From: Escherichia coli | GTDB taxonomy: Bacteria > Pseudomonadota > Gammaproteobacteria > Enterobacterales > Enterobacteriaceae | Length of the DNA: 64,000 nt | Reading direction: 5' to 3' (one strand) | NCBI RefSeq assembly: GCF_003334385.1 | Contig: NZ_QOWN01000018.1 | Shown: piece by piece, positions 1 to 64,000 of the stretch | Layout of the letters: each line of letters starts with the position of its first letter | Numbering within the stretch: position 1 is the first letter of the stretch | Position numbers and translations under genes: made by a program | The notes under the pieces: model-generated | Database searches by the model: none | The model's input: the letters and a program-made list of their open reading frames with translations, nothing else | Told to the model about the DNA's origin: nothing

Positions 1-533
1 TCGAGCATCGATTTATTTGAGCGCAAACGGCCCCAGGTTTGTAGCCAGTCAATCAGTGGATTATCGTTCGGGCGATAAACGCCAATACCCGGTTCCTGCA
101 TACCAAACTGCCGCGCACCCAGCTCCAGTGTCAGAAAATGGATGCCAACTAACAGGATGCCGCGTTTTTGCGCCTGCACGTCACGAATGTGTTCCATGCC
201 GATCACTTCCGTCCAGCGGGCGATTCGGCGGTCCGGCCAGAACCACGCCATGCCGGTTTCCATCAGGCCCATGCCAACGGATTCGAAATTCTTCACCACC
301 ATTTTACGGCGTTCTTGTTCGCTCATTTCCGGGAAGCACAGTTCCAGGTTGCGATGCACAATTTTTGCGCGTCGTTTCATAAAACGTAACGCCAGTTTTC
401 CTAATCCACAACCGAGGCGGTAGATAACCGGGTAGGGCAATTGCACGACTAACCAAAGTACGCCAATACCCAACCAGGTTAACCAATAACGCGGATGAAG
501 CAGTGCGGTGGAGAACTTGGGTAGATTCGTCAT
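1..533 (-). CDS. lpxL: Lipid A lauroyl acyltransferase LpxL (HtrB), N-terminal part; gene runs off the window start
   Basis: Minus-strand frame from ATG (complement of 531-533) translating [24 protein letters not shown]...; open to position 1. Confidence 0.85.
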
Positions 534-757
534 ATCAATCCTGTTTTTCAACCTATTCGGGCAATTGTATGTATTGTCGCATTTTTTCGCCCGCAACCAA
601 AATTTGTGGCTGAAGACTGGGCGAAATTGCCGCGCTTGTAAATAACAAATAATTTTTAATGCGCAAATGTAGCGTAAAATGTGTGGATGTTAATTATCGA
701 TAATTGCTATATCATGCCGCGGATTTTTACTTTCCCATCTCGCAGGAACCGTACACC

Positions 758-1810
758 ATGCCAGTGTTACACAACCGCATTTCCAACGACGCGCTAAAAG
801 CCAAAATGTTGGCTGAGAGCGAACCGCGAACCACCATTTCGTTTTACAAGTATTTCCACATCGCCGATCCTAAGGCGACCCGTGACGCTTTATATCAGCT
901 GTTTACCGCGCTGAATGTTTTTGGGCGAGTGTATCTGGCGCATGAGGGCATTAACGCGCAAATCAGCGTACCTGCGAGCAATGTTGAAACATTTCGCGCG
1001 CAGCTCTATGCCTTCGACCCGGCTTTAGAGGGTTTACGCCTGAATATCGCGTTGGATGATGACGGGAAATCCTTCTGGGTACTGCGCATGAAGGTACGCG
1101 ATCGCATTGTTGCCGACGGTATTGACGATCCTCACTTTGATGCCAGCAATGTTGGTGAGTATCTGCAAGCGGCGGAAGTGAACGCCATGCTTGACGATCC
1201 CGATGCACTATTTATCGACATGCGTAACCACTATGAGTATGAAGTGGGGCACTTTGAAAACGCGCTCGAAATTCTGGCAGATACCTTCCGTGAGCAGCTG
1301 CCAAAAGCAGTCGAGATGATGCAGGCACATAAAGATAAAAAAATCGTCATGTACTGCACCGGCGGCATTCGTTGTGAAAAGGCCAGTGCCTGGATGAAAC
1401 ATAACGGATTCAACAAAGTCTGGCATATCGAGGGCGGAATTATTGAATACGCCCGTAAGGCGCGCGAGCAGGGCTTGCCGGTGCGTTTTATTGGCAAAAA
1501 TTTTGTTTTTGACGAGCGGATGGGCGAACGTATATCGGATGAGATTATCGCGCATTGCCACCAGTGCGGCGCGCCGTGCGACAGCCATACCAACTGTAAA
1601 AATGATGGCTGCCACCTGCTGTTTATTCAGTGTCCAGTATGCGCGGAAAAATACAAAGGTTGTTGTAGTGAGATTTGCTGCGAAGAAAGCGCGTTACCGC
1701 CAGAAGAACAGCGACGCCGTCGGGCAGGACGTGAAAATGGCAATAAGATCTTTAATAAGTCTCGTGGACGTCTGAATACAACACTGTGCATTCCTGATCC
1801 AACAGAATAA
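758..1810 (+). CDS. trhO: tRNA uridine(34) hydroxylase, rhodanese-domain protein (YceA)
   Basis: ORF track 704..1810; start placed at internal ATG 758 ([16 protein letters not shown]...), 350 aa; Cys-rich C-terminus. Confidence 0.85.
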
Positions 1811-1818
1811 ATATCATT

Positions 1819-1839
1819 GCCGGATGCGTGCCATCCGGC
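1819..1839. terminator. Palindromic hairpin (GCCGGATG-N5-CATCCGGC) between convergent trhO and yceI
   Basis: 8-bp perfect inverted repeat read from sequence; weak flanking T/A tracts. Confidence 0.4.
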
Positions 1840-1851
1840 AACATTTCACGC

Positions 1852-2427
1852 TTACTTCTGCTGTACGCCTTCCACTGAAATAATCAGATCCACTTCCTGA
1901 GAAGCTGGACCTAAATCTGTCTTGATATTGAAGTCCTTGAGCTTAATTTTGCCTTCGGCCTCGAAGCCTGCACGTTTACCACCCCATGGGTCGTCGCCCT
2001 GACCAATTAATTTCGCTTCCAGCGTGACGGGTTTGGTTACGCCATTCAGCGTCAGATCGCCGGTAATATCCAGTTCGTCACCGTCTTTCTTCACGCTGGT
2101 GGAGGTGAATGTTGCCTGTGGATATTTTGCGGTATTGAGGAAATCTGCACTGCGAAGATGTTTATCGCGTTCGGCGTGATTAGTATCGACGCTGGTGGTG
2201 TTAATTGTCACATTCACTTTATCGGCAGCCGGATTTTTTTCGTCAAAGGTAAAAGTACCGTCGAAATCTTTAAAGGTGCCGTATAACCAGCTATAGCCAA
2301 GGTGCTGGATGCGGAAATTAACAAAGGCGTGCTGACCTTCTTTGTCAATTTTGTAATCGGCGGCAACCGCTGAACCGGCAGAGAACATCAGGGACGCGAA
2401 GGTTAAACCAAGCAGGCTTTTTTTCAT
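1852..2427 (-). CDS. yceI: YceI-family periplasmic polyisoprenoid-binding protein
   Basis: ORF track 191 aa with N-terminal signal peptide [22 protein letters not shown]. Confidence 0.9.
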
Positions 2428-2430
2428 TTT

Positions 2431-2997
2431 TTATACTCCATAGTCAGATGACGACTTTCCCAGCATGCGCTTCAGAGTGTCGTCTTTATCGATGAAATGA
2501 TGCTTCAGGGCCATAAATCCGTGCATAACGGACAGTACTACGACGCTCCACGCGAGCCAAAAATGCAGGGCACCGGCAAAGTCTGCCTGTGCGCCAGCGT
2601 CGGCAAGGGTCGCGGGGACGTCAAACCAGCCAAAAACGCTGATCGGTTTACCATCGGCAGTTGAGATCAGATAGCCGCTGATGCCGATGGCGAAAAGCAA
2701 TAGGTACAATGCGAGATGTCCAGCTCTTGCGGCAAGACGAGTCATGGGGGAATAACTCGGCAGCGGACCCGGCGGTGGAGATATGACACGCCACAGAACG
2801 CGAATAACCAGCCCCATCATTAACAAAATACCGATGCTTTTATGCAGTTCGGGTGCTTTGTGATACCAGCCATCGTAATAACTGAGCGTGACCATCCACA
2901 GACCTAAAGCAAACATGCCGTAGACAATAATTGCGCTTAGCCAATGGAAGGCCGCAGATATAACACCATAGCGTTCAGGGGTATTTGTGAATGACAT
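2431..2997 (-). CDS. yceJ: Cytochrome b561-family inner membrane protein
   Basis: ORF track 2431..3072; start placed at ATG 2997 (MSFTNTPERYGVISAAFHWL...), 188 aa, hydrophobic with conserved His. Confidence 0.85.
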   Translation of the reverse strand: MSFTNTPERYGVISAAFHWLSAIIVYGMFALGLWMVTLSYYDGWYHKAPELHKSIGILLMMGLVIRVLWRVISPPPGPLPSYSPMTRLAARAGHLALYLLLFAIGISGYLISTADGKPISVFGWFDVPATLADAGAQADFAGALHFWLAWSVVVLSVMHGFMALKHHFIDKDDTLKRMLGKSSSDYGV

Positions 2998-3257
2998 AAG
3001 TGCATCCAAAACGAATTTGCGAGAGAAAGAAAATGGCGTGTCGGAGAATGAATTGCAACACAAAAATAACAAATTGAATGATATTTATTTTTATTTCAAT
3101 AATTTTGAATTAATAATGAAAGAATCTTCATAAGTTTAGTGGGTTCAGCATCAGAGATGTCTGGTGAGTGCTGTAGAAGCAGGAATAATCTCATTCAATT
3201 TTTCACGCTAAATGAAAGGGAGATTAAATATTTGTCAGTTTATGTCAGTGCGGAAAA

Positions 3258-3371
3258 CTAAAAATAAAACACATAGATCAGATCCATAATTGCCAACAAT
3301 CCCCAGAGAAAAAGATAAAGCATCAGATGCTCGCGAATATTATTGATGAGATAGTGCAACAGCCGACGCAT
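3258..3371 (-). CDS. yceO: Small hydrophobic protein, 37 aa as read here
   Basis: Hand-translated minus [40 protein letters not shown], below the ORF-track length cut-off; in-frame stop immediately upstream of the ATG. Confidence 0.45.
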
Positions 3372-3418
3372 TAAATACTCCTGTAAAAACGGCCTCATTC
3401 TGGAGGCCGTAATGATGA

Positions 3419-4537
3419 TTATTGGAAGCGGGAAAGCCTGAATGGCGTCAAATCAAAATCGCTTTTTTTGTCTTGCGCAAAATCGGCAGCTATTTCCCCT
3501 AAAACTGACGCAAATTTAAAACCGTGCCCACTCAGGCCGGTAATGAGCAGTGTATTATCGTGGCCGGGTAGGGTATCGATAATAAAATCTTCGTCAGGCG
3601 AATTATCATAGGTGCAGGCAGCGCCGTACAGGCAGCAACCGATACCCGGCAATACATTGCGCAAGAACGGGAAGGCTTCTGACCCATCACTGGCCACTTC
3701 CGCAAACGGAACACGTTCATCCGCTGAATGGATAACCTGGCCTCCGTTATGTTTGCCAATCTTCAACGCGTCGTTTTCTGCCGGAAAACCATAATATTGA
3801 TCGCCATTGGGCAGTTCACCGGTAAACGCCGGGAATTTATTCTTCACGCTATAGCGGCCATCGGCCTGATACCAGGCAAATACTTTGCGTACGGGCTGGA
3901 CAGGCAGCTCCGGGAGCAGGTCTTTTACCCATGTTCCCGCGCAGACAATCGCTTTTTTCGCCTGATACTCACCGTCAGCCGTTTCAATAGTTACGCCATC
4001 ATCGTCATGACGAATTGCGGTGACCGGGCAGTTGAACAGTTGCGCACAGCCCGCTTCCTTCGCCAGTTGGATCCAGGTTTTAATCGCCAGTTCGCTGCGC
4101 AAAAAACCGGAATCAGTTTCAAATAAGCCGATGTAGTTGTCCGGGACGCGTATTTCCGGCCAGCGGGCCATAATCCCTTGCGCATCGAGCTTTTCAACGT
4201 TGAGTTGCCATTGTTCGGCGCTGTGGGCGACGTTGGCGAGAAATGTGGAATCAGCCGGGCCAAGGTTAATGACGCCAGAGCGTACAAAAATGGGATCTTC
4301 TTCGTTGTGGCGGGAGAGTTCATCCCACAGCGTTTGCGCGCGGAGGACCAGCGGGACATACTTTTCGCCTTCACCATAAGCATGGCGAATTAATCGCGTA
4401 TCGCCGTGGTGGCTGCCGTGTTGATGCGGTGGCATATGGGCGTCGGTCATTAGCACGTTTAAACCGGCGCGGGTTGCATAATACCCGGCGGCAGCGCCTA
4501 CGGAACCGCTGCCAATAATGATGAGATCGTATTTCAT
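3419..4537 (-). CDS. solA: N-methyl-L-tryptophan oxidase (FAD-dependent)
   Basis: ORF track 372 aa; N-terminal dinucleotide-binding motif [12 protein letters not shown]. Confidence 0.95.
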
Positions 4538-4607
4538 TTTTTTCTCTCTGCTCTCATGGTTTAAGCAGAGTAATTAACTGAATGCAGATATACAACCCAG
4601 AAATGGT

Positions 4608-4631
4608 AAAGGCACCGGTGAGGTGCCTTTT
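4608..4631. terminator. Hairpin GGCACC-N5-GGTGCC flanked by A and T tracts, downstream of bssS
   Basis: Inverted repeat with A-tract upstream and TTTT downstream on plus strand; could act in both directions. Confidence 0.45.
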
Positions 4632-4651
4632 GGGTGGATGGTCATGTCATG

Positions 4652-4906
4652 TTAATGACGCCGATACTCGTTTACCTGGAAATCACCGGATTCAATTTTG
4701 GCGATTCCTGCTTCTAATATCGAAATAAATTGTCTGGCAACATCAGTGGTTAACCAGAGCGTCTGACCAACTTCAGTCCCTTCCTGCTCGGACTTATTTG
4801 GGGTCTGGTAGTGCAAACGCAACATCAGCGCATCATAACTATCAACGGTGCTGATGTCCCACCCTACGAGCGGATGAGTCTGAATGACTTCATTATTTTT
4901 TTCCAT
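4652..4906 (-). CDS. bssS: Biofilm regulator BssS
   Basis: ORF track 4652..4909; start placed at second ATG (MEKNNEVIQTHPLVGW...), 84 aa. Confidence 0.85.
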   Translation of the reverse strand: MEKNNEVIQTHPLVGWDISTVDSYDALMLRLHYQTPNKSEQEGTEVGQTLWLTTDVARQFISILEAGIAKIESGDFQVNEYRRH

Positions 4907-5151
4907 CATGGCCCCCTAATTCGTGTTACTAGACAACGTTATTCGAGGTTCAATGCGTTTTTATCTGAAGCAACTTCAGTATACCAATAAGTAAGGGTAT
5001 TCACCGAATTTTTAAAGGGGGAAACAGATAAATTTCTGCTTTTAAGATTTATATGAACAATAAAACAGCATGTCATTCATATTTTTTTAGCATATTGTGC
5101 AATTATTTTGAGGAAGTGTAGAAATTTTGTACTCAAAATTCGTAAGTAAAA

Positions 5152-5183
5152 TAAAAAAGCCGGGGCGACCCGGCAAAAAAAAA
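5152..5183 (-). terminator. Rho-independent terminator of dinI
   Basis: Hairpin GCCGGG-GCGA-CCCGGC with A-tracts on both sides on plus strand (U-tract after the hairpin on the minus transcript), 11 nt past the dinI stop. Confidence 0.6.
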
Positions 5184-5193
5184 TCACTGCATA

Positions 5194-5439
5194 TTATTCG
5201 CTGACAAACCAGTCATCGGCGCTTTCCCACGTTTCCTGGAGAATTTCACTAATGCGCTGTTTATCTTCTTTTGTCGCGCCAATAACCGATAAATTATTCG
5301 CTGCGGCATAACGTACCGATACGTGGCCTTCATTATCAGGAAACGCATACTGAATACGGCGGGAAAGTTCGCCAGCCAGGGCGTCAATAGCCCCAGCTGG
5401 CAATGGAGAAGTTTTCGCTATGGTGACTTCAATTCGCAT
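5194..5439 (-). CDS. dinI: DNA damage-inducible protein I
   Basis: 81-aa frame MRIEVTIAKTSPLPAGAIDALAGELSRR... inside ORF 5194..5571; SD AGGGGG upstream. Confidence 0.9.
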   Translation of the reverse strand: MRIEVTIAKTSPLPAGAIDALAGELSRRIQYAFPDNEGHVSVRYAAANNLSVIGATKEDKQRISEILQETWESADDWFVSE

Positions 5440-5458
5440 AATAGCCCCCTGTTGAATA

Positions 5459-5478
5459 TACTGGTTATTTATACAGGT
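5459..5478 (-). promoter_or_regulatory. LexA (SOS) box upstream of dinI
   Basis: Plus strand TACTGGTTATTTATACAGGT, minus strand ACCTGTATAAATAACCAGTA; fits CTGT-N8-ACAG with one half-site CCAG. Confidence 0.75.
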
Positions 5479-5512
5479 AAAATAACCTAATGACAACAGG
5501 AAGCTACGATTT

Positions 5513-6559
5513 TTATTGTTTAACGGACCAGCGTACCGTTTCCCCGGCGAGGAATGGCACCAGCGTGTCATCAGTCAGTGCGATGCTTTCAGCAACCTGT
5601 TGCTCTTCACGTACCAGTTCGATGAATGTGTCGTTGACCGGCAACCCATAGAACTGCGGGCCGTTTACAGAACAGAATGCTTCAAAGTGCTGCAAAGCAT
5701 TCATTTCTTCAAAGACGGTAGCGTAACTGCCCAGCGCGGTTGGGGCGTTGAAGCAGCCCGCGCAGCCGCAACTGCTCTCTTTGCGATGACGTGCATGTGG
5801 CGCAGAATCCGTACCGAGGAATACTCGATTAAAACCGCTGGCGACCAGTTCACGCAATGCCTGTTGGTGAATATTACGTTTGAGGATGGGTAGACAATAC
5901 AGGTGCGGACGCACGCCTCCAACCAGCATATGGTTGCGGTTAAACATCAGATGCTGCGGAGTGATGGTGGCAGCCAGCCGTTCATTTCCGTCACGGACAT
6001 AGTCGGCAGCATCTTTGGTGGTGATGTGCTCAAAAACGACTTTCAGCGCAGTCAGGCGCTGGCGCAGAGGTTCCATCACGCTTTCTATAAAGCGCGCTTC
6101 ACGATCAAAAATGTCGATATCTGCATGTGTCACTTCACCATGCACCAGTAGCGGCATACCGATTTTTTCCATGCGCTCAAGTACCGGCATGATTGCGTCA
6201 ATTGACGTCACGCCGTGGCTGGAGTTAGTGGTTGCGTTTGCCGGGTAAAGTTTTGCAGCGGTGAACACGCCTTCGTTAAATCCGCGCTCCAGCTCATTAG
6301 GATCCAGCGAATCTGTTAAATAACAGGTCATCAATGGGGTGAAATCGTGCCCGGCAGGTACGGCGTCAAGAATACGCTGGCGATACGCCACGGCAGCCTC
6401 AACGGTGGTCACGGGCGGAGCCAGATTGGGCATTACGATAGCCCGTCCATAAATTTCGCTGGTATATGGCACGACAGTTTTTAACATGTCGCCATCGCGG
6501 AGGTGAAGGTGCCAGTCGTCTGGGCGGCGGATCTTTAATACCTGGGATGGTGCAGTCAT
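5513..6559 (-). CDS. pyrC: Dihydroorotase
   Basis: ORF track 348 aa; HxH metal-binding motif DWHLHLRDG near N-terminus. Confidence 0.95.
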
Positions 6560-6610
6560 TAATCTCTATGCTCCGGCTGAAGGGATGTTTTTGCCGGACA
6601 CAAAGGATAA

Positions 6611-6626
6611 GCGGAAACGTTTTCCT
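6611..6626 (-). promoter_or_regulatory. Candidate PurR operator in the pyrC leader
   Basis: GCGGAAACGTTTTCCT, near-palindromic, 13 of 16 matches to the PurR box as recalled; about 55 bp upstream of the pyrC ATG. Confidence 0.5.
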
Positions 6627-6633
6627 TTGCACG

Positions 6634-6659
6634 AAAAATAAAGGGCGCGAATGCGCCCT
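6634..6659 (-). terminator. Rho-independent terminator of yceB
   Basis: Hairpin AGGGCGC-GAAT-GCGCCCT with adjacent A-tract on plus strand (U-tract on the minus transcript). Confidence 0.6.
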
Positions 6660-6664
6660 CGTGA

Positions 6665-7225
6665 TTAATCAGTAAATGGAATGACAATTTCGCCTGGCTT
6701 CACTTCAATGCCTTTCGCCAGTTTTTTCGCCATTGCTTCGCCCTGGCTGCCATCTTCGCGCAGGACGTAAGCAGGTTGCTGGTTAAAGTAATTGCGTAAT
6801 GCCTGGTTCAAATAGGGAAGCAACGTTTGCATCACCGTTTGCATTTTTTCCGGTTGTACCGTCGCATCGACCACTTCCATCTCTTTCAGGAAGATCGCAC
6901 CTTTTTCTTTATCAAACACGGGCAGCGCTTTCAGCTTCAGTTTCATGGTCGCTTTCTGACTACCGAACAGGGAGTTCATGTCCAGATTGGCGTCTCCGGT
7001 TAGGGTAACCTTATTCGGCTCTTCGCGACCAATTTGGCTGGTCAGGTTTGTCAGAACAATATGGGCGTCAGCCACGCCGGGTAAACCGATATCTTTTGAG
7101 AAATTATTATGTTTCGCAAGCGACTGGTTAATTTCTTGTTCGGTGATGGTGTATTGGGTGAGTTGATTACAGCCAACGAGCAGGCCACTGACGATCAATG
7201 CAGCGGCAAATAAAAACTTGTTCAT
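6665..7225 (-). CDS. yceB: DUF1439-family lipoprotein
   Basis: ORF track 6665..7426; start placed at ATG 7225 giving MNKFLFAAALIVSGLLVGC lipobox signal, 186 aa. Confidence 0.85.
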   Translation of the reverse strand: MNKFLFAAALIVSGLLVGCNQLTQYTITEQEINQSLAKHNNFSKDIGLPGVADAHIVLTNLTSQIGREEPNKVTLTGDANLDMNSLFGSQKATMKLKLKALPVFDKEKGAIFLKEMEVVDATVQPEKMQTVMQTLLPYLNQALRNYFNQQPAYVLREDGSQGEAMAKKLAKGIEVKPGEIVIPFTD

Positions 7226-7358
7226 GGTAGTCCTCGACATGAAATCTGCGTCAATATCCTGACACAACGCAGCATGTGTCACCAGCGATAAACTCGCCAG
7301 CAGAAAAAACTGAAAACGGCGGCAACCCGCGAATACAGGCTGCCGCGGCGGGTCAGGA

Positions 7359-8006
7359 TTAAATCGCCATTGATGATAACAAATTGATTTGTGTCTGTTT
7401 CGCCATATTATCGCGGTAATCAGCAACGCGGCTTGGCCAGTTAATTCCGGCTACCAGCGTCAGATTACGCAGTAGCGGGAATAGCTGAATATCATCTTCC
7501 GAAAGTTCGCCATTCACGGCGTTCGGTTTGACGATCAGTTTGTCCAGCGCACGTAAATCATCGCTGATATTCTTAATCAGACCGTCAGAGTGGGCCAGCA
7601 GGTCGGCAAAATTACCCGCGCTGGCCTCTTTCTTGTCGACGAAATATTTGCGCGCGGCGGGAGTAGAAAACTCATCAAATGCCGATTTGGCAAAACGCGG
7701 CAACAGCAGTTTGTTGGCGTAGCCATTGACCTTGCGCAGCCACTCTTCAATGGCAGGGGAACGTTTGCCGGTCAGTAACGGTTTGCCGTCGAGTTTATCG
7801 ACATAGTGAACGATGTCCATGCTTTCTGGCATATAGCGGCTGTCATCTTTTTGCAGAATGGGAACCTGTTTTTGACCGACCATCCGGGTGGGTGTTTCTG
7901 CGTCGTCGTTGAGCAGAACATGTAATTCGACGGGGATATTTTTCAGGCCGAAAATCATGCGGGCTTTGAGGCAGTAAGGGCAGTGATCGTAAATGTATAG
8001 CTTCAC
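7359..8006 (-). CDS. grxB: Glutaredoxin 2
   Basis: ORF track 215 aa; CPYC active site (MKLYIYDHCPYCLKAR...). Confidence 0.95.
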   Translation of the reverse strand: MKLYIYDHCPYCLKARMIFGLKNIPVELHVLLNDDAETPTRMVGQKQVPILQKDDSRYMPESMDIVHYVDKLDGKPLLTGKRSPAIEEWLRKVNGYANKLLLPRFAKSAFDEFSTPAARKYFVDKKEASAGNFADLLAHSDGLIKNISDDLRALDKLIVKPNAVNGELSEDDIQLFPLLRNLTLVAGINWPSRVADYRDNMAKQTQINLLSSMAI

Positions 8007-8069
8007 GTGACTCCTCCATTTGGCTGTCAGTTCACTTTCAGTATGGAGGAGTCAGGGGGGAGTATCAAA

Positions 8070-9278
8070 TCAGGCGTCGCGTTCAAGCAAACGACGCGCG
8101 GCGCGTTTCTGGCTAAACTGCCAACCCAGCGCAAGGAAAGTGAAGATGCCAATAATGCCCAGCATCATCCACGGAAGCTCTGGCTGGTGCGCCGATTTGC
8201 CCAGGTCAAACAGCCAGCCGCCACCGATATAACCAATAGCGCCGCCAATCGCCAGACCCAGACGGCTAAACCCCATATAGCTGCCGCGAGCTCTTGCGTC
8301 CGCCAGCGAAGCACTTAAGGTTTCACGCGCAGGCTCGGCAATGATCGACCCGATATAAAACAGACAAATCAGGGTGAAAAGTTGTTGCAGGCCGCTGACC
8401 ATGCCCACCGGCATCATGCTAAATGACATTATCAACAGCCCAGCCATCAACCGGTGTTCCAGACGAAAATGCTTTTCACTCCAGCGGGCGATAGGGTAGA
8501 GCAACGTTAACGACAGACACGCTTCAATGGCATACATCCATTTAACGGCAGAGGGCGCGCCAGCCACGTCGTTGACCATAATTGGCAGCATCAGCATCAC
8601 TTGTACAGCCAGCATGTAGTAACCCGCCAGCGTCAGAACATAGGTGACAAAACGCTTGTCACGCATCACGCGGGTCATGCCTTCGCGAACGGGCGTGCGT
8701 ACGGTGGAGAGTTTCCATGCTGGTAACAACCACGCATTGAACGCCGCACATAGCACAAATAGAACTGCCCCTGTGGCGCAGACCAGGCGAAAGTCGTATT
8801 GCAACAGCCAGCTCCCCAACAATGCGCCAATGACCGCACCGGCACTGTCCTGCATCATCAACAGCGAGAAAAAACGACCACGCTGCTGTGGACGGATTAA
8901 TTTCACCACCAGCGCCGAACGCGGCGGATCAAACAACGTGCCACCGAGTCCCGAGAGCAGGCATGAAAACCACAATAGCCACGGTTCGTGGGCGATACCC
9001 ATTGTGGCGAATCCGGCGGCGCGCATCAGCATACCGGTAACAATCATCGGTTTGGCACCAAAGCGGTCGGCAATTGCACCGCCGAAAATACCCAGACCTT
9101 GCTGAATAAATTGGCGTAGACCGAGAGCAATACCGACCATGACGGCGGCCCAGCCCATTTGATCAACGAAGCGGATAGAGATCAGCGGGAAGACAACAAA
9201 GAACCCCAGCACGACCAGCATATTATCGATGAGCAGGAAATATTTACCCAGGTTCCTCGCCTGCGACACGCGGGACAT
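8070..9278 (-). CDS. mdtH: MFS multidrug efflux transporter MdtH
   Basis: ORF track 8070..9308; start placed at ATG 9278 ([27 protein letters not shown]...), 402 aa, polytopic membrane protein. Confidence 0.9.
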
Positions 9279-9513
9279 TTCCCCTCCCGGGAAATAAAAG
9301 ATGAGCACTTTCTATTCTGCATTGCCGCTAAGACTTTTCCCATCACTTCGGGGACAATATTTTTTTATCAAAACGTCGCTTTGATAGAGAGTTTTTATCA
9401 AATATGTGAATAATGCAGAAAATGGCATTTTGGACTTTTCACAGGGTCTGGTTGCGCAGGTATAGTAATACTTACAGCGTATTAAAGACGTTACGGGAAG
9501 GAGTAGGTATAGA

Positions 9514-10756
<1,243 letters not shown>

Positions 10757-10757
10757 A

Positions 10758-11681
10758 GTGAAAAAATTACGTATCGGCGTAGTGGGATTAGGTGGCATTG
10801 CGCAAAAAGCGTGGTTACCGGTGCTGGCGGCAGCGTCTGACTGGACGTTACAAGGAGCCTGGTCGCCTACGCGCGCGAAAGCCCTGCCAATTTGTGAAAG
10901 CTGGCGCATTCCTTATGCCGATTCGGTATCCAGCCTTGCCGCCAGTTGCGATGCGGTTTTTGTGCATTCCAGCACCGCCAGCCACTTTGACGTGGTCAGT
11001 ACGTTACTCAATGCGGGGGTACATGTCTGTGTCGATAAACCGCTGGCAGAAAATCTGCGCGATGCTGAACGGCTGGTGGAACTGGCGGCGCGGAAAAAAC
11101 TGACGTTGATGGTCGGTTTTAACCGTCGTTTCGCACCACTCTACGGTGAGTTAAAAACGCAACTCGCCACCGCAGCCTCGCTAAGAATGGATAAACATCG
11201 TAGCAATAGCGTCGGGCCACACGATCTTTATTTCACGTTGCTGGATGATTATCTGCATGTGGTGGATACCGCGCTGTGGTTGTCGGGCGGCAAAGCCTCT
11301 CTGGATGGCGGTACGCTACTGACTAACGACGCTGGCGAAATGCTGTTTGCCGAGCACCATTTTTCGGCTGGTCCTTTGCAGATCACCACCTGTATGCATC
11401 GCCGTGCCGGAAGTCAGCGTGAAACCGTGCAGGCCGTGACTGACGGTGCGCTCATCGACATTACGGATATGCGCGAATGGCGTGAGGAGCGCGGGCAGGG
11501 CGTAGTGCATAAACCGATTCCTGGTTGGCAGAGTACGCTTGAGCAACGTGGGTTTGTCGGCTGTGCGCGGCACTTCATTGAATGTGTGCAAAACCAGACA
11601 GTTCCGCAAACCGCCGGCGAACAGGCCGTGCTGGCGCAACGTATCGTTGACAAGATCTGGCGCGATGCGATGAGTGAATAA
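10758..11681 (+). CDS. yceM: Gfo/Idh/MocA-family oxidoreductase (YceM/MviM)
   Basis: ORF track 10725..11681; start placed at GTG 10758 (MKKLRIGVVGLGGIAQKAW, Rossmann motif), 307 aa; 1-nt gap after the yceH stop. Confidence 0.85.
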   Translation: MKKLRIGVVGLGGIAQKAWLPVLAAASDWTLQGAWSPTRAKALPICESWRIPYADSVSSLAASCDAVFVHSSTASHFDVVSTLLNAGVHVCVDKPLAENLRDAERLVELAARKKLTLMVGFNRRFAPLYGELKTQLATAASLRMDKHRSNSVGPHDLYFTLLDDYLHVVDTALWLSGGKASLDGGTLLTNDAGEMLFAEHHFSAGPLQITTCMHRRAGSQRETVQAVTDGALIDITDMREWREERGQGVVHKPIPGWQSTLEQRGFVGCARHFIECVQNQTVPQTAGEQAVLAQRIVDKIWRDAMSE

Positions 11682-11703
11682 ACCCTGTAACATCTGGCGG
11701 TAG

Positions 11704-13326
<1,623 letters not shown>

Positions 13327-13334
13327 CAATGCAT

Positions 13335-13357
13335 TCCGGCCTGCAGTGCAGGCCGGA
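13335..13357. terminator. Hairpin between convergent murJ and flgN
   Basis: TCCGGCCTGCA / TGCAGGCCGGA inverted repeat; no strong T-tract. Confidence 0.4.
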
Positions 13358-13365
13358 GATAATCT

Positions 13366-13782
13366 TCAGATCGAAATCTTTTTACCGCCGCGATGGGTTG
13401 TTGAGGTCTGACCGTTCGCCCCATATAGCGTCGGTTCCTGATGCGGTTTCAACATTTCCAGCGCCTGTTGATTGCGCTCAATCTGTCCTTCCAGTAACCA
13501 GCCGTTATGTTGATTCATTTGGCGTAGTTGCTGCGTTTTCACAGTAATTTCCTGCCAGCGTTGACTAATATCAACGCTATTTGCTGTATTGGGTTCTTTC
13601 CTGCGTAACTGTTCGAGGTAATCCAGCGTCGCCAGCAGTGAGCTTTTTTGTTCTGTAATCCATTGCAACTGGCTGCCGTTGATCTGCCCCATAGAGAGAT
13701 GTTGCTGCTCTTGATCCATTACCGTTTTGAGATCGTTAAGCACAGCGGACATCTGGTCGAGGATCTCTGCAAGACGTGTCAT
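13366..13782 (-). CDS. flgN: Flagellar export chaperone for FlgK/FlgL
   Basis: ORF track 138 aa. Confidence 0.9.
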   Translation of the reverse strand: MTRLAEILDQMSAVLNDLKTVMDQEQQHLSMGQINGSQLQWITEQKSSLLATLDYLEQLRRKEPNTANSVDISQRWQEITVKTQQLRQMNQHNGWLLEGQIERNQQALEMLKPHQEPTLYGANGQTSTTHRGGKKISI

Positions 13783-13786
13783 ACGA

Positions 13787-14080
13787 TCAGTTACTCTGCA
13801 AGTCTTGCTGCGCTTCGTTGATCAGCGCATCGGCAATTTTGCCGGTGTCCATTTTTAGTTCACCGTTACGAATCGCCAGTTTTAACGCTTCGACACGTTC
13901 AAGATTGATATCACTGCTGCCGGGTTGCATCAGTTTTGCTTGCGCGTCGCTTAACGTCACACTGGTGCTGGTGGAGGCGGTTGTTTTTGCCGCCCGGCTG
14001 TTCGTTACCGGCGCGTCAGTGGTTTCGCGCGGTTGAACGGTGCTTACAGGCTTCAGAGGCGAAGTGCGATCAATACTCAT
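13787..14080 (-). CDS. flgM: Anti-sigma-28 factor
   Basis: ORF track 97 aa. Confidence 0.9.
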
Positions 14081-14123
14081 GGTTTATTCCTCATTGAGGG
14101 CGCTTTTATCATGTGTTGCTTAT

Positions 14124-14150
14124 TTATCGGCAAGGGACGGGTAATCTTTA
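14124..14150 (-). promoter_or_regulatory. Sigma-28 (FliA) class 3 promoter for flgMN
   Basis: Minus strand reads TAAAGATT-N11-GCCGATAA, close to consensus TAAAGTTT-N11-GCCGATAA; in the 75-bp gap between the flgA stop and the flgM start. Confidence 0.8.
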
Positions 14151-14155
14151 ACAGC

Positions 14156-14815
14156 TTACAGGTTTATAAGAATATTCCCATCTGCATCAACAACGCCGCT
14201 GACTACCTGTCCCGATACCATGCGCACCCGCGCATTCTGTGCGACGGCTGCATTGTTCAGCGCCTGACCTTCTGCGTTGGCGCTAAACCCATCACCGCTG
14301 GCGATCACATTGACGCGTTGTCCCGCTTTTACCCGCCATGCCTGGCGAAACTGGGTTAACTGGATAGGTTGATCGGGTGATAGATCGCGCAGGCTAATGG
14401 CATCAACAAGTTGATTGATATCCAGCACCGTACGCGGTGGCAGGGTATCCAGCCGTCCGCGTTTCAGTTTGACATTGCCAGCTTCCAGCTTTCCTCCCCG
14501 CGCAATGGGCATCGCGGCAACCACATAATTTCCTGTGGCCTGTACATTAACCTGTAAATATCGTTTGTCGTTACCGCAGCGTGCCAACACATTCACATTG
14601 CCCCACAGGCGGGAATTATTGCTCATCGAAAGCAATGGCTGCTCGCATGGCGGTAGTAGATTGGGCGCTGTACGAATAGAAACACGAACCTCATCACTTA
14701 CCCCCGCGAGTTGGGCGCTAAAAAAGTTGTGCAATTGCGATGTGAGATTGCTCGCCGTACTTAACGGACTGAACAGTATCGCGATGATCGCCACGCTACG
14801 TTTTATTATCAGCAT
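14156..14815 (-). CDS. flgA: Flagellar P-ring assembly chaperone
   Basis: ORF track 219 aa with signal peptide. Confidence 0.9.
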   Translation of the reverse strand: MLIIKRSVAIIAILFSPLSTASNLTSQLHNFFSAQLAGVSDEVRVSIRTAPNLLPPCEQPLLSMSNNSRLWGNVNVLARCGNDKRYLQVNVQATGNYVVAAMPIARGGKLEAGNVKLKRGRLDTLPPRTVLDINQLVDAISLRDLSPDQPIQLTQFRQAWRVKAGQRVNVIASGDGFSANAEGQALNNAAVAQNARVRMVSGQVVSGVVDADGNILINL

Positions 14816-14969
14816 TTTCGCCCCCAGCCATTTCTACAACGTGAATTGTACCTGTCCGCAATGACCATCAACGGCATAAATAGCGACCCATTTTGCGTTT
14901 ATTCCGCCGATAACGCGCGCGTAAAGGCATTTAAGCTGATGGCAGAATTTTGATACCTGCGGAGGAGAT
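14816..14969. promoter_or_regulatory. Divergent flgA / flgB class 2 promoter region with candidate FlhD4C2 box elements
   Basis: 154-bp divergent intergenic region; AAATAGCG (14878-14885) and GATAACG (14909-14915) resemble FlhDC box half-sites as recalled. Confidence 0.5.
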
Positions 14970-15386
14970 ATGCTCGATAAGCTCGACGCCGCCTTACGTT
15001 TTCAACAAGAGGCGCTCAATCTGCGCGCCCAGCGTCAGGAAGTGCTGGCAGCAAACATCGCCAATGCCGATACCCCTGGTTATCAGGCGCGCGATATCGA
15101 TTTTGCCAGTGAACTTAAAAAAGTCATGCAACGTGGACGGGATGCAACCAGTGTGGTTGCACTGACGATGACCTCAACGCAACACATTCCGGCGCAGGCG
15201 CTGACGCCTCCTACCGCAGAACTGCAATACCGTATTCCGGACCAGCCTTCGCTTGACGGTAATACCGTCGATATGGATCGCGAACGCACCCAGTTTGCCG
15301 ATAACAGCCTGCAATACCAGATGAGCCTTAGCGCGTTGAGCGGGCAAATCAAAGGCATGATGAACGTTTTACAGAGCGGAAATTAA
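14970..15386 (+). CDS. flgB: Flagellar basal-body rod protein FlgB
   Basis: ORF track 138 aa. Confidence 0.95.
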
Positions 15387-15389
15387 CGG

Positions 15390-15794
15390 ATGGCACTGCT
15401 GAATATTTTTGATATCGCCGGGTCGGCGTTAACTGCCCAGTCCCAGCGCCTGAACGTGGCGGCCAGTAATCTGGCGAATGCTGATAGCGTGACCGGTCCC
15501 GATGGACAGCCATATCGGGCAAAACAGGTGGTATTCCAGGTTAACGCTGCACCAGGTGCTGCGACAGGCGGCGTAAAGGTTGCCGATGTTATAGAAAGTC
15601 AGGCCCCGGACAAACTGGTTTATGAACCGGGTAATCCGCTGGCAGATGCAAAGGGCTACGTAAAAATGCCGAACGTTGATGTTGTCGGAGAGATGGTTAA
15701 CACCATGTCGGCGTCACGCAGCTATCAGGCCAATGTTGAAGTGCTCAACACGGTGAAAAGCATGATGCTGAAAACCCTTACGCTCGGTCAATAA
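15390..15794 (+). CDS. flgC: Flagellar basal-body rod protein FlgC
   Basis: ORF track 134 aa. Confidence 0.95.
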
Positions 15795-15805
15795 AGGAGA
15801 AAGCT

Positions 15806-16501
15806 ATGTCCATTGCGGTAACCACCACCGATCCGACAAATACCGGCGTCAGTACCACCAGCAGTAGTTCGCTCACGGGCAGCAACGCCGCAGATTTACA
15901 AAGCAGTTTTCTGACTTTGCTGGTGGCGCAGCTGAAAAACCAGGACCCGACCAATCCAATGGAAAACAACGAGCTGACGTCGCAATTGGCACAAATCAGC
16001 ACGGTCAGCGGGATTGAAAAACTCAATACCACGCTCGGATCTATTTCCGGACAGATTGATAACAGCCAGTCGTTACAGGCCAGTAACCTGATCGGTCACG
16101 GCGTGATGATCCCCGGCACCACTGTTCTTGCGGGAACCGGCAGTGAAGAAGGGGCTGTGACCACGACCACGCCGTTTGGTGTTGAGCTGCAACAGGCGGC
16201 AGACAAAGTTACGGCCACCATCACCGATAAAAATGGCGCGGTTGTGCGCACCATTGATATTGGTGAACTGACCGCCGGAGTTCACAGTTTCACCTGGGAC
16301 GGTACGTTGACTGATGGCAGCACTGCGCCGAACGGTTCTTACAATGTAGCGATTAGCGCCAGTAACGGTGGTACACAACTGGTTGCCCAGCCGCTGCAGT
16401 TTGCTCTGGTGCAGGGTGTGATCCGCGGCAACAGCGGTAATACGCTGGATCTCGGCACTTACGGCACCACCACCCTCGACGAAGTACGGCAGATAATTTA
16501 A
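15806..16501 (+). CDS. flgD: Flagellar hook capping/assembly protein FlgD
   Basis: ORF track 231 aa. Confidence 0.95.
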   Translation: MSIAVTTTDPTNTGVSTTSSSSLTGSNAADLQSSFLTLLVAQLKNQDPTNPMENNELTSQLAQISTVSGIEKLNTTLGSISGQIDNSQSLQASNLIGHGVMIPGTTVLAGTGSEEGAVTTTTPFGVELQQAADKVTATITDKNGAVVRTIDIGELTAGVHSFTWDGTLTDGSTAPNGSYNVAISASNGGTQLVAQPLQFALVQGVIRGNSGNTLDLGTYGTTTLDEVRQII

Positions 16502-16525
16502 GCCTTCACATTTCAGGAGTCAGTC

Positions 16526-17734
16526 ATGGCCTTTTCTCAAGCGGTTAGCGGATTAAACGCTGCCGCCACCAACCTCGATGTTATTGGCAACAATATCGCC
16601 AACTCCGCCACCTACGGCTTTAAATCAGGCACGGCCTCTTTTGCCGATATGTTTGCCGGTTCGAAAGTGGGACTGGGGGTAAAAGTTGCCGGTATCACTC
16701 AGGACTTTACCGATGGCACGACCACCAACACCGGGCGAGGTCTGGACGTTGCTATCAGCCAGAACGGTTTTTTCCGTCTGGTAGACAGCAACGGTTCGGT
16801 GTTCTACAGCCGTAACGGACAATTTAAGCTGGATGAAAACCGTAACCTGGTGAATATGCAAGGTTTACAGCTGACGGGTTACCCGGCAACCGGTACGCCG
16901 CCGACTATTCAGCAAGGGGCGAATCCGACCAATATTTCGATCCCGAATACCCTGATGGCAGCGAAAACTACCACCACGGCATCGATGCAGATCAACCTGA
17001 ATTCCAGTGATCCGCTTCCTACTGTTACGCCATTCAGCGCCAGCAATGCGGATAGCTATAACAAAAAAGGTTCGGTGACTGTTTTCGACAGTCAGGGTAA
17101 TGCTCATGACATGAGCGTCTACTTTGTGAAGACCGGGGATAATAACTGGCAGGTCTACACCCAGGATAGCAGTGATCCAAACAGCATTGCGAAGACAGCG
17201 ACAACACTGGAATTTAATGCTAATGGCACATTAGTGGATGGTGCGATGGCGAATAATATCGCAACCGGCGCAATTAACGGTGCAGAACCCGCCACGTTTA
17301 GTCTGAGCTTCCTCAACTCCATGCAGCAAAATACCGGCGCTAACAATATTGTGGCAACCACCCAGAACGGCTACAAACCGGGCGATCTGGTGAGTTATCA
17401 AATCAATGATGACGGTACGGTTGTCGGCAACTATTCCAACGAACAAACCCAACTGCTGGGGCAGATTGTACTGGCGAACTTTGCCAACAACGAAGGTCTG
17501 GCATCCGAAGGCGACAACGTCTGGTCTGCGACGCAATCTTCTGGCGTGGCGCTGTTGGGGACAGCCGGGACGGGAAACTTTGGCACCCTGACCAACGGTG
17601 CGCTGGAAGCGTCCAACGTCGATCTCAGTAAAGAACTGGTCAATATGATCGTTGCCCAGCGTAACTATCAGTCTAACGCCCAGACCATCAAAACCCAGGA
17701 CCAGATCCTCAACACGCTGGTTAACTTACGCTAA
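16526..17734 (+). CDS. flgE: Flagellar hook protein FlgE
   Basis: ORF track 402 aa. Confidence 0.95.
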   Translation: MAFSQAVSGLNAAATNLDVIGNNIANSATYGFKSGTASFADMFAGSKVGLGVKVAGITQDFTDGTTTNTGRGLDVAISQNGFFRLVDSNGSVFYSRNGQFKLDENRNLVNMQGLQLTGYPATGTPPTIQQGANPTNISIPNTLMAAKTTTTASMQINLNSSDPLPTVTPFSASNADSYNKKGSVTVFDSQGNAHDMSVYFVKTGDNNWQVYTQDSSDPNSIAKTATTLEFNANGTLVDGAMANNIATGAINGAEPATFSLSFLNSMQQNTGANNIVATTQNGYKPGDLVSYQINDDGTVVGNYSNEQTQLLGQIVLANFANNEGLASEGDNVWSATQSSGVALLGTAGTGNFGTLTNGALEASNVDLSKELVNMIVAQRNYQSNAQTIKTQDQILNTLVNLR

Positions 17735-17753
17735 TCGCTGACGGGATAGCTCA

Positions 17754-18509
17754 ATGGATCACGCAATTTATACCGCGATGGGAGCAGCCAGCCAGACACT
17801 GAATCAACAGGCGGTAACCGCCAGTAATCTGGCCAATGCCTCAACGCCCGGTTTTCGCGCGCAGTTGAATGCTTTACGCGCGGTGCCAGTGGAAGGGCTT
17901 TCTCTGCCCACGCGCACGTTGGTCACGGCGTCAACGCCGGGCGCAGATATGACGCCCGGCAAAATGGATTACACCTCGCGCCCGCTGGACGTCGCGTTGC
18001 AGCAGGATGGCTGGCTGGCCGTGCAGACCGCTGACGGCAGCGAAGGGTATACGCGTAATGGCAGCATTCAGGTTGATCCCACCGGGCAACTGACAATTCA
18101 GGGGCATCCGGTGATAGGCGAGGCTGGGCCAATTGCTGTGCCGGAAGGGGCGGAAATCACTATTGCTGCCGATGGCACAATCTCGGCGCTCAATCCGGGC
18201 GATCCGGCAAATACGGTTGCGCCAGTAGGGCGTCTTAAACTGGTGAAAGCCACGGGCAGCGAAGTGCAGCGCGGTGACGACGGCATTTTTCGTTTAAGCG
18301 CAGAAACCCAGGCCACGCGTGGGCCGGTACTGCAGGCAGATCCAACCTTGCGTGTGATGTCGGGGGTTCTGGAAGGCAGTAACGTCAATGCCGTTGCGGC
18401 AATGAGCGACATGATTGCCAGCGCGCGGCGTTTTGAAATGCAGATGAAGGTGATCAGCAGCGTCGATGATAACGCAGGCCGTGCCAACCAACTGCTGTCG
18501 ATGAGTTAA
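17754..18509 (+). CDS. flgF: Flagellar proximal rod protein FlgF
   Basis: ORF track 251 aa. Confidence 0.95.
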   Translation: MDHAIYTAMGAASQTLNQQAVTASNLANASTPGFRAQLNALRAVPVEGLSLPTRTLVTASTPGADMTPGKMDYTSRPLDVALQQDGWLAVQTADGSEGYTRNGSIQVDPTGQLTIQGHPVIGEAGPIAVPEGAEITIAADGTISALNPGDPANTVAPVGRLKLVKATGSEVQRGDDGIFRLSAETQATRGPVLQADPTLRVMSGVLEGSNVNAVAAMSDMIASARRFEMQMKVISSVDDNAGRANQLLSMS

Positions 18510-18601
18510 TTGAAAGGATACATGACAAGTATAAGTTGCCCGATGCGCAAGTTTATCGGGTCTATGGGGGCAATCGCAATTTATCGATTTTGCGAGCACT
18601 T

Positions 18602-18635
<34 letters not shown>

Positions 18636-18662
18636 AAGAAGACATATGCACTTTGTCACTAA

Positions 18663-19463
<801 letters not shown>

Positions 19464-19515
19464 GGCTTAACCGGTGGCAGGTTCACCGGTTTACTGATTT
19501 TTGAAGATGATAGCC

Positions 19516-20214
19516 ATGCAAAAAAACGCTGCGCATACTTATGCCATTTCCAGCTTGTTGGTGCTTTCACTAACCGGCTGCGCCTGGATACCCTCCACGC
19601 CGCTGGTGCAGGGGGCGACCAGTGCACAACCGGTTCCCGGTCCGACGCCCGTCGCCAACGGTTCTATTTTCCAGTCTGCTCAGCCGATTAACTATGGCTA
19701 TCAACCGCTGTTTGAAGATCGTCGACCACGCAATATTGGCGATACGCTGACCATCGTGTTGCAGGAGAACGTCAGCGCCAGCAAAAGCTCCTCTGCGAAT
19801 GCCAGCCGTGACGGTAAAACTAATTTTGGCTTTGATACTGTGCCGCGCTATTTGCAGGGGCTGTTTGGTAACGCTCGTGCCGATGTCGAAGCCTCCGGTG
19901 GTAACACGTTCAACGGAAAGGGCGGGGCCAATGCCAGCAATACCTTTAGCGGCACGTTGACGGTGACGGTTGACCAGGTACTGGTCAACGGCAACCTGCA
20001 TGTGGTGGGTGAAAAACAGATTGCCATTAATCAGGGTACCGAATTTATTCGCTTCTCTGGCGTGGTTAATCCACGCACTATCAGCGGCAGCAATACCGTA
20101 CCGTCTACTCAGGTGGCGGATGCGCGCATTGAATACGTAGGCAATGGCTACATTAACGAAGCGCAAAATATGGGCTGGTTGCAGCGTTTCTTCCTTAACC
20201 TGTCGCCAATGTAA
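19516..20214 (+). CDS. flgH: Flagellar L-ring lipoprotein FlgH
   Basis: ORF track 19501..20214; start placed at ATG 19516 ([22 protein letters not shown] lipobox), 232 aa. Confidence 0.9.
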
Positions 20215-20225
20215 GTGAGGCTGTG

Positions 20226-21323
20226 GTGATTAAATTTCTCTCTGCATTAATTCTTCTACTGGTCACGACGGCGGCTCAGGCTGAGCGTATTCGCGATCTC
20301 ACCAGTGTTCAGGGGGTAAGGCAAAACTCACTGATTGGCTATGGTCTGGTGGTGGGGCTGGATGGCACCGGTGACCAGACAACCCAGACGCCGTTTACCA
20401 CACAAACGCTTAATAACATGCTCTCACAGCTGGGAATTACCGTTCCGACGGGCACCAATATGCAGCTAAAAAACGTCGCTGCGGTAATGGTGACAGCGTC
20501 ACTTCCTCCGTTTGGACGTCAGGGGCAAACCATCGATGTGGTGGTTTCTTCCATGGGAAATGCCAAAAGCTTGCGTGGAGGTACGTTGTTGATGACACCG
20601 CTTAAGGGCGTTGACAGTCAGGTGTATGCGCTGGCGCAGGGCAATATTCTGGTTGGCGGCGCAGGAGCCTCCGCTGGCGGTAGCAGTGTTCAGGTTAACC
20701 AACTGAACGGTGGACGGATCACCAATGGTGCGGTTATTGAACGTGAATTGCCCAGCCAGTTTGGCGTCGGGAATACCCTTAATTTGCAACTTAACGACGA
20801 AGATTTCAGCATGGCGCAGCAAATCGCTGACACCATCAACCGCGTGCGTGGATATGGCAGCGCCACCGCGTTAGATGCGCGGACTATTCAGGTGCGCGTA
20901 CCGAGTGGCAACAGTTCCCAGGTCCGCTTCCTTGCCGATATTCAGAATATGCAGGTTAATGTCACCCCGCAGGACGCTAAAGTAGTGATTAACTCGCGCA
21001 CCGGTTCGGTGGTGATGAATCGCGAAGTGACCCTCGACAGCTGCGCGGTAGCGCAGGGGAATCTCTCAGTAACAGTTAATCGTCAGGCCAATGTCAGCCA
21101 GCCAGATACACCGTTTGGTGGTGGACAGACTGTGGTTACTCCACAAACGCAGATCGATTTACGCCAGAGCGGCGGTTCGCTGCAAAGCGTACGTTCCAGC
21201 GCCAGCCTCAATAACGTGGTGCGCGCGCTCAATGCGCTGGGCGCTACGCCGATGGATCTGATGTCCATACTGCAATCAATGCAAAGTGCGGGATGTCTGC
21301 GGGCAAAACTGGAAATCATCTGA
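20226..21323 (+). CDS. flgI: Flagellar P-ring protein FlgI
   Basis: ORF track 20223..21323; start placed at second GTG 20226 ([19 protein letters not shown] signal), 365 aa. Confidence 0.9.
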
Positions 21324-22264
21324 TGATCAGCGACAGCAAACTACTGGCAAGTGCGGCCTGGGATGCGCAATCACTCAACGAACTAAAGGCGAAAGCGGGC
21401 GAAGATCCGGCGGCAAATATCCGTCCGGTGGCCCGTCAGGTGGAAGGGATGTTCGTGCAGATGATGTTGAAAAGCATGCGCGACGCTTTACCAAAAGATG
21501 GCCTGTTCAGCAGCGAGCACACTCGCCTGTATACCAGTATGTATGACCAGCAGATTGCCCAACAGATGACGGCGGGCAAAGGTCTGGGGCTTGCAGAGAT
21601 GATGGTTAAACAGATGACGCCAGAACAACCATTGCCAGAGGAGTCCACGCCAGCAGCACCGATGAAATTCCCGCTCGAAACTGTGGTGCGTTATCAAAAT
21701 CAGGCGCTTTCGCAGCTGGTGCAAAAGGCCGTGCCACGTAACTACGATGATTCGCTGCCGGGTGACAGTAAAGAATTCCTCGCGCAACTCTCGCTGCCCG
21801 CCCAACTGGCAAGCCAGCAAAGCGGTGTGCCACATCATTTGATCCTCGCTCAGGCGGCACTGGAATCTGGTTGGGGGCAACGGCAAATCCGCCGCGAAAA
21901 CGGCGAGCCGAGCTATAACCTGTTTGGTGTCAAAGCCTCTGGCAACTGGAAAGGGCCAGTTACTGAAATCACCACGACTGAATATGAAAACGGCGAAGCG
22001 AAGAAAGTAAAAGCGAAGTTTCGCGTCTACAGCTCGTATCTGGAAGCCTTGTCGGATTACGTTGGGCTGTTAACGCGTAACCCGCGCTACGCCGCCGTGA
22101 CGACCGCCGCGAGTGCGGAACAGGGGGCGCAGGCCCTACAGGACGCGGGCTATGCCACCGATCCTCACTATGCCCGCAAACTCACCAACATGATTCAGCA
22201 GATGAAATCGATAAGCGACAAGGTGAGCAAAACCTACAGTATGAACATTGATAATCTGTTCTGA
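21323..22264 (+). CDS. flgJ: Flagellar rod-assembly protein / peptidoglycan hydrolase FlgJ
   Basis: ORF track 21293..22264; start placed at ATG 21323 ([16 protein letters not shown]...), 313 aa; ATG overlaps the flgI TGA by 1 nt. Confidence 0.9.
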   Translation: MISDSKLLASAAWDAQSLNELKAKAGEDPAANIRPVARQVEGMFVQMMLKSMRDALPKDGLFSSEHTRLYTSMYDQQIAQQMTAGKGLGLAEMMVKQMTPEQPLPEESTPAAPMKFPLETVVRYQNQALSQLVQKAVPRNYDDSLPGDSKEFLAQLSLPAQLASQQSGVPHHLILAQAALESGWGQRQIRRENGEPSYNLFGVKASGNWKGPVTEITTTEYENGEAKKVKAKFRVYSSYLEALSDYVGLLTRNPRYAAVTTAASAEQGAQALQDAGYATDPHYARKLTNMIQQMKSISDKVSKTYSMNIDNLF

Positions 22265-22269
22265 ATAAC

Positions 22270-22296
22270 TCAAGTCCGGCGGGTCGCTGCCGATAA
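22270..22296 (+). promoter_or_regulatory. Sigma-28 (FliA) class 3 promoter for flgKL
   Basis: TCAAGTCC-N11-GCCGATAA; perfect -10 element, 5 of 8 matches in the -35; 34 bp upstream of the flgK ATG. Confidence 0.7.
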
Positions 22297-22329
22297 TACT
22301 CTGTAATTGAAGGCTTATAAGGAACCTCC

Positions 22330-23973
22330 ATGTCCAGCTTGATTAATAACGCCATGAGCGGACTGAACGCGGCCCAGGCGGCGTTAAATACGGCAAGTAA
22401 TAATATCTCCAGCTATAACGTTGCCGGATATACCCGCCAAACCACTATTATGGCGCAGGCCAATAGCACGTTGGGCGCTGGCGGCTGGGTTGGCAATGGT
22501 GTCTACGTTTCTGGTGTGCAGCGTGAGTATGATGCGTTTATTACCAACCAGTTACGTGCGGCGCAGACGCAAAGTAGCGGTCTGACTGCCCGCTATGAGC
22601 AGATGTCGAAAATCGACAATATGCTCTCCACCAGTACCTCTTCGCTGGCAACACAGATGCAGGATTTCTTCACCAGCCTGCAAACGCTGGTGAGTAACGC
22701 GGAAGACCCGGCAGCGCGCCAGGCGCTGATTGGGAAATCAGAAGGATTGGTGAATCAGTTTAAAACCACCGATCAATATCTGCGCGACCAGGACAAACAG
22801 GTCAATATCGCGATAGGTGCCAGCGTTGATCAGATCAACAACTACGCTAAACAAATTGCCAGCCTGAACGATCAAATCTCGCGCCTGACAGGCGTGGGGG
22901 CAGGGGCGTCACCTAACAATCTGCTGGATCAACGCGATCAACTGGTGAGCGAATTAAACCAGATTGTTGGTGTAGAAGTCAGCGTTCAGGATGGCGGCAC
23001 TTATAACATCACGATGGCCAATGGTTACTCACTGGTTCAGGGAAGTACGGCGCGGCAACTGGCGGCAGTTCCTTCCAGCGCTGACCCTTCTCGTACGACT
23101 GTCGCTTATGTTGATGGGACGGCAGGCAATATTGAGATCCCGGAGAAATTACTGAATACCGGGTCGCTGGGCGGCATTCTGACATTCCGTTCTCAGGATC
23201 TGGACCAGACGCGTAATACGCTTGGACAACTGGCGCTGGCATTTGCCGAGGCTTTCAACACCCAACACAAAGCCGGATTTGATGCTAACGGCGATGCCGG
23301 TGAAGATTTCTTTGCTATCGGTAAGCCCGCGGTTCTGCAAAACACGAAAAACAAAGGTGACGTTGCGATCGGTGCCACGGTAACTGATGCCTCCGCGGTA
23401 CTGGCGACAGATTACAAAATCTCGTTCGATAATAATCAGTGGCAGGTCACCCGCCTTGCCAGCAATACCACTTTTACGGTGACGCCGGATGCCAACGGTA
23501 AAGTGGCATTTGATGGTCTGGAGTTGACGTTTACAGGAACGCCTGCCGTTAACGACAGCTTCACGCTGAAACCAGTAAGTGACGCCATCGTCAACATGGA
23601 TGTATTAATCACCGACGAAGCGAAAATAGCGATGGCGAGCGAAGAAGATGCGGGTGATAGCGATAACCGCAACGGTCAGGCCCTGCTGGATCTGCAAAGC
23701 AACAGTAAAACGGTGGGCGGTGCGAAATCCTTTAACGACGCTTATGCCTCGTTAGTGAGTGATATCGGTAATAAAACCGCGACGTTGAAAACCAGTAGCG
23801 CCACGCAAGGTAATGTGGTGACGCAGCTTTCCAATCAGCAGCAGTCGATTTCCGGTGTCAATCTCGATGAGGAGTACGGAAATCTGCAACGTTTTCAGCA
23901 GTATTACCTGGCGAATGCGCAGGTTCTGCAGACGGCAAACGCGATTTTTGATGCGCTGATTAACATTCGCTAA
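22330..23973 (+). CDS. flgK: Flagellar hook-filament junction protein 1 (HAP1)
   Basis: ORF track 547 aa. Confidence 0.95.
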   Translation: MSSLINNAMSGLNAAQAALNTASNNISSYNVAGYTRQTTIMAQANSTLGAGGWVGNGVYVSGVQREYDAFITNQLRAAQTQSSGLTARYEQMSKIDNMLSTSTSSLATQMQDFFTSLQTLVSNAEDPAARQALIGKSEGLVNQFKTTDQYLRDQDKQVNIAIGASVDQINNYAKQIASLNDQISRLTGVGAGASPNNLLDQRDQLVSELNQIVGVEVSVQDGGTYNITMANGYSLVQGSTARQLAAVPSSADPSRTTVAYVDGTAGNIEIPEKLLNTGSLGGILTFRSQDLDQTRNTLGQLALAFAEAFNTQHKAGFDANGDAGEDFFAIGKPAVLQNTKNKGDVAIGATVTDASAVLATDYKISFDNNQWQVTRLASNTTFTVTPDANGKVAFDGLELTFTGTPAVNDSFTLKPVSDAIVNMDVLITDEAKIAMASEEDAGDSDNRNGQALLDLQSNSKTVGGAKSFNDAYASLVSDIGNKTATLKTSSATQGNVVTQLSNQQQSISGVNLDEEYGNLQRFQQYYLANAQVLQTANAIFDALINIR

Positions 23974-23984
23974 GGGGAGATAAG

Positions 23985-35566: not shown

Positions 35567-35803
35567 ATGAGCACTATCGAAGAACGCGTTAAGAAAATTA
35601 TCGGCGAACAGCTGGGCGTTAAGCAGGAAGAAGTTACCAACAATGCTTCTTTCGTTGAAGACCTGGGCGCGGATTCTCTTGACACCGTTGAGCTGGTAAT
35701 GGCTCTGGAAGAAGAGTTTGATACTGAGATTCCGGACGAAGAAGCTGAGAAAATCACCACCGTTCAGGCTGCCATTGATTACATCAACGGCCACCAGGCG
35801 TAA
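35567..35803 (+). CDS. acpP: Acyl carrier protein
   Basis: ORF track 78 aa; phosphopantetheine attachment motif DLGADSLD. Confidence 0.98.
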
Positions 35804-35814
35804 GTGAACATCTC

Positions 35815-35850
35815 CAGGCGGTCGTTCGACCGCCTGAGTTTTATCTTTTT
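35815..35850 (+). terminator. Rho-independent terminator after acpP (partial read-through into fabF expected)
   Basis: Hairpin CAGGCGGTCG / CGACCGCCTG followed by AGTTTTATCTTTTT. Confidence 0.65.
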
Positions 35851-35860
35851 GTCCCACTAG

Positions 35861-37132
<1,272 letters not shown>

Positions 37133-37157
37133 GTTGTCATTTTCCACCCTTATAAAA

Positions 37158-37179
37158 GGTCCGCTTGCGGGCCTTTTTT
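37158..37179 (+). terminator. Rho-independent terminator after fabF
   Basis: GGTCCG-CTTG-CGGGCC followed by TTTTTT. Confidence 0.7.
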
Positions 37180-37251
37180 CTTAGCTTTTATTCCGACTTG
37201 TTCCGTAGTGAACATGCTGCCACACTAACAATTCTCTGATAAGGAGCCGGT

Positions 37252-38061
37252 ATGTTCTTAATTAACGGTCATAAGCAGGAATCGCTGGCAGTAAGCGATC
37301 GGGCAACGCAGTTTGGTGATGGTTGTTTTACCACCGCCAGAGTTATCGACGGTAAAGTCAGTTTGTTATCGGCGCATATCCAGCGACTACAGGATGCTTG
37401 TCAGCGGTTGATGATTTCCTGTGACTTCTGGCCTCAGCTTGAACAAGAGATGAAAACGCTGGCAGCAGAACAGCAAAATGGTGTGCTGAAAGTCGTGATC
37501 AGTCGCGGTAGTGGCGGGCGAGGGTACAGCACATTGAACAGCGGACCGGCAACGCGGATTCTCTCCGTTACGGCTTATCCTGCACATTACGACCGTTTGC
37601 GTAACGAGGGGATTACGTTGGCGCTAAGCCCGGTGCGGCTGGGGCGCAATCCTCATCTTGCAGGTATTAAACATCTCAATCGTCTTGAGCAAGTATTGAT
37701 TCGCTCTCATCTTGAGCAGACAAACGCTGATGAGGCGCTGGTCCTTGACAGCGAAGGGTGGGTTACGGAATGCTGTGCGGCTAATTTGTTCTGGCGGAAG
37801 GGCAACGTAGTTTATACGCCGCGACTGGATCAGGCAGGTGTTAACGGCATTATGCGACAATTCTGTATCCGTTTGCTGGCACAATCCTCTTATCAGCTTG
37901 TCGAAGTGCAAGCCTCTCTGGAAGAGTCGTTGCAGGCAGATGAGATGGTTATTTGTAATGCGTTAATGCCAGTGATGCCCGTATGTGCCTGTGGCGATGT
38001 CTCCTTTTCGTCAGCAACGTTATATGAATATTTAGCCCCACTTTGTGAGCGCCCGAATTAG
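37252..38061 (+). CDS. pabC: Aminodeoxychorismate lyase
   Basis: ORF track 269 aa. Confidence 0.95.
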
Positions 38062-38063
38062 TC

Positions 38064-39086
38064 ATGAAAAAAGTGTTATTGATAATCTTGTTATTGCTGG
38101 TGGTACTGGGTATCGCCGCTGGTGTGGGCGTCTGGAAGGTTCGCCATCTTGCCGACAGCAAATTGCTTATCAAAGAAGAGACGATATTTACCCTGAAGCC
38201 AGGGACCGGACGTCTGGCGCTCGGTGAACAGCTTTATGCCGATAAGATCATCAATCGTCCACGGGTTTTTCAATGGCTGCTGCGTATCGAACCGGATCTT
38301 TCTCACTTTAAAGCCGGGACTTACCGCTTTACACCGCAGATGACCGTGCGCGAGATGCTGAAATTGCTGGAAAGCGGTAAAGAAGCACAGTTCCCTCTGC
38401 GACTGGTAGAAGGGATGCGTCTGAGCGATTACCTCAAGCAATTGCGTGAGGCCCCGTATATCAAGCATACGCTGAGCGATGATAAGTACGCCACCGTAGC
38501 GCAGGCACTTGAACTGGAAAACCCGGAGTGGATTGAAGGTTGGTTCTGGCCAGACACCTGGATGTATACCGCCAATACCACCGATGTCGCGTTACTCAAG
38601 CGAGCGCACAAGAAAATGGTGAAAGCGGTCGATAGCGCATGGGAAGGGCGTGCGGACGGTCTGCCTTATAAAGATAAAAACCAGTTGGTGACGATGGCAT
38701 CAATTATCGAAAAAGAAACCGCCGTTGCCAGTGAACGCGATAAGGTTGCCTCAGTATTTATCAACCGTTTACGCATTGGTATGCGCCTGCAGACCGACCC
38801 GACCGTGATTTACGGGATGGGAGAGCGTTATAATGGCAAACTTTCTCGTGCAGACCTGGAAACGCCGACAGCGTATAACACCTATACCATTACCGGTCTG
38901 CCGCCAGGTGCGATAGCGACGCCGGGGGCGGATTCGCTGAAGGCTGCTGCGCATCCGGCAAAAACGCCGTATCTCTATTTTGTGGCCGATGGTAAAGGTG
39001 GTCACACGTTTAATACCAATCTTGCCAGTCATAACAAGTCTGTGCAGGATTATCTGAAAGTGCTTAAGGAAAAAAATGCGCAGTAA
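38064..39086 (+). CDS. mltG: Endolytic murein transglycosylase MltG (YceG)
   Basis: ORF track 340 aa, N-terminal transmembrane helix. Confidence 0.95.
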
Positions 39087-39717
39087 GTATATCGTCATTG
39101 AGGGGCTGGAAGGCGCAGGCAAAACTACCGCGCGTAATGTGGTGGTTGAGACGCTCGAGCAACTGGGTATCCGCGACATGGTTTTCACTCGGGAACCTGG
39201 CGGTACGCAACTTGCCGAAAAGTTAAGAAGCCTGGTGCTGGATATCAAATCGGTAGGCGATGAAGTCATTACCGATAAAGCCGAAGTTCTGATGTTTTAT
39301 GCCGCGCGCGTTCAACTGGTAGAAACGGTCATCAAACCAGCTCTGGCTAACGGCACCTGGGTGATTGGCGATCGCCACGATCTCTCCACTCAGGCGTATC
39401 AGGGCGGCGGACGTGGTATTGACCAACATATGCTGGCAACACTGCGTGATGCTGTTCTCGGGGATTTTCGCCCCGACTTAACGCTCTATCTCGATGTTAC
39501 CCCGGAAGTTGGCTTAAAACGCGCGCGTGCGCGCGGCGAGCTGGATCGTATTGAGCAAGAATCTTTCGATTTCTTTAATCGCACCCGCGCCCGCTATCTG
39601 GAACTGGCAGCACAAGATAAAAGCATTCATACCATTGATGCCACCCAGCCGCTGGAGGCCGTGATGGATGCAATCCGCACTACCGTGACCCACTGGGTGA
39701 AGGAGTTGGACGCATGA
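39076..39717 (+). CDS. tmk: Thymidylate kinase
   Basis: ORF track 213 aa; P-loop GLEGAGKTT; overlaps the mltG 3' end by 11 nt. Confidence 0.97.
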
Positions 39718-40718
39718 GATGGTATCCATGGTTACGACCTGATTTCGAAAAACTGGTAGCCAGCTATCAGGCCGGAAGAGGTCACCATGCGCTACTCATT
39801 CAGGCGTTACCGGGCATGGGCGATGATGCTTTAATCTACGCCCTGAGCCGTTATTTACTCTGCCAACAACCGCAGGGCCACAAAAGTTGCGGTCACTGTC
39901 GTGGATGTCAGTTGATGCAGGCTGGCACGCATCCCGATTACTACACCCTGGCTCCCGAAAAAGGAAAAAATACGCTGGGCGTTGATGCGGTACGTGAGGT
40001 CACCGAAAAGCTGAATGAGCACGCACGCTTAGGTGGTGCGAAAGTCGTTTGGGTAACCGATGCTGCCTTACTAACCGACGCCGCGGCTAACGCATTGCTG
40101 AAAACGCTTGAAGAGCCACCAGCAGAAACCTGGTTTTTCCTGGCTACCCGCGAGCCTGAACGTTTACTGGCAACATTACGTAGTCGTTGTCGGTTACATT
40201 ACCTTGCGCCGCCGCCGGAACAGTACGCCGTGACCTGGCTTTCACGCGAAGTGACAATGTCACAGGATGCATTACTTGCCGCATTGCGCTTAAGCGCCGG
40301 TTCGCCTGGCGCGGCACTGGCGTTGTTTCAGGGAGATAACTGGCAGGCTCGTGAAACATTGTGTCAGGCGTTGGCATATAGCGTGCCATCGGGCGACTGG
40401 TATTCGCTGCTAGCGGCCCTTAATCATGAACAAGCTCCGGCGCGTTTACACTGGCTGGCAACGTTGCTGATGGATGCGCTAAAACGCCATCATGGTGCTG
40501 CGCAGGTGACCAATGTTGATGTGCCGGGCCTGGTCGCCGAACTGGCAAACCATCTTTCTCCCTCGCGCCTGCAGGCTATACTGGGGGATGTTTGCCACAT
40601 TCGTGAACAGTTAATGTCTGTTACAGGCATCAACCGCGAGCTTCTCATCACCGATCTTTTACTGCGTATTGAGCATTACCTGCAACCGGGCGTTGTGCTA
40701 CCGGTTCCTCATCTTTAA
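39714..40718 (+). CDS. holB: DNA polymerase III delta-prime subunit
   Basis: ORF track 334 aa; ATGA overlap with the tmk stop. Confidence 0.95.
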
Positions 40719-40728
40719 GAGAGACATC

Positions 40729-41526
40729 ATGTTTTTAGTCGACTCACACTGCCATCTCGATGGTCTGGATTATGAATCTTTGCATAAGGACGTGGATGAC
40801 GTTCTGGCGAAAGCCGCCGCACGCGATGTGAAATTTTGTCTGGCAGTCGCCACAACATTACCGGGTTATTTACATATGCGGGATCTGGTAGGCGAACGTG
40901 ACAACGTCGTATTTTCTTGTGGCGTGCATCCACTCAACCAGAATGATCCCTACGATGTAGAAGATTTACGCCGTCTGGCGGCAGAAGAGGGTGTTGTAGC
41001 GCTGGGTGAAACCGGGCTGGATTATTATTACACGCCGGAAACTAAAGTACGTCAGCAAGAGTCCTTCATCCATCATATCCAGATTGGTCGTGAACTGAAC
41101 AAGCCGGTTATCGTCCATACCCGTGACGCCCGTGCCGATACGCTGGCAATTCTGCGCGAAGAAAAAGTGACGGATTGCGGTGGCGTACTACACTGTTTTA
41201 CAGAGGACAGAGAAACGGCGGGTAAATTACTGGATCTCGGATTTTACATCTCCTTTTCCGGCATTGTGACCTTCCGTAATGCGGAGCAACTGCGCGATGC
41301 TGCGCGTTATGTCCCCCTGGATCGGTTACTGGTGGAAACTGACTCACCTTACCTTGCGCCGGTACCGCATCGAGGAAAAGAGAATCAACCTGCGATGGTT
41401 CGTGACGTTGCAGAATACATGGCTGTGTTGAAAGGTGTTGCCGTTGAAGAACTGGCGCAGGTAACCACCGATAACTTCGCCCGTCTGTTTCACATCGACG
41501 CTTCCCGCCTTCAATCCATCCGTTGA
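40729..41526 (+). CDS. ycfH: TatD-family metal-dependent hydrolase/nuclease YcfH
   Basis: ORF track 40669..41526; start placed at ATG 40729 ([16 protein letters not shown]...), 265 aa. Confidence 0.9.
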
Positions 41527-41700
41527 ATGAGTTTTTTTAAAGCTCGTAATTAATGGCTAAAACGAGTAAAGTTCACCGCCGAAAATTGGGCGGTGAATAA
41601 TCACGTTTGAAATATTGTGACATATGTTTTGTCAAAATGTGCAACTTCTCCAATGATCTGAAGTTGAAACGTGATAGCCGTCAAACAAATTGGCACTGAA

Positions 41701-41726
41701 TTATTTTACTCTGTGTAATAAATAAA
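41701..41726 (+). promoter_or_regulatory. Mlc-operator-like inverted repeat in the ptsG promoter region
   Basis: TTATTTTACTCTGTGTAATAAATAAA, with inverted TTATTT / AAATAA arms; about 95 bp upstream of the ptsG ATG. Confidence 0.5.
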
Positions 41727-41820
41727 GGGCGCTTAGATGCCCTGTACACGGCGAGGCTCTCCCCCCTTGCCACGCGTGAGAACGTAAAAAAAGCACCCAT
41801 ACTCAGGAGCACTCTCAATT

Positions 41821-43254
41821 ATGTTTAAGAATGCATTTGCTAACCTGCAAAAGGTCGGTAAATCGCTGATGCTGCCGGTATCCGTACTGCCTATCGCAGG
41901 TATTCTGCTGGGCGTCGGTTCCGCGAATTTCAGCTGGCTGCCCGCCGTTGTATCGCATGTTATGGCAGAAGCAGGCGGTTCCGTCTTTGCAAACATGCCA
42001 CTGATTTTTGCGATCGGTGTCGCCCTCGGCTTTACCAATAACGATGGCGTATCCGCGCTGGCCGCAGTTGTTGCCTATGGCATCATGGTTAAAACCATGG
42101 CCGTGGTTGCGCCACTGGTACTGCATTTACCTGCTGAAGAAATCGCCTCTAAACACCTGGCGGATACTGGCGTACTCGGAGGGATTATCTCCGGTGCGAT
42201 CGCAGCGTACATGTTTAACCGTTTCTACCGTATTAAGCTGCCTGAGTATCTTGGCTTCTTTGCCGGTAAACGCTTTGTGCCGATCATTTCTGGCCTGGCT
42301 GCCATCTTTACTGGCGTTGTGCTGTCCTTCATTTGGCCGCCGATTGGTTCTGCAATCCAGACCTTCTCTCAGTGGGCTGCTTACCAGAACCCGGTAGTTG
42401 CGTTTGGCATTTACGGTTTCATCGAACGTTGCCTGGTACCGTTTGGTCTGCACCACATCTGGAACGTACCTTTCCAGATGCAGATTGGTGAATACACCAA
42501 CGCAGCAGGTCAGGTTTTCCACGGCGACATTCCGCGTTATATGGCGGGTGACCCGACTGCGGGTAAACTGTCTGGTGGCTTCCTGTTCAAAATGTACGGT
42601 CTGCCAGCTGCCGCAATTGCTATCTGGCACTCTGCTAAACCAGAAAACCGCGCGAAAGTGGGCGGTATTATGATCTCCGCGGCGCTGACCTCGTTCCTGA
42701 CCGGTATCACCGAGCCGATCGAGTTCTCCTTCATGTTCGTTGCGCCGATCCTGTACATCATCCACGCGATTCTGGCAGGCCTGGCATTCCCAATCTGTAT
42801 TCTTCTGGGGATGCGTGACGGTACGTCGTTCTCGCACGGTCTGATCGACTTCATCGTTCTGTCTGGTAACAGCAGCAAACTGTGGCTGTTCCCGATCGTC
42901 GGTATCGGTTATGCGATTGTTTACTACACCATCTTCCGCGTGCTGATTAAAGCACTGGATCTGAAAACGCCGGGTCGTGAAGACGCGACTGAAGATGCAA
43001 AAGCGACAGGTACCAGCGAAATGGCACCGGCTCTGGTTGCTGCATTTGGTGGTAAAGAAAACATTACTAACCTCGACGCATGTATTACCCGTCTGCGCGT
43101 CAGCGTTGCTGATGTGTCTAAAGTGGATCAGGCCGGCCTGAAGAAACTGGGCGCAGCGGGCGTAGTGGTTGCTGGTTCTGGTGTTCAGGCGATTTTCGGT
43201 ACTAAATCCGATAACCTGAAAACCGAGATGGATGAGTACATCCGTAACCACTAA
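41821..43254 (+). CDS. ptsG: Glucose-specific PTS enzyme IICB
   Basis: ORF track 477 aa. Confidence 0.98.
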
Positions 43255-43276
43255 TCCGTAAGACGTTGGGGAGACT

Positions 43277-43302
43277 AAGGCAGCCAGATGGCTGCCTTTT
43301 TT
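43277..43302 (+). terminator. Rho-independent terminator of ptsG
   Basis: AAGGCAGCC-AGAT-GGCTGCCTT followed by TTTTTT. Confidence 0.8.
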
Positions 43303-43313
43303 ACAGGTGTTAT

Positions 43314-45503
43314 TCAGAATTGATACGTGCCGGTAATGCTGAAATTACGCGGTGTGCCGTAGACGATAGAACCTTCCACGTTGGTATCGTAGGTTTTGTC
43401 GAACAGGTTATTGACGTTCCCCTGTAACGAGAAGTTTTTCGTCACCTGGTAGCGGGTGAAGAGATCCACCAGCGCGTAGCTACCTTGCTCGGCGCGGAAG
43501 GTGCCATACGGCGTCACGGTGTCGGTATACACGCGATTTTGCCAGTTAACACCACCGCCGACCGTCAACTCTGGCATGACAGGCAACCGATAGCTGGTGA
43601 ACATTTTAACCGTGGTGCGTGGCAGATTAGGATTAACGGCGTTTCCTTCGTTATCCTCTGCAATATAGCGCGTTGCGCCAAATGTCAGCTGCCAGTTGTC
43701 GGTAATTGCGCCGTTGAGTTCAAATTCCACCCCTTTACTGACTGTCCCATCCACCGCTTTATAGGCGGTTTCGCCGTTGCTGCCGGGGATAGGTGTACCG
43801 GTGGACTGAGCGACATTATCCTGCTCAATACGGAAGATGGCTAACGTGGTGGTCAGACGGCTATTCATCCAGTCCGATTTCAGACCCAGCTCGTAGTTGT
43901 TACCGGTGATTGGAGCCAGATATTTGCCTGAACTGTCACGATCATTTTGCGGCTGGAAAATAGAGGTATAGCTGGCGTAGGTCGACCAGTTGTCATTGAT
44001 GTCAAACACCAGACCAGCGTAAGGCGTGGTGTGGTTTTTCTCCATGCTGTAAGTCAGCGTATCAACCCGCCAGTTGGTATAACGTGCGCCGAGGATCAGA
44101 TGCAGCGGATCGGCAAGGGTGACACGAGTGGCAGCATATAACGATTTCATATGTGTGGTATCGTCCTGCGCCAGGCTCTGTGGTGACCAGTCGGTTTGTG
44201 GGAAATTGCCATTAAAGTTGTAGAAACTGCCAATTTCATCCGGGAAGATGTTGGCCCATGAACTGAAGTAACGATTGTTTTGTTTGCTGTAACTGCCACC
44301 AAACATTAGATTGTGCTGACGACCAAACAATTCATAACTACCGTCAGCGAACAAATCCAGCGCATCAACTTTACGTTTGCCACTGTTCCAACCGGTGCCG
44401 CCGACATAATCAAAGCCAGGTCCATAATTACTGTATGGCCCAACCAGCATACCATCCGCTTTGTTTACATAGGCATCGACATACATCATTTTGCTGTCAA
44501 ATTCGACTTCAGAGTGGGTGGCATTCAGTGTCGCTTGCCAGGTATCAGCAAACTGCTGCTTCAGGGTCATAAAGACCTTGTTGATCTCTTTATCGTTGTA
44601 CGCCCAGTCAGGTGCGGTACTGCGTGCGCGATCGTAACTGTTGCTGCTGCCATCAGTATTCCAGCGCGGTAAACCGCCCCAGGTAGGGCTATTAACATCA
44701 ATGCGCTGATATTCGTAACCGGCTGAAAGCGTCGTAAGATCGCCTAAATCAGCATCGACAATGCCCGAGAAGAAGGTCTTTTCACTGTTGTAGCGGTCCA
44801 GCCATGAGTCGTTATTCTGGTAGCCGCCGACAATTCGCGCGCGGATTTTACCGTCTTCGGTGAGTGGGCTTTGTAAATCCGCCACATACCGTTCTTTGTT
44901 CCAGCTACCGTATTCCGCCGAGACATCGCCTTTAAATTCACGACTGGTCGCGTGTTTTCGAACCATATTAATTGCCGCAGATGGATTACCCGTCCCGGTC
45001 ATGAGTCCTGTCGCGCCACGCACTACTTCTACGCGTTCAAAGAGTGCCATATCAGAAAGTGCGTCGCCCAGATTCCAGCGCGATTCAAAATAGGTGGGGA
45101 TACCATCAACCATATAGTTATCGATCTGGAATCCGCGGGAATAATAAAGAGCACGATCGGAATCCGCCTGACTTTTGCTGATCCCCAGCGTGTTTTCCAT
45201 CACTTCGCCCAGCGTTTGTAACTGCTGATCTTCCATCCGCTGCTGGCTAACAATAGTGACCGACTGAGGAATATCACGTTGAGTCATCTGCATTTTGGTA
45301 CCCGCAGAGGTAGACGTTACGCTGTAATCATTTTCGCCATCATCTGGAGCTGTGGCTGAACCCTCAACAATCACCGTTTCTTCAGTGGCTGGTGCAGCAA
45401 AAGCGGCAGAAGGTAATAGTGCCAGTGCTATGCAACCGGCAAGTAGTGACGGTTTGGTGATGGCTTGATATTGATTATCCCTGTTAAATTGTGTTGAAAG
45501 CAT
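43314..45503 (-). CDS. fhuE: TonB-dependent outer-membrane receptor for coprogen/ferric rhodotorulic acid
   Basis: ORF track 729 aa with signal peptide; C-terminal ...TGTYQF. Confidence 0.95.
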   Translation of the reverse strand: MLSTQFNRDNQYQAITKPSLLAGCIALALLPSAAFAAPATEETVIVEGSATAPDDGENDYSVTSTSAGTKMQMTQRDIPQSVTIVSQQRMEDQQLQTLGEVMENTLGISKSQADSDRALYYSRGFQIDNYMVDGIPTYFESRWNLGDALSDMALFERVEVVRGATGLMTGTGNPSAAINMVRKHATSREFKGDVSAEYGSWNKERYVADLQSPLTEDGKIRARIVGGYQNNDSWLDRYNSEKTFFSGIVDADLGDLTTLSAGYEYQRIDVNSPTWGGLPRWNTDGSSNSYDRARSTAPDWAYNDKEINKVFMTLKQQFADTWQATLNATHSEVEFDSKMMYVDAYVNKADGMLVGPYSNYGPGFDYVGGTGWNSGKRKVDALDLFADGSYELFGRQHNLMFGGSYSKQNNRYFSSWANIFPDEIGSFYNFNGNFPQTDWSPQSLAQDDTTHMKSLYAATRVTLADPLHLILGARYTNWRVDTLTYSMEKNHTTPYAGLVFDINDNWSTYASYTSIFQPQNDRDSSGKYLAPITGNNYELGLKSDWMNSRLTTTLAIFRIEQDNVAQSTGTPIPGSNGETAYKAVDGTVSKGVEFELNGAITDNWQLTFGATRYIAEDNEGNAVNPNLPRTTVKMFTSYRLPVMPELTVGGGVNWQNRVYTDTVTPYGTFRAEQGSYALVDLFTRYQVTKNFSLQGNVNNLFDKTYDTNVEGSIVYGTPRNFSITGTYQF

Positions 45504-45589
45504 TTGAAATCTCTTGGTTTATGTTGTCGTCAGGCTCATGCCGGAGGAGGGTGATGAGCGATTATATTTAGTGTGCGAATAATTTTGTT

Positions 45590-45635
45590 TGTAAATGCAA
45601 ATGAGAAATATACGCATTCATATTTGTCATGTAAA
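45590..45635 (-). promoter_or_regulatory. fhuE promoter region with candidate Fur box (imprecise)
   Basis: AT-rich TGCAAATGAGAAATATACGCATTCATATTTG with partial GATAAT-type hexamer repeats; match to the Fur consensus is weak. Confidence 0.3.
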
Positions 45636-45836
45636 CCAAACAGAGAATGTCTTTTCAGCGCATTCGCAGGCAGAAATGGGAATAATGGCGATATATACGG
45701 CAGCAAAACGATTTTTTGCTTAAGAAATCGTGAGTTAAGGTTGAAAGAGCAGGTTTAACTCGACCATACTCTATACTCGCAGTGTGGCGCGGCGTAGCAT
45801 GGCGCAACGCATGGCTATTTGAAAAAGGAAAATGTC

Positions 45837-46196
45837 GTGGCAGAAGAAACTATATTCAGCAAAATTATTCGTCGTGAGATCCCCTCCGATATCGTCTACC
45901 AGGATGATCTGGTAACGGCGTTTCGCGATATTTCGCCGCAAGCGCCAACGCATATTCTGATCATTCCGAATATCCTCATTCCGACTGTGAACGACGTCTC
46001 AGCTGAGCATGAGCAGGCGCTGGGACGCATGATCACCGTAGCGGCAAAAATTGCTGAGCAAGAAGGTATTGCCGAAGATGGCTATCGTCTGATCATGAAT
46101 ACCAACCGCCATGGCGGACAAGAGGTTTACCACATCCATATGCACTTGTTGGGTGGCCGTCCGCTGGGACCAATGCTGGCGCATAAAGGTCTGTAA
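45837..46196 (+). CDS. hinT: HIT-family purine nucleoside phosphoramidase
   Basis: ORF track 45819..46196; start placed at GTG 45837 ([16 protein letters not shown]...), 119 aa; histidine-triad HIHMHLLGG. Confidence 0.9.
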
Positions 46197-46198
46197 CG

Positions 46199-46576
46199 AT
46201 GAGAAAAGGATGCTTTGGGCTGGTGTCTCTGGTGTTGTTACTGCTGGTGGGCTGTCGTTCACATCCGGAAATTCCGGTGAATGATGAGCAATCGCTGGTG
46301 ATGGAGTCATCTTTATTGGCTGCGGGCATCAGTGCAGAAAAGCCCTTCCTTTCGACGTCTGATATTCAACCTTCAGCATCCTCAACGCTTTATAACGAAA
46401 GGCAAGAACCCGTTACCGTTCATTATCGTTTTTACTGGTATGACGCCAGAGGGCTGGAGATGCATCCTCTGGAAAGGCCACGCAGCGTTACCATTCCCGC
46501 ACATTCGGCGGTAACGCTGTACGGCAGCGCCAATTTTCTGGGGGCGCACAAAGTCAGACTTTATCTATATTTGTAA
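46199..46576 (+). CDS. ycfL: Uncharacterised lipoprotein YcfL
   Basis: ORF track 125 aa; lipobox signal MRKGCFGLVSLVLLLLVGC. Confidence 0.85.
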   Translation: MRKGCFGLVSLVLLLLVGCRSHPEIPVNDEQSLVMESSLLAAGISAEKPFLSTSDIQPSASSTLYNERQEPVTVHYRFYWYDARGLEMHPLERPRSVTIPAHSAVTLYGSANFLGAHKVRLYLYL

Positions 46577-46589
46577 GGGGTGAATCTTG

Positions 46590-47211
46590 ATGACAAAAAT
46601 GAGTCGCTACGCCTTGATTACCGCGCTGGCGATGTTTCTCGCCGGGTGTGTGGGGCAACGTGAACCTGCACCGGTAGAAGAAGTGAAACCAGCGCCGGAA
46701 CAACCAGCCGAGCCACAACAGCCTGTCCCCACAGTGCCCTCGGTGCCGACGATCCCGCAGCAGCCAGGCCCAATTGAGCACGAAGATCAAACTGCACCGC
46801 CTGCGCCGCATATTCGCCATTATGACTGGAATGGCGCAATGCAGCCGATGGTCAGTAAGATGCTTGGGGCTGACGGGGTGACTGCGGGTAGCGTCCTGCT
46901 GGTTGATAGCGTTAACAACCGTACTAACGGTTCGCTGAATGCCGCAGAAGCGACCGAAACGCTGCGAAATGCGCTGGCTAATAACGGGAAATTTACCCTG
47001 GTTTCCGCCCAGCAACTGTCGATGGCGAAGCAACAGTTAGGTTTGTCGCCGCAGGACAGTTTAGGCACCCGTAGTAAAGCCATAGGCATTGCCCGCAATG
47101 TCGGCGCTCATTACGTGCTGTACTCCAGCGCCTCTGGCAACGTTAACGCTCCGACCCTACAAATGCAGCTGATGCTGGTGCAGACGGGCGAAATTATCTG
47201 GTCAGGTAAAG

Positions 47212-47231
<20 letters not shown>
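46590..47231 (+). CDS. lpoB: Outer-membrane lipoprotein activator of PBP1b (LpoB)
   Basis: ORF track 46587..47231; ATG 46590 gives [20 protein letters not shown] lipobox, then Pro-rich linker, 213 aa. Confidence 0.9.
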
Positions 47232-49072
<1,841 letters not shown>

Positions 49073-49094
49073 CCCTGGCTTATGTGAGGAAGCG

Positions 49095-49637
49095 ATGATT
49101 ATCTATTTACACGGTTTTGACTCTAACAGTCCGGGTAACCACGAGAAAGTCTTACAATTGCAGTTTATTGACCCGGATGTACGCTTGATAAGCTACAGTA
49201 CGCGGCATCCGAAACATGATATGCAGCATCTGCTTAAAGAAGTGGACAAAATGTTGCAACTGAACGTTGACGAGCGTCCGCTAATTTGCGGCGTTGGCTT
49301 GGGCGGATACTGGGCGGAACGGATTGGTTTTCTTTGCGACATCCGCCAGGTGATCTTCAACCCTAATTTGTTCCCTTATGAGAACATGGAAGGCAAGATT
49401 GATCGCCCGGAAGAGTATGCCGATATTGCCACTAAGTGTGTGACCAACTTCCGTGAGAAGAATCGCGATCGTTGCCTGGTGATTTTGTCGCGTAATGATG
49501 AAGCGCTTAACAGCCAGCGGACATCTGAAGAGTTGCATCATTATTACGAGATTGTCTGGGACGAAGAGCAGACGCACAAATTCAAGAATATCTCCCCGCA
49601 TTTACAGCGCATTAAAGCGTTCAAAACCCTCGGGTAA
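49095..49637 (+). CDS. ycfP: UPF0227 alpha/beta-hydrolase-fold protein YcfP
   Basis: ORF track 49038..49637; start placed at ATG 49095 ([15 protein letters not shown]...), 180 aa. Confidence 0.85.
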
Positions 49638-49648
49638 ATGCCCTCGTC

Positions 49649-49765
49649 GCATCAGGTAACCTTGCCGGTACCTGATGCGCTCCGAATTCTGTGGGTCGGA
49701 TAAGGCGTCCACGCCGCATCCGACAGTCGAGCATCAATGCCTGATGCGCTTCTTATCAGGCCTAC
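49649..49765. repeat. Cluster of three palindromic units (BIME/REP-like) downstream of ycfP
   Basis: GCATCAGGTA-N10-TACCTGATGC (49649-49678); GTCGGATAAGGCGTCCACGCCGCATCCGAC (49695-49724); GCCTGATGCGCTTCTTATCAGGC (49739-49761). Confidence 0.75.
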
Positions 49766-50036
49766 CGAACGCCCTGCATACACCCCTCACTCTATATCAC
49801 TCTCACAAATTCGCTCAAATAATAAACAATAAACTCTGTTTTTTGATCTCACCCGGTAAAGTCGCCTATCTTTTCAGCAACAAAACTTGATTAACATCAA
49901 TTTTGGTATGACCAATGCACCATTCATGTTATTCTCAATAGCGAAGAACATTTTCATTGCTGTAACCTGTTGTTAATTAAGAGCTATGTTAATAACCATT
50001 AATTAACAATTGGTTAATAAATTTAAGGGGGTCACG

Positions 50037-51341
50037 TTGACTACGCCATTGAAAAAGATTGTGATTGTCGGCGGCGGTGCTGGTGGGCTGGAAATGGCAA
50101 CACAGCTGGGGCATAAGCTGGGACGCAAGAAAAAAGCCAAAATTACGCTGGTCGATCGTAACCACAGCCACCTGTGGAAACCGCTGCTGCACGAAGTGGC
50201 GACTGGCTCGCTTGATGAAGGCGTCGATGCGTTGAGCTATCTGGCCCATGCGCGCAATCATGGTTTCCAGTTCCAGCTGGGTTCCGTCATTGATATTGAT
50301 CGTGAAGCGAAAACAATCACTATTGCAGAACTGCGCGACGAGAAAGGTGAACTGCTGGTTCCGGAACGTAAAATCGCCTATGACACCCTGGTAATGGCGC
50401 TGGGTAGCACCTCTAACGATTTCAATACGCCAGGTGTCAAAGAGAACTGCATTTTCCTCGATAACCCGCACCAGGCGCGTCGCTTCCACCAGGAGATGCT
50501 GAATTTGTTCCTGAAATACTCCGCCAACCTGGGCGCGAATGGCAAAGTGAACATTGCGATTGTCGGCGGCGGCGCGACGGGTGTAGAACTCTCCGCTGAA
50601 TTGCACAACGCGGTCAAGCAACTGCACAGCTACGGTTACAAAGGCCTGACCAACGAAGCCCTGAACGTAACGCTGGTAGAAGCGGGAGAACGTATTTTGC
50701 CTGCGTTACCGCCACGTATCTCTGCTGCGGCCCACAACGAGCTAACGAAACTTGGCGTTCGCGTGCTGACGCAAACCATGGTCACCAGTGCTGATGAAGG
50801 CGGCCTGCACACTAAAGATGGCGAATATATTGAGGCTGATCTGATGGTATGGGCAGCCGGGATCAAAGCGCCAGACTTCCTGAAAGATATCGGTGGTCTT
50901 GAAACTAACCGTATCAACCAGCTGGTGGTGGAACCGACGCTGCAAACCACCCGCGATCCAGACATTTACGCTATTGGCGACTGCGCGTCATGCCCGCGTC
51001 CGGAAGGGGGCTTTGTTCCGCCGCGTGCTCAGGCTGCACACCAGATGGCGACTTGCGCAATGAACAACATTCTGGCGCAGATGAACGGTAAGCCGCTGAA
51101 AAATTATCAGTATAAAGATCATGGTTCGCTGGTATCGCTGTCGAACTTCTCCACCGTCGGTAGCCTGATGGGTAACCTGACGCGCGGCTCAATGATGATT
51201 GAAGGACGAATTGCGCGCTTTGTATATATCTCGCTATACCGAATGCATCAGATTGCGCTGCATGGTTACTTTAAAACCGGATTAATGATGCTGGTGGGGA
51301 GTATTAACCGCGTTATCCGTCCGCGTTTGAAGTTGCATTAA
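50037..51341 (+). CDS. ndh: Type II NADH:quinone oxidoreductase (NDH-2)
   Basis: ORF track 50010..51341; start placed at TTG 50037 ([19 protein letters not shown]..., FAD-binding GxGxxG), 434 aa. Confidence 0.95.
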
Positions 51342-51550
51342 TCGACGTACACTGGCGGATGTGGCATAAACGCCTCATCCGCCCTTGAGGAACAGCGCGA
51401 TCGGCAGCCGCGTTGTATCAGGCATCCTTTCAGACTCCTCCGAATCCTTAAGTATTTCCAGCCATTCCCGCGCTTTTCATCTTCTGTCTGATAGCTGCTT
51501 TTCTCCTTCGCTTGCATGATTGGCATAACTGCAAAGAAGGAGGTGTTCCC

Positions 51551-52090
51551 GTGAATAAATCAATGTTGGCGGGTATCGGGATTGGTGTCGCAGCTGCGCT
51601 GGGCGTAGCGGCAGTGGCCAGTCTGAACGTGTTTGAACGGGGCCCGCAATACGCTCAGGTTGTTTCTGCAACCCCAATCAAGGAAACGGTTAAAACACCG
51701 CGTCAGGAGTGTCGCAACGTCACAGTGACCCATCGTCGACCGGTGCAGGATGAAAATCGCATTACCGGGTCGGTGCTCGGCGCTGTTGCTGGCGGCGTGA
51801 TAGGGCATCAGTTTGGTGGTGGTCGCGGTAAAGATGTCGCCACTGTTGTGGGGGCGCTGGGTGGTGGATATGCCGGTAACCAGATCCAGGGCTCTCTCCA
51901 GGAAAGCGATACTTACACGACTACGCAACAGCGTTGTAAAACGGTGTATGACAAGTCAGAAAAAATGCTCGGTTATGATGTGACCTATAAGATTGGCGAT
52001 CAGCAGGGCAAAATCCGCATGGACCGCGATCCGGGTACGCAGATCCCGCTAGATAGCAACGGGCAACTGATTTTGAATAACAAAGTATAA
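51551..52090 (+). CDS. ycfJ: Glycine-zipper membrane/outer-membrane protein YcfJ
   Basis: ORF track 51512..52090; start placed at GTG 51551 after SD AAGGAGGTG (MNKSMLAGIGIGVAAALGVAAVA...), 179 aa. Confidence 0.85.
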   Translation: MNKSMLAGIGIGVAAALGVAAVASLNVFERGPQYAQVVSATPIKETVKTPRQECRNVTVTHRRPVQDENRITGSVLGAVAGGVIGHQFGGGRGKDVATVVGALGGGYAGNQIQGSLQESDTYTTTQQRCKTVYDKSEKMLGYDVTYKIGDQQGKIRMDRDPGTQIPLDSNGQLILNNKV

Positions 52091-52112
52091 CAAGGCTGTA
52101 CTCTGCAATTTG

Positions 52113-52146
52113 GCCCCTCATTCGCTCAGGCTGAGGGGCTTTTTTT
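52113..52146. terminator. Bidirectional terminator between convergent ycfJ and comR
   Basis: GCCCCTCA-N11-TGAGGGGC followed by TTTTTTT on plus strand; A-rich sequence on the other side. Confidence 0.75.
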
Positions 52147-52151
52147 GCGAC

Positions 52152-52784
52152 TTATTTCACCAGTTCGGGCCATAAACGCAAAGTCGTTCCGGCAATCTGC
52201 ATCAGTTTTTCCAGCGATGCACCTTCGCGTGCGCTGATCGACATCCCCTGAATAATACAATTAAGGAATTCTGCCAGATGTGTCACGTCACAGTGGGGCG
52301 GGATTTCCCCGCGCGCTTGTCGTTGACATAAAAACTGCTGCAAAGTGCGCTCTTGCATCGCATGGCGTGATTTCAACGTATTGGCGATATCTCCTGAATC
52401 TGGGGAGAGGGTGGTGCAGTTGTTGATCATGAAGCAGCCTGCCGGGGTGTCTTTGCTGGTAAAGCAGTTGGCGATGGCAGCAAAATAGTCAGCCAGCGCA
52501 GACTCCACGCTTTTCTCTTCACAAAACAGCTGTGCTTCATGCTTAGCGGCAAAACGATCGATATAGCGGTCGAGAACGGCACGAAATAACCCCTCTTTGT
52601 TGGTAAATTCCGCGTATAGCGTGGGCGCTTTGGCTCCGGTCGCTTCGACGAGGTCCGCAAGAGAAGTCGCTTCATAACCGTGTTGCCAGAACAATTTCAT
52701 GGCCTTATCAAGCGCGGCATCCCTGTCGAACACTTTTGGGCGGCCACGGCTTTTTTTTACACATTGTGTTGAGTCAGTTGCCAT
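52152..52784 (-). CDS. comR: TetR-family copper-responsive repressor ComR (YcfQ)
   Basis: ORF track 52152..52862; start placed at ATG 52784 (MATDSTQCVKKSRGRPKVFDRDAALDKAMKLF..., TetR HTH), 210 aa. Confidence 0.85.
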   Translation of the reverse strand: MATDSTQCVKKSRGRPKVFDRDAALDKAMKLFWQHGYEATSLADLVEATGAKAPTLYAEFTNKEGLFRAVLDRYIDRFAAKHEAQLFCEEKSVESALADYFAAIANCFTSKDTPAGCFMINNCTTLSPDSGDIANTLKSRHAMQERTLQQFLCQRQARGEIPPHCDVTHLAEFLNCIIQGMSISAREGASLEKLMQIAGTTLRLWPELVK

Positions 52785-52939
52785 GATGCCGTTGTACCTG
52801 GTGACTGTGAATGAAAGGTTATTATAAAAATAATCACCTCCGTTCACCAGTCCAGATCCCATAAAAATAATTGCTTTCTATTTAACTGAAATTTAAAGAT
52901 TTTTAAATTAATTAATGATTGTTATAAAAAATATCTTGT

Positions 52940-52957
52940 ATGTGATCCAGATCACAT
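52940..52957. promoter_or_regulatory. Operator-like perfect inverted repeat upstream of bhsA (candidate ComR site)
   Basis: ATGTGATC-CA-GATCACAT, 8-bp perfect arms with 2-bp spacer, 68 bp upstream of the bhsA ATG in an AT-rich divergent region. Confidence 0.5.
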
Positions 52958-53024
52958 CTATCATTTAGTTATCGATCGTTAAGTAATTGCTTGCGACGTC
53001 ATTCATCTGCATAAGGCCACTATT

Positions 53025-53282
53025 ATGAAAAACGTAAAAACCCTCATCGCTGCGGCGATTTTAAGCTCCATGTCATTTGCCAGCTTTGCGGCTGTCGAAG
53101 TTCAGTCAACGCCAGAAGGCCAACAAAAAGTCGGTACAATCAGTGCTAACGCGGGGACAAATCTGGGATCGCTGGAAGAGCAGCTGGCGCAAAAAGCGGA
53201 TGAGATGGGCGCAAAATCTTTCCGTATTACTTCTGTAACCGGTCCGAATACCCTCCATGGAACAGCAGTAATTTATAAATAA
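53025..53282 (+). CDS. bhsA: Multiple-stress-resistance outer-membrane protein BhsA (YcfR/ComC)
   Basis: ORF track 85 aa with signal peptide MKNVKTLIAAAILSSMSFASFA. Confidence 0.9.
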   Translation: MKNVKTLIAAAILSSMSFASFAAVEVQSTPEGQQKVGTISANAGTNLGSLEEQLAQKADEMGAKSFRITSVTGPNTLHGTAVIYK

Positions 53283-53321
53283 GCATTAACCCTCATTAAT
53301 GCCTGCTACTGCTGATTTTTT

Positions 53322-53354
53322 CCCCGCGACATGCCGTGTCGCGGGGATTTTTTT
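53322..53354 (+). terminator. Rho-independent terminator of bhsA
   Basis: CCCCGCGAC-N7-GTCGCGGGG followed by ATTTTTTTAT. Confidence 0.8.
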
Positions 53355-53363
53355 ATCCGGGCT

Positions 53364-54323
53364 TTACAGCGTTTGTGGGCTCACTTGATGACGGCGGACA
53401 TCCACCGGCATCCCGGAACGGACATCCATCACATGTTGCATCACTTCAGCGTCAGTTTGTGCTGCATCTTTAAATGATTGCATTGCGCTATTCAGCGTAA
53501 TTGGCAGCAGCTGCGGATCGTCATCAATCTTCTCTGACAGCGGCTGATGTACTTCAACCAGACGCGCACCGTTTGGTTCGGCAGAGACTTTTATCGGAGT
53601 GTTGATGATATTCACTTTGGTGCCTGGGGTGACCTGGCTAAAGAGTGTTTTGATATCGTCATCCCGCAGACGAATACAGCCAGAACTTACCCGCATGCCA
53701 ATGCCGAAATCGGCGTTCGTACCATGAAGCAAATAAACGCCGCCATAGGCCGCCAGACGAATCGCATGATGGCCCATTGGGTTATCCGGTCCAGCCGGCA
53801 CTACCGCAGGCAACTCAATTCCCTGTGCTTTATAACGGGCGCGGATGTTTGCCGTTGGCGTCCAGGTTGGGTTTGCACGTTTGTCTGAAACGGTGGTCAC
53901 CATTGTCGGTGTCAGCGTGTCACCACCTAACTGACCAATACCTATTGGATACACGGTTACCGAATTTTTACCCGGCGGGTAGTAATAGAGACGCAGCTCC
54001 GCAATGTTGATCACAATGCCTTCGCGCGGCGCATCTGGAAGTAGGGTTTGCAACGGGATCGTTAACACGCTGCCCGCGCGCGGTACGTAAGGATCAACGC
54101 CGGGGTTAGCCTGTAACAGAGCGAGAAAGCCGACGTTGTATTTTTTGGCGATGGCTTCCAGAGAACCACCGTCATTTTCCACCACATGAAATTTGTTTTC
54201 GCCAACCAGACGACTGCCCGCTGGCGGCAGCGGCCAGGTGTTGGCTTTTGCCGGTAGCGCCAGCGCCACGGCAGCGGCGAACGTAAAAAACGTTAGCCAG
54301 CGAGAAAAACGCGTTTTGATCAT
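53364..54323 (-). CDS. ldtC: L,D-transpeptidase LdtC (YcfS)
   Basis: ORF track 53364..54329; start placed at ATG 54323 (MIKTRFSRWLTFFTFAAAVALALPAKA signal), 319 aa. Confidence 0.9.
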   Translation of the reverse strand: MIKTRFSRWLTFFTFAAAVALALPAKANTWPLPPAGSRLVGENKFHVVENDGGSLEAIAKKYNVGFLALLQANPGVDPYVPRAGSVLTIPLQTLLPDAPREGIVINIAELRLYYYPPGKNSVTVYPIGIGQLGGDTLTPTMVTTVSDKRANPTWTPTANIRARYKAQGIELPAVVPAGPDNPMGHHAIRLAAYGGVYLLHGTNADFGIGMRVSSGCIRLRDDDIKTLFSQVTPGTKVNIINTPIKVSAEPNGARLVEVHQPLSEKIDDDPQLLPITLNSAMQSFKDAAQTDAEVMQHVMDVRSGMPVDVRRHQVSPQTL

Positions 54324-54440
54324 CACCAAAAATCCATAATAAATATAAGGTTATTGTAATAAACAGATAAGCCTGAATTATGGATGGTGACAGTGTCGGA
54401 TAGTGCAGGGAAGTGCAAAGAATTTGTAAATGTTGCAGAT

Positions 54441-54460
54441 GGGGGCGCAGAAACGCCCCC
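54441..54460 (-). terminator. Candidate terminator hairpin downstream of mfd
   Basis: GGGGGCG-CAGAAA-CGCCCCC, 10 nt past the mfd stop; weak U-tract. Confidence 0.4.
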
Positions 54461-54469
54461 GATTTACCA

Positions 54470-57400
54470 TTAAGCGATCGCGTTCTCTTCCAGTTCACGC
54501 ATAAACTGGCGTACCCATTCGATACGCGTTTTCCGCTCACTCAAATCCTGAATAAATTTCAGGCGCGTCGGACCATCAAGGCGGTAATGCTGCGGCTGTT
54601 TTTGCAGCAAACCAATCAACCAGGCCGGATTAACGTGATTCTTCTCGGCAAATTCGATCACCCCGCCTTTCTCATTACCTTCCAGCTTCCTGATCCCCAG
54701 TTTCTGCGCTTGCTGGCGCAGACGGGCAATATCCAGCAGGGTACGCGCCGGATCTGGCAGCAGGCCGAAGCGATCGATAAGCTCGACTTTGATCTCTTCC
54801 AGTTCGTTTTCCGTTTTGGCGCTGGCAATACGTTTGTAGAACGACAGACGCGTGTTCACGTCAGGGATGAAATCATCTGGCAATAGCGACGGCATCCGCA
54901 GCTCGACTTCTGTTTGCTGGCTGGTGAGATCTTCCAGCGACGGCTCGCGTCCGGCTTTCAGTGCATCGACGGCGTTTTCCAGCAACTCCATATACAGCGA
55001 GAAACCGATGGTTTCCATTGAGCCGCTTTGTTCTTCGCCAAGCAGTTCACCCGCGCCGCGAATCTCCAGATCGTGCGTTGCCAGCGCAAAACCTGCCCCG
55101 AGATCTTCCAGCGAGGCAATTGCTTCAAGACGTTTTTGTGCATCGGTAGTCATCGCTTTTGGATGCGGTGTCAGCAACCATGCATATGCCTGATGATGCG
55201 AACGTCCGACGCGACCGCGTAACTGGTGCAGCTGCGCCAGACCGAAGTGATCCGCGCGTTCAATGATAATAGTGTTGGCTGTCGGGATGTCGATCCCGGT
55301 TTCGATAATGGTTGTACAAACCAGCACGTTGAAACGTTGATGATGGAAATCATTCATCACCCGTTCCAGTTCGCGCTCGCGCATCTGCCCGTGACCGATG
55401 GCGATCCGCGCTTCTGGCACCAGTTCTGCCAGCCGTTCGGCGGCTTTCTGAATGTTTTCCACATCATTGTAGAGATAATAAACCTGTCCTCCGCGCAAAA
55501 TTTCACGCAGGATCGCCTCCCGGACCACCATGCTGTCATACTCACGGACAAAGGTTTTAACTGCCAGACGACGGGCGGGCGGCGTGGCGATAATCGACAG
55601 GTCACGCATTCCGCTCATTGCCATATTCAGCGTACGTGGGATCGGCGTTGCAGTAAGCGTCAGAATATCCACGTTCGCGCGCATCGCTTTAATGCGCTCT
55701 TTATGACGCACCCCGAAGCGGTGTTCTTCATCGACAATCAGCAGGCCTAAATCTTTAAACTTGACGTCACTTTGCAGCAGTTTGTGCGTACCGATCAGAA
55801 TATCGATTTTCCCTTCCGCCACTTCCGCAAGGATTTGCGTCTGCTCTTTGGCGCTGCGGAAACGGGAGATCATTTCGATACGTACCGGCCAGTTGGCGAA
55901 ACGGTCGCGGAAGTTGTCGTAATGCTGCTGCGCGAGAAGGGTGGTAGGCACCAGCACCGCCACCTGCTTGTGGTTATCTACTGCCAGGAAAGCTGCGCGC
56001 ATCGCCACTTCTGTTTTACCAAAGCCAACATCGCCGCACACCAGACGATCCATTGCCAGCGGCTGACACATGTCGCTAAGTACCGCATTAATGGCCTGCG
56101 CCTGATCCGGCGTGGTTTCAAACGGGAAGCTGTCGCAGAACAACTGATACTGCTCACGATCGTGTTTAAACGCGAAGCCCTCTTTGGCGGCGCGTTGCGC
56201 GTAGATATCCAGCAATTCCGCCGCCACATCACGCACTTTTTCCGCCGCTTTCTGCCGCGCGCGTGACCACGCATCGCCGCCAAGTTTATGCAGCGGGGCG
56301 TTTTCTTCCGCGCCACCTGCGTAACGGCTAATCAGATGCAGTGACGACACCGGAACATACAGTTTGGCGTCGTTGGCATAGGTGAGCATCAGATACTCGC
56401 CAGTAATGCCACCCGCTTCCAGCGTGGTCATTCCGGCATAACGACCGACGCCGTGCTCCAGATGGACCACCGGCTGACCAATATGCAGTTCCGCAAGGTT
56501 ACGGATCAGTGTATCGGGGTTGATGGTGCGGCGAGAATCCTGACGACGACGGGCAACGCGTTCACCGAGCAGATCGCTTTCGCAAATCAGCGCCAGATTA
56601 CGCACCGTATCGACAAAACCATGTTCGGCAGCGCCAATCATCAGATAACGCCCACGGTCGCTGGCTTCATCAAGACGCATAATGCGTTGCGGAGCAATTT
56701 TAATTCGTGCGAGCAGTTCACCCAGCGCTTCACGGCGACCTTCACTTTCTACCGAGAACACCACCGGACCGTCGAAAGTCTCGAGGAACTTACGCAGCGC
56801 ATCCAGCGGCGCTTTTTGTTGTGCCTGAACGGCCAGGTCTGGCAGTTTCTGGAAACCTAAATTGGCATTCGCGGCTTTTGTCGGTAAATGTTCAGTTTTT
56901 AGCTGCACCCGGGGCCAGTTTTTCAGCTCTGAGAAGAGCTCGTCCACCCGCAGCCAGAGCGATTGTGGTGGCAACAGCGGGCGCATCGGATCGACGCCGC
57001 GATTCTCAAAACGCGCCAGCGTGTCAGCCTGGAAACGTTCGGCACTGGTTTCCAGATCGCCAGTATTCACGAGCAAGGTATTGGCAGGGAAATAACTGAA
57101 CAGCGGCGGCAGTGGTTCGCTGAAGAACAATGGCTGCCAGTACTCGATCCCGGCAGGTAATGTGCCTTTACTCACTTGCTGGTAAATATGTTCTGGATCG
57201 CGCTTCACTTCGAAGGTATCGCGCCACTGGCTGCGGAACAGTTCAATTGCCGCTTTATCGGTCGGAAATTCGTGCGCGGGCAGCAGATTGATCGCTTCTA
57301 CTTCCTCCAGCGTGCGCTGGCTGTCGACGTCAAACACCCGCAGGCTGTCGATTTCATCATCAAAGAAATCAAGACGATAAGGCAGCTCACTCCCCATCGG

Positions 57401-57916
57401 GAAGAGATCCAGCAACGCGCCGCGCGTGGCGTATTCGCCGTGCTCCATCACCTGGTCAACATGGCGATAACCGGCGCTGTCCAGTTGGGTTCGTAATGCA
57501 TCTCGTGACAGGCGCTGACCTTTTTTCATCACCAGCGCATGACCGTGGAGAAAACTGTGTGGGCAAACGCGCTGCATAAGCGTATTCACCGGAACAATCA
57601 GTACGCCACGCTGCATCGTCGGTAGCTGGTAAAGGGTGGAAAGGCGCGAGGAGATAATGTCCTGATGAGGCGAAAAACTGTCGTAGGGAAGAGTTTCCCA
57701 GTCCGCCAGATTCATCACCATTTGATCGGTAAACTGGCTGATTTCATCATGCAAACGCAGAGCATTTTGCATATCTGGTGCAATGAGTACCACCGGACCG
57801 GCGTGACGTTCGGCAATTTCCGCTACCAGCGTTGCACAGGCTGCGCCGGTTAACTCGCCCAGCAGACGCTGCTCACCCGCTTTGACGGGCAGCGTATAAC
57901 GATATTGTTCAGGCAT
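54470..57916 (-). CDS. mfd: Transcription-repair coupling factor
   Basis: ORF track 54470..57979; start placed at ATG 57916 (MPEQYRYTLPVKAGEQRLLGELTGAA...), 1148 aa; DEAH-box helicase motifs. Confidence 0.95.
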   Translation of the reverse strand: MPEQYRYTLPVKAGEQRLLGELTGAACATLVAEIAERHAGPVVLIAPDMQNALRLHDEISQFTDQMVMNLADWETLPYDSFSPHQDIISSRLSTLYQLPTMQRGVLIVPVNTLMQRVCPHSFLHGHALVMKKGQRLSRDALRTQLDSAGYRHVDQVMEHGEYATRGALLDLFPMGSELPYRLDFFDDEIDSLRVFDVDSQRTLEEVEAINLLPAHEFPTDKAAIELFRSQWRDTFEVKRDPEHIYQQVSKGTLPAGIEYWQPLFFSEPLPPLFSYFPANTLLVNTGDLETSAERFQADTLARFENRGVDPMRPLLPPQSLWLRVDELFSELKNWPRVQLKTEHLPTKAANANLGFQKLPDLAVQAQQKAPLDALRKFLETFDGPVVFSVESEGRREALGELLARIKIAPQRIMRLDEASDRGRYLMIGAAEHGFVDTVRNLALICESDLLGERVARRRQDSRRTINPDTLIRNLAELHIGQPVVHLEHGVGRYAGMTTLEAGGITGEYLMLTYANDAKLYVPVSSLHLISRYAGGAEENAPLHKLGGDAWSRARQKAAEKVRDVAAELLDIYAQRAAKEGFAFKHDREQYQLFCDSFPFETTPDQAQAINAVLSDMCQPLAMDRLVCGDVGFGKTEVAMRAAFLAVDNHKQVAVLVPTTLLAQQHYDNFRDRFANWPVRIEMISRFRSAKEQTQILAEVAEGKIDILIGTHKLLQSDVKFKDLGLLIVDEEHRFGVRHKERIKAMRANVDILTLTATPIPRTLNMAMSGMRDLSIIATPPARRLAVKTFVREYDSMVVREAILREILRGGQVYYLYNDVENIQKAAERLAELVPEARIAIGHGQMRERELERVMNDFHHQRFNVLVCTTIIETGIDIPTANTIIIERADHFGLAQLHQLRGRVGRSHHQAYAWLLTPHPKAMTTDAQKRLEAIASLEDLGAGFALATHDLEIRGAGELLGEEQSGSMETIGFSLYMELLENAVDALKAGREPSLEDLTSQQTEVELRMPSLLPDDFIPDVNTRLSFYKRIASAKTENELEEIKVELIDRFGLLPDPARTLLDIARLRQQAQKLGIRKLEGNEKGGVIEFAEKNHVNPAWLIGLLQKQPQHYRLDGPTRLKFIQDLSERKTRIEWVRQFMRELEENAIA

Positions 57917-58020
57917 AACGGTTGTCAGATTCTCGTTAGGATATGCCTCAACATATGGGGGCATATCTCTGATAAGCAATGCTGTTCATTATCCGTAATC
58001 GACATGGTTTAGCAAATTGA

Positions 58021-58040
58021 ATCGCCCCGGCTGGGGCGAT
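58021..58040 (-). terminator. Palindromic hairpin downstream of ycfT
   Basis: ATCGCCCC-GGCT-GGGGCGAT perfect palindrome, 3 nt past the ycfT stop. Confidence 0.4.
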
Positions 58041-58043
58041 GGC

Positions 58044-59117
58044 TTAGCGGGAGTAACTGACGGCAGCGGGCAGTGAAGGCGGGGAGAACAACAGATCGCT
58101 GAATGCACGCTGTGAAAGTTTTCTTACCAGCAAGCCCGCAACAGTACAGATGAACAAACTGACAAAGGGATAAACCAGCAGGAGTGTCAGTTCGACTTGC
58201 GGCGACCAGCGTGCTGCGTTCATTTGCGCAAGCAGAGTTAAGCTGAATATTTCAACCAGAATGCGATGGGTGGTGTAGATAGCAATGGTGTTGGAGCCAA
58301 TCACATTCAGCAGGCTGGTGGAGCGCATACCGAATCGTTGCTCGTATTGATAAAACAGCTTCATGATCACCACAATCGATACCAGCGACAACAGCAGCGA
58401 GATAGTAAACAACCAGGCACCGACCGCCAGAACGGTAAGCAAAGAAGCCATCAGCAGATGGCGGCGCAACGGCACCTCTTTAACACAGGTCATTATTGTT
58501 GCGCCAAACCATGCGCCAAGGCTGTAATAAGGCAAATTGCGGATCACACTGTTCATTCCCCACCACGGCGTGGGAACGAAATTAACCGCCACACTCAGCA
58601 GTACAAACAAGGCGAATAGTGGCAGCGCCAGACGGCTAAAAATTTTACATACCACGAAATAGACAATTAACGCATACAGATACCACAAGCTGGTGCTGGC
58701 GGTGATCATCCCGTGCAGGAACTCACCGGTGGAATCGGCATAAGCGGCATTGGAGGCATTGCTTAAATCGCGCTCAGGTGCCAGCCACTGGTTCAGCGCA
58801 CTTAACGCCAGCCACTGCACCACGCCCCAAAGCGCCAGCACCCAGAAGATGTTCCAGATCCGTTTATCGAGACAATTTCCCCACGGTACGCTGTCGATAT
58901 AGCGGCGAATCAAATAGCCGGATATAAAGAAAAAAACCGGCATACGAAAGGGGGCAAGGTAAAGATTGAAATAGATCCAGCATTTGCTCAGGACTTCCGA
59001 TAACGGATGCTGAAAAGTGGTCAGATGCGGATAAAAGGTAATGACCGAGTGATAAATCACCACCAGACAAATACATAACCCTTTGATCTGGTTAATCCAT
59101 AGCTCTTTTTGTTTCAT
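58044..59117 (-). CDS. ycfT: Acyltransferase-3-family inner membrane protein YcfT
   Basis: ORF track 357 aa, highly hydrophobic, multiple TM segments. Confidence 0.85.
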   Translation of the reverse strand: MKQKELWINQIKGLCICLVVIYHSVITFYPHLTTFQHPLSEVLSKCWIYFNLYLAPFRMPVFFFISGYLIRRYIDSVPWGNCLDKRIWNIFWVLALWGVVQWLALSALNQWLAPERDLSNASNAAYADSTGEFLHGMITASTSLWYLYALIVYFVVCKIFSRLALPLFALFVLLSVAVNFVPTPWWGMNSVIRNLPYYSLGAWFGATIMTCVKEVPLRRHLLMASLLTVLAVGAWLFTISLLLSLVSIVVIMKLFYQYEQRFGMRSTSLLNVIGSNTIAIYTTHRILVEIFSLTLLAQMNAARWSPQVELTLLLVYPFVSLFICTVAGLLVRKLSQRAFSDLLFSPPSLPAAVSYSR

Positions 59118-59267
59118 CAGGACAACACGCTCTTTTTTAATTTACATGCGGTTGATCCTGCGGGTTATGACCCGAGGTGTAATGGGTATCTGTCTGTATT
59201 GGATGATTTTTCAGATTAAGATCAGGCGGCAAGATTGATGATAAAACATGGCAATTTAGCCGATTGA

Positions 59268-62516
<3,249 letters not shown>

Positions 62517-62544
62517 AGGCAGTACATTAAAACAAGGAGCGGCA

Positions 62545-63456
62545 ATGTATTACGGGTTTGATATTGGTGGAACAAAAATTGCGCTTGGCGTGTTTGATAG
62601 CGGTCGGCAGTTGCAGTGGGAAAAGCGGGTGCCGACACCGCGTGACAGCTATGACGCATTTTTAGATGCAGTGTGTGAGCTGGTAGCTGAAGCTGACCAA
62701 CGTTTTGGCTGTAAAGGTTCTGTCGGCATCGGTATTCCGGGAATGCCGGAAACAGAAGATGGTACGCTGTATGCCGCCAATGTCCCCGCTGCCAGCGGTA
62801 AACCGCTGCGTGCCGACCTGAGCGCACGTCTTGATCGCGATGTACGCCTTGATAACGATGCCAACTGTTTTGCCCTTTCAGAAGCCTGGGATGATGAATT
62901 TACTCAATATCCACTGGTGATGGGGTTGATTCTCGGCACCGGTGTTGGCGGCGGGCTGATTTTCAACGGCAAACCGATTACCGGTAAAAGCTACATTACC
63001 GGCGAGTTTGGCCATATGCGTCTGCCGGTTGATGCGTTAACCATGATGGGGTTGGATTTCCCGTTACGCCGCTGCGGCTGTGGTCAGCATGGCTGCATTG
63101 AAAATTATCTGTCTGGTCGCGGTTTTGCGTGGCTGTATCAACACTATTATCATCAACCGTTGCAGGCTCCCGAAATTATTGCGCTTTATGATCAAGGCGA
63201 TGAGCAGGCAAGGGCGCACGTTGAGCGTTATCTGGATTTATTAGCGGTTTGTCTGGGAAATATCCTGACCATCGTTGACCCTGACCTGGTCGTCATTGGT
63301 GGTGGCTTATCGAATTTCCCGGCAATCACAACGCAACTGGCGGACAGGCTGCCTCGTCATCTCTTACCTGTAGCTCGTGTTCCGCGCATTGAACGCGCGC
63401 GCCACGGTGATGCGGGAGGAATGCGTGGTGCGGCCTTCCTACATCTAACCGATTAA
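62545..63456 (+). CDS. nagK: N-acetyl-D-glucosamine kinase
   Basis: ORF track 62485..63456; start placed at ATG 62545 ([18 protein letters not shown]..., ROK-type), 303 aa. Confidence 0.9.
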
Positions 63457-63471
63457 ACAACAGAGGTTGCT

Positions 63472-64000
63472 ATGCTGTCGCGTCGGGGTCATCGGTTAAG
63501 TCGTTTTCGTAAAAATAAACGCCGCCTGCGCGAGCGTTTGCGTCAGCGTATTTTTTTCAGAGATAAAGTGGTGCCGGAAGCAATGGAAAAACCAAGAGTA
63601 CTCGTACTGACAGGGGCAGGAATTTCTGCGGAATCAGGTATTCGTACCTTTCGCGCCGCAGATGGCCTGTGGGAAGAACATCGGGTTGAAGATGTGGCAA
63701 CGCCGGAAGGTTTCGATCGCGATCCTGAACTGGTGCAAGCGTTTTATAACGCCCGTCGTCGACAGCTGCAGCAGCCAGAAATTCAGCCTAACGCCGCGCA
63801 TCTTGCGCTGGCTAAACTGCAAGACGCCCTCGGCGATCGCTTTTTGCTGGTGACGCAGAATATCGACAACCTGCATGAACGCGCAGGTAATACCAATGTG
63901 ATTCATATGCATGGGGAACTGCTGAAAGTGCGTTGTTCACAAAGTGGTCAGGTTCTCGACTGGACAGGAGACGTTACCCCAGAAGATAAATGCCATTGTT
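63472..64000 (+). CDS. cobB: NAD-dependent protein deacylase (sirtuin) CobB, N-terminal part; gene runs off the window end
   Basis: Hand-translated frame from ATG 63472 ([25 protein letters not shown]...[28 protein letters not shown]), open to the window end. Confidence 0.85.

Follow-up and report, generated by a model that had tools for sequence, protein, structure and literature searches.

The yceJ-yceI operon of Escherichia coli, an enterobacterial version of the lcoA-bcnA cytochrome-lipocalin system

The locus described here is the ordinary yceJ-yceI operon of E. coli, which represents the lcoA-bcnA system in enterobacteria, and belongs to the core genome of the species (found in 5425 of 5426 complete genomes). 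By analogy with related systems, we consider it fairly probable (about 0.6) that YceJ and YceI form a stress-driven pair of the lcoA-bcnA type, with an electron relay between the two proteins that acts against peroxidation of envelope lipids.

The pairing, the idea for its mechanism and the genomic evidence had all been published before. In 2022, Naguib et al. (PLoS Biol, PMC9113575) named the pair lcoA-bcnA, listed Escherichia among the bacteria with the two-gene operon and noted gene fusions. The two genes are co-transcribed, and Burkholderia mutants have increased lipid peroxidation (PMC9113575). An earlier note on this DNA called the pairing poorly characterised; this holds for the direct biochemistry and for the E. 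coli pair itself, but not for the pairing, synteny, fusions and lipid-peroxidation phenotype, all published in 2022 (PMC9113575). Minor new points concern the yceO start, a probable solA terminator and candidate promoter and operator elements of yceJ-yceI, and are of value for annotation only.

Gene organization and predicted products

Both the list of open reading frames and the sequence place yceJ, yceI and the small ORF yceO on the minus strand of the 64-kb stretch of DNA that was analysed (the window). The gene yceJ (2431-2997, annotated b1057) encodes a cytochrome b561-type inner-membrane protein of 188 aa, counted from the ATG at 2997. A 213-aa version with a TTG start (2431-3072) was ruled out, as conservation begins at the ATG at 2997. 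The gene yceI (1852-2427, annotated yceI, b1056) encodes a periplasmic YceI-family lipocalin of 191 aa, and lies just outside the segment singled out earlier (2431-3418), which covers yceJ, the spacer upstream of it and yceO.

Exactly 3 nt separate the yceJ stop codon (2433-2431) from the yceI ATG (2427-2425), in the arrangement TAA-AAA-ATG; the gap claimed beforehand thus agrees with both the ORF list and the sequence. A GGAG Shine-Dalgarno sequence for yceI was identified 8 nt before its ATG, within the 3' end of yceJ. Given the 3-nt gap and the location of this ribosome-binding site inside yceJ, the two genes are probably translationally coupled. The end of the operon is marked by a terminator-like hairpin (1815-1843, minus strand) that follows yceI and sits between the stop codons of the convergent genes yceI (1852) and trhO (1810). 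It has a 12-bp stem with 6 GC pairs and a T-rich tail. The generic promoter and terminator scan that caught this hairpin returned counts at the level of shuffled sequence, and missed the solA hairpin described below.

YceJ belongs to the cytochrome b561-type proteins of the inner membrane, with four helices, two predicted haems and cytoplasmic N- and C-termini. It matches Pfam PF01292 (Ni_hydr_CYTB) with E=5.4e-30, residues 9-180 aligning to model positions 1-178 of 179, and its AF2 model has four long helices, at residues 12-36, 47-72, 84-112 and 135-168. Four histidines, H18, H52, H145 and H159, are invariant in 69 homologues, and the haem-ligand histidines are also invariant in natural fusions of the two proteins. 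We take these four residues to be the bis-His haem ligands, as established for the family (FdnI, CybB). Helices 1 and 2 carry one of them each, and helix 4 carries the other two, 14 residues apart.

YceJ is orthologous to lcoA and paralogous to CybB, the superoxide:ubiquinone oxidoreductase of E. coli. It resembles CybB in Pfam family (PF01292), length, four-helix fold and conserved histidines, but the match to the CybB superoxide oxidase structure (PDB 5OC0) is distant (phmmer, E=1.5e-14) and cybB is unlinked to a YceI gene. Assignment of YceJ as CybB itself was ruled out by its score against the NCBIfam cybB equivalog NF008566, which at 63.7 bits is below the cut-off of 170.

YceI carries an N-terminal signal peptide and is an exported periplasmic eight-stranded lipocalin-like barrel, a putative holder of polyisoprenoid or ubiquinone-8. 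This identification was accompanied by matches to Pfam PF04264 (E=3e-49), to the NCBIfam equivalog NF002994 (345 bits, cut-off 232), to the full length of the PDB 1Y0G chain (E=2e-126, residues 1-191 on 1-191) and to the close homologue PA0423 (E=4e-96). Crystal structures of YceI-family proteins contain bound polyisoprenoid or UQ8 (PMC9113575). No structural difference separates the YceI of the window from the polyisoprenoid-binding lipocalins YceI, TT1927b, PA0423 (PasP) and HP1286 (1Y0G, 1WUB, 7BWL and 3HPE).

As in the LcoA-BcnA(-BcnB) system of Burkholderia cenocepacia, the b561 gene is immediately upstream of, and co-oriented with, the gene for the YceI-family lipocalin. Unlike that system, E. 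coli has no third gene (bcnB), and its YceI is nearer in sequence to BcnB (5IXG, E=5e-19) than to BcnA (5IXH, E=8e-9), so that one-to-one orthology of YceI and BcnA is not clean. The phenotypes of LcoA-BcnA all come from Burkholderia, and the rise in lipid peroxidation upon loss was reported for B. cenocepacia only (PMC9113575).

Conservation of the pair and natural fusions

The association of yceJ with yceI extends well outside Enterobacteriaceae. In all 78 testable loci, the yceJ homologue is directly followed by a co-oriented yceI, the gap ranging from -17 to +71 nt. These loci span five Enterobacterales families plus Pseudomonas and Stutzerimonas; all 80 loci returned by the search are at least 54% identical, which confines the sample to Enterobacterales and Pseudomonadaceae. 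The query for this search was cut to 12 sequences, as the 69-sequence alignment was too diverse. More distant linkage of b561 and YceI genes was detected in Vibrio, a Klebsiella plasmid, Legionella, Rhizobium, Methylobacterium and one metagenome-assembled genome. It came from tblastn searches against plasmids and chromids; look-ups of exact proteins mostly led to contigs too short to contain neighbours. No YceI gene was found within 2.5 kb of b561 homologues of at most 35% identity in Azospirillum, Paraburkholderia, Acinetobacter, Cupriavidus, Sphingopyxis and Agrobacterium, and a search for a sequence motif separating YceI-linked from unlinked b561 cytochromes found none.

The two domains also occur in a single polypeptide. 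Natural b561-YceI fusions form a large family (hundreds of members): PF01292 and PF04264 are joined in 4 of the best 150 cluster representatives at 50% identity, and occur together in 118 of 120 homologues of one fusion, P0228. The same alpha-proteobacterial fusions, recovered independently here, are reported in the LcoA-BcnA paper (PMC9113575). The earlier note had proposed that absence of conserved synteny beyond Enterobacteriaceae would count against the pairing; instead, synteny is kept in all 78 loci, including those of four other Enterobacterales families and of Pseudomonas and Stutzerimonas, and continues into Vibrio, Legionella, Rhizobium and Methylobacterium. Its suggestion of a membrane redox protein paired with a periplasmic lipid or quinone carrier is supported by this cross-family synteny and by the natural fusions.

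A predicted interface between the two proteins is weakly supported by structural models. The AF2 model of the natural fusion P0228 has a pLDDT of 90 and a pTM of 0.77, and a pseudo-fusion of E. coli YceJ and YceI reaches a pTM of 0.63. The domains match BcnA (5IXH, TMt 0.95) and CybB (5OC0, TMt 0.88). The P0228 domain arrangement is common to approximately 18 of 45 fusion models in AFDB (about 40%) at TMq of at least 0.62, and over half of the AFDB fusions differ from it. The arrangement in the E. coli pseudo-fusion is unlike those of the AFDB natural fusions (TMq about 0.45, rmsd 10-24 A). For an interface of the kind raised earlier, the domain arrangements are inconsistent across models.

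The upstream region and yceO

Between the yceJ ATG and the yceO stop codon lies an AT-rich intergenic spacer of 260 bp (2998-3257) that includes the regulatory region of yceJ-yceI. Its GC content is 0.319, compared with a window mean of 0.517 (sd 0.050), and values of 0.32 or below occur at just 3 places in the 64 kb (200-nt windows); the AT-rich spacer described beforehand is therefore confirmed in length and composition. No known RNA family was detected in it by an Rfam scan of 1700-4700 at a permissive threshold, which returned two matches at chance level. An alignment of 15 species revealed conserved islands within the otherwise poorly conserved spacer.

We identified a candidate proximal yceJ promoter (3031-3058, minus strand) with the sequence TTGCAA-N14-CGCCATTT, which begins 61 nt upstream of the yceJ ATG and is sigma-32-like. 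Its distance from yceJ is unchanged in 11 of the 14 related Enterobacteriaceae loci (L003-L016), as compared with the window. The sigma-32 consensus is TTGAAA ... CCCCATTT; promoters recognized by sigma-32 (RpoH) have a -35 element TTGAAA and a -10 element CCCCATNT about 12-15 nt apart. The match to this consensus makes the element a candidate that would fit the reported heat induction of yceJ, which has been called a heat-shock gene (PMC10607373). Induction has been reported upon heat shock, Cpx activation and Lol inhibition (PMC10607373, PMC5105897), yceJ-yceI are included in a list of the CpxR regulon (PMC2731931), and yceJ overexpression is among the results of an HOCl-resistance screen (PMC8228696). 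In P. aeruginosa, Cpx induces a second pair of b561 and lipocalin genes, PA3575-PA3576 (PMC12802237). A regular-expression search for the CpxR box GTAAA-N5-GTAAA, confined to N5 spacing, found it upstream of yceJ in 0 of 80 loci; as published P. aeruginosa CpxR sites have N6 spacing, its absence from the Pseudomonas loci is uninformative.

A second element, the tandem repeat TGACATAAACTGACA (3233-3247, minus strand; TGACA-N5-TGACA, period 10), lies about 250 nt upstream of yceJ. The exact motif has one match in the 64-kb window, and copies with one mismatch occur at chance level. In the window and 18 further loci, the form TGAC-N6-TGAC lies 197-339 nt ahead of yceJ; these loci include those of Serratia, Pantoea and Mixta, in which yceO is absent or non-adjacent. 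Judged by its sequence, the repeat may be either the -35 region of a distal promoter (it reads TTGACA in most species) or a putative regulator site. It resembles a Pho box, but was not assigned as one, given a period of 10 versus 11. Overall, control of yceJ-yceI may be exerted from this spacer, via the sigma-32-like proximal promoter and the distal TGACA tandem element. Expression is stress-driven, and the inducers reported for E. coli, which are heat (probably through sigma-32), Cpx, alkaline pH, osmotic shock and Lol inhibition, differ from those of LcoA-BcnA (paraquat and antibiotics).

Upstream of the spacer is yceO (3258-3371, minus strand), which encodes a small membrane protein of the DUF2770 family. 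The earlier note's 37-aa form corresponds to these coordinates, to the PGAP length and to a conserved start; the K-12 record gives 46 aa (3258-3398). The 37-aa form is preceded by an AGGAG Shine-Dalgarno sequence (3378-3382) 6 nt before its ATG, and consists of a 15-residue stretch followed by a single C-terminal hydrophobic helix. The match to Pfam DUF2770 (PF10968, E=3e-22) covers residues 10-45 of the 46-aa form. The MRR start is kept in the 13 loci in which the start was checked, and in L004 a GTG aligns with it. Orthologues of 37-38 aa occur in the window and 14 related loci, according to an HMM run on the fetched loci; a database search with YceO, based on a word index, gave Escherichia and Shigella only, and the wider distribution comes from the HMM. 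Where synonymous sites are unsaturated, dN/dS is about 0.1-0.35, indicating purifying selection.

The ATG of the 46-aa form (3396-3398) is not conserved and falls inside a hairpin located immediately after the solA stop codon (3389-3410, minus strand; ACGGCCTC-CAGAAT-GAGGCCGT, then TTTTT). In each of the 15 species, RNAfold folds this position into a GC-rich hairpin, with stem sequences that differ between genera, and its features suggest that it is probably the intrinsic terminator of solA. The conserved and better-supported YceO protein is the 37-aa form rather than that of 46 aa.

YceO is a separate, validated and very weakly expressed membrane protein gene product, and its gene is not an obligate partner of the pair. 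Chromosomally encoded YceO-SPA has been seen by immunoblot (PMC12529367). In being single-pass, under 50 aa and detected by chromosomal SPA-tagging, it resembles small E. coli membrane proteins validated by the Storz laboratory, such as CydX and MgtS. It could be imagined that YceO serves YceJ as a dedicated small subunit or as a regulator, in the way that CydX serves cytochrome bd, with yceO-yceJ-yceI acting as one unit. In the window and the 14 related Enterobacteriaceae loci examined, the gene precedes yceJ in the same orientation at 260 bp, the interval between the two showed no terminator-like hairpin, and the product is a single-pass membrane protein under purifying selection. However, yceJ-yceI occur without a detectable yceO in most Enterobacterales families, Pseudomonas, Vibrio and elsewhere, a yceO-like ORF in Serratia is parted from yceJ by an oppositely oriented gene, and YceO is reported to be acid-stress-related and present at extremely low levels. 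We regard such a subunit as extremely improbable. Only slightly better, and still highly improbable, are the odds that YceO is an accessory or regulator of YceJ specific to Enterobacteriaceae, or that solA-yceO-yceJ-yceI constitute one stress module under a regulator that binds the TGACA element.

Function of the pair

In the interpretation we prefer, electrons would pass by way of YceJ between the quinone pool of the membrane and a quinone or lipid on periplasmic YceI, and lipid peroxyl radicals, or other reactive species of the envelope, could then be quenched by the pair. We infer this mechanism from the Burkholderia work and from CybB. For lcoA-bcnA, the mechanism was called presumptive by the authors of the 2022 study (PMC9113575).

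Alternatively, YceJ and YceI could be co-expressed and mechanistically independent, sharing an operon only since both serve the envelope stress response. YceJ would then work by itself in the membrane, either as a superoxide:ubiquinone oxidoreductase like CybB or as a ferric reductase, and YceI would by itself scavenge hydrophobic toxins, antibiotics or peroxidised lipids, in the periplasm or after secretion. Such independence is consistent with the clear paralogy of YceJ and CybB and with the weak, inconsistent predicted interface. YceI-family genes are monocistronic in several taxa (e.g., Klebsiella, Acinetobacter and Neisseria), BcnA alone sequesters antibiotics, and the 2022 authors explicitly kept the option that the proteins act independently (all PMC9113575). 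Yet the large family of fusions that tether the lipocalin to the cytochrome argues that physical proximity is functional, and adjacency of the genes is tight and near-universal across orders; we consider separate roles rather unlikely. More doubtful is a pair devoted to trafficking of lipids or quinones, in which YceI ferries ubiquinone-8 or octaprenyl lipids and YceJ serves mainly as a docking and loading site in the membrane, with transport more important than redox chemistry. This possibility draws on the polyisoprenoid or UQ8 found in YceI-family crystals, the proposal that a Neisseria homologue is a UQ8 transporter (PMC9113575), and the naming of several solved homologues as polyisoprenoid-binding proteins. 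Overexpression of yceJ restores LpxC and LPS in lapC mutants, a hint of a link to envelope lipids (PMC10607373). Against a role mainly in transport, the haem-ligand histidines are all invariant in YceI-linked cytochromes and in fusions, which suggests that redox activity is under selection.

If the electron relay between YceJ and YceI operates as proposed, Gram-negative bacteria would have a redox relay that faces the periplasm and is dedicated to repairing or preventing oxidative damage in the lipids of the envelope. Such a relay would bear on tolerance to bactericidal antibiotics and oxidants.

Layout of the yceJ-yceI operon and its products

The window is chromosomal E. coli DNA; its positions 1800-3500 match 5425 of the 5426 complete genomes of the species, in which yceJ-yceI is a core operon. 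An annotated copy with 100% identity carries trhO, yceI, yceJ, a gene for a YceO family protein and solA, and the K-12 record (b1055-b1059) has the same order. The ORF list places yceI at 1852-2427, yceJ at 2431-2997 and the end of yceO at 3258, all on the minus strand. As claimed in the earlier note, the window sequence has 3 nt between the yceJ stop and the yceI ATG. The Shine-Dalgarno GGAG of yceI sits within the 3' end of yceJ. The observation in the note is confirmed; only the range given there, 2431-3418, leaves out yceI, which lies just outside. A terminator-like hairpin between yceI and the convergent trhO (1815-1843) closes the operon. In some E. coli strains an IS3-family insertion separates trhO and yceI (L099, the CUPF12 locus, hit H2; also hits H3 and H4) and alters the annotated yceI 3' end (594 bp versus 576 bp).

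YceJ is a prokaryotic cytochrome b561 (PF01292, E=5e-30) and a relative of CybB, the superoxide oxidase solved as 5OC0 (E=1.5e-14). Its score against the NCBIfam cybB equivalog, 63.7 bits, is far under the cut-off of 170, so YceJ is a CybB paralogue. Residues H18, H52, H145 and H159 are invariant across 69 diverse homologues, and the AF2 model has four long helices. YceI belongs to PF04264 and aligns full-length with the crystallised 1Y0G chain, and YceO is a DUF2770 protein. The mechanical ORF list also contains a 213-aa TTG-start extension of yceJ (2431-3072, minus strand), and public protein sets include extended forms of 213-234 aa; one is UniProt B1LIV4, which bears the name 'Nickel-dependent hydrogenase b-type cytochrome subunit'. 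We rejected these as over-extended and misnamed because conservation across species begins at the ATG at 2997.

Linkage and fusion of cytochrome b561 and lipocalin

The yceJ-yceI pairing is a published system, re-derived here in E. coli. The names lcoA, for the cytochrome gene, and bcnA, for that of the lipocalin, come from Naguib et al. 2022 (PMC9113575), who reported both conserved lcoA-bcnA linkage, including in Escherichia, Enterobacter, Proteus and Pseudomonas, and b561-lipocalin fusions in alpha-proteobacteria. In B. cenocepacia the two genes are co-transcribed and mutants have raised lipid peroxidation (PMC9113575). The proposal is that LcoA re-reduces BcnA-bound ubiquinone-8, which quenches lipid peroxyl radicals, a mechanism that the authors themselves call presumptive (PMC9113575). 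A second b561-lipocalin pair, the Cpx-induced PA3575-PA3576, is known from P. aeruginosa (PMC12802237). In E. coli, yceJ and yceI are CpxR regulon members and YceI is induced by high pH and osmotic shock (PMC2731931); heat shock, Cpx and Lol inhibition all induce yceJ, whose overexpression suppresses lapC temperature sensitivity (PMC10607373, PMC5105897). Both yceJ and solA are listed among genes that confer HOCl resistance when overexpressed (PMC8228696). The latter (3419-4537) also keeps its place upstream in several families of Enterobacterales.

An alignment of YceJ homologues searched against 100,044 species-representative genomes returned 80 loci, from Pseudomonas, Stutzerimonas and five Enterobacterales families (among them Citrobacter, Enterobacter, Serratia, Rahnella, Pantoea, Pectobacterium, Dickeya, Photorhabdus, Xenorhabdus, Proteus and Arsenophonus). 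In 78 of the 80, yceI is the next gene after yceJ in the same orientation, at a distance of -17 to +71 nt; in the remaining two the contig ends before the yceI position can be read. For wider reach, twelve regions found by tblastn against plasmids and chromids were read and scored with our own HMMs. Linkage was present in Vibrio, a Klebsiella plasmid, Legionella, Rhizobium rhizogenes, Methylobacterium and one metagenome-assembled genome. Beyond Enterobacteriaceae the pair is kept in other Enterobacterales families, Pseudomonas, Vibrio, Legionella, Rhizobium and Methylobacterium. No YceI gene was found within 2.5 kb of b561 homologues at <=35% identity in the regions read (Azospirillum, Paraburkholderia, Acinetobacter, Cupriavidus, Sphingopyxis and Agrobacterium); the linkage therefore does not extend to more distant b561 subfamilies.

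Several loci depart from the simple pair. The order is YceI-cytochrome b-YceI in Legionella and Rhizobium rhizogenes (plasmid loci L087 and L088), a three-gene arrangement also found in Methylobacterium (L095). Downstream on the Legionella plasmid, genes for CcdA and for members of the thioredoxin and carboxymuconolactone-decarboxylase families give a setting of thiol and redox stress. On a Cronobacter dublinensis plasmid (L096), the genes after a more distant b561 gene encode an RNA polymerase sigma factor and a hypothetical protein, and YceI is encoded on the other strand at a distance of 1.3 kb. The arrangement may represent a version of the pair under sigma-factor control. In the Arsenophonus endosymbiont of Aleurodicus (L043, 5600-6147), yceI matches fall in two reading frames beside a long T-run, probably marking a frameshifted pseudogene in a reduced genome; yceJ there looks intact.

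Fusions of the two domains make up four of the best 150 50%-identity representatives, and among 120 homologues listed for one fusion, 118 have both Pfam domains; most come from Alphaproteobacteria. Read from sequence, a hydrophobic, signal-peptide-like segment joins the cytochrome's cytoplasmic C-terminus to the lipocalin. By its position this linker could serve as a fifth transmembrane segment, which would make the lipocalin periplasmic and keep it attached to the cytochrome; in the AF2 model it has low confidence and no helix. The fusion lipocalin domains are BcnA-like, in contrast to E. coli YceI, which scores better against the further Burkholderia lipocalin BcnB (5IXG) than against BcnA (5IXH).

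A PDB search returned no entry with both b561 and YceI domains, and a putative interface was modelled by single-chain AF2. For the natural fusion P0228, modelled from a 112-sequence alignment, pLDDT was 90.2 and pTM 0.77, the latter above what two freely hinged halves would be expected to give; its domain arrangement is common to ~18 of 45 full-length AFDB fusion models (TMq 0.62-0.88). For an E. coli YceJ+YceI pseudo-fusion, whose alignment combined paired sequences with natural fusions, pLDDT was 89.5 but pTM only 0.63, and its superposition on AFDB fusions takes in a single domain (TMq ~0.45). The earlier note had proposed that a membrane redox protein works with a periplasmic lipid or quinone carrier; conserved adjacency, fusions and the published system support this functional pairing.

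Candidate regulatory elements and yceO upstream of yceJ

An AT-rich spacer of 260 bp upstream of yceJ had been claimed, and it measures exactly that (2998-3257; GC 0.319 versus a window mean of 0.517). GC of <=0.32 in 200-nt windows is reached at only three places in the 64 kb, the spacer included; the other two are 4951-5201, the bssS-dinI intergenic region, and 52751-53051. The spacer matched no Rfam family and shows two conserved islands on a poorly conserved background.

A candidate promoter, TTGCAA-N14-CGCCATTT (3058-3031, minus strand), begins 61 nt before the yceJ ATG; the window and 11 of 14 related Enterobacteriaceae loci share it. It resembles the sigma-32 consensus, and as a putative promoter of this type fits the reported heat induction of yceJ.

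Some 250 nt upstream of yceJ is a tandem TGACA-N5-TGACA with a period of 10 (3247-3233, minus strand). The window and 18 further loci (among L003-L021 and L035), ranging from Escherichia to Serratia, Pantoea and Mixta, have the form TGAC-N6-TGAC at 197-339 nt before yceJ. Because the last three keep the element with yceO absent or non-adjacent, it belongs to yceJ and not to yceO. Each repeat is TTGACA in most species, which matches the -35 hexamer perfectly, and ~17 nt downstream is a weak -10 resembling AATTT. The tandem could be the -35 region of a distal promoter or the target of a response regulator that binds in tandem; it is similar to a Pho box, but its period is one base shorter. The motif is unenriched elsewhere within the 64-kb window. 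No CpxR box (GTAAA-N5-GTAAA spacing) was found upstream of yceJ in the 80 loci.

Chromosomal YceO-SPA has been seen by immunoblot at very low level (PMC12529367), so yceO is a real gene. We aligned the region from the solA stop to the yceJ start across 15 sequences, the window plus 14 related loci of Enterobacteriaceae. The 37-aa form starts at an ATG (3369-3371), preceded in the window by AGGAG at 6 nt, that is kept at the aligned position in 14 of 15 sequences (GTG in L004), and the MRR N-terminus was confirmed in the 13 related loci checked. The ATG of the 46-aa K-12 form (3396-3398) is unconserved in other genera and falls within a GC-rich hairpin and T-run straight after the solA stop (3385-3412, minus strand). 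The hairpin is predicted in all 15 species with differing stem sequences, the pattern expected of an intrinsic terminator, and it probably serves as the terminator of solA. Purifying selection acts on the 37-aa ORF (dN/dS ~0.1-0.35 where estimable), and the Pfam DUF2770 model and PGAP both correspond to it; the K-12 annotation is probably 9 codons too long. Searching the fetched loci with our own HMM, we found weaker YceO-like ORFs in Serratia, with an oppositely oriented gene between ORF and yceJ, and none in the other families, Pseudomonas or Vibrio; YceO is therefore not an obligate partner of the YceJ-YceI pair.

What this analysis adds to the published system is three small points of annotation and regulation.

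Follow-up and report, generated by a model that had tools for sequence, protein, structure and literature searches.

A conserved and very probable PurR operator in the promoter spacer of Escherichia coli pyrC

Organization of the pyrC control region

The sequence studied here is a 16-bp near-palindrome located between the genes yceB and pyrC in a 64-kb window (by which we mean the whole stretch of E. coli DNA that was analysed). The features of the region are listed in Table 1. On the plus strand, positions 6611-6626 read GCGGAAACGTTTTCCT, with letters exactly as the first-pass annotation had given them; read in the direction of pyrC, that is on the minus strand, the sequence is AGGAAAACGTTTCCGC, and we refer to it as the PUR box. 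It is an imperfect palindrome around a central CpG, in which five of the eight half-site positions are self-complementary. Its inner part, GNAAACGTTTNC, has a single match in the 64 kb, where shuffled sequences give an expectation of 0.16. The distance of about 55 bp to the start of pyrC that had originally been proposed is a fair estimate: the proximal edge of the box is located 51 nt, and its centre about 59 nt, from the ATG (A at 6559).

Table 1. Features of the yceB-pyrC region in window coordinates.
Feature	Coordinates	Strand	Basis
yceB, gene upstream of pyrC	6665-7225		annotated
yceB intrinsic terminator, GAGGGCGCATTCGCGCCCTT plus T-run, bounding the pyrC control region	6641..6660	-	terminator scan
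-35 hexamer, GTGCAA	6627..6632	-	inferred from sequence; 94-98% conserved across genera
PurR operator (PUR box) of pyrC, AGGAAAACGTTTCCGC	6611..6626	-	PWM 16.5 bits, conservation, literature
-10 hexamer (Pribnow box), TATCCT	6604..6609	-	sequence; 6 nt before CCGG, per PMC6524683
CCGG cluster, alternative transcription start sites	6594..6597	-	invariant in 12/12 genera; mechanism PMC6524683
PyrC leader element, Rfam RF02372	6560..6609	-	68.7 bits vs gathering score 50
pyrC coding sequence, dihydroorotase, 348 aa	5513..6559	-	ORF, RefSeq annotation, homologues

The pyrC promoter was placed on the basis of the sequence, the description given in PMC6524683 and conservation. A scanner for consensus sigma-70 promoters called no promoter between 6450 and 6750, since neither pyrC hexamer comes close enough to consensus. 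GTGCAA at -35 is a weak match to TTGACA, and the -10 hexamer is TATCCT, TATGAT or TATGCT, depending on the genus. For the start sites within the CCGG cluster we use the C7/G9 numbering, which we take to be that of Liu & Turnbough (1994). In the direction of transcription the control region consists of GTGCAA, the 16-bp box (6626-6611), one T, TATCCT, TTGTGT and CCGG. The 17-nt spacer between GTGCAA and TATCCT is filled by the PUR box, which spans roughly -29 to -14 when counted from the C7 start. A repressor bound in this spacer is able to block transcription, as it is when it acts as a roadblock further downstream. PurR motifs are generally found between the -35 and -10 elements, as is the case for 14 out of 32 promoters (Cho et al. 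2011, PMC3159470).

The region downstream of the box matches the Rfam model of the PyrC leader. In the transcript, CCGGC (6597-6593) and GCCGG (6577-6573) form a hairpin that covers the Shine-Dalgarno sequence GGAG (6574-6571), and the energy calculated with ViennaRNA is -8.1 kcal/mol for the C7 (C-start) transcript versus -3.0 kcal/mol for the G9 (G-start) transcript. No change is seen in either arm of the stem across 12 genera; the loop differs in sequence and in length (about 15 to 32 nt). According to the published mechanism, a high CTP/GTP ratio causes transcription to start at a C located 6-7 nt past the Pribnow box, giving an mRNA with two additional C residues that make a 5' hairpin possible, by which the ribosome-binding site is masked, while at a low CTP/GTP ratio transcription starts at a G and the pyrC mRNA is translated (PMC6524683). 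The match to RF02372 runs from 6609 to 6560 and does not include the 16-mer at 6611-6626, which is located 2 nt upstream of it. As the box lies wholly ahead of the start sites and is not covered by the Rfam leader, we conclude that it is a promoter-spacer operator and not a leader element. The first-pass annotation was thus wrong in placing it in the pyrC leader, and on the same two grounds the box is unlikely to act as a leader or riboswitch-type element, a reading that we discarded.

Match to the PurR motif and conservation of the box

The window was scanned with a PurR position weight matrix (PWM) based on the 28 motif instances from ChIP-chip regions reported by Cho et al. 2011 (PMC3159470). 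Since pyrC is absent from these 28 sites, the matrix is independent of the site tested. AGGAAAACGTTTCCGC scored 16.5 bits and was the top PurR match on both strands of the 64 kb. The score is within the leave-one-out range of the 28 true sites (7.4-25.1 bits), eight of which are outscored by the pyrC box. Fourteen of the 16 matrix columns give a positive score, the central CG is present, and the sequence conforms to the consensus ACGNAAACGTTTGCNT, a 16-bp imperfect palindrome on CpG. The sole strongly unfavourable base is the C at position 13 (-4.9 bits), where G is found in 27 of the 28 ChIP sites. A resemblance to the PurR operator had been proposed at the outset, together with a matrix scan as a check; the scan supports it, and so does the conservation of the footprint across Enterobacteriaceae that is presented below.

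The weight of the score depends on the length of DNA considered. The exact per-position probability of 16.5 bits is 1.2e-6, so that 0.15 matches are expected in the whole 64-kb window. An equal score is reached somewhere in 14-29% of random 64-kb windows (29% for first-order Markov windows), as it would be if the near-palindrome had arisen by chance and had no function, and over the whole window the matrix score alone is therefore weak evidence. For the ~105-bp yceB-pyrC intergenic region, however, the expectation is only ~2e-4. In addition, the site is conserved in 11 genera while its flanks have diverged, and published binding and genetic data exist (PMC3159470, PMC6245113). On the strength of the conservation and the literature we discarded a chance palindrome, which we regard as a most improbable explanation. 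The second- and third-best PurR matches of the window (63528-63543, 13.9 bits, and 27670-27685, 13.4 bits) are located inside the coding sequences of cobB and rne, respectively, and are at chance level, 0.7-0.9 such matches being expected per window.

Conservation was analysed with two sets of pyrC loci. The first was collected, taking one genome per species, with a degenerate 10-residue pattern of the coding sequence, which was chosen so as not to bias the upstream region; it contains mostly non-enteric bacteria, with three enteric loci among the matches listed, and was used as negative control. The second set consists of contigs encoding PyrC homologues from named Enterobacteriaceae. The relatives listed have at least 88% identity, so that the enteric comparison stops short of more distant Enterobacterales (Yersinia, Serratia), Vibrionales (Vibrio) and Pasteurellales (Pasteurellaceae).

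The box was kept in 11 of the 12 Enterobacteriaceae genera aligned, the exception being Phytobacter. It is carried by Escherichia coli, E. albertii, Citrobacter, Superficieibacter, Salmonella, Klebsiella, Enterobacter, Lelliottia, Yokenella, Pseudescherichia and Trabulsiella. Its sequence in the 11 genera is A(C/G)GAAAACGTTT(C/A)CGC, with 14 invariant positions out of 16 and PWM scores of 16.5-17.1 bits. In the 12-genus alignment the box is 91-95% and the hexamers are 92-98% identical to E. coli; identity falls to 63% in the upstream flank, to 62% in the leader loop and to 34% in the spacer between the Shine-Dalgarno sequence and the ATG. Spacers of sigma-70 promoters are not normally constrained in sequence, and the conserved footprint thus argues for a bound factor. 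The gap between box and -10 hexamer is always 1 nt, whereas the distance from box to ATG ranges from 49 to 66 nt across genera, which indicates that the box is positioned relative to the promoter and not to the coding sequence. Among the matches listed, none of 115 pyrC loci from other bacteria contained a PUR box upstream of the gene (up to 250 nt each; maximum score 11.4 bits), a control set that includes one doubtful locus, L047, from a metagenome-assembled genome (MAG) labelled as Klebsiella. The box is therefore conserved among orthologues of its own family and absent from the other loci.

Within the species, the site is embedded in 401 bp that match MG1655 at 100% identity and are present in all 5426 complete E. 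coli genomes, 2503 of which are only 95-99% identical over this stretch; the RefSeq annotation at the site reads 'pyrC | yceB' across these genomes. A 36-mer centred on the box is retained in 5381 of the 5426 genomes. The exact 28-nt word across the box is missing in 45 of the 5426.

In Phytobacter (L128:556-803, a contig of JGI 3300021384) an insertion lengthens the yceB-pyrC intergenic region by ~100 nt compared with the other genera and takes the place of the -35 hexamer and of some 12 nt of the PUR box. Scanning of the 250 nt upstream of the Phytobacter pyrC gene gave a best PWM score of 0.0 bits. The -10 hexamer, the CCGG start cluster and the hairpin are kept. Judged from its sequence, Phytobacter would represent a natural loss of PurR control. 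As the box is lacking and the rest of the control region is kept, PurR control appears to be dispensable in at least one lineage.

Published PurR control, half-sites and occupancy in vivo

A passage in Cho et al. 2011 (PMC3159470) describes direct repression of pyrC by PurR as 'experimentally determined', citing Choi & Zalkin 1990 and Wilson & Turnbough 1990, and credits in vitro binding of PurR plus corepressor at pyrC to Choi & Zalkin 1990. The same study reports that deletion of purR alters pyrC expression. Charlier et al. 2018 (PMC6245113) liken PurR repression of pyrC and pyrD to the three- to fourfold effect seen at carAB P1, and put it far below that of the pur genes. Direct repression by PurR being stated in both papers (PMC3159470, PMC6245113), the connection drawn in the first-pass annotation between this pyrimidine gene and the purine repressor agrees with the literature. 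The effect of PurR on pyrC is small. In their work of 1990, Choi and Zalkin and Wilson and Turnbough reportedly used gel shifts and DNase I footprinting and observed ~twofold repression that was lost upon mutation of the box; footprint coordinates and fold-repression for pyrC are taken here from secondary citations. The pyrC operator described in E. coli K-12 (Choi & Zalkin 1990, J Bacteriol 172:3201; Wilson & Turnbough 1990, J Bacteriol 172:3208) is the same locus with the same sequence, without any difference. It has been known since 1990, and the present analysis adds nothing to that knowledge.

We conclude with high confidence that the 16 bp at 6611-6626 are the operator through which PurR acts on the pyrC promoter of E. 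coli. For this assignment the sequence, matrix score, promoter position, conservation and Rfam leader match come from the present analysis, and PurR binding and repression come from the literature. The central CG and the A/T-rich inner positions of the box are common to LacI-family operators, and it could accordingly be argued that the site is the operator of another regulator of this family that recognizes a AAACGTTT core (e.g. RbsR or CytR), its likeness to PurR sites being incidental. However, the outer bases A1, G3, C14 and G15 match PurR-specific columns of the matrix, and the RbsR consensus, GCGAAACGTTTCGC, agrees by eye with only one of three positions in each flank. Moreover, the published experiments name PurR (PMC3159470, PMC6245113). 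An operator of a different LacI-family protein is hence very unlikely.

The half-sites of the pyrC box are AGGAAAAC and GCGGAAAC. A GCAAAC-type half-site is present on at least one side in 27 of the 28 ChIP-detected sites, whereas none was found in the pyrC box of any of the 11 genera, which has neither the G13 nor the C4 of a strong half-site. Klebsiella and Pseudescherichia have A at position 13 of the box (6614) and the others C; G occurs there in none of the 11 genera. A GCAAAC half-site is typical of strong sites and not strictly defining. The operators of pyrD (CGGAAAACGTTTGCGT) and purF (AAGAAAACGTTTGCGT) are also 16-bp PUR boxes, and their left half plus core, GGAAAACGTTT, is identical to that of pyrC. 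These two have G at position 13 and T at position 16, whereas the pyrC box has C at both, and it is due to these replacements that it lacks a strong GCAAAC half-site. The missing half-site fits a weak pyrC operator, and judging by the 11 genera the operator appears to be conserved in this weak form. It is conceivable, though we hold it with reserve, that selection maintains the pyrC operator as a deliberately weak PurR site. Should that be so, purine control would amount to a ~twofold trim that does not override the CTP/GTP switch located 15 nt downstream. Alternatively, the non-consensus bases may be constrained by promoter function, as the box is at the same time the -35/-10 spacer.

The ChIP-chip analysis of Cho et al. 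2011 (PMC3159470) recovered 13 of 15 previously known PurR regions. PurR was detected at pyrD and purF, but not at pyrC or glnB, either with or without adenine, which the authors left unexplained (PMC3159470). A plausible reason for the miss at pyrC would be low affinity. Several known weak PurR sites became visible by ChIP only with adenine (PMC3159470), indicating that the sensitivity of the method was limiting. A different reading of the negative result is that the box is a genuine operator in vitro which is essentially unoccupied in vivo, so that PurR control is negligible and the sequence is conserved for other reasons, e.g. properties of the spacer. This reading draws on the lack of ChIP-chip signal at pyrC under both conditions, on the absence of the GCAAAC half-site found in 27 of the 28 detected sites, and on the fact that Phytobacter dispenses with the box. 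It is difficult to reconcile, however, with the invariance of 14 of the 16 spacer positions in 11 genera, which is unusual for sigma-70 spacers, and with the observation that all substitutions at the remaining two positions leave the score at 16.5-17.1 bits. In addition, the pyrC transcript responds to deletion of purR in the very study that gave the negative ChIP-chip result (PMC3159470). We therefore consider an unoccupied operator improbable, and retain the assignment of the box as the PurR operator of pyrC. The evidence that counts against this assignment comprises the ChIP-chip miss, C13, the lack of a GCAAAC half-site, the weak significance over the whole window and the loss in Phytobacter.

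Proposed regulation and comparison with related systems

PurR, a dimer of the LacI family, binds DNA together with its corepressor, which is hypoxanthine or guanine. When purines are plentiful, PurR carrying hypoxanthine or guanine would bind the pyrC box and, by filling the spacer, would compete with RNA polymerase and hinder its binding or the formation of the open complex, probably through steric occlusion. The expected outcome is a mild purine-dependent drop in the initiation of pyrC transcription, and the small size of the effect would follow from weak affinity. Such purine control would be layered on the stronger pyrimidine-dependent control of translation exerted by start-site switching at the CCGG cluster just downstream.

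The PUR box and the PyrC leader (RF02372) adjoin each other in the same control region and together set the expression of pyrC. They differ in that the leader is an RNA hairpin which senses the CTP/GTP ratio, whereas the box is a protein operator that is not transcribed. The gene pyrD resembles pyrC in being a pyrimidine gene with weak PurR control and CTP/GTP-dependent start-site switching. The trimming of pyrC and pyrD by the purine repressor is a textbook case of cross-pathway regulation that balances the supply of purine and pyrimidine nucleotides. Its operator was found again here starting from raw sequence, which indicates that real operators can be recognized in a first-pass annotation. 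Two points may be mildly useful: the apparently conserved weak form of the operator, as a possible explanation of the ChIP-chip miss, and the natural loss of the box in Phytobacter.

A number of atypical pyrC loci were encountered. The pyrC promoter region is present on a plasmid-labelled record in five E. coli assemblies. In locus L047, from the MAG labelled Klebsiella pneumoniae (CAMDRJ010000024.1), the DNA upstream of the gene is GC-rich and non-syntenic and contains no yceB, box or leader hairpin; this locus is either a mis-binned contig or a second dihydroorotase-like paralogue; it was set aside as an enteric pyrC locus on account of this unrelated GC-rich context. Finally, two proteins (P0003 and P0020, of 440 and 425 aa) are predicted DinI-PyrC fusions (PF06183 + PF01979), and one of these two database entries is labelled as from the fungus Astraeus odoratus. 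Faulty gene calling at the neighbouring genes pyrC and dinI, or contamination, probably accounts for both fusions.

Follow-up and report, generated by a model that had tools for sequence, protein, structure and literature searches.

The regulatory loop of FliA and its inhibitor FlgM is a classic checkpoint that links assembly to transcription. The class 3 flgM promoter of Salmonella reportedly goes back to work of Gillen and Hughes from 1993.

The Salmonella flgM promoter has also been dissected by mutation (Wozniak and Hughes, 2008, as cited in passages of Hollands et al., PMC2859248), and overlapping flgAMN and flgMN operons have been described for this organism and are supported by E. coli data (Fitzgerald et al., 2014, PMC4183435). 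In E. coli K-12, flgMN belongs to eight well-characterised sigma-28 promoters (Hollands et al., PMC2859248), and flgM is marked as a RegulonDB target of RpoF (Shimada et al., 2017, PMC5493296). Here, we analyzed a stretch of 64,000 nucleotides of E. coli DNA, in the following called the window, with a focus on a site in the gap between flgA and flgM. This site is almost certainly PflgM, the sigma-28 (FliA)-dependent class 3 promoter of the E. coli flgMN operon. PflgM is already known from the literature and from databases and is not novel under any reading.

Gene context of the flgA-flgM gap

The order of the genes in this part of the window is murJ on the plus strand, then flgN, flgM and flgA on the minus strand, and then flgB onward again on the plus strand. 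A 1.7-kb region covering flgN, flgM and flgA matches E. coli K-12 MG1655 at 100% identity, and the gene names were confirmed by the MG1655 annotation. In detail, the surroundings of the promoter consist of the following features:

13366..13782, minus strand: flgN coding sequence, co-transcribed with flgM (open reading frame and MG1655 annotation; flgMN operon named in PMC4183435)

13787..14080, minus strand: flgM coding sequence, anti-sigma-28 factor of 97 amino acids (open reading frame; MG1655 annotation at 100% identity)

14156..14815, minus strand: flgA coding sequence, upstream class 2 gene reading through into flgMN (open reading frame and MG1655 annotation; no terminator-like site before flgM)

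14816..14969, no strand given: divergent flgA/flgB class 2 control region, FlhDC-activated, sigma-70 (published FlhDC ChIP-seq peak)

The gap between flgA and flgM has a length of 75 nt, with the flgA stop codon at 14158..14156 and the flgM ATG at 14080.

Sequence of the promoter and match to the consensus

The initial annotation had placed the pattern TAAAGATT-N11-GCCGATAA on the minus strand at 14124-14150 and called it nearly identical to the FliA consensus. On re-reading, the coordinates were exact, and direct reading of the minus strand at 14124..14150 gave TAAAGATT-N11-GCCGATAA in the context ...ctgTAAgctgt TAAAGATT acccgtccctt GCCGATAA ataagcaac... The promoter can be divided into three parts:

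14143..14150, minus strand: -35 octamer TAAAGATT of PflgM (sequence read and pattern match; the FliA ChIP-seq motif published for flgMN begins with these 8 nt)

14132..14142, minus strand: 11-nt spacer ACCCGTCCCTT (length fixed and sequence free across orthologs)

14124..14131, minus strand: -10 octamer GCCGATAA, composed of the extended -10 GC and the core CGATAA (sequence read and pattern match)

The site lies wholly inside the flgA-flgM gap, in the orientation of flgM and 5 nt past the stop codon of flgA. Between the last base of the -10 octamer and the flgM ATG there are 43 nt, which read ataagcaacacatgataaaagcgccctcaatgaggaataaacc on the minus strand. A comparison with the sigma-28 consensus TAAAGTTT-N11-GCCGATAA, which is described together with its composite -10 element by Koo et al. 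(2009, as cited in passages of PMC2859248), revealed agreement at 15 of 16 positions and a spacing of exactly 11 nt, so that the claimed near-identity holds with a single mismatch, an A in place of T at position 6 of the -35 element.

The exact pattern TAAAGATT-N11-GCCGATAA occurs only once in the window and in none of 100 dinucleotide-preserving shuffles. Other matches to the consensus appear in the window only at three mismatches, and the known flgK promoter is among them. According to hand arithmetic, the chance of at most one mismatch in 16 bases is 49/4^16, or about 1.1e-8 per position, which corresponds to about 0.0015 expected chance matches in 128,000 positions.

Weight-matrix scan for FliA sites

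A position weight matrix scan had been proposed in the initial annotation as a check of the promoter, and we ran it with a FliA matrix based on the 52 ChIP-seq motifs of Fitzgerald et al. (2014, Table 2) minus the two sites located in the window, which leaves 50 motifs. The 28-mer at 14123..14150 on the minus strand reached 24.8 bits (background mean -20.0, sd 8.3). This is the top score on both strands, or about 128,000 positions, and the runner-up with 18.2 bits is 6.6 bits lower, which makes PflgM the best FliA site of the window. Among the 52 published FliA sites PflgM would rank second, and only tar would be placed higher.

A second FliA promoter of the window was found by pattern and weight-matrix matches:

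22270..22297, plus strand: PflgK, TCAAGTCC-N11-GCCGATAA (same 28-mer published for flgKL)

The flgKL 28-mer has a FliA ChIP-seq score of 47, given as FAT (fold-above-threshold; PMC4183435). The -35 element of PflgK is far weaker than that of flgM, yet the ChIP-seq scores of both are close (47 versus 48). A further match, CAAAGTTA-N11-ACCGATAA at 16204-16231 on the plus strand, lies inside flgD and scored 16.5-18 bits, about equal to the genuine flgK promoter; it is absent among the 52 published FliA ChIP-seq sites. The same applies to comparable matrix matches at 37840-37867 (minus strand) and 47979-48006 (plus strand), which are also absent from the ChIP-seq list.

Conservation in E. coli and across Enterobacteriaceae

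All 5426 complete E. coli genomes contain the 1.7-kb region, and the 90-nt segment with promoter and leader was found at an identity of at least 95% in 5426 of 5426. In the most divergent among the matches listed (95.6%), the changes affect spacer, leader and upstream flank and leave both octamers untouched. Five of the flgN-flgM-flgA matches lie on plasmid-labelled records, and ten records are just 80-90% identical over the 1.7 kb; these may represent replicons with a wrong label or diverged lineages of Escherichia.

For a broader comparison, one genome per species was scanned, which yielded 80 loci for close relatives of FlgM, spread over about 20 genera of the Enterobacteriaceae. In the 78 loci with enough upstream sequence, the best matrix match upstream of flgM was the orthologous site, with scores of 18-25 bits. 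Exactly one TAAAG-N14-GCCGA was present in each flgM upstream region (79 of 79, the 78 loci plus the window), and the spacer had a length of 11 nt in all of them. The blocks TAAAG and TGCCGAT were invariant with 2.0 bits per column in 67 distinct ortholog sequences, the columns of spacer and leader reached just 0.2-1.4 bits, and the promoter blocks are conserved more than the surrounding non-coding DNA of the orthologous loci. Two constant blocks with constant spacing and a freely varying spacer sequence are what one expects of a two-element promoter. As both blocks are invariant in about 20 genera while the spacer drifts, we argue for strong purifying selection on promoter function.

FliA binding and FliA-dependent expression

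The same 28-mer, TAAAGATTACCCGTCCCTTGCCGATAAA, has been published as the FliA ChIP-seq motif of flgMN with a FAT score of 48, compared to 57 for tar and 47 for flgKL (Fitzgerald, Bonocora and Wade, 2014, PMC4183435). Genomic SELEX with the RpoF holoenzyme revealed a peak with an intensity of 15.0 in the spacer between flgM and flgA (Shimada et al., 2017, PMC5493296), sigma-F holoenzyme shifts a pflgM fragment in a gel-shift assay (2024 protocol paper, PMC11310293), and a sigma-28 ChIP-chip signal extends over the flgM region (Cho et al., 2014). ChIP-seq, SELEX and gel shift on the same DNA thus bear out the initial reading as a sigma-28 site. Furthermore, a sigma-28 reporter of Barembruch and Hengge was based on the flgM promoter and showed growth-phase-dependent activity (as cited in passages of PMC2859248). 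It has also been published that overexpression of FliA in an flhD deletion strain restores the expression of flgM, but not of flgA, which points to a FliA-sufficient start downstream of flgA. Taken together, published experiments on the identical sequence show that the site is occupied by FliA and can be driven by it.

The contribution of FliA to the amount of flgM RNA is a different matter. Deletion of fliA in motile MG1655 changed flgM RNA from 451 to 318, a difference not flagged as significant in the RNA-seq data, and the authors regard the FliA contribution to dual-regulated transcripts as very small under their conditions (PMC4183435). We assume that the effect of the fliA deletion on flgM is masked by class 2 read-through. 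Given the decrease from 451 to just 318, the class 2 route seems to be dominant in the tested conditions, and the strictly conserved promoter speaks for a role of the class 3 route in other conditions.

Class 2 and class 3 transcription of flgMN

The initial annotation had proposed that the class 3 promoter comes in addition to read-through from the class 2 flgA promoter and had connected this with the feedback loop of FlgM and FliA. Both proposals are in line with the available data. The overlapping operons flgAMN (class 2) and flgMN (class 3) are textbook knowledge, and the centre of a FlhDC ChIP-seq peak at 1130152 in NC_000913.2 falls into the spacer between flgA and flgB, at about 14879 of the window (the offset between window and NC_000913.2 is about 1115273 and was derived from two FliA motif centres). 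In an flhD deletion the expression of flgAMN decreased from 319 to 3, and flgAMN is listed as a FlhDC-dependent operon. No terminator-like hairpin followed by a T-run was found on the minus strand of the flgA-flgM gap (14081..14155), in agreement with read-through that begins at the flgA promoter. As for the feedback, FliA transcribes here the gene of its own inhibitor FlgM.

Based on these data the following order of events can be proposed. FliA-RNA polymerase would recognise TAAAGATT via region 4 of the sigma factor and GCCGATAA, with its extended -10 GC and CGATAA core, via regions 2 and 3, contacts that are transferred to PflgM by analogy with work on other sigma-28 promoters. With the two blocks held 11 nt apart, transcription would start at about 14116, and the resulting flgMN mRNA would carry a leader of about 36 nt. 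The flgAMN transcript is also made from the FlhDC-activated, sigma-70 class 2 promoter upstream of flgA and provides an earlier supply of FlgM, which sequesters FliA until the hook-basal body exports FlgM. Since FlgM holds FliA until its export, FliA-driven transcription of flgM closes a negative feedback on FliA activity.

Transcription start of the class 3 transcript

The start was expected in the initial annotation near 14116 on the minus strand, and our placement is as follows:

14116..14119, minus strand: probable class 3 start, most likely the A at 14116 (construct, motif-centre offset and aer geometry)

In detail, Romilly et al. (2020, PMC7549644) describe a flgM::gfp construct of "nucleotides +1 to 105" with the fusion behind the first 23 codons. 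By implication, the leader has a length of 36 nt and the +1 is located at 14116, which corresponds to about 1129389 in NC_000913.2 and about 1130167 in NC_000913.3. In well-characterised FliA promoters the motif centre and the start are 18-22 bp apart (Fitzgerald et al., bioRxiv 10.1101/188474), and applied to PflgM this offset gives 14114-14118. The aer promoter carries CGA at -11 to -9 (PMC2859248), and the transfer of this geometry places the +1 at 14118. On account of construct, offset and aer geometry, the exact +1 of the class 3 flgM transcript is probably located within 14116-14119. A 2024 protocol paper states that the elements of the E. coli flgM promoter were inferred from sequence only and never mapped (PMC11310293).

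The sole start tabulated for flgM;flgN by Cho et al. (2014, Table S6) is 1129417 on the minus strand of NC_000913.2, with 21 reads and an assignment to sigma-70. It corresponds to about 14144 in the window (14143-14146), a position within the -35 octamer, and differs from the start expected for sigma-28. The dataset has been criticised for many false positives and negatives (Fitzgerald et al., PMC4183435), and the motif assignments in Table S6 are very permissive. For these reasons, and as no sigma-70-like promoter lies upstream, we give little weight to this start. The 5' end at 14143-14146 (minus strand) may be a processing site or noise. In a literature search we found no comparison of starts between fliA-plus and fliA-minus E. 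coli at nucleotide resolution; a full-text search for flgM together with dRNA-seq returned only papers on organisms other than E. coli, and the Cappable-seq supplements, which are possibly incomplete, contain no entry near the expected flgM start. The expectation of a start near 14116 agrees with the position implied by the construct and with the offset of other FliA promoters, but not with the sole tabulated start at about 14144.

Leader of flgM

Downstream of the probable start, two further features belong to the leader:

14081..14115, minus strand: remainder of the class 3 flgM leader downstream of the probable +1 (36 nt including the +1; sequence read)

14088..14092, minus strand: Shine-Dalgarno sequence GAGGA (preceded by CCTC at 14096..14099)

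The element CCTC-N3-GAGG (14089-14099) overlaps the Shine-Dalgarno sequence and is invariant in 25 of 25 aligned genera-level sequences with variable loop bases, and also in all 23 long-leader orthologs, in which no covariation was observed. A structured leader was considered and rejected: the consensus fold of the 23 long-leader orthologs consists of just the 4-bp CCUC/GAGG hairpin, free of covariation. The E. coli leader together with the first codons folds at -8.3 kcal/mol (z = +0.98 versus shuffled sequences) and is not predicted to have extra structure, and the CCTC/GAGG hairpin lies outside the minimum-energy fold of E. coli and is not predicted to be stable there. Because of the weak E. 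coli fold and the covariation-free consensus fold, we do not claim a regulatory structure.

The distance from the -10 octamer to the ATG is 43-45 nt in Escherichia and in four Buttiauxella loci and 57-66 nt in the other genera, and the class 3 leader of Escherichia is about 16-17 nt shorter than that of most other Enterobacteriaceae. A GC-rich stretch of about 17 nt, with the potential for short hairpins in some genera, is missing in Escherichia; a conserved stem in this stretch is not supported by the consensus fold. It is conceivable, but improbable, that E. coli controls class 3 flgM in a different way than Salmonella, either by leader-dependent translation or by a competing overlapping sigma-70 start. 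A study from 2020 indicates that post-transcriptional control also acts on the class 3 transcript just past the promoter, at 14054-14080 on the minus strand.

We also searched for a known RNA family in the flgA-flgM gap and discarded this possibility, as the only Rfam matches of the whole window at the gathering threshold are the RNase E 5' UTR element rne5 (28344-28680, minus strand), the small RNA SraB (30541-30709, plus strand) and the PyrC leader (6560-6609, minus strand). The small RNA FlgO, whose reported source is the flgL 3' UTR and which would be expected just past about 24938, gave no Rfam match.

Discussion

Three other explanations have to be weighed against the assignment as the class 3 promoter of flgMN. 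A chance look-alike without promoter function has a negligible probability. It is true that consensus matches can occur randomly and that the ChIP-seq list does not include the matrix matches at 16204, 37840 and 47979, but only about 0.0015 matches of this quality are expected by chance, none of the 100 shuffles contained the pattern, the two-block pattern is present in 79 of 79 orthologous loci, and FliA binding was shown in vivo and in vitro on the same DNA. A chance occurrence is therefore ruled out by statistics, conservation and published binding and expression data. More plausible, although still unlikely, is that the site binds the FliA holoenzyme and is functionally minor, with flgMN transcribed mostly by read-through from flgA and the sigma-28 promoter relevant only in special states, for example at very high free FliA or during flagellar repair. 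The expression data point in this direction, as flgM falls only from 451 to 318 without fliA (not flagged as significant) whereas flgAMN falls from 319 to 3 without flhD, and the authors of these data grade the input of FliA to dual-regulated transcripts as very little (PMC4183435). On the other hand, both blocks are invariant in about 20 genera with a drifting spacer, and the flgM promoter served Barembruch and Hengge as a growth-phase-dependent sigma-28 reporter (as cited in passages of PMC2859248). Moreover, a minor role is a matter of degree and is compatible with the assignment as a promoter.

The third explanation assumes a second, FliA-independent start at about 14144. It would be driven by a weak sigma-70 promoter at the 3' end of flgA, with both holoenzymes competing at the same place. 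This is in line with the start at 1129417 (minus strand, 21 reads, assigned to sigma-70) in Table S6 of Cho et al. (2014) and with the ChIP signals for sigma-70 and for sigma-28, which both cover the region in the same study. However, a consensus scan of the minus strand revealed no sigma-70-like promoter, and the best -10 element found by eye, TAAGCT at 14158..14153, has no acceptable -35 element. The read count is low, the motif assignment is permissive, the dataset was criticised by Fitzgerald et al. (PMC4183435), and processing of the flgAMN read-through RNA would explain the 5' end equally well. We consider such a second start as very doubtful and rejected the weak by-eye candidates for a sigma-70 promoter behind 14144 (TAAGCT at 14158-14153 and TTGATG-N16-TATAAA at 14190-14163). 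The assignment as the sigma-28-dependent class 3 promoter of flgMN is retained.

The importance of PflgM lies in the closure of the FliA-FlgM loop, which ties late flagellar expression to the completion of the hook-basal body. As a FliA-bound promoter of identical sequence is already on record, the site adds nothing new here. Its value is that of a positive control, because site, strand and partner promoter were named correctly from the sequence alone, together with a probable start.

Comparison with known systems

The closest described system is flgMp of E. coli K-12 (Park et al., 2001; Fitzgerald et al., 2014; Shimada et al., 2017), which is the same object with a letter-identical 28-mer. 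The class 3 PflgM of Salmonella enterica is located at the orthologous position after the flgA stop codon, has the same -35 element TAAAGATT and the same 11-nt spacing, and is embedded in a dual class 2 and class 3 operon layout as in E. coli. The two differ in the -10 element, which is GCCGATGA in the Salmonella subspecies of our set and GCCGATAA in E. coli, and in the distance from the -10 element to the ATG, which is 59 nt in Salmonella versus 43 nt in E. coli, so that the Salmonella leader is about 16 nt longer. Within E. coli, the promoters of tar, motA, fliC, tsr, yhjH and flgK share the TAAAGTTT-N11-GCCGATAA architecture and are also occupied by FliA in ChIP-seq experiments. In the dependence on FliA, flgM stands apart from the pure class 3 genes, which collapse without fliA (tar from 251 to 0 and fliC from 2319 to 11), whereas flgM decreases from 451 to 318.

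Follow-up and report, generated by a model that had tools for sequence, protein, structure and literature searches.

Whether sigma-28 acts on the hook-basal-body (class 2) operons has been debated for decades, and such an input was suggested for class 2 operons generally. It was reportedly built into a network model of 2004.

ChIP-seq of FliA gave no support for sigma-28 input at flgA, flgB, fliF, flhB and fliE: none of its 52 sites lies at flgA/flgB, and FliA overexpression in an flhD deletion did not restore expression of flgA and flgB (Fitzgerald et al. 2014, Fig S6). Dual class 2/3 promoters, as listed there after Liu and Matsumura 1996, are those of fliAZY, fliLMNOPQR and fliDST. Sigma-28 input was revived for flgA/flgB in 2026, with MarA as a co-factor (Klimova et al., Nucleic Acids Res 2026, PMC12781870).

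Klimova et al. described in the flgA/flgB region two sigma-70 promoters activated by FlhD4C2, flgAP1 and flgBP1, together with two divergent sigma-28 promoters, flgAP2 and flgBP2, that have one common -35 element and are wholly overlapped by the FlhD4C2 site. FlhD4C2 was found to bind the region by EMSA and to activate it in vitro, and it represses flgAP2 and flgBP2. Transcripts of the sigma-28 holoenzyme are seen in vitro only with intact -10 elements. The flgBP2 start lies 25 nt upstream of the sigma-70 start (transcripts of 141 vs 116 nt), while transcripts from flgAP2 and flgAP1 measure 154 and 131 nt, respectively. The -35 of flgBP2 was termed 'particularly poor'; only -9 and -8 open without MarA, and opening extends from -11 to +5 with it. 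MarA, whose binding was followed by EMSA and in footprints made with DNase I and KMnO4, occupies the interval from the -35 to the -10 of flgBP2, activates the promoter in vitro as well as an flgB::lacZ fusion, and distorts base pair -11, where a template-strand mismatch can replace it. Deletion of flgBP2 leads to loss of the salicylate/MarA induction of the flgB::lacZ fusion. The in vivo data of that work come from plasmid fusions and ectopic sigma-28 (PMC12781870).

The sigma-28 elements analysed here are the same object as in Klimova et al. 2026 and are already known. The present analysis adds their coordinates in the window (the whole 64,000-nucleotide stretch of E. coli DNA that was analysed), matrix scores, their geometry relative to dual promoters and their phylogenetic distribution. 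Of this, only the restriction of the sigma-28 elements to particular taxa is new; their conservation is not discussed in PMC12781870. The octamer GCCGATAA at 14906-14913 very probably has a dual use, as outer arm of the FlhD4C2 box and as sigma-28 -10 element of flgBP2.

The FlhD4C2 box between flgA and flgB

The intergenic gap between flgA and flgB (14816-14969, 154 bp) is 100% identical to K-12, so that experiments made in K-12 can be transferred base for base. A 1-kb query around the locus has 100% identity to many E. coli genomes, which are annotated flgA / flgB / flgC. The flanking coding sequences are:

14156-14815, minus strand: flgA, first gene of flgAMN (open reading frame list and RefSeq annotation of identical E. 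coli genomes)
14970-15386, plus strand, ATG at 14970: flgB, first gene of flgBCDEFGHIJ (open reading frame list and annotation)

Of 5426 complete E. coli genomes, 5305 (97.8%) have the 60-bp core at 14866-14925 without any change, and the whole 154-bp region has at least 99% identity in 4166 complete E. coli genomes. The most divergent E. coli strain examined retains GCCGATAA. In five E. coli assemblies the flgA-flgB locus is found on a replicon labelled plasmid; these are probably mislabelled or split chromosomes.

The core contains one FlhD4C2 box:

14870-14911, no strand: single FlhD4C2 box, common to both divergent class 2 promoters (PMC9962212 Table 1; scan; ChIP-seq; conservation)
14870-14885: left arm of the box, AACGGCATAAATAGCG
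14886-14895: spacer of the box, ACCCATTTTG, 10 bp
14896-14911: right arm of the box, CGTTTATTCCGCCGAT

These coordinates correspond to the flgA/flgB box given with a gSELEX peak in PMC9962212 (AACGGCATAAATAGCGACCC ATTTTGCGTTTATTCCGCCGAT). Compared to the consensus of that study, AAYGSSNNAAATAGCG-N10-12-CGCTATTTNNSSCRTT, the box matches 24 of 28 specified positions (14/14 in the left arm, 10/14 in the right arm, spacer of 10) and is the unique top match in the 64 kb. The next-best distinct site reaches 21/28 and the best score in shuffled sequences is 19-20 of 28 (20 shuffles). The full box is significant on sequence. The same scan gives weaker K-12 boxes at yecR (21/28), fliE/fliF and flhB (20 each), fliA and fliL (19 each), the flgA/flgB box being the best consensus match among the E. 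coli class 2 regions scanned. The centre of the FlhD/FlhC ChIP-seq peak (1130152, FAT 13/16) corresponds to position 14879.5, 11 bp off the box centre, with the window-to-NC_000913.2 offset derived from the FliA motifs of flgM and flgK.

The sequence-only reading of the region had taken two plus-strand motifs, GCCGATAA (14906-14913) and AAATAGCG (14878-14885), for the paired half-sites of an FlhD4C2 box. Both motifs are present at these positions and both lie in the box, as shown for GCCGATAA by the published box and by our scan and supported by deep conservation, but their partners are different. In the palindrome the left core AAATAGCG mirrors CGTTTATT (14896-14903), while the promoter-proximal outer arm GCCGAT (14906-14911), which is formed by the first six bases of GCCGATAA, mirrors AACGGC (14870-14875). 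AAATAGCG is not enriched in the window (4 copies vs 2.7 expected).

The positions of the two sigma-70 promoters can be estimated from the published transcript lengths:

14932-14937, plus strand: putative -10 of flgBP1, TAAGCT, with +1 at about 14946 (25-nt offset; hexamer conservation)
14845-14850, minus strand: putative -10 of flgAP1, TACAAT, with +1 at about 14836-14838 (23-nt offset from flgAP2)

With these estimated starts the box would extend from about -76 to -35 relative to flgBP1 and from about -75 to -34 relative to flgAP1. This layout is symmetric, and the ends of the box, at -35 and -34 respectively, adjoin the -35 region. GCCGATAA overlaps the flgBP1 -35 position (GATAAC, 14909-14914). 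Centred about 55 bp from each estimated start, the box activates the divergent flgAP1 and flgBP1, which is likely to be its main and ancestral function. A scan of 14780-15000 for consensus sigma-70 promoters and terminators found none; the lack of a consensus sigma-70 promoter is expected because these promoters are activator-dependent.

Sigma-28 elements in the outer arms of the box

The sigma-28 elements of the region and the MarA site are positioned as follows:

14906-14913, plus strand: GCCGATAA, -10 of flgBP2, A-11 being 14910 (sequence; Klimova et al. oligonucleotides; published transcription and KMnO4 data)
14887-14894, no strand: weak sigma-28 -35 common to flgBP2 (CCCATTTT) and flgAP2 (AAAATGGG, minus strand) (PWM register; Klimova et al.)
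14914-14920, plus strand: flgBP2 discriminator CGCGCGC, 7/7 G+C (sequence)
14921, plus strand: predicted flgBP2 transcription start, within 2 nt (mismatch oligonucleotide; 25-nt offset from flgBP1)
14867-14874, minus strand: GCCGTTGA, -10 of flgAP2, which overlaps the FlhD4C2 box in its left outer arm (mutagenic primer; PWM score of 7.3 bits)
About 14859, minus strand: predicted flgAP2 +1, from the position equivalent to -11
14886-14905, minus strand: approximate MarA site (marbox) in reverse orientation, placed from the text of Klimova et al. alone

GCCGATAA is an exact sigma-28 -10 element (8/8). The region was scored with a FliA matrix of 28 columns, for which 50 of the 52 ChIP-seq motifs tabulated by Fitzgerald et al. 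2014 (Table 2) were used. The 28-mer at 14887-14914 (CCCATTTTGCGTTTATTCCGCCGATAAC) scores 10.3 bits, to which the -10 part contributes +14.8, the maximal value and equal to that of the best ChIP-bound FliA sites, and the -35 part -3.3. The sequence-only reading had seen no credible -35, and this stands: the candidate CCCATTTT, 11 nt upstream of the -10, has 4/8 matches to TAAAGTTT, in agreement with the judgement of Klimova et al. In leave-one-out scoring flgBP2 would rank about 45th among the 50 bound sites, within the bound range. Scores of at least 10.3 bits occur at 28 positions of the window, vs 5.8 in shuffles, and the chance of such a hit in a 154-bp region calculated from these counts is about 5%. 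The resemblance at 14887-14914 is therefore not significant from sequence alone, which cannot decide the sigma-28 question.

A poor -35 does not disqualify a sigma-28 promoter. About 5 of the 50 ChIP-bound FliA sites have an equally bad one (ves, lplA, mutY, ydcU and yrfF); that of ves has a -35 sub-score of -2.2 with a FAT of 44, and the fliA promoter itself has a FAT of 91 with a -35 sub-score of only +1.2. As such sites are bound, the poor -35 was not a decisive argument against sigma-28, although the caution was reasonable.

GCCGATAA is found 10 times in the window vs 2.1 times expected from dinucleotide shuffles, an about five-fold excess that is suspected to result from codon usage (GCC-GAT-AAx or, in the opposite strand, ATC-GGC). 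Most copies are in genes, and two belong to known class 3 promoters, that of flgM at 14124 (minus strand) and that of flgK at 22289 (plus strand). This abundance speaks for a chance 8-mer devoid of function. The probability of that explanation is nevertheless vanishingly small: the copy at 14906-14913 is in the best FlhDC box of the window, within a region conserved order-wide, and there is published mutational evidence. The box analysis and the mutagenesis together rule out a functionless octamer.

Five other matrix hits of 12.7-17.0 bits are absent from the 52 published FliA sites, and all of them outscore flgBP2. They are at 37840-37867 (minus), 47979-48006 (plus) and 23761-23788 (minus) and, within genes, at 16204-16231 (plus, flgD) and 15278-15305 (plus, flgB), the last with a perfect TGCCGATAAC. 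Some or all could be look-alikes that are silent, or sites used only under certain conditions.

The oligonucleotides of Klimova et al. map the published experiments onto the window. Their mutagenic primer TTGCGTTTATTCCGCG GCATA ACGCGCGCGTAA changes GCCGATAA at 14906-14913, and their flgA primer GGTCGCTATTTATGCG GCTT GATGG... changes GCCGTTGA at 14867-14874 on the minus strand. Comparison of their bottom-strand oligonucleotides, wild-type vs mismatch, shows the change at the T that faces the first A of GCCG-A-TAA. This makes 14910 the A-11 and places +1 of flgBP2 at about 14921, 8 nt past 14913. The proposal that GCCGATAA is part of an FlhDC box instead of a sigma-28 promoter is contradicted by these experiments, in which mutation of this very -10 led to loss of the sigma-28 transcript. 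A fliA-dependent start about 7 nt past 14913, which the sequence-only reading had named as evidence that would speak against it, was reported in vitro and in reporter assays.

The discriminator of flgBP2 consists only of G+C (7/7), compared to 3/7 in flgAP2 and 2-6/7 in nine validated sigma-28 promoters, and may have a part in the incomplete opening ascribed by Klimova et al. to the poor -35. Put together with the published data, nearly the whole sigma-28 promoter is inside the box and is occluded by FlhD4C2. The poor -35, possibly with the all-G+C discriminator, prevents the sigma-28 holoenzyme from fully opening flgBP2, and MarA bound between -35 and -10 allows full opening by distorting base pair -11 (14910). 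In the PWM register the 28-mers of flgBP2 and flgAP2 use the same 8-bp -35, and flgAP2 is a mirror image of flgBP2, made of GCCGTTGA in the left outer arm on the minus strand and the same -35.

The position of the MarA site is based on the published distortions, which lie 5 bp beyond each end of the site and include the one at -11 (PMC12781870). Its placement from sequence was rejected: the best regional candidates for the marbox consensus AYnGCACnnWnnRYYAAAYn, at 14871-14890 (plus) and 14889-14908 (minus), have 4-5 mismatches, a background level that thousands of window positions attain. A regulatory leader in the longer 5' region of flgBP2 was also rejected, as folding of the RNAs 14921 to 14990 and 14946 to 14990 gave no support for structure (z-scores of 0.62 and 0.31).

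The lack of a FliA ChIP-seq site and of rescue by FliA overexpression makes the use of flgBP2 at its native position in vivo doubtful. Klimova et al. ascribed the missing ChIP signal to occlusion by FlhDC and to the MarA requirement (PMC12781870). Native use in vivo is plausible, and would at best be conditional. The same two observations, together with the poor -35 and a matrix score that is not significant alone, favour the idea that GCCGATAA serves only as outer arm of the FlhDC box and that sigma-28 initiation is an artefact of in vitro conditions or overexpression with no cellular role. However, point mutations in the -10 abolish a transcript specific to sigma-28 in vitro, deletion of flgBP2 abolishes the response of flgB::lacZ to salicylate/MarA, and failure in the flhD deletion is expected of a promoter that requires MarA, since MarA was uninduced in that experiment. 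The invariance of the core in E. coli also speaks against it, though FlhDC constraint could explain this as well. A role of GCCGATAA in FlhDC binding only is thus considered very unlikely.

Distribution of the elements in Enterobacterales

A FlgB-based scan with one genome per species yielded 80 loci of Enterobacterales, 79 of which were aligned on an AAATARCG anchor; in most of the 80 this anchor precedes the flgB ATG by 91-98 bp. The 79 sequences have a highly conserved block AA[C/G]G..nnAAATAGCG - ACGCATTTTG - CGYTTATT - CC - nnCGATrr followed by the flgBP1 -10. The FlhD4C2 box is conserved at a fixed distance from flgB, and the flgBP1 -10 hexamer (TAAGCT / TATGCT / TATCCT) is at a fixed distance from the box in the 79 species. 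The flgAP1 -10 keeps the pattern TA.AAT in the alignment.

Conservation in the 79 sequences is strong even in the spacer of the box (ACGCATTTTG, in E. coli ACCCATTTTG), though the consensus has N10-12 at this place. As this is also the case where no sigma-28 -10 is present, a shared sigma-28 -35 or MarA site is not the explanation; the conserved spacer may be contacted by FlhDC or be needed for bending.

At the position of GCCGATAA the CGAT core alone is conserved, which is explicable by FlhDC binding. The homologous octamers are:

Salmonella and most Citrobacter: GGCGATAA
Enterobacter: GTCGATAA
Yersinia and some Serratia: GACGATAG / CACGATAG
Pantoea: GACGATGG
Hafnia and some Edwardsiella: TCCCATCG / CGCCATCG

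Among the 80 loci (one genome per species, with E. fergusonii and E. marmotae as well as S. enterica and S. bongori outside the set), E. coli and E. albertii alone have the exact GCCGATAA at this place. The 28-mer homologous to flgBP2 scores 14.3 bits in E. albertii, 11.6 in a clade with Cedecea colo and 10.3 in E. coli; scores are 4-7 bits in some Enterobacter and relatives, 2.2 in Salmonella and most Citrobacter, and negative in many others. In the 80 loci flgBP2 does not show the conservation in related genera expected of a canonical class 3 promoter. The flgAP2 -10 GCCGTTGA is restricted to Escherichia as well, with 7.3 and 10.0 bits there vs at most 2.6, and mostly negative values, elsewhere. 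The CGCGCGC run of the flgBP2 discriminator is also present in Salmonella and most Citrobacter.

The site of the Cedecea clade, TGCATTTT-N11-GTCGATAAC (11.6 bits), is found about 64-91 bp upstream of flgB in Enterobacter sp. R1, Cedecea sulfonylureivorans and Cedecea colo. It may be an independent sigma-28-competent site inside the FlhDC box.

From these alignments it is concluded that the FlhDC box probably represents the ancestral, order-wide function and that the sigma-28 elements originated within the Escherichia lineage, where the arms of the box are degenerate. The pattern adds to the arguments for a role in FlhDC binding only, since the CGAT core is kept across the 79 Enterobacterales and the GCC that makes a perfect sigma-28 -10 is not. 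The dual use of GCCGATAA is still preferred.

The sigma-28 promoters could be real but unselected by-products, drift at the degenerate SS positions having made GCCG on both arms and caused weak use by sigma-28. The FlhDC outer-arm consensus SSCRTT (here nnCGAT) is only 1-2 substitutions away from the sigma-28 -10 core, both -10 elements sit on degenerate arm positions and, in the species sampled, are restricted to E. coli and E. albertii, and the weak -35 and the discriminator look unoptimised. Many FliA ChIP sites of E. coli are moreover intragenic and have no detectable transcript (Fitzgerald et al. 2014). Against a by-product, both arms became GCCG in one lineage to give a matched divergent pair with one common -35, the specific activator MarA acts precisely at -11, and the sequence persists in E. 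albertii, where the score is higher, as well as in the most divergent of the E. coli strains examined. This origin is regarded as rather unlikely.

A lineage-specific origin can be put forward tentatively. The arm changes AACGCA to AACGGC (left) and GGCGAT or GTCGAT to GCCGAT (right) might have created paired, divergent -10 elements with one common -35 as an Escherichia-specific invention that works as a hand-over switch. FlhDC would then drive the sigma-70 promoters and mask the sigma-28 ones until its level falls, after which sigma-28 with MarA would maintain expression of the hook-basal-body genes; independent arrival at this solution is possible in other genera, for example in the Cedecea clade with GTCGATAAC. 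The physiological role of dual use would be that sigma-28 and MarA top up the hook-basal-body genes once FlhDC has fallen. The contrast between apparently Escherichia-specific sigma-28 elements and an order-wide FlhDC box suggests that MarA/sigma-28 input may not transfer to Salmonella.

Comparison with dual and class 3 promoters

For the long debate on sigma-28 input, the answer at this locus is a conditional one: a sigma-28 promoter exists, is buried in the activator site and needs DNA distortion to open. For genome scans it follows that a perfect sigma-28 -10 with a bad -35 is not to be dismissed from sequence, and that overlapping motifs need not exclude each other.

Two canonical class 3 promoters are present in the same window, and their motifs are identical to the entries in Table 2 of Fitzgerald et al. 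2014:

14123-14150, minus strand: flgM (flgMN) promoter, inside flgA, 26.2 bits, -35 TAAAGATT, FAT 48
22270-22297, plus strand: flgK (flgKL) promoter, 20.4 bits, -35 TCAAGTCC, FAT 47

They share the -10 GCCGATAA with flgBP2 but have a recognisable -35 and strong ChIP signals, while flgBP2 scores only 10.3 bits.

A search for sigma-28 elements inside the FlhDC boxes of flhB, yecR, fliE/fliF, fliA, fliL and fliD found none. The idea that FlhDC boxes are general sigma-28 promoters was rejected, FliA motifs being downstream of the box where they are present. The flgA/flgB box is the sole class 2 box scanned that has sigma-28 -10 elements in both outer arms.

The dual promoters resemble flgB in design, as they also combine an FlhDC box with a sigma-28 promoter that has a perfect or near-perfect GCCGATAA, and the fliA -35 is weak as well. 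They differ in geometry. The FliA motif of K-12 fliA, fliL and fliD is 7-18 bp downstream of the best FlhDC box, where the fliA and fliL box assignments (19/28) are at shuffle level and the fliA box matches the PMC9962212 listing; the ChIP peak offsets at the dual promoters (24-28 bp) agree in direction with a motif downstream of the box. At flgB 25 of the 28 bp of the motif are inside the box. FliA occupies the fliA, fliL and fliD dual promoters in vivo and gives no ChIP signal at flgB. Embedding of the motif in the box would make binding of FlhDC and of the sigma-28 holoenzyme mutually exclusive, a geometry that fits both the repression of flgBP2 by FlhD4C2 and the missing FliA signal at flgB.

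Follow-up and report, generated by a model that had tools for sequence, protein, structure and literature searches.

A FliA-dependent class 3 promoter, flgKp, in the flgJ-flgK gap of Escherichia coli overlaps the class 2 flgB operon

The window analysed here, a stretch of 64 kb taken as a whole, comes from the E. coli K-12 chromosome and contains flagellar genes and rne. In the RefSeq annotation, the minus-strand genes flgN, flgM and flgA come first, then flgBCDEFGHIJ, flgK and flgL in plus orientation, and finally rne, which is again on the minus strand (Table 1). A gap of 65 nt separates flgJ, whose stop codon ends at 22264, from flgK, and the surrounding positions 22152-22452 are identical to MG1655 NC_000913.3. 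For strain ER1709, RefSeq lists flgG as a frameshifted pseudogene; the flgG ORF of the window (18681-19463) is intact and encodes 260 aa. The flgF-flgG spacer (18510-18680) is unusually long (171 nt) and carries a REP-like palindrome, GCCGGATAAGGCGTTTACGCCGCATCCGGC. A weak sigma-28 holoenzyme SELEX peak (6.7-fold) has been reported for this spacer (Shimada 2017, PMC5493296), in which we found no plus-strand FliA-like motif, just a poor match on the minus strand. At the other end of the cluster, directly after the rne stop codon, positions 25091-25114 form a palindromic hairpin on both strands (AAGCCCTGG...CCAGGGCTT) with a T-run on the minus strand, which is probably the rne terminator between the convergent genes flgL and rne.

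Table 1. Features at and around the flgJ-flgK gap (window coordinates).
Feature	Position	Strand	Basis or remark
flgMN class 3 promoter, TAAAGATT-N11-GCCGATAA	14123-14150	-	best FliA matrix match, 25.0 bits
flgJ, last gene of the class 2 flgBCDEFGHIJ operon	21323..22264	+	RefSeq annotation of identical K-12 record; ORF list
-35 octamer of flgKp, TCAAGTCC	22270..22277	+	sequence; part of published FliA motif
flgKp spacer, GGCGGGTCGCT, 11 nt	22278..22288	+	fixed length, free sequence
-10 octamer of flgKp, GCCGATAA	22289..22296	+	sequence
Transcription start site (TSS) of flgKp	22304 (+/-1 nt)	+	dRNA-seq entry FWD_(II)-1137576, U00096.2
5' leader of the class 3 transcript, 26 nt	22304..22329	+	sequence
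Shine-Dalgarno AAGGAA of flgK, in the class 3 leader	22319-22324	+	sequence
flgK (hook-filament junction protein 1, HAP1)	22330..23973	+	ORF list, RefSeq annotation
flgL (hook-filament junction protein, HAP3)	23985..24938	+	ORF list, RefSeq annotation
Intrinsic terminator closing flgKL	24980-25015	+	terminator scan; 12-bp stem (24980-25008) + T7
RNase E 5' UTR autoregulatory element	28344-28680	-	Rfam RF00040, 260 bits, full model

The gap displays the architecture of a sigma-28 promoter, two octamers 11 nt apart. The -10 octamer agrees with the sigma-28 consensus GCCGATAA at all eight positions; the -35 octamer agrees with TAAAGTTT at five of eight, a weak match. The A of the flgK start codon lies 34 nt past the final base of the -10 octamer. 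The initial annotation of this DNA, made from the letters alone, had described a perfect -10, a partial -35, an 11-nt spacer and a distance of 34 nt to the ATG, all of which are exactly as it stated. Consensus match and conservation together suggest that TCAAGTCC and GCCGATAA, at this spacing, are the recognition elements. The element at 22270-22296 is almost certainly flgKp, which drives late (class 3) flagellar transcription in E. coli K-12. The literature already covers this promoter, the dependence on FliA and the control of flgKL by overlapping class 2 and class 3 units.

How far does the sequence itself carry this assignment? The textbook consensus TAAAGTTT-N11-GCCGATAA, scanned with up to 3 mismatches, yields 3 matches in 64 kb against 0.54 expected, a number reached by 3 of 100 shuffles. 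We also used a weight matrix built from 48 FliA ChIP-seq motifs (Fitzgerald et al. 2014), from which flgK, flgM and two flagged false positives were excluded. The initial annotation had proposed a FliA motif scan as a check, and with this leave-out matrix flgKp (18.7 bits) indeed takes second place among about 128,000 positions, outscored only by the flgM promoter. Under a first-order Markov null, 0.02 sites per 64 kb are expected to reach the flgKp score, and at least one did so in 4 of 200 simulations. A matrix of 23 sites, drawn from strong peaks only, puts flgKp at just rank 5, with a null expectation of 0.155.

Three further sequences come near the flgK score, at 16-18.5 bits: 47979-48006 (+), 37840-37867 (-) and, within flgD, 16204-16231 (+). 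None of them has a FliA ChIP-seq peak in Fitzgerald 2014, which reports only 1129384 (flgM) and 1137565 (flgK) in the genome interval of the window (PMC4183435). The matrix score by itself hence does not predict FliA occupancy. The presence of unbound sequences of similar score also speaks for a rival account, in which the flgK motif arose by chance and read-through from the class 2 promoter of flgB is the only source of flgKL transcripts. From sequence alone the case for flgKp is suggestive rather than decisive; the question is settled by position, conservation and published binding data.

The -10 octamer is itself overrepresented. We counted 10 copies of GCCGATAA in the window, compared to 2.09 expected, and 0 of 100 shuffles reach that count. 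A credible -35 box accompanies only the flgM and flgK copies. The other eight are without a -35 box and mostly intragenic; the excess might stem from codon or dipeptide usage or from weak FliA sites inside genes.

To assess conservation, we took 80 further Enterobacteriaceae species and selected their flgK loci solely by similarity of the FlgK protein (71-96% identity), a choice that is therefore unbiased as to the promoter. All 80 loci carry TCAAGTNN-N11-(G/T/A)(C/T)CGATA(A/C) upstream of flgK, and TCAAGT is present in 80 of 80. In each of the 73 distinct 60-mers, the distance between the start of the -35 box and CGATA is exactly 21 nt, and the CCGATA of the -10 octamer is invariant across these sequences. 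Mean information per column amounts to 1.82 bits in the -10 box and 1.71 bits in the -35 box, where anchoring on CAAGT makes five alignment columns invariant by construction; it falls to 0.43 bits in the spacer, with 0.58-0.79 bits in the flanking columns. Invariant TCAAGT and CCGATAA blocks also appear when eight genera are aligned with MAFFT without anchoring. The evidence for conservation consists of the presence of the anchor in every locus, the fixed offset of the -10 box and the agreement of the unanchored alignment. Thus the element sits upstream of the late genes flgK and flgL and is retained at the orthologous position in 80 species, and its cross-species footprint illustrates what promoter constraint looks like: two invariant boxes, a fixed spacing of 11 nt and a free spacer. 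Such a pattern argues against a chance match.

Within E. coli, the 1-kb stretch 21800-22800 finds a match in all 5,426 complete genomes, at 100% in K-12-type strains. In 4,932 of 5,425 genomes the identity of the 65-nt gap reaches 99% or more, and in the most divergent copy examined all four changes in the gap fall outside both boxes. Matches to flgJ-flgK on records labelled as plasmids account for 5 of 5,427 in this genome collection. In Enterobacter, Kosakonia, Leclercia, Lelliottia and their relatives, the flgK leader exceeds that of Escherichia, Citrobacter and Salmonella by about 9 nt; the longer leader holds a conserved CAGGACTCGTGTCTGAA-like segment, located between about 45 and 10 nt ahead of flgK.

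Is there a transcription start at the expected place? The dRNA-seq entry listed in Table 1 is a primary 5' end enriched by TAP treatment (Romero et al. 2014, PMC4681348). It was converted to window coordinates with an offset of 1115272 from U00096.2, obtained from three anchors: the two motif centres of Fitzgerald (+/-0.5 nt each), the RegulonDB-confirmed rne P1 TSS 1143952, and the annotation of NC_000913.3. The second anchor makes use of the rne 5' UTR element, since the first position of RF00040 (rne5), at window position 28680, coincides with the published P1 start and served as calibration. Purine enrichment at 30 published TSSs, also tried for the offset, gave no clear peak. The mapped start lies 8 nt after the -10 octamer, in keeping with an expected distance of about 6-8 nt and with the distances found for flgM (6-8 nt; its dRNA-seq start converts to window 14116-14118) and aer (6 nt), and it leaves a leader of 26 nt. 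The initial annotation had predicted a FliA-dependent start near 22303, within one nucleotide of the mapped position. At +1 the mapped start has a T, an unusual base there; G22303 or A22305 is possible, given the +/-1 nt uncertainty of the conversion. No start close to this position is listed in the accessible portions of the Cappable-seq and Kim et al. 2012 supplementary TSS tables. In the dRNA-seq data set 1137576 is assigned to Class II, defined by TAP enrichment with no step in coverage, which its authors expect where a promoter nests downstream of a stronger one (PMC4681348).

Published data place FliA directly on this element. The 28-mer TCAAGTCCGGCGGGTCGCTGCCGATAAT (22270-22297) is the FliA ChIP-seq motif given for flgKL in Table 2 of Fitzgerald et al. 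2014 (PMC4183435); the corresponding peak has a fold-above-threshold (FAT) score of 47 and its centre, 1137565, converts to window position 22293, on the -10 box. In genomic SELEX, the flgJ>flgK spacer is picked out by purified RpoF holoenzyme on its own, with a 27.2-fold peak that is the second-highest described (Shimada et al. 2017, PMC5493296), and in-vitro transcription of flgK by RpoF holoenzyme is cited in the same paper. For Hollands et al. 2010, flgKL belongs to a set of eight well-characterised sigma-28 promoter regions, and they observed no clear binding of CRP to a flgKL fragment (PMC2859248). The ROSE in-vitro transcription paper is without sigma-28 data, and in a Salmonella FliA preprint flgK appears only in a strain genotype.

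The expression data show a partial dependence of flgK on fliA. In microarrays, fliA deletion lowers flgK 5.5-fold and flgL 4.9-fold, and 5 min after induction of FliA the two genes are up 2.2-fold and 1.8-fold, respectively (Zhao et al. 2007, PMC1935009). Overexpression of fliA in an flhD deletion brings flgK back to wild-type levels or above (PMC4183435). By RNA-seq, flgK drops from 318 to 138 (about 2.3-fold) upon fliA deletion, a change not flagged as significant, and the authors conclude that the FlhDC-dependent route gave most of the flgK transcript under their conditions (PMC4183435). Exclusive read-through could draw on this non-significant effect, which comes from one RNA-seq data set, as well as on the RT-PCR product that spans flgJ-flgK and on the terminator-free gap described below. 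It is opposed by the ChIP-seq peak centred on the -10 box, by binding of the sigma-28 holoenzyme to the spacer in vitro, by restoration of flgK expression by FliA without FlhDC and by the primary 5' end at about 22304, 8 nt downstream of the -10 octamer. The initial annotation had itself named flgKL transcripts arising only by read-through, with no start site here, as the outcome to look for against its reading. We consider that account so improbable that it can be practically set aside. ChIP-seq, SELEX, the primary 5' end and the fliA expression data agree instead with the annotated reading, a sigma-28 promoter that gives class 3 transcription of flgKL.

Does this promoter make flgKL a unit of its own, separate from the flgB operon? 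The initial annotation had taken the promoter to indicate as much, and flgKL does possess its own promoter and TSS and is classically listed among six class 3 operons (PMC4183435). These points would also favour a class 3 operon that is wholly independent of, and insulated from, the flgB operon. A terminator scan of the 65-nt gap (22264-22330), however, found no terminator-like hairpin and hence nothing that would insulate flgJ from the flgK promoter; a sigma-70-like promoter was not found in the gap either. RT-PCR yields a product across flgJ-flgK in motile MG1655, but not in an flhD deletion (Fitzgerald 2014, PMC4183435). The Class II assignment of the TSS, with no step increase in coverage, and the large persistence of flgK mRNA in the fliA deletion point the same way, and an insulated operon is highly improbable. 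Our correction to that reading is that flgKL is dual-regulated, being both the tail of the class 2 flgB transcript and a class 3 unit of its own, the two overlapping. Since there is no terminator in the gap, flgKp adds an FlhDC-independent, FliA-gated supply of FlgK and FlgL, the hook-filament junction proteins, on top of read-through.

Read-through may not be purely a class 2 event. A secondary promoter upstream of flgB, flgBP2, is sigma-28-dependent and activated by MarA (NAR 2026, PMC12781870), so that read-through into flgKL can itself be sigma-28 driven. A perfect GCCGATAA is found at 14906-14913 (+), 57 nt upstream of the flgB ATG (14970). It has CCCATTTT and no TAAAGTTT-like -35 box, and it probably belongs to flgBP2.

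The other end of the unit is marked by an intrinsic terminator that begins 42 nt past the flgL stop codon. FlgO, an Hfq-bound, sigma-28-dependent sRNA of about 75 nt, is processed from the flgL 3' UTR (Melamed et al. 2023, PMC10578931). It probably occupies about 24940-25015, coordinates that we infer, with its 3' end formed by this terminator. The class 3 transcript would then consist of the 26-nt leader, flgK and flgL, would end within 24980-25015, and its 3' UTR would give rise to FlgO.

Could the conserved blocks be kept for a function in RNA rather than in DNA, as a processing site in the read-through transcript or as a structure affecting flgK translation? The -35 box offers one argument in favour. 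Its position 2 is a C in all 73 distinct Enterobacteriaceae sequences (TCAAGT, compared to TAAAGT in the consensus), and the base preceding the box with this C is a C in 95% of them, features that promoter optimisation alone does not predict. Yet the blocks fit the sigma-28 consensus both in sequence and in their exact spacing of 11 nt, and direct binding of sigma-28 is documented. Folding compared with shuffled sequences gave z = -0.06 for the leader and z = +0.11 for the read-through junction, values on which a transcript-specific leader structure was dropped and which give no sign of RNA control peculiar to either transcript. An Rfam scan of 13000-29500 returned only the rne 5' UTR element, and no family for the flgJ-flgK gap or FlgO. 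A function at the RNA level is accordingly very unlikely as the reason for conservation of the blocks, and we retain the promoter reading.

The tightly held, sub-optimal C at -35 position 2 is the sole mildly unexplained detail of flgKp. Together with the preceding C, it could reflect selection beyond plain sigma-28 recognition, a proposition that we consider unlikely and offer tentatively. Three forms are conceivable. An attenuated -35 box might cause flgKp to fire only at high levels of free FliA; the box might overlap a site for another factor; or the conserved bases might act as a signal in the read-through RNA. If any of these were true, flgKp would be a tuned, not a generic, class 3 promoter.

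How might flgKp work in the assembly of the flagellum? In the standard model of flagellar regulation, the anti-sigma factor FlgM keeps FliA inactive as long as the hook-basal body is unfinished, and FliA is freed only when FlgM is exported through the completed structure. In this model flgKp therefore fires late. Published data show that RNA polymerase carrying FliA (sigma-28) occupies flgKp and that transcription starts at about 22304. In this manner flgKp supplies FlgK and FlgL, the first proteins needed past hook completion, without requiring FlhDC. Judging from Salmonella, the supply probably serves swarming and the regrowth of filaments; the experiments that showed a part in swarming and in filament repair were done in Salmonella rather than E. 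coli (Wozniak, Chevance & Hughes 2010, as cited in PMC4183435). Our analysis confirms that a genuine sigma-28 promoter can be recognised from raw sequence, and has little significance beyond this.

Comparison with known systems sets flgKp in context. Like flgKp, flgBP2 is sigma-28-dependent and part of the same gene cluster. It opens poorly alone, needs MarA bound between its -35 and -10 elements and is repressed by FlhD4C2 (PMC12781870); for flgKp no dependence of this kind is reported. The flgMN promoter is another parallel within the window: it too depends on sigma-28, is nested in a class 2 unit (flgAMN) and combines a GCCGATAA -10 octamer with an 11-nt spacer, and its ChIP FAT score is 48 (PMC4183435). 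The two differ in the -35 box, where TAAAGATT of flgMN is nearer to the consensus (7/8) than that of flgKp (5/8), with matrix scores of 25.0 and 18.7 bits. In Salmonella enterica, the class 3 promoter of flgK (Kutsukake & Ide 1995; Wozniak 2010, both as cited in PMC4183435) takes the same position after flgJ and shares the overlapping class 2 and class 3 architecture, whereas its spacer and leader sequences differ from those of E. coli; in S. enterica subsp. arizonae the arrangement reads TCAAGTCC-N11-GCCGATAA, with 33 nt to the ATG. The flgKp of E. coli K-12 (Fitzgerald et al. 2014; Shimada et al. 2017) is the same element as the one described here, identical in sequence and in position.

Follow-up and report, generated by a model that had tools for sequence, protein, structure and literature searches.

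Junction geometry and probable translational coupling in the known pabC-mltG-tmk-holB-ycfH operon of Escherichia coli

Known systems and identity of the locus

In gammaproteobacteria, tmk typically adjoins holB, with mltG on its other side (PMC10653934). Pseudomonas putida and P. aeruginosa carry the locus pabC-mltG(PA2963)-tmk-holB-pilZ-tatD, in which the order fabF-pabC-mltG-tmk-holB is the same as in E. coli; the overlap lengths differ, the tmk/holB distance being -8 in five Pseudomonas loci. In P. putida, tmk overlaps holB, translational coupling of holB to tmk has been assumed and engineered, and in strain KT2440 a genomic island splits tmk (PMC10653934). The pabC and PA2963 genes of P. 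aeruginosa have been drawn among predicted operons with folate and peptidoglycan genes (bioRxiv 10.1101/2023.11.22.568328). Many non-enteric lineages, unlike E. coli, have a PilZ-domain gene between holB and the ycfH homologue.

Genome-wide in E. coli, 707 of 2,987 unidirectional gene pairs are spaced at -8 to +6 nt and 203 at +9 to +12 nt (PMC10666635). The partners in the present locus are not subunits of one complex, in which they resemble about 70% of the closely packed gene pairs of E. coli (PMC10666635).

The window analyzed here, a stretch of 64,000 nt from an E. coli contig, contained the pabC-mltG(yceG)-tmk-holB-ycfH locus of E. coli K-12, with identical order, coordinates and junctions and no difference from it. 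The RefSeq CDS coordinates on a 100%-identical E. coli chromosome matched exactly, and of 5426 complete E. coli genomes, 5425 carried a single copy of the stretch at an identity of at least 95%. The block is a well-known, annotated housekeeping operon of E. coli, ordinary and already known, and it maps to about 24 min in K-12. The fab cluster was located directly upstream of it, and the flanking genes were fabF and ptsG.

Comparison with NCBIfam models showed that all five proteins (PabC, MltG, Tmk, HolB, and YcfH) scored above the equivalog cut-offs (Table 1), which confirmed the names that the sequence-only reading had given to mltG, tmk, holB and ycfH. MltG also matched TIGR00247 (527 bits), HolB matched TIGR00678 (198.9 bits, cut-off 180.6), and YcfH matched TIGR00010 (323 bits, cut-off 206). 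The P-loop residues G15 and K16 of Tmk, within GAGKT, were invariant across the alignments. For YcfH, the word "nuclease" would apply at the level of the family only, because the NCBI name is merely "metal-dependent hydrolase" and the protein is listed as uncharacterized (PMC11481867).

Table 1. Features of the block and of a downstream operon, with positions in the window
Feature	Position	Strand	Details
Intrinsic-terminator-like hairpin 3' of fabF	37153..37182	+	AAAAGGTCCG-CTTG-CGGGCCTTTTTT; RNA fold, 10-bp stem, then T run
pabC, aminodeoxychorismate lyase	37252..38061	+	NF004761, 430.8 bits (cut-off 260); TIGR03461, 379.3 bits (cut-off 176.85)
mltG (yceG), endolytic murein transglycosylase	38064..39086	+	NF007619, 767.6 bits (cut-off 532), residues 1-340
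mltG/tmk junction	39065..39086	+	SD AAGGA 39065-39069; A7 run 39070-39076; tmk ATG 39076-39078; mltG TAA 39084-39086
tmk, dTMP kinase	39076..39717	+	TIGR00041, 234.3 bits (cut-off 83.25)
tmk/holB junction	39698..39717	+	SD AAGGAG 39698-39703; ATGA 39714-39717; holB ATG 39714-39716; tmk TGA 39715-39717
holB, DNA polymerase III delta' clamp-loader subunit	39714..40718	+	NF005941, 639.6 bits (cut-off 477), residues 1-334; TAA 40716-40718
holB/ycfH spacer (10 nt)	40719..40728	+	GAGAGACATC; moderate SD-like AAGAGAG spanning the holB stop
ycfH, TatD-family metal-dependent hydrolase	40729..41526	+	NF008075, 576.7 bits (cut-off 438); ATG 40729-40731
Two stable hairpins just 3' of the ycfH stop	41520..41598	+	RNA fold
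hinT-ycfL-lpoB-thiK-nagZ-ycfP operon	45837-49637		Gaps +2, +13, -20, +10, +22 nt

Extent and transcription of the block

The gaps at pabC/mltG, mltG/tmk, tmk/holB and holB/ycfH were +2, -11, -4 and +10 nt, respectively; the neighbors at the four junctions were co-oriented, with starts that overlapped the upstream stop or lay within about 10 nt of it. The last three values agreed with the sequence-only reading, which had described an 11-nt mltG/tmk overlap (seen in the sequence, the ORF calls and RefSeq alike), a shared ATGA (4-nt overlap) at tmk/holB and a 10-nt spacer before ycfH. Its extent of the block, mltG to ycfH, was too short: pabC had been left out, and because pabC stops 2 nt before mltG, the tightly packed genes number five and the junctions four. 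In the window, 13 of 42 same-strand neighbor pairs were spaced by 10 nt or less and 4 overlapped; the tight junctions of this locus are no more than operon organization ordinarily gives.

The fabF hairpin bounds the block upstream, and published data indicate that it is leaky (PMC6131387). The two hairpins after ycfH folded at -33.8 kcal/mol, compared with -17.4 ± 2.8 kcal/mol for shuffles (z = -5.9); the second had a 10-bp GC-rich stem (TTCACCGCC...GGCGGTGAA) and a poor T tail. From its position and predicted fold, this double hairpin was taken as the putative downstream boundary. A gap of 294 nt then precedes ptsG. An Rfam scan of the block returned no RNA family, and ORFs on the opposite strand, among them 38769-39269 (-) with its 166 aa, were regarded as coding-strand shadows.

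The gaps between the genes would leave no space for terminators, so the five genes are probably largely co-transcribed. The sources of transcription would be a pabC-proximal start and read-through past the fabF terminator, and an additional reported start inside mltG would feed tmk-holB. The "one transcript" proposed from the sequence therefore held as an operon-like block and was too simple as a description of its transcripts, because SMRT-Cappable-seq showed acpP-fabF transcripts that extend into pabC-mltG (PMC6131387) and a Cappable-seq analysis described a tmk-holB operon as having an intragenic promoter (PMC11195188). Given the reported intragenic promoter, part of tmk-holB expression would be independent of the translation and transcription of pabC-mltG. 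CRISPRi work in E. coli noted polarity between holB and mltG within the operon (PMC8510551).

A stronger form of subdivision, in which tmk-holB(-ycfH) is transcribed as a unit of its own from a promoter within mltG, has somewhat less than an even chance of being correct; that envelope (pabC-mltG) and replication (tmk-holB) expression are largely independent despite the overlaps is likewise a little less probable than the contrary. The intragenic promoters named by the Cappable-seq-based analysis point in this direction, as does the finding that inserted promoters restored fitness, and mltG contains the block's single perfect + strand TATAAT (38829-38834), 247 nt 5' of tmk. However, this hexamer has a poor -35 (3/6), is largely due to conserved Tyr-Asn codons and is present in 9 of 12 Enterobacterales, and a consensus scan of the region found promoter-like sites without excess over shuffles (5 vs. 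6.3). The same was true of terminator-like sites in the region (7 vs. 7.5). Moreover, an internal promoter supplements the long transcript and abolishes neither that transcript nor coupling on it.

Translation at the junctions

The locus is very probably a well-known operon that is largely co-transcribed, with translational coupling at its three closest junctions and an inherited gammaproteobacterial gene order. Coupling is plausible for pabC/mltG, mltG/tmk and tmk/holB, judging from their spacing, and would be less so for ycfH. The literature yielded no experiment on any of these junctions, and we therefore infer coupling only from junction spacing and from experimental work on other pairs of E. 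coli genes.

The duplex with the anti-Shine-Dalgarno sequence was estimated at -8.5 kcal/mol for pabC (strong SD, TAAGGAG), -1.9 for mltG, -6.1 for tmk, -8.3 for holB and -5.4 for ycfH, against a background of -2.7 ± 2.3 kcal/mol. Thus, mltG was the sole gene of the block without a Shine-Dalgarno match. Since it also starts 2 nt past the pabC stop, mltG probably depends on ribosomes that finish pabC, and pabC/mltG, which the sequence-only reading left out, is the junction most needing coupling. Its distance of +2 lies inside the range of -8 to +10 held to be predictive of reinitiation (PMC10666635), while the -11 of mltG/tmk lies just outside it. The ATGA of tmk/holB belongs to the commonest class among the termination-reinitiation pairs described by Huber et al. 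2019/2023 (PMC6728339, PMC10666635). Translation of tmk starts 11 nt and that of holB 4 nt ahead of the stop of the respective upstream gene, which also harbors an SD for the start in question; with such good SDs, both genes could also initiate independently. Reinitiation efficiency in E. coli drops steeply with distance, and spacers of +9 to +12 nt are regarded as probably independent (PMC10666635). The +10 of holB/ycfH falls there, and for ycfH, with its own SD-like element, independent initiation would be more likely.

Termination-reinitiation, or alternatively unfolding, would most likely couple translation at the three closest junctions. The junction RNAs all folded no better than shuffles (z from -0.25 to +1.7), and at holB/ycfH the local RNA was less structured than shuffles (z = +1.7). 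The "unfolding" type of coupling is therefore unsupported, and RNA structure as a coupling device at these junctions was rejected.

It is rather unlikely that the packing reflects compaction only, with overlaps produced by genome streamlining and stop-codon drift and no functional coupling; de novo initiation of each cistron from its own Shine-Dalgarno sequence, which this would entail, appears similarly doubtful. The SD matches of tmk, holB and ycfH exceed the background, the start regions are not sequestered in RNA structure, the +10 spacer before ycfH belongs to the class regarded as independent, and the overlap length drifts between lineages (-11, -4, -1, and small positive gaps), all of which agree with compaction. 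However, it leaves the start of mltG, without any SD and 2 nt after the pabC stop, unaccounted for. [quoted passage not shown]

The motif AAGGAnAAnAATGnnCAGTAA and the 11-nt mltG/tmk overlap were kept in 12 of 12 aligned Enterobacterales (E. coli and 11 others). The run AAAAAAA falls directly on the tmk start, and relative to mltG the frame of tmk is +1, as a programmed slippage site giving an MltG-Tmk fusion or setting the ratio of both proteins would have it. There is hardly any probability of such a function. Of the 12 Enterobacterales with the overlap, 6 had an interrupted run (AAGGATAAAAATG, AAGGATAAGAATG, AAGGAAAACCATG, AAGAATAAGAATG), and a stimulatory structure was absent at the junction (z = -0.25). 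Since MltG has its C-terminus in the periplasm, joining it to a cytoplasmic kinase would be senseless. An A-rich stretch is the normal look of a spacer between SD and ATG. Frameshifting or fusion at the A7 run was thus effectively excluded by the interrupted run, the missing structure and the topology of MltG.

Gene order in Gammaproteobacteria and meaning of the linkage

Synteny was surveyed in the best 80 loci found through a 12-sequence Tmk alignment, all from Gammaproteobacteria. The order was kept throughout the sampled Gammaproteobacteria: among these best 80 loci, MltG and Tmk were adjacent in 75 and Tmk and HolB in 77. Overlaps were found in 34 of 58 pabC/mltG, 40 of 75 mltG/tmk and 50 of 77 tmk/holB junctions, with start codons picked by a heuristic, so that individual distances may be off. 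The commonest junction distance in the best 80 loci was -4 nt, which was also the mode for tmk/holB (18/77), and the mltG/tmk distance was -11 in 12 of 75 loci; the peaks at -4, -1, -8 and -11 argue that the distances are mostly right. The holB-ycfH link was loose, with a distance of 15 nt or less in only 21 of 57 and of more than 200 nt in 22 of 57 of the best 80 loci, and a PilZ-domain gene often intervened.

The arrangement is an inherited gammaproteobacterial gene order and not a special E. coli device; the oldest core of this order is tmk-holB. The mix of envelope and replication functions had been called unusual from the sequence, a view contradicted by the same order across the sampled Gammaproteobacteria and by a similar mixed operon in the window itself. 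This is the hinT-ycfL-lpoB-thiK-nagZ-ycfP operon 4 kb downstream, a mixed-function housekeeping operon of like geometry and unrelated genes (Table 1). It combines a nucleotide phosphoramidase, a PBP activator, a thiamine kinase and a peptidoglycan-recycling hydrolase, and as an internal control it demonstrates how ordinary such mixes are.

There is a slim chance that the pabC-mltG-tmk-holB linkage was selected, with coupling at the ribosome fixing the ratio of the cell-wall enzyme to the proteins of DNA-precursor synthesis and replication. The roles in such a linkage would be folate for dTMP synthesis (pabC), glycan strand termination (mltG), conversion of dTMP to dTDP (tmk) and clamp loading (holB). 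If true, envelope growth would be coordinated with chromosome replication, and mltG, having no SD, would be strictly dependent on pabC translation.

The discovery value of the locus is small, since every E. coli genome has it annotated and earlier work describes both its synteny and the tmk-holB overlap. It has a practical bearing all the same: tmk and holB are essential, and therefore editing or recoding of pabC or mltG, or CRISPRi directed at them, can act on both through polarity or coupling; such effects have been met in recoded-genome and CRISPRi papers. For termination-reinitiation, the start of mltG, lacking an SD and 2 nt past pabC, would offer a simple test case in a native setting.

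Locus and junctions

The window was identified as E. coli chromosome: bases 37100–41800 were found once per genome in 5425 of 5426 complete E. coli genomes (at least 95% identity), with 100% identity in several strains. Gene coordinates were converted one-to-one from a RefSeq record with 100% identity. All five proteins of the pabC-mltG(yceG)-tmk-holB-ycfH block passed curated NCBIfam equivalog cut-offs at full length. The mechanical ORF list started ycfH at a TTG (40669) and the annotation at an ATG; from the latter, the 265-aa protein matched NF008075 end to end. Calling YcfH a nuclease is a family-level inference, its NCBI name being only metal-dependent hydrolase.

Features of the window and ribosome-binding sites (SD, Shine-Dalgarno; duplex energy of the 20 nt upstream of the start with the 16S 3' end, in kcal/mol; background within the block −2.7 ± 2.3)
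Feature	Position	Strand	Basis	SD motif	SD energy
PyrC leader	6560–6609	−	Rfam, gathering level		
flgL	23985–24938	+	ORF		
rne 5' UTR element	28344–28680	−	Rfam, gathering level		
SraB sRNA	30541–30709	+	Rfam, gathering level		
fabF	35891–37132	+	RefSeq CDS		
Hairpin with T run	37153–37182	+	RNA fold		
pabC	37252–38061	+	RefSeq CDS	TAAGGAG	−8.5
yceG/mltG	38064–39086	+	RefSeq CDS	no motif	−1.9
TATAAT in mltG	38829–38834	+	Looser search		
tmk	39076–39717	+	RefSeq CDS	AAGGA	−6.1
holB	39714–40718	+	RefSeq CDS	AAGGAG	−8.3
Terminator-like match in holB	40118–40134	+	Consensus scan		
ycfH	40729–41526	+	RefSeq CDS	AAGAGAG	−5.4
Two hairpins	41520–41598	+	RNA fold		
ptsG	41821–43254	+	RefSeq CDS		
hinT-ycfL-lpoB-thiK-nagZ-ycfP	45837–49637	+			

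The three Rfam matches come as no surprise in this part of the E. coli chromosome. The 317-aa flgL ORF was intact; in SCU-104, otherwise the best-matching RefSeq strain, flgL is annotated as a pseudogene interrupted by a stop codon, so the window does not derive from SCU-104 itself.

Read directly, the sequence confirmed the junctions described in the sequence-only reading: an 11-nt mltG/tmk overlap (tmk ATG at 39076, mltG TAA at 39084–39086), the ATGA shared by tmk and holB (39714–39717, a 4-nt overlap), and a 10-nt spacer between the holB TAA (40716–40718) and the ycfH ATG (40729). That reading had left out pabC, whose stop (38059–38061) lies 2 nt upstream of the mltG ATG; the tight unit therefore comprises five genes joined at four junctions (+2, −11, −4, and +10 nt).

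This packing is not beyond the normal operon level. The first 50 kb of the window has 42 annotated same-strand neighbour pairs, of which 13 were at 10 nt or less and 4 overlapped. Genome-wide, 707 of 2,987 unidirectional E. coli pairs lie at −8 to +6 nt and a further 203 at +9 to +12 nt, −4 being the most frequent single distance (PMC10666635). A second tightly packed mixed-function operon, hinT-ycfL-lpoB-thiK-nagZ-ycfP, lay 4 kb downstream with the same geometry (+2, +13, −20, +10, and +22 nt). Its 20-nt lpoB/thiK overlap exceeds every overlap within the block.

Conservation of the gene order

A Tmk-anchored scan, with one genome per species, gave 80 loci, all from Gammaproteobacteria (including Enterobacterales, Pasteurellales, Vibrionales, Aeromonas, Alteromonadales, Legionella, Pseudomonadales, Methylococcales, and Chromatiales). 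Genes were identified by tblastn with E. coli proteins and by ORF models. Start codons were picked by a heuristic, and sharp peaks at −4, −1, −8, and −11 suggest that they were mostly right.

Junction distances at the surveyed loci (same-strand loci; negative values are overlaps)
Junction	Loci	Overlap	0–15 nt	>200 nt	Mode	Other peak
pabC/mltG	58	34	15	0	−4 (15 loci)	
mltG/tmk	75	40	15	1	−4 (19 loci)	−11 (12 loci)
tmk/holB	77	50	16	3	−4 (18 loci)	−8 (13 loci)
holB/ycfH	57	5	16	22	+10 (6 loci)	

Upstream, fabF and pabC were each present in 58 of the 80 loci, short contigs accounting for several absences. The −11 mltG/tmk loci were mainly Enterobacterales and carried the conserved motif AAGGAnAAnAATGnnCAGTAA. 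The holB-ycfH link was looser than the other junctions. In two large-gap non-enteric loci examined, L064 (8632–8988; Pfam PF07238, E = 1.7e-14) and L045 (8572–8898), a PilZ-domain ORF of about 110 aa lay between holB and the ycfH homologue; the Enterobacterales had no PilZ-domain ORF at this position. Other surveyed loci also had holB-ycfH gaps of more than 340 nt.

Insertions of 0.9–2.2 kb holding unrelated ORFs split tmk from holB in three loci from Thiobaca, Cellvibrio, and Cellvibrionaceae (L056, 7645–9404; L069, 7612–9805; L072, 7606–8519), with opposite-strand ORFs in the Cellvibrio insertion. These resemble P. putida KT2440, whose tmk is split by a genomic island, and insertions may recur at the tmk-holB boundary.

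Distant Tmk representatives were sampled by two look-ups. In a distant metagenomic lineage (L083, 2658–5150, and L084), a glycosyltransferase-9 gene overlapped tmk by 11 nt and tmk overlapped holB by 28 nt, with PSP1 and metG following holB; a tmk-holB pair with an upstream envelope gene thus recurs beyond the gammaproteobacterial arrangement. The second lineage had tmk apart from holB. Given the junction survey and these look-ups, tmk-holB looks like the oldest core, pabC-mltG like an addition across the sampled Gammaproteobacteria, and ycfH like the least fixed member. Two database clusters held near-identical E. coli Tmk with an N-terminal PF02548 domain (P0003, 316 aa) or about 220 additional C-terminal residues (P0121, 396 aa); these fusions, from single contigs, are probably assembly or gene-calling artefacts.

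Boundaries and internal promoters

RNA folding placed an intrinsic terminator-like hairpin with a T run directly 3' of fabF. It escaped the consensus terminator scan, probably since A-U pairs take up the T tail. Published long reads continue through it into pabC-mltG, the acpP-fabF operon being extended through both genes in full-length reads (PMC6131387). Right 3' of the ycfH stop, two very stable hairpins (−33.8 kcal/mol, z = −5.9) were found, the second GC-rich and without a good T tail, and ptsG follows after 294 nt. Possible roles are ycfH termination, mRNA stabilisation, or a part in the regulatory region upstream of ptsG.

The consensus scan of 35500–42000 showed no excess over shuffled sequences of promoter-like (5 vs 6.3 ± 3.2) or terminator-like sites (7 vs 7.5 ± 2.5). 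The only plus-strand terminator-like match inside the block, in holB, had a 5-bp stem and stayed at chance level. The block's only perfect plus-strand TATAAT lay within mltG, 247 nt before tmk, and its −35 element (GTGATT) is weak; the TATAAT overlies conserved Tyr-Asn codons and was kept in 9 of 12 Enterobacterales. This candidate may be the tmk-holB intragenic promoter of PMC11195188.

In the recoded-genome work, intragenic promoters of the tmk-holB operon were named from Cappable-seq, and promoter insertions in the fabH-ycfH region restored fitness (PMC11195188, PMC13287592). In gammaproteobacteria, tmk is typically beside holB with mltG on the opposite flank, and in P. putida the tmk end runs into holB, the pair being treated as translationally coupled (PMC10653934). 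A CRISPRi shape phenotype was explained by holB/mltG operon effects (PMC8510551), and a figure of predicted P. aeruginosa operons with folate and peptidoglycan genes shows both pabC and PA2963, the MltG homologue (bioRxiv preprint 10.1101/2023.11.22.568328). The locus is thus already known, its synteny, overlaps, and more than one transcript being on record. The published Cappable-seq promoters are in part what the sequence-only reading named as evidence against it; they weaken the proposal of one transcript but would leave coupling on the long mRNA intact.

Function and translational coupling

Overall, this is a conserved housekeeping operon of an ordinary kind. Genes tied to growth rate are commonly grouped in mixed-function operons. 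At least one sensible thread runs through the block: PabC makes the folate precursor that is required to form thymidylate, Tmk is the kinase acting on dTMP, and HolB loads the replicative clamp. What the sequence-only reading took for an unusual pairing of envelope and replication genes is a long-inherited gene order; the junctions first described stand, and their interpretation is partly supported.

Statements on coupling draw on the sequence and on published experiments with different gene pairs. At all junctions, RNA folding was never better than in shuffled sequence (z −0.25 to +1.7). Both tmk and holB could use reinitiation as well as their own SD. Pairs at +9 to +12 nt more likely initiate independently (PMC10666635), and ycfH, in this class, would more likely do so. 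Since mltG has no SD and starts 2 nt past the pabC stop, pabC/mltG would, of the four junctions, have the most plausible need for coupling. What this adds, and it is of mild use only, is that dependence on coupling would be most likely for mltG rather than for the genes stressed in the sequence-only reading.

Follow-up and report, generated by a model that had tools for sequence, protein, structure and literature searches.

Two Mlc-type operators, a conserved RNA stem-loop and an SgrS target in the ycfH-ptsG spacer of Escherichia coli

Control of ptsG sets the rate of glucose uptake in E. coli and is a model both for Mlc repressor sequestration and for small-RNA silencing by SgrS. The question raised by the locus described here is what the short spacer between ycfH and ptsG contains and how its elements are arranged relative to one another. 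The spacer was analyzed within a 64-kb stretch of E. coli DNA (the window). Our answer, to which we assign a probability of roughly 0.8, is that positions 41527-41820 comprise the ptsG control region in its standard form, to which the 3' end of the pabC-ycfH operon is joined. All of the major elements of the region are textbook knowledge for E. coli and the current picture of ptsG control is unchanged by our analysis. The additions are comparative: conservation of the upstream operator O2, a fixed operator spacing, the covariation and strand of a hairpin, and a -10 signature. They do not amount to a new kind of system. The E. coli K-12 ptsG regulatory region was reportedly described in 1998 by Plumbridge and by Kimata et al. 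as having two promoters (P1 and P2), CRP regulation and two Mlc sites. The window holds the same locus, and a private C-to-T change at 41601 (+ strand, AATAAC to AATAAT) is the sole difference of its spacer from that of strain MG1655.

The preliminary description of this DNA, made from the sequence, had named the flanking genes as ycfH and ptsG and given the spacer as 294 bp. Both statements are correct. The open reading frames that flank 41527-41820 are ycfH, the stop codon of which ends at 41526, and ptsG, the ATG of which is at 41821, and the spacer differs from that of MG1655 at only 1 of 294 bases. Over its full length the window can be aligned with MG1655, the identity being 99.977% (14 substitutions and one indel). 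The spacer is single-copy in 5,425 of 5,426 complete E. coli genomes. For comparison 80 ptsG loci of Enterobacterales and Aeromonas were fetched, of which 78 were tested for synteny, and in 77 of these ycfH lies upstream of ptsG. The ptsG coding sequence (41821-43254, + strand) specifies 477 residues and is 82-100% identical across the 80 loci. A search of 41300-42100 against Rfam at a permissive threshold gave two matches, both at chance level.

One genome of the comparative set, that of Rouxiella aceris, has a second locus (L076) carrying a further ptsG-like gene of 83% identity, in addition to the locus L048. The second gene lacks an upstream ycfH and is probably a paralogue in a different context.

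Beginning 45 nt past the ycfH stop codon, the + strand encodes a conserved RNA stem-loop (41571-41598) consisting of nine perfect pairs plus a closing G·U pair around an 8-nt loop. Its arms are TTCACCGCC (41572-41580) and GGCGGTGAA (41589-41597), and the hairpin is exactly as first described, in stem, loop and distance from ycfH. The RNA folds at -21.2 kcal/mol as compared with -8.7 ± 2.9 kcal/mol for shuffled sequences (z = -4.3), and none of 200 shuffles folded as well. In the minimum-energy fold the stem-loop is enclosed by a predicted outer helix, AAACG (41560-41564) with CGTTT (41604-41608), which extends the + strand structure to 41560-41608. In the related loci of Enterobacter and Cedecea the outer helix is longer (GCGAG/CTCGT) and is followed by TTTT.

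Conservation of the stem was assessed in 52 aligned loci chosen for unambiguous homology, a choice that excludes taxa having the stem in another register and thereby somewhat favors structure. In this alignment 86% of the cells pair and six of the ten pairs change on both sides. Double changes were found in 27 cells, whereas shuffles gave 6.1 ± 2.2 (0 of 500 reached the observed value) and slid controls paired at 39-60%. The taxa excluded by register were covered by folding each species separately, and in nearly all of the 75 folded loci a stable stem (at least -14 kcal/mol) lies 20-30 nt past O2. Wobble pairs are strongly asymmetric on the + strand, with 38 G·U cells versus 6 A·C cells. Because G·U outnumber A·C, the selected structure is + strand RNA rather than duplex DNA or a - strand transcript. 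An evolutionarily maintained RNA stem at this position, abutting what is probably a minor promoter, is relevant to the insulation of ptsG from the preceding housekeeping operon.

We read the hairpin as the 3' structure of the ycfH operon transcript, and as a full terminator in some genera. It resembles intrinsic terminators in being a stable GC-rich stem of 9-10 pairs located 45 nt past the stop codon of a co-directional gene, and in having a U-run in the orthologues of several genera. The T-run follows the stem directly in Erwinia, Pantoea, Mixta, Dickeya and Pectobacterium; Enterobacter reaches it via the extended outer helix. For Pantoea and Enterobacter the terminator scanner gave a terminator-like call on the + strand at the orthologous stem. 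The tail adjoining the stem is not U-rich in E. coli, E. albertii and Citrobacter, which in this respect differ from intrinsic terminators. Directly 3' of the stem a U-run is absent from both the window and MG1655 (TAAT/CCACGTTTG; window tail UAAUCACGUUUG), and the scanner made no + strand terminator call there. A further difference is that the 5' arm of the hairpin would double as the region just downstream of a promoter -10 hexamer. When 3' ends of ycfH at the hairpin were sought in one Term-seq data set (Adams 2021), its tables contained no ycfH entry, possibly owing to expression of ycfH that is too weak. We infer terminator activity for E. coli from these comparisons, and the hairpin there probably either terminates weakly or serves as a protective 3' stem. 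Its most likely effect would be to end or protect the ycfH transcript and thus limit read-through into ptsG.

The promoter element that adjoins the stem is a -10-like hexamer, TAAAGT (41567-41572, + strand), immediately 5' of the hairpin. We believe that it is probably the -10 of the minor promoter P2, a placement drawn from sequence conservation. A TAnnnT motif is found at a fixed offset from O2 in 59 of 75 loci; the other registers gave three loci at +1 and otherwise none. Within the 52-locus alignment the A at position 2 of the hexamer is invariant, and conservation of the T residues (positions 1 and 6) reaches 90% or more. The -35 element of P2 is weak (TCGTAA). A start 6-9 nt downstream of the hexamer would fall inside the 5' arm of the hairpin, and this agrees with a P2 start about 141 nt upstream of that of P1. 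As the start would lie within the arm, P2 transcripts should be unable to form the stem, which only ycfH read-through RNA could do.

These considerations bear on an alternative that we regard as unlikely, namely that the hairpin is not a ycfH 3' structure at all, and is instead a leader element of the long ptsG mRNA made from P2, a 5' stem that stabilizes or regulates that message. The strand bias of the wobble pairs is neutral on this point in that it shows only that the + strand RNA folds, and ycfH read-through RNA and P2 RNA are both + strand species. The proximity of the stem to promoter-like elements and the missing ycfH 3' end in the Adams 2021 tables fit the leader alternative. However, the only conserved -10-like hexamer ends at 41572, which is the first base of the 5' arm, and a transcript started 6-9 nt farther on omits most of that arm. 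Moreover, a T-run comes directly after the stem in Erwinia, Pantoea, Mixta, Dickeya and Pectobacterium, as expected of a terminator.

A second alternative is very improbable, namely that a dimeric regulator of P2 recognizes the dyad TTCACCGCC-N8-GGCGGTGAA as DNA and that RNA folding is irrelevant. This alternative would account for the overlap of the dyad with the stretch from the P2 -10 hexamer to the start, and for the unusual constancy of the stem sequence within Enterobacteriaceae (GTTCACCGCC...GGCGGTGA in most genera). It does not accommodate the quite different stem sequences that still pair in Yersinia, Erwinia, Dickeya and Pectobacterium, the freedom of the loop to vary, or the 38 to 6 excess of G·U over A·C, an asymmetry that duplex DNA cannot produce. 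A REP-like repeat element was also rejected as the 76-bp stretch 41565-41640 is present once per genome.

The operators bound by Mlc and its paralogue NagC are 23-bp imperfect dyads in which the sole invariant positions are TT and AA at ±5,6 (TT-9 bp-AA) (PMC4288165). Sites of the Mlc type have A or T at ±11 and AT-rich flanks, whereas strong NagC sites have C/G at ±11. ptsG is the reference Mlc target and a ptsG-lacZ fusion is the standard Mlc reporter (PMC4288165). By this description the spacer contains two Mlc-type operators. The downstream operator, O1 (TTATTTTACTCTGTGTAATAAAT, 41701-41723), is centered at 41712. It has TT-N9-AA, T at both ±11 positions, only A/T at ±7 to ±11, and 7 of 11 dyad matches. 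The upstream operator, O2 (TTTTTTTAAAGCTCGTAATTAAT, 41532-41554), is centered at 41543 and begins six bases past the ycfH stop codon; it shares with O1 the TT-N9-AA at ±5,6, the two T residues at ±11 and the restriction to A/T from ±7 to ±11, and has 5 of 11 dyad matches. The strict pattern WWWWWTT-N9-AAWWWWW occurs three times in the 64 kb, counting both strands, versus 0.6 expected, and two of the three matches are in the spacer.

Few blocks of the spacer are as conserved as the two operators, and O2 is almost as well conserved as O1. The TT-N9-AA motif is retained by O1 in 77 of 78 loci and by O2 in 71 of 78, and the same fractions (77/78 and 71/78) retain W at ±11. Twelve of the 23 columns of O1 are invariant across the 78 loci, and the O2 columns are mostly more than 90% conserved. 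O2 is centered at -175 from the P1 start. We take it to be the upstream Mlc site reportedly footprinted by Plumbridge in 1998, the reported position of which agrees with -175.

The third strict match, TTATATTTAGTGTGCGAATAATT at 45562-45584 in the fhuE-hinT spacer, may be due to chance given that 0.6 matches are expected.

The preliminary description had found only one Mlc-type element, an inverted repeat TTATTT-N14-AAATAA at 41701-41726. The arms do exist, at 41701-41706 and 41720-41725, but the gap between them is N13 rather than N14 and the repeat ends at 41725. The Mlc-type interpretation itself is supported, at the level of sequence, by the overlap of the repeat with O1, which has every published defining feature of an Mlc operator. 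The operator is, however, centered at 41712 and the repeat at 41713. O2, which was missed, adds a second Mlc-type operator to O1 and does not replace it. A 6-nt AT-only repeat is unremarkable in an AT-rich spacer, whereas the Mlc-type pattern exceeds chance. Scanning the spacer for TT-N9-AA gave only one register over the AT-rich repeat (41701-41723). That Mlc reads the dyad TTATTT-N13-AAATAA itself, centered at 41713, is hardly credible: its arms are perfectly complementary and lie almost wholly inside the conserved block 41699-41726, but the TT/AA at ±5,6 that alone is invariant in all known Mlc/NagC sites is present only in the register centered at 41712, the right arm AAATAA reaches +13 and so extends beyond the 23-bp operator, and 24 of the 78 loci have T instead of A at 41722, which breaks the repeat and leaves TT-N9-AA intact.

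Reading O1 in the register centered at 41712 places it directly over the main promoter. Published ptsG RNA templates begin at -103 relative to the start codon (PMC3089445 / PMC2760806), and from this 103-nt leader the P1 transcription start (+1) was derived as 41718 (+ strand). This numbering puts each of the published residues G76, A78, A82 and G89 on its proper base. O1 then spans -17 to +6 of P1 and is centered at -6. The likely P1 -10 hexamer, TACTCT (41707-41712, + strand), is assigned from its location 6 nt upstream of the start and lies inside O1; TTTTACTCT, the -10 region, is identical in 60 of 78 loci. Mlc bound to O1 would repress P1 by covering both the -10 hexamer and the start site, and Mlc on O2 would cover the -35 region of P2. 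One ChIP-qPCR study of MG1655 found neither Mlc nor Fis enriched at the ptsG promoter in glucose medium, a condition that is expected to release Mlc from DNA.

Upstream of P1 is a CRP-like site, AAACGTGATAGCCGTCAAACAA (41667-41688), centered at 41677.5, which is -40.5 from the P1 start and near the -41.5 expected of a class II site. Its half-sites, CGTGA-N6-TCAAA, match 8 of the 10 bases of the consensus TGTGA-N6-TCACA. The site, too, ranks with the best-conserved parts of the spacer, and its distance from O1 does not vary among the loci compared (73 of 73). ptsG has been identified by SELEX as a CRP-activated promoter, and P1 would need cAMP-CRP bound at -40.5.

The distance between the operators is nearly constant. 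Center to center O1 and O2 are 169 bp apart in the window, 166-170 bp apart in 68 of 74 loci and 167-169 bp apart in 64 (Enterobacterales). The spacing is fixed although the intervening segment 41598-41665 is poorly conserved and leader length ranges between 95 and 232 nt. A distance of about 168 bp corresponds to 16 helical turns, which would place O1 and O2 on the same face of the DNA and suggests, on sequence grounds, that one Mlc tetramer may hold both operators. The spacing is compatible with cooperative binding or looping, and by itself is no proof of either. Instead of looping, a constant arrangement of P2, the hairpin and the CRP site could account for it. A close parallel is the control of nagE-nagB by NagC, in which DNA looping between two operators is established (PMC4288165). 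The two systems have in common a pair of TT-N9-AA operators, paralogous ROK repressors and a fixed helical-turn separation. They differ in that looping is established for NagC whereas for Mlc at ptsG the observation is a conserved spacing of about 168 bp, and in that the ptsG operators each overlap a promoter of one gene whereas the NagC operators are those of the divergent genes nagE-nagB. The near-fixed distance across the whole order bears on whether Mlc loops ptsG DNA.

Taken together with the hairpin, the spacing allows a broader proposal that we advance only tentatively and consider possible rather than probable. The spacer would be a module of fixed geometry throughout the Enterobacterales, having two Mlc operators about 168 bp apart such that P2, the CRP site and the ycfH hairpin could lie in a loop closed by one Mlc tetramer. 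The 5' arm of that hairpin would also be the initial transcribed region of P2, and the hairpin would stop only ycfH read-through, the P2 RNA escaping it.

The 5' end of the P1 transcript contains a stem-loop of its own, AGGGC-N8-GCCCT (41726-41743, + strand; +9 to +26). The inner four pairs form in 71-75 of the 78 loci, with C-G replaced by U-A in 21 loci and G-C by A-U in 11, and the structure is probably a 5' stabilizing stem. The scanner called a - strand terminator at the same coordinates, in other genera as well as in the window. We reject this call as an artefact of the leader stem adjoining the AT-rich operator; no - strand gene ends there.

Two further features of the leader may be mentioned. 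A C-rich block, GGCTCTCCCCCC (41755-41767), is 70-90% conserved across the order. In six loci, L005 and L006 (Citrobacter), L017 and L020 (Pseudocitrobacter), L029 and L047, the leader is longer by 80-120 nt and the distance from the O1 center to the ATG is 188-232 versus about 110 elsewhere, which implies that extra sequence has been inserted after the promoter and before the SgrS site.

The remaining element is the target of the sugar-stress small RNA SgrS at the ptsG ribosome-binding site. The translation initiation string AAAGCACCCATACTCAGGAGCACTCTCAATTATG given in the preliminary description is exact at 41790-41823, and the SgrS pairing over it that was proposed there is borne out both by duplex computation and by published footprint and mutant data on the very same bases. 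The pairing region is 41793-41812 (+ strand), which pairs with SgrS nt 168-187. The duplex has an 8-bp perfect core, ATACTCAG (41799-41806), flanked at one end by CACC plus a G·U pair and at the opposite end by GCAC. At its 3' end the core overlaps the Shine-Dalgarno sequence AGGAG (41805-41809, + strand), which was read from the sequence and is 11 nt before the ATG. The target block TACTCAGGAG is nearly invariant across the order.

The SgrS sequence was taken from MG1655 and duplexes were computed in 29-nt windows. With SgrS nt 168-187 the ptsG site gave -27.8 kcal/mol, the best of 25,590 windows (64 kb, both strands), against a background of -10.4 ± 3.05 kcal/mol. Note that the site stood out only in this restricted 29-nt scan; duplexes computed with whole SgrS or with long targets were sprawling, and 60-nt scans failed to single out the site. 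The G176C/G178C change, a published loss-of-function SgrS allele, weakened the duplex to -15.6 kcal/mol. A search with the complement of an SgrS 14-mer, permitting up to two mismatches, gave two matches versus 0.23 expected.

Compensatory mutations and footprints have been published for this segment of the ptsG mRNA (Rice and Vanderpool 2011, PMC3089445; Wadler and Vanderpool 2009, PMC2760806). The footprints, A82-G89 on ptsG and G168-U181 on SgrS, map onto the pairing region (PMC3089445, PMC2760806). The core of the published system, SgrS C174-U181 with ptsG A82-G89, is 41799-41806 of the window and overlaps the ribosome-binding site in the same manner, and the flanking pairing agrees with the weaker published footprints. 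The published label C92 falls on a G in our numbering, a discrepancy of 1 nt that affects only the flank. Pairing of SgrS within the 103-nt leader would cover the Shine-Dalgarno sequence, block ribosomes and trigger decay of the mRNA.

Published Term-seq data place RNA 3' ends at 41869 and 41909 (K-12 coordinates 1157917 and 1157957), both within the first 90 nt of the ptsG open reading frame, and the end at 41909 (1157957) is flagged as Rho-dependent. These ends suggest that transcripts are terminated prematurely or processed shortly after the SgrS site.

The T at 41601 that distinguishes the window spacer from that of MG1655 lies just 3' of the ycfH hairpin. Among 5,422 complete E. coli genomes there was no 100% match to 41565-41640 with T at this position, and all orthologues shown have C. 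A promoter scan of the window picked out TTCACC-18-AATAAT, a promoter-like sequence when T is at 41601. In evolution experiments with crp-deleted E. coli, repeated point mutations in the ptsG spacer created -10-like boxes and raised ptsG expression, and the T at 41601 creates a -10-like box of the type selected in those experiments. The change may be neutral.

Elsewhere in the window, 7 of the 12 coding differences from MG1655 are nonsynonymous. Two of these sites, 31696 (plsX codon 42) and 53788 (ldtC codon 180), were compared with other E. coli genomes; at both the window has the allele of most E. coli genomes and MG1655 is the outlier (PlsX S42 and LdtC L180). The notion that the differences are random noise added to the MG1655 sequence was rejected, as both of the sites tested carry the common E. 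coli allele. As MG1655 is the outlier at these two sites, the window is that of a natural K-12 relative.

Follow-up and report, generated by a model that had tools for sequence, protein, structure and literature searches.

In the 64,000-nucleotide stretch of Escherichia coli DNA analysed here (the window), fhuE and hinT diverge from a spacer of 333 bp (45504–45836; Table 1). From fhuE to hinT the sequence showed no mismatch to K-12 MG1655 (NC_000913.3) over 2883 bases, and window positions are converted to published coordinates by adding 1116048 (NC_000913.3) or 1115271 (U00096.2). A 933-base query spanning the spacer matched every complete E. coli genome (5426/5426), with fhuE and hinT as the annotations. 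No match was obtained in an Rfam scan of 45300–46000 with E-values up to 1, so that the spacer is without a known RNA element, and a scan of the region for terminators found none. A single σ70-like site was detected on the fhuE strand, with a 17-nt spacer and 10 of 12 consensus matches. Also present are an AT-rich inverted repeat (ACGATTTTTT/AAGAAATCGT, 45708–45731, with 10-nt arms 4 nt apart), which lies mid-spacer between the fhuE and hinT promoter-like sites and is kept within Escherichia but not across genera, and a direct repeat (CGCAGTGTGGCGC/CGTAGCATGGCGC, with a 15-nt spacing) in the presumed hinT leader.

Table 1. Features of the fhuE–hinT region, in window coordinates.
Feature	Position	Strand	Description
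fhuE CDS	43314–45503	−	Ferric coprogen/rhodotorulic acid outer membrane receptor
fhuE 5′ UTR (inferred)	45504–45600	−	~97 nt, given a start ~7 nt past the −10
Fur ChIP-exo region, MG1655, peak P31	45592–45624		U00096.2 1160863–1160895; as tabulated in Dataset 2 of Gao et al. (2023)
Second, overlapping Fur site	45594–45612, centre 45603		AATGCAAATGAGAAATATA; 8.7 bits, offset 6 bp
Primary Fur site	45600–45618, centre 45609		AATGAGAAATATACGCATT (fhuE sense AATGCGTATATTTCTCATT); 13.8 bits (PWM)
−10 hexamer (predicted)	45612–45607	−	TATATT; consensus scan; central in the primary Fur site
−35 hexamer (predicted)	45635–45630	−	TTTACA; consensus scan
hinT promoter-like site	45741–45746 and 45765–45770	+	TTGAAA ... 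CATACT; direct repeat (45778–45805) just downstream
hinT CDS	45837–46196	+	GTG start; divergent neighbour of fhuE

A preliminary description of this DNA, made from the letters alone, expected fhuE to be under Fur control but found that the best Fur-like element in the spacer, placed around 45596–45630, fits the Fur consensus only loosely; it offered as alternatives a degenerate or overlapping site or a dependence on additional factors, and proposed a Fur matrix scan and a Fur ChIP or reporter assay. The loose fit is real. Against the classical 19-mer GATAATGATAATCATTATC the top score in the spacer on either strand was 11/19, reached at 45603–45621, 45597–45615 and 45575–45593, and this is chance level, since 86% of 2000 mononucleotide shuffles of the spacer scored at least 11/19. 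The best scores in 19 other K-12 Fur promoters were 12–17 (median 15), which leaves fhuE as the lowest of the set. Because spacer scores on both strands are at chance level, the match to GATAATGATAATCATTATC was dropped as a criterion. The classical consensus is known to miss proven Fur sites and to call false ones, for example at exbB and exbD (Chen et al., 2007), and it describes Fur specificity badly and is a poor test for Fur sites.

We built a symmetric 19-bp matrix (PWM; consensus AATGATAATCATTATCATT, information 20.6 bits) trained on 19 Fur-controlled K-12 promoter regions from which fhuE was excluded: fepA–fes, fepD–entS, fepB–entC, fhuA, fecA, fecI, fiu, cirA, tonB, exbB, feoA, ryhB, fhuF, sufA, ydiE, yncE, nfeF, sodA and mntH. 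In leave-one-out scoring the training sites averaged 18.6 bits (SD 5.0). The matrix scan settled the question raised by the loose consensus match, with a primary site in the spacer whose score is above chance, only 1.35% of spacer shuffles attaining it, together with a second, overlapping site. At about 1 SD under the average for accepted sites, the primary score falls among those of tonB, fecA and mntH, and it is higher than the 10.1 bits of the weakest site with experimental proof in the 24-site model of Chen et al. (2007). The fhuE walkers at 0 and −6 share their 6-bp phasing with 17 of the 19 reference promoters, and on the plus strand the element can be read in hexamers as AATGCA-AATGAG-AAATAT-A-CGCATT. 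Its downstream half-site, TGAGAAA, is good, and the low score is due mainly to the upstream half-site, which is TGCGTAT in place of TGATAAT. The apparent weakness of the fhuE site thus comes from the poor classical 19-mer, from the TGCGTAT half-site and from a dyad centre that doubles as the predicted −10 hexamer. The need for a −10 at the dyad centre may explain part of the departure from consensus, and only part, given that the T at position 11 is unfavourable to the −10 as well as to the Fur match.

Scores of at least 13.8 bits occur at 3 of 63,982 positions in the window, the primary fhuE site ranking third, and with about one such position per 20 kb sequence alone would not identify it. 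The top match of the window, AATGATATTTATTTTTATT at 3077–3095 (centre 3086; 20.6 bits), lies 88 nt upstream of yceJ (start codon 2998, minus strand), for which Chen et al. (2007) list in their Table 4 a cluster of 20.6 bits and five walkers at yceJ −89, without experimental data. Between v2 coordinates 1088996 and 1160863, and hence at the yceJ site, no peak is given for MG1655 in the ChIP-exo data of Gao et al. (2023); the yceJ site is a strong predicted one. At 50048–50066, within codons 4–10 of ndh (ATG at 50037), ATTGAAAAAGATTGTGATT scores 15.9 bits, above the fhuE site, and weaker matches occur in the ndh promoter region at 49940–49958 and 49985–50003. The same MG1655 table gives no Fur peak for the ndh matches; since one of these outscores fhuE, Fur targets cannot be told at this level by their score alone.

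For fhuE, binding and regulation are on record. The 24-site information-theory model of Chen et al. (2007) scored a fhuE site, overlooked by McHugh's earlier model, at 12.4 bits and U00096.2 position 1160880, which is window position 45609, the exact centre of our top match; the two models agree independently, on this centre and on 20.6 bits for yceJ. In Dataset 2 of Gao et al. (2023), the MG1655 ChIP-exo peak at fhuE is tabulated for iron-replete cells only and is marked as present in Seo et al. too, and the W3110 peak (1163221–1163233) maps to 45596–45608 in the window using the W3110 fhuE start at 1163128; over the nine strains of the data set, the tabulated term fhuE appears eight times. 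The RNA-seq tables of the same study give an increase for fhuE of log2 5.02 (about 32-fold; p = 1.8e-113) in the MG1655 fur mutant relative to the wild type, and of log2 3.0–8.4 across eight gene-bearing strains, with comparable rises for genes with strong boxes, namely fiu (log2 5.5) and ybiX (log2 5.2). A fhuE promoter–lacZ fusion is, moreover, repressed by Fur (Beauchene et al., 2015). The expected Fur control of fhuE is thus confirmed by the fur-mutant RNA-seq and the lacZ fusion, and the proposed matrix scan, ChIP and reporter assay had all been published already, the last two with occupancy and repression as their outcome. The fhuE site with its low score, the binding of Fur to it and the effect on expression are accordingly known from published work. 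A literature search for an in vitro footprint, gel shift or mapped start site at the fhuE promoter found none.

A second ChIP-exo peak, P32 (v2 1161165–1161198), is tabulated by Gao et al. (2023) for both iron-replete and starved cells and as not in Seo et al.; it corresponds to 45894–45927 in the window, that is, to hinT codons 20–31, and is labelled intergenic in the table though within the hinT CDS. Our matrix gave nothing above 0 bits under P32, the nearest match being one of 5.6 bits at 45947–45965. According to the expression table of the same study, hinT is outside Fur regulation (log2 fold change −0.17 in the fur mutant, not significant). With no Fur motif beneath it, P32 was rejected as part of the fhuE control region. 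Some gene labels in the MG1655 sheet of Dataset 2 appear shifted, in that P37 (v2 1309033–1309056) adjoins tonB and is labelled acnA, and the tabulated ryhB peak is ~120 bp off the ryhB Fur box, so that peak-to-gene assignments need a coordinate check.

We next consider how far the element is conserved. A scan limited to one genome for each species gave 54 fhuE loci; 52 were analysed, from about 15 genera (Escherichia, Citrobacter, Klebsiella, Raoultella, Kluyvera, Enterobacter, Leclercia, Lelliottia, Buttiauxella, Mangrovibacter, Pantoea, Rahnella and others) and with FhuE identities down to 55%. The element was present in all 52, at 76–166 nt upstream of the assigned fhuE ATG. Its fhuE-sense 19-mer was AATGCGTATATTTCTCATT in 23 loci, AATGCGTATATTTCGCATT in 21, AATGAGTATATTTCTCATT in 4 and a single variant in each of 4 others, and in 26 of the 52 it was one base off AATGCGTATATTTCTCATT. 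In an alignment of 25 representatives from about 15 genera, identity to E. coli was 95% over 45594–45618 and 97% for each of the −35 and −10 hexamers, versus 49% for the rest of the −35/−10 spacer, 39% for the 5′ UTR, 34% further upstream and 53% for the first ten fhuE codons; the 5′ UTR showed no conserved block across genera beyond the ribosome-binding region. Conservation runs 13 nt beyond the −10, to 45594, which is the edge of the second Fur site, and then drops, a pattern more in keeping with an operator than with a promoter alone. Among nine aligned Escherichia alleles, 45594–45618 was nearly invariant: Escherichia sp. MOD1 alone differs, by a single base (45596). The flanks are polymorphic within E. 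coli, at a few bases in 45587–45592 and at spacer bases 45626–45629, which follow the −35 and read TGAC, CACT, CGTC, CGAC, TGTT, CAAT or TATT in the nine alleles; because of these flanking bases, identity to K-12 over 45585–45644 is complete in only 1332 of 5426 genomes, compared to 5010 of 5426 over 45645–45704. The cross-genus footprint, the overlap of the Fur site with the predicted −10 and the series of operator variants described below are what the present analysis adds to published work.

Some motifs within or near the element were tried and rejected. The conserved GCG ahead of TATATT is not an extended −10 (TGn), the bases being G-C-G and not T-G-n. An NsrR-like half-site (ATGCATTT) could be read in TTGCATTT at 45594–45601, but in Mangrovibacter, Pantoea and Rahnella the GCAT is lost and the Fur-like AT-richness kept. 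The inverted repeat I2 (45601–45611/45620–45630) uses spacer bases that vary within E. coli and was treated as incidental.

That deletion of fur alone brings full derepression, on a par with strong-box genes in the data of Gao et al. (2023), leaves little room for a second factor, a co-repressor, nucleoid protein or activator, which would aid or compete with Fur at a weak site and make fhuE something other than a simple Fur switch. Its attraction lies in the low matrix score, in an upstream half-site whose CG is conserved despite departing from the Fur consensus, and in the palindromic AATGCG-N7-CGCATT of 21 loci, which could suit another dimeric protein. The regulator table of an ExPEC study, however, gives Fur as the sole regulator of fhuE, the spacer is without any other conserved block, and where the downstream part of the block varies, in Mangrovibacter, Pantoea and Rahnella, it is still AT-rich or more Fur-like and does not keep the GCAT motif; a second factor is therefore, in our judgement, very unlikely. 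Still less probable, to the point of being hardly tenable, is that the conserved island is a core promoter only, that Fur acts indirectly through RyhB or another Fur-regulated regulator, and that the matrix match is a by-product of AT-richness. The ChIP-exo peaks tabulated for two strains fall exactly on the element and in iron-replete cells only, and 45594–45606, past the −10, is conserved while the remainder of the −35/−10 spacer is not; these observations run against a bare promoter, even though conservation is highest in the −35 and −10 hexamers and Fur matrices often score on AT-rich promoters, as with the match at the start of ndh.

Altogether, 45594–45618 is very probably the fhuE Fur operator, made up of two overlapping 19-bp sites over the predicted −10 and the likely start, at which Fe2+-Fur would occlude the promoter. 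The sequence match and its conservation come from the present analysis, in vivo occupancy and Fur-dependent expression from the literature, while the −35 and −10 assignments, the start position, occlusion as the mode of repression and how many Fur dimers bind are inferences. The predicted start at ~45600, some 7 nt past the −10, would fall within both Fur sites. In iron-replete cells, Fe2+-Fur dimers would thus bind at the two centres, cover the −10 and the likely start of the σ70 promoter, and exclude RNA polymerase from it; when iron is scarce, Fur would be released and fhuE expression would go up about 30-fold. The placement given in the preliminary description holds, the exact extent being 45594–45618, or 45592–45624 by ChIP-exo. 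As to its two alternatives, the site is indeed degenerate and overlapping, with two 19-bp sites 6 bp apart, whereas additional factors are not needed: this is a degenerate but genuine Fur operator that requires no extra factor. A published matrix model, ChIP-exo and expression data, together with phylogenetic conservation, fill what seemed to be a gap in the regulation of fhuE, and the weak look of the fhuE iron box, correctly noted, is explained and ordinary.

Across genera the operator varies in its half-sites and, with these, in its score: TGAG/TGAG in Buttiauxella and Pantoea ananatis (18.6 bits), TGCG/TGAG in Escherichia, Klebsiella and Kluyvera (13.8 bits), and TGCG/TGCG in Citrobacter, Leclercia and Lelliottia (9.1 bits). 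The 9.1-bit allele, AATGCG-N7-CGCATT, is that of 21 of the 52 loci, in other genera, and Fur control of fhuE in the species that carry it is assumed. In the Citrobacter freundii group (L024, L026, L027, L028, L029 and L065), where the main operator scores 9.1 bits, we found an extra Fur-like site, AATATTAATAATTATCAAG (14.6 bits), with its centre 19 nt ahead of the fhuE ATG (locus position 1501). Locus L030 has a 10.8-bit variant of this near-start site, and Superficieibacter (L070) a 15.7-bit site at −76. The extra near-start site may compensate for the weak main operator in the C. freundii group. The operator series could, speculatively, reflect a tuning of the derepression threshold. A joint reading, in which selection keeps a low-affinity fhuE box whose score sets the iron threshold relative to enterobactin, with the second site of the C. 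freundii group as compensation, is doubtful, and we put it forward as an unlikely though not far-fetched idea. If true, the switch-on of a xenosiderophore receptor would be timed relative to the cell's own enterobactin system by the score of its box. The operator variants that occur naturally in the different genera could also serve to calibrate Fur matrices against measured affinity.

In its architecture the fhuE operator resembles those of fhuA, fepA–fes, fepB–entC, cirA, fiu and ryhB, which are likewise 6-bp-phased arrays of 19-bp sites, overlapping promoter elements (in fhuE, predicted ones), and which, in the data tabulated by Gao et al. (2023), show Fur binding under iron-replete conditions and derepression in the fur mutant. 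It differs from these strong operators in score, since their sites have 18–26 bits and 13–16 classical matches, compared to 13.8 bits and 11/19 for fhuE, and in having just two positive walkers in phase. Closer in score are the accepted targets tonB, fecA and mntH (16.0, 12.8 and 9.7 bits respectively, with 12/19 classical matches); the derepression ratio tabulated for fhuE is, despite its low score, among the larger ones. The 7-1-7 Fur box of Baichoo and Helmann (TGATAATnATTATCA) and the ChIP-exo motif TGAnAATnATTcTCA (Gao et al., 2023) are related definitions of the box: TGAGAAATATACGCA (45602–45616, plus strand) fits 10 of the 13 specified positions of TGAnAATnATTcTCA, and relative to the 7-1-7 box fhuE has one degenerate half-site (TGCGTAT) and a central AT tract that is the predicted −10 hexamer. 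The site found here is the same as that given by the M9 Fur model and the 'Fur binding site clusters' of Chen et al. (2007), with no difference of substance.

Follow-up and report, generated by a model that had tools for sequence, protein, structure and literature searches.

The spacer between ycfP and ndh in the analysed window, a stretch of DNA of 64,000 nucleotides, is of the E. coli K-12 type and consists of three functionally separate parts: a REP/BIME cluster, the ndh promoter Pndh and a 93-nt transcribed leader. We give this explanation as a whole, including the proposal that a leader hairpin and a UUG start codon would set the dose of NDH-2, a probability of about 85%. NDH-2, the respiratory NADH dehydrogenase II encoded by ndh, is the NADH entry point to the aerobic respiratory chain that does not pump protons. 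It is also a major endogenous source of reactive oxygen, which makes its dose important for the cell. The control region of ndh is well studied and already known; new here is only the conservation, in aligned sequences across the order Enterobacterales, of the ndh control architecture and of the TTG start codon.

Locus identity and composition of the spacer

The gene order thiK-nagZ-ycfP-ndh-ycfJ-comR is that of the E. coli chromosomal neighbourhood of the window. The ycfP-ndh intergenic spacer runs from 49638 to 50036 (399 bp), bounded by the ycfP stop codon TAA (49635-49637) on one side and by ndh on the other, and is base-for-base that of K-12 MG1655; with the start codon included (49638-50039), 402 of 402 bases are the same. 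The K-12 MG1655 annotation places the end of ycfP at 1165685 and ndh at 1166085-1167389, which leaves a gap of 399 bp. Given this identity, coordinates from the K-12 literature carry over directly to the window. A 701-nt query over the spacer region found matches in all complete E. coli genomes (5426/5426), where the annotated features are ycfP and ndh.

Base composition changes sharply along the spacer, from a GC fraction of 0.59 (49638-49775) to 0.34 (49776-50036) and 0.235 (49960-50027), with a window mean of 0.517. The initial annotation had described a 399-bp spacer with three palindromic units followed by an AT-rich stretch of TTAAT/ATTAA motifs, all of which are present as judged by coordinates, inverted repeats, GC content and shuffles, and it had correctly placed a CAATTG palindrome at 50007-50012. 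Its view of this layout as typical of a promoter under several regulators holds in part: the promoter is indeed a multi-regulator one, with published roles for FNR, ArcA-P, HU/IHF and six overlapping factors, but the TTAAT segment is transcribed and the REPs are not part of the conserved control region.

A REP/BIME cluster downstream of ycfP

In an inverted-repeat search the palindromic units together span 49648-49769. The first (49648-49679) is a REP-like palindrome, CGCATCAGGTA, 10 nt, TACCTGATGCG, with 11-nt arms that are 100% complementary; rather than a canonical unit, it consists of two inverted REP 'head' words, a head-to-head pair of CCTGATGCG, which has 7 copies in the window versus 0.66 expected (about 10-fold enriched). 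The second (49691-49724, minus strand) is a Y-type REP palindromic unit with 3 mismatches to GCCGGATGCGGCGTnnACGCCTTATCCGGCCTAC, a level at which 0 chance matches are expected; other Y-type copies lie at 18602 and 29880 in the window. The third (49739-49765, plus strand) is a short Z-type REP unit, GCCTGATGCG-ctt-CTTATCAGGCCTAC, in the opposite orientation to the Y unit, which makes a BIME-like pair. The features that define REP/BIME elements are found here: a roughly 35-nt imperfect palindrome with the Y or Z consensus, an extragenic position after the stop codon of ycfP and before Pndh, dispersed copies, and alternating orientation of units 2 (minus) and 3 (plus). The Rfam model of the REP-derived naRNA4 narrowly missed its gathering threshold of 59.5 bits against 49694-49762, with a score of 56.5 bits (E = 3.6e-09); since naRNA4 models one particular REP locus, this sub-threshold score leaves REP membership intact.

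By analogy with such elements, the cluster (49648-49765) is probably a 3'-end stabiliser or terminator-like structure for ycfP, and it is also a target for the insertion of IS elements. In E. coli strain N96, IS621 is inserted within the third (Z-type) unit, and the targeting of REPs by IS621 is already known from a passage of PMC2817692. The layout described in the initial annotation implied a further role, that of an upstream regulatory module of ndh acting, for example, through gyrase or IHF binding or local supercoiling. The cluster is 180-300 bp upstream of the ndh transcription start, and the same passage of PMC2817692 reports that BIMEs bind several proteins. However, of the 101 species compared, E. 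coli and E. albertii alone have REP words upstream of ndh, while the remaining control region is conserved; within E. coli the REP part is polymorphic, with an exact match in 1608 of 5407 genomes versus 4015 of 5425 for the leader; and in N96 the cluster is itself interrupted by IS621. A regulatory role for the cluster is thus improbable: REP words that are confined to Escherichia, variable within E. coli and open to IS621 insertion argue for generic repeat DNA 3' of ycfP with no conserved role in ndh control. As judged from these sequence comparisons, the REPs are bystanders to ndh control.

The ndh promoter and its upstream regulator sites

An in vitro run-off/RNA-seq study placed the Pndh start at U00096.3 position 1,165,992, with TATTCT as the -10 element. 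The start maps to an A at position 49944 of the window (plus strand), which gives a leader of 93 nt. Both the hexamer and the preceding TG in TGtTATTCT (49927-49936, plus strand) are at least 90% conserved, and we infer that the element is an extended -10. A sigma-70 -35/-10 promoter scan returned no match at Pndh, which we attribute to a poor -35 and an apparent extended -10 type; Pndh was defined by the published start site and the conserved TG-n-TATTCT.

The scan for FNR sites, proposed in the initial annotation together with scans for Fis and IHF, returned a perfect consensus box, TTGATtaacATCAA (FNR box I, 49887-49900, plus strand), which is centred at -50.5 and is the sole zero-mismatch match in the 64 kb. 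It has the TTGAT-N4-ATCAA form of boxes at FNR-controlled promoters and keeps its position, 142-162 nt ahead of the start codon, in 100 of the 101 species scanned. FNR ChIP-seq and expression data (PMC3688515) give an ndh site at -50.5, repression by FNR and a peak 157 bp upstream of the start codon; this peak maps to window position 49880, within 14 bp of the box. A candidate upstream FNR half-site, TTGATctcaCCCGG (49843-49856, plus strand), was read from the sequence with its centre at -94.5 and is not conserved beyond Escherichia. We take this to be the -94.5 position of Meng et al. 1997. A targeted literature search for the FNR positions -94.5 and -50.5 together found nothing.

Two bases after the FNR box, and overlapping the -35 region, is a PdhR-type box, TTGGTatgACCAA (49903-49915, plus strand), with 1 mismatch to ATTGGTnnnACCAAT. 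This ATTGGTnnnACCAAT-like box fits a place of ndh in the PdhR regulon, with the window scan as a whole not above chance and binding itself taken from the literature. In most genera the 13-mer is unchanged and follows the FNR box by 16 nt; it has been lost in Erwinia and most Pantoea.

For Fis and IHF, consensus scans of the window gave no overall enrichment above chance. Only two of the matches are noteworthy: an exact Fis core consensus, GCTCAAATAATAAAC (49813-49827, plus strand), centred at -124, and a mirrored IHF-like pair with 1 mismatch in the leader. A second, weaker Fis match (2 mismatches) is at -73. The two Fis matches agree with the Fis sites that Green et al. 1996 reportedly placed at -123 and -72. 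An in vivo occupancy study reports that sites of six transcription factors overlap at ndh, with IHF, PdhR, NsrR and ArcA among the named occupants, and binding of IHF and HU at ndh is cited in the literature. Published work further describes FNR, ArcA-P and IHF as repressors of Pndh, and adds PdhR, NsrR and Fis to its regulators or occupants. Pndh is a sigma-70 promoter with an apparent extended -10, a poor -35 under the PdhR box, the FNR box at -50.5 and Fis-like sites further upstream. The strongest regulatory signals in this region, namely the FNR box, the PdhR-type box and the extended -10, had been missed by the initial annotation.

The TTAAT cluster as a predicted downstream operator

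The motifs TTAAT and ATTAA occur 7 times in 71 nt, where dinucleotide-preserving shuffles have a mean of 1.3 and only 4 of 2000 reach 7; this is the sole place in the 64-kb window with at least 6 such motifs per 71 nt. The cluster had been taken for upstream promoter DNA, a placement refuted by the transcription start at 49944, from which it follows that the cluster covers +20 to +73 of the transcribed leader. It forms a 54-nt inverted repeat in which 49963-49987 pairs with 49992-50016.

As DNA, this repeat carries two convergent ArcA-type boxes together with IHF/Fis-like sites, all of them past the start, where bound repressors could block RNA polymerase. The first putative ArcA box is TGTTAATTAAgAGCTA (49971-49986, plus strand, centre +35.5) and the second, convergent with the first, is TGTTAATTAAtGGTTA (49993-50008, minus strand, centre +57.5); in the literature, Rolfe et al. 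predicted ArcA sites at +36, +52, +57, +66 and +68 and found that ArcA-P represses ndh in vitro. Two exact ArcA 10-mers, WGTTAATTAW, lie convergently within the inverted repeat, and the 15-mer ArcA box GTTAATTAAATGTTA has two matches in the leader, with 2 and 3 mismatches, where matches with at most 3 mismatches number only 4 in 64 kb. By its 10-mers, its 15-mer matches and the positions +36 and +57, the repeat is a predicted ArcA-P operator. The consensus scan also found TAACAATTGGTTA (50003-50015, plus strand), which contains CAATTG and is IHF-consensus-like with 1 mismatch, and its IHF-like mirror copy TAACAACAGGTTA (49963-49975, minus strand), so that the outer arms of the repeat read TAACAAnnGGTTA, 1 mismatch from the IHF consensus. 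In the species alignment, TTAACAATTGGTT is the most conserved leader block.

The leader hairpin as RNA

As RNA, the leader repeat is predicted to fold into a long, TTAAT-rich hairpin from +20 to +73 (49963-50016, plus strand), with stems UAACC/GGUUA and GUUGUUAAUUAA/UUAAUUAACAAU and, for the E. coli sense strand, an energy of -17.2 kcal/mol (z = -4.1). The hairpin contains a published RNase III site. Comparing RNA-seq of the wild type and an RNase III deletion, Gordon et al. 2017 (PMC5371410) reported a site named 'Intergenic (ycfP-ndh)' at 1,166,043, which was confirmed in vitro and for which 5' RACE revealed several cuts in a long double-stranded region; cleavage had no effect on the stability of the ndh transcript. 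Position 1,166,043 maps to 49995 in the window, within the leader hairpin. The TTAAT motifs and the CAATTG palindrome are thus both parts of a leader element that earlier work had already described. The near-uninterrupted double-stranded RNA of about two turns that is expected of an RNase III substrate is present here as 5 + 12 bp with apical pairs, and as up to about 24 bp elsewhere. The published RNase III work addressed mRNA stability, not translation, of ndh (PMC5371410).

A search with the covariance models of Rfam 15 at E values up to 1 gave no family match to the leader (49944-50036), the only match being that of naRNA4 upstream. We also considered the hairpin as an intrinsic terminator or attenuator and rejected this, as the AU-rich stem is followed by AAUAAAUUUAAGG with no U tract and no terminator-like site is present. 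A second, 5'-proximal hairpin just after the start site is plausible in Enterobacter, Pantoea and Erwinia but weak in E. coli, and was dropped.

Conservation of the leader across Enterobacterales

A degenerate DNA pattern for the Ndh peptide retrieved 120 species-level loci, nearly all of them from Enterobacterales. In most of the sampled species the FNR box, the leader hairpin, the Shine-Dalgarno sequence and the TTG are in the same register, as is the PdhR box except in Erwinia and most Pantoea. The leader blocks GTAACC, TTGTTAATTAAG, ATAAC, TTAATTAACAATTGGTTAA and AGGGGGTCA are all about 90% conserved, which makes the leader as conserved as the FNR and PdhR boxes. A hairpin was obtained in every species folded, with a mean of -15.6 kcal/mol and, in Enterobacter, values of up to -23 kcal/mol and about 24 bp.

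RNAalifold returned no consensus structure for the alignment of 101 species, and for this reason we examined instead one named hairpin in 101 distinct sequences, with column shuffles and slid partners as controls. Paired cells made up 82.9% of the total versus 78.8% in column shuffles, a value that none of 500 shuffles reached, and slid partners gave 23-55%; the antisense strand gave 76.6% pairing and the sense strand 82.9%. When each genus was represented by a single sequence, 83.9% of cells were paired versus 80.4% in shuffles (0 of 2000 reached the observed value). Changes on both sides of a pair were found in 64 cells versus 29 in shuffles of the 101 sequences. Compensatory double changes were modest (7 pairs versus 6.4 in shuffles) and at the genus level marginal (15 cells versus 8.5, with 114 of 2000 shuffles reaching the observed count). 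The pair 51-78 is U-A in 42 species, C-G in 18, U-G in 12, A-U in 3 and G-C in 2, and over the whole hairpin G-U cells outnumber A-C cells by 180 to 53, which favours the sense strand. A candidate U-G wobble in the Yersinia stem was discarded, since column counting gives a U-C mismatch at that position, and the claim of covariation was lowered for this reason.

These data bear on whether the inverted repeat matters as DNA alone, as a cluster of operators for ArcA-P, IHF and Fis, with the RNA hairpin and the RNase III cut as functionless by-products. The ArcA core TTAATTAA is itself palindromic, so two such boxes can pair automatically; moreover, the E. coli antisense strand folds slightly better than the sense strand (-18.9 kcal/mol), so the palindrome could be kept for DNA reasons alone. 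The predicted ArcA sites from +36 to +68 and the in vitro repression by ArcA-P, the two box matches exactly at such positions (of just 4 with at most 3 mismatches in 64 kb) and the IHF-like TAACAAnnGGTTA in both arms all fit this explanation. So do the unchanged transcript stability after RNase III cleavage (Gordon et al. 2017, PMC5371410), the RNAalifold result for the 101 species, and a 3' block, TTAACAATTGGTT, that is conserved beyond the needs of pairing. Nevertheless, changes in the central stem preserve pairing, the alternatives at pair 51-78 are spread across several genera, the excess of G-U over A-C cells favours a sense RNA strand and the observed pairing exceeds that of every shuffle. 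In addition, ArcA binds direct repeats, which gives no reason for mirror symmetry of about 25 nt per arm. That the register is kept over most of the order argues that the RNase III-cut hairpin is more than a by-product. We give a purely DNA-level role appreciable but minority credence.

At the other extreme, the hairpin could be primarily a post-transcriptional control element, in which folding and RNase III processing set the use of the Shine-Dalgarno sequence and the UUG, with the DNA motifs secondary. Cleavage in vivo and in vitro (PMC5371410), a hairpin in every species folded and the fixed distances between hairpin, Shine-Dalgarno sequence and TTG are in its favour, and other E. coli genes, adhE among them, require an RNase III cut of the 5' UTR for translation (PMC5371410, introduction). 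Against it, mRNA stability, which was what was assayed, is unaffected by cleavage (PMC5371410), the predicted leader fold leaves the Shine-Dalgarno sequence free, covariation is only moderate and no Rfam family matches the leader. We regard this extreme as rather unlikely. In our reading of the alignments, the palindrome is probably kept for both DNA and RNA reasons, and the evidence does not separate the two.

The UUG start codon and its proposed role in NDH-2 dosage

The ndh coding sequence (50037-51341, plus strand) begins with TTG at 50037-50039, as in the K-12 annotation, and the codons that follow encode T-T-P-L-K-K-I-V. The Shine-Dalgarno sequence AAGGGGG (50025-50031, plus strand) is 5 nt from the TTG, its AGGGGG is at least 90% conserved, and its spacing to the start is 4-8 nt across species. 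The gene thus has what is expected of a UUG-initiated gene, namely an in-frame UUG at proper Shine-Dalgarno spacing and no better start nearby. The TTG start at 50037 in the initial annotation agrees both with K-12 and with Young et al. 1981, who published a 'UUG initiation codon' for ndh. Two other candidates at this site were set aside. A mechanical ORF start at 50010, the TTG within CAATTG, is in a different frame or cut off by a stop codon in most species and has no Shine-Dalgarno sequence, and K-12 uses 50037; a 4-bp mini-hairpin at the start codon, GUCA-N3-UGAC, is too weak and excludes the first T of the TTG. The 1981 work reportedly used N-terminal protein sequencing.

Among 114 usable species, the codon aligned to the E. 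coli TTG is TTG in 101, GTG in 8 and ATG in 5, in a sample that spans Yersinia, Serratia, Pantoea, Erwinia, Pectobacterium, Dickeya, Edwardsiella, Hafnia and Sodalis. In only 4 species does a neighbouring in-frame ATG or GTG offer a possible real start, and 70 of 109 species are without any alternative in-frame upstream start. Position 1 of the start codon is T in 99 of 108 species, while the majority base at 19 four-fold sites within codons 1-57 has a mean frequency of 52% and a maximum of 78%.

The TTG could instead be a neutral historical accident without a role in dosage. In favour of this are the switches to GTG in 8 species and to ATG in 5, in which ndh has been retained, and a literature search for experiments on the ndh start codon found none. 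On the other hand, the T at the first position has survived in 99 of 108 species, in a stretch of 57 codons whose four-fold sites are close to saturation (mean majority fraction 0.52). With three start codons allowed and ATG as the one usually preferred, neutral drift would have replaced TTG in many lineages. We therefore hold a neutral origin to be very unlikely. That the weakest of the usual starts has been kept so deeply, beside a Shine-Dalgarno sequence that is strong and just as conserved, speaks for selection for a low translation rate, and the order-wide register of the unit, from the FNR and PdhR boxes through hairpin and Shine-Dalgarno sequence to the TTG, likewise argues that the weak start was selected and is not accidental. 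The comparison across species supports selection for a weak ndh start codon, and the suggestion of the initial annotation that the TTG limits NDH-2 translation is plausible on the same footing.

The hairpin ends 8 nt before a strong Shine-Dalgarno sequence that feeds a weak UUG; in the mechanism that we propose, the UUG start would cap NDH-2 synthesis per transcript, and RNase III processing of the leader may adjust how the UUG is used. The stronger proposal, that hairpin, Shine-Dalgarno sequence and UUG form one conserved NDH-2 dosing module in Enterobacterales in which RNase III tunes the use of the UUG, is speculative and we consider it doubtful. If true, it would make NDH-2 synthesis depend on RNase III activity or growth state, independently of the many transcriptional repressors.

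Comparison with known systems

The closest known system is K-12 Pndh itself, as described by Green, Guest and colleagues and in RegulonDB/EcoCyc. It is the same locus with no sequence difference, and its transcription start, -10, FNR site at -50.5, predicted ArcA sites and occupancy by several factors can all be placed in the window; beyond that record, only the order-wide conserved geometry and the extended reading of the -10 are added here.

The palindromic units share with known REP/BIME elements the consensus, an extragenic site just past a stop codon, the alternation of units 2 and 3 and the presence of further copies in the window. They differ in that the first unit is a head-to-head palindrome of atypical form, the third is internally deleted relative to the full Z unit of N96, and the naRNA4 score is below threshold. 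Similar to ArcA-P operators, which have TGTTA direct repeats 11 bp apart or the 10-mer WGTTAATTAW, the leader repeat has 10-mers, 15-mers and predicted positions; unlike the usual operators, its boxes are convergent, form a mirror-symmetric 54-nt unit, and lie downstream of the start and not over the promoter.

With the RNase III-processed 5' UTR hairpins of rnc, pnp and adhE, ndh shares a long, near-perfect leader hairpin that is cut in vivo and in vitro. Whereas the cut makes the rnc and pnp mRNAs less stable and, in adhE, exposes the ribosome-binding site (PMC5371410), the stability of the ndh transcript is unchanged and its Shine-Dalgarno sequence is outside the helix. Like other UUG-initiated bacterial genes, ndh combines the UUG with a strong Shine-Dalgarno sequence at normal spacing; what sets it apart is the retention of TTG in 101 of 114 Enterobacterales species, of which a targeted literature search returned no earlier account.

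Lineage-specific loss of the PdhR-type box

The PdhR-type box TTGGTATGACCAA, which adjoins the FNR box, is absent from the ndh loci of Erwinia (L034, L053, L079 and L098 among the retrieved loci) and of most Pantoea (L017, L054, L093, L096, L103, L108, L120 and further Pantoea loci). These loci still keep the FNR box, the leader hairpin and the TTG start codon. Given that the box is gone while these other elements stay, the sequence comparison suggests that ndh was released from PdhR control specifically in these lineages, Erwinia and most Pantoea. The upstream FNR half-site (window 49843-49856, centre -94.5) is neither conserved nor alignable outside Escherichia, unlike the conserved FNR box I.

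Leader hairpin and start codon

In the 3' arm of the leader hairpin, the block TTAACAATTGGTT (window 50001-50014), which includes the CAATTG palindrome, is at least 90% conserved, clearly better than the 5'-arm sequence with which it pairs, and pairing alone is thus insufficient to explain it. Within this block, ATTGGT is a PdhR-like half-site, and there is also an IHF-like match. Slightly downstream, at the equivalent of window positions 50033-50041, the loss of a single T, converting CACGTTGAC to CACGTGAC, gave rise to the GTG starts of ndh in Klebsiella, Raoultella, Kluyvera genomosp. 3 and Pseudocitrobacter (loci L094, L113, L118, L089 and L021). Combined with an upstream GTCAC in Raoultella and Pseudocitrobacter, this T loss creates a perfect palindrome, GTCACGTGAC, spanning the start codon. 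The N-terminal reading frame of ndh is disrupted 5' of the conserved peptide in Citrobacter amalonaticus AUH_CA_2023_1 (L106) and Candidatus Sodalis endolongispinus (L085), where the broken frame could represent either a pseudogene or an assembly error.

Other elements in the window and an IS621 insertion

Beyond the ndh leader, the only matches to the 15-mer ArcA box in the 64 kb, allowing up to three mismatches, are 52807-52821 (+) and 52959-52973 (-), in the vicinity of the comR 5' end and the sequence upstream of it. Elsewhere in the window, the Rfam matches above the gathering score are the RNase E 5' UTR element (rne5; 28344-28680, -), the SraB sRNA (30541-30709, +) and the PyrC leader (6560-6609, -).

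The ycfP-ndh spacer of E. coli N96 carries IS621 at about positions 1195-2465 of locus L002, inserted in the third REP unit immediately 3' of CTTATCAGGCCT, equivalent to about window position 49763. This unit is a full-length Z-type unit in N96, whereas in the window it is internally shortened. IS621 is a member of the IS110 family, with a bridge-RNA recombinase.
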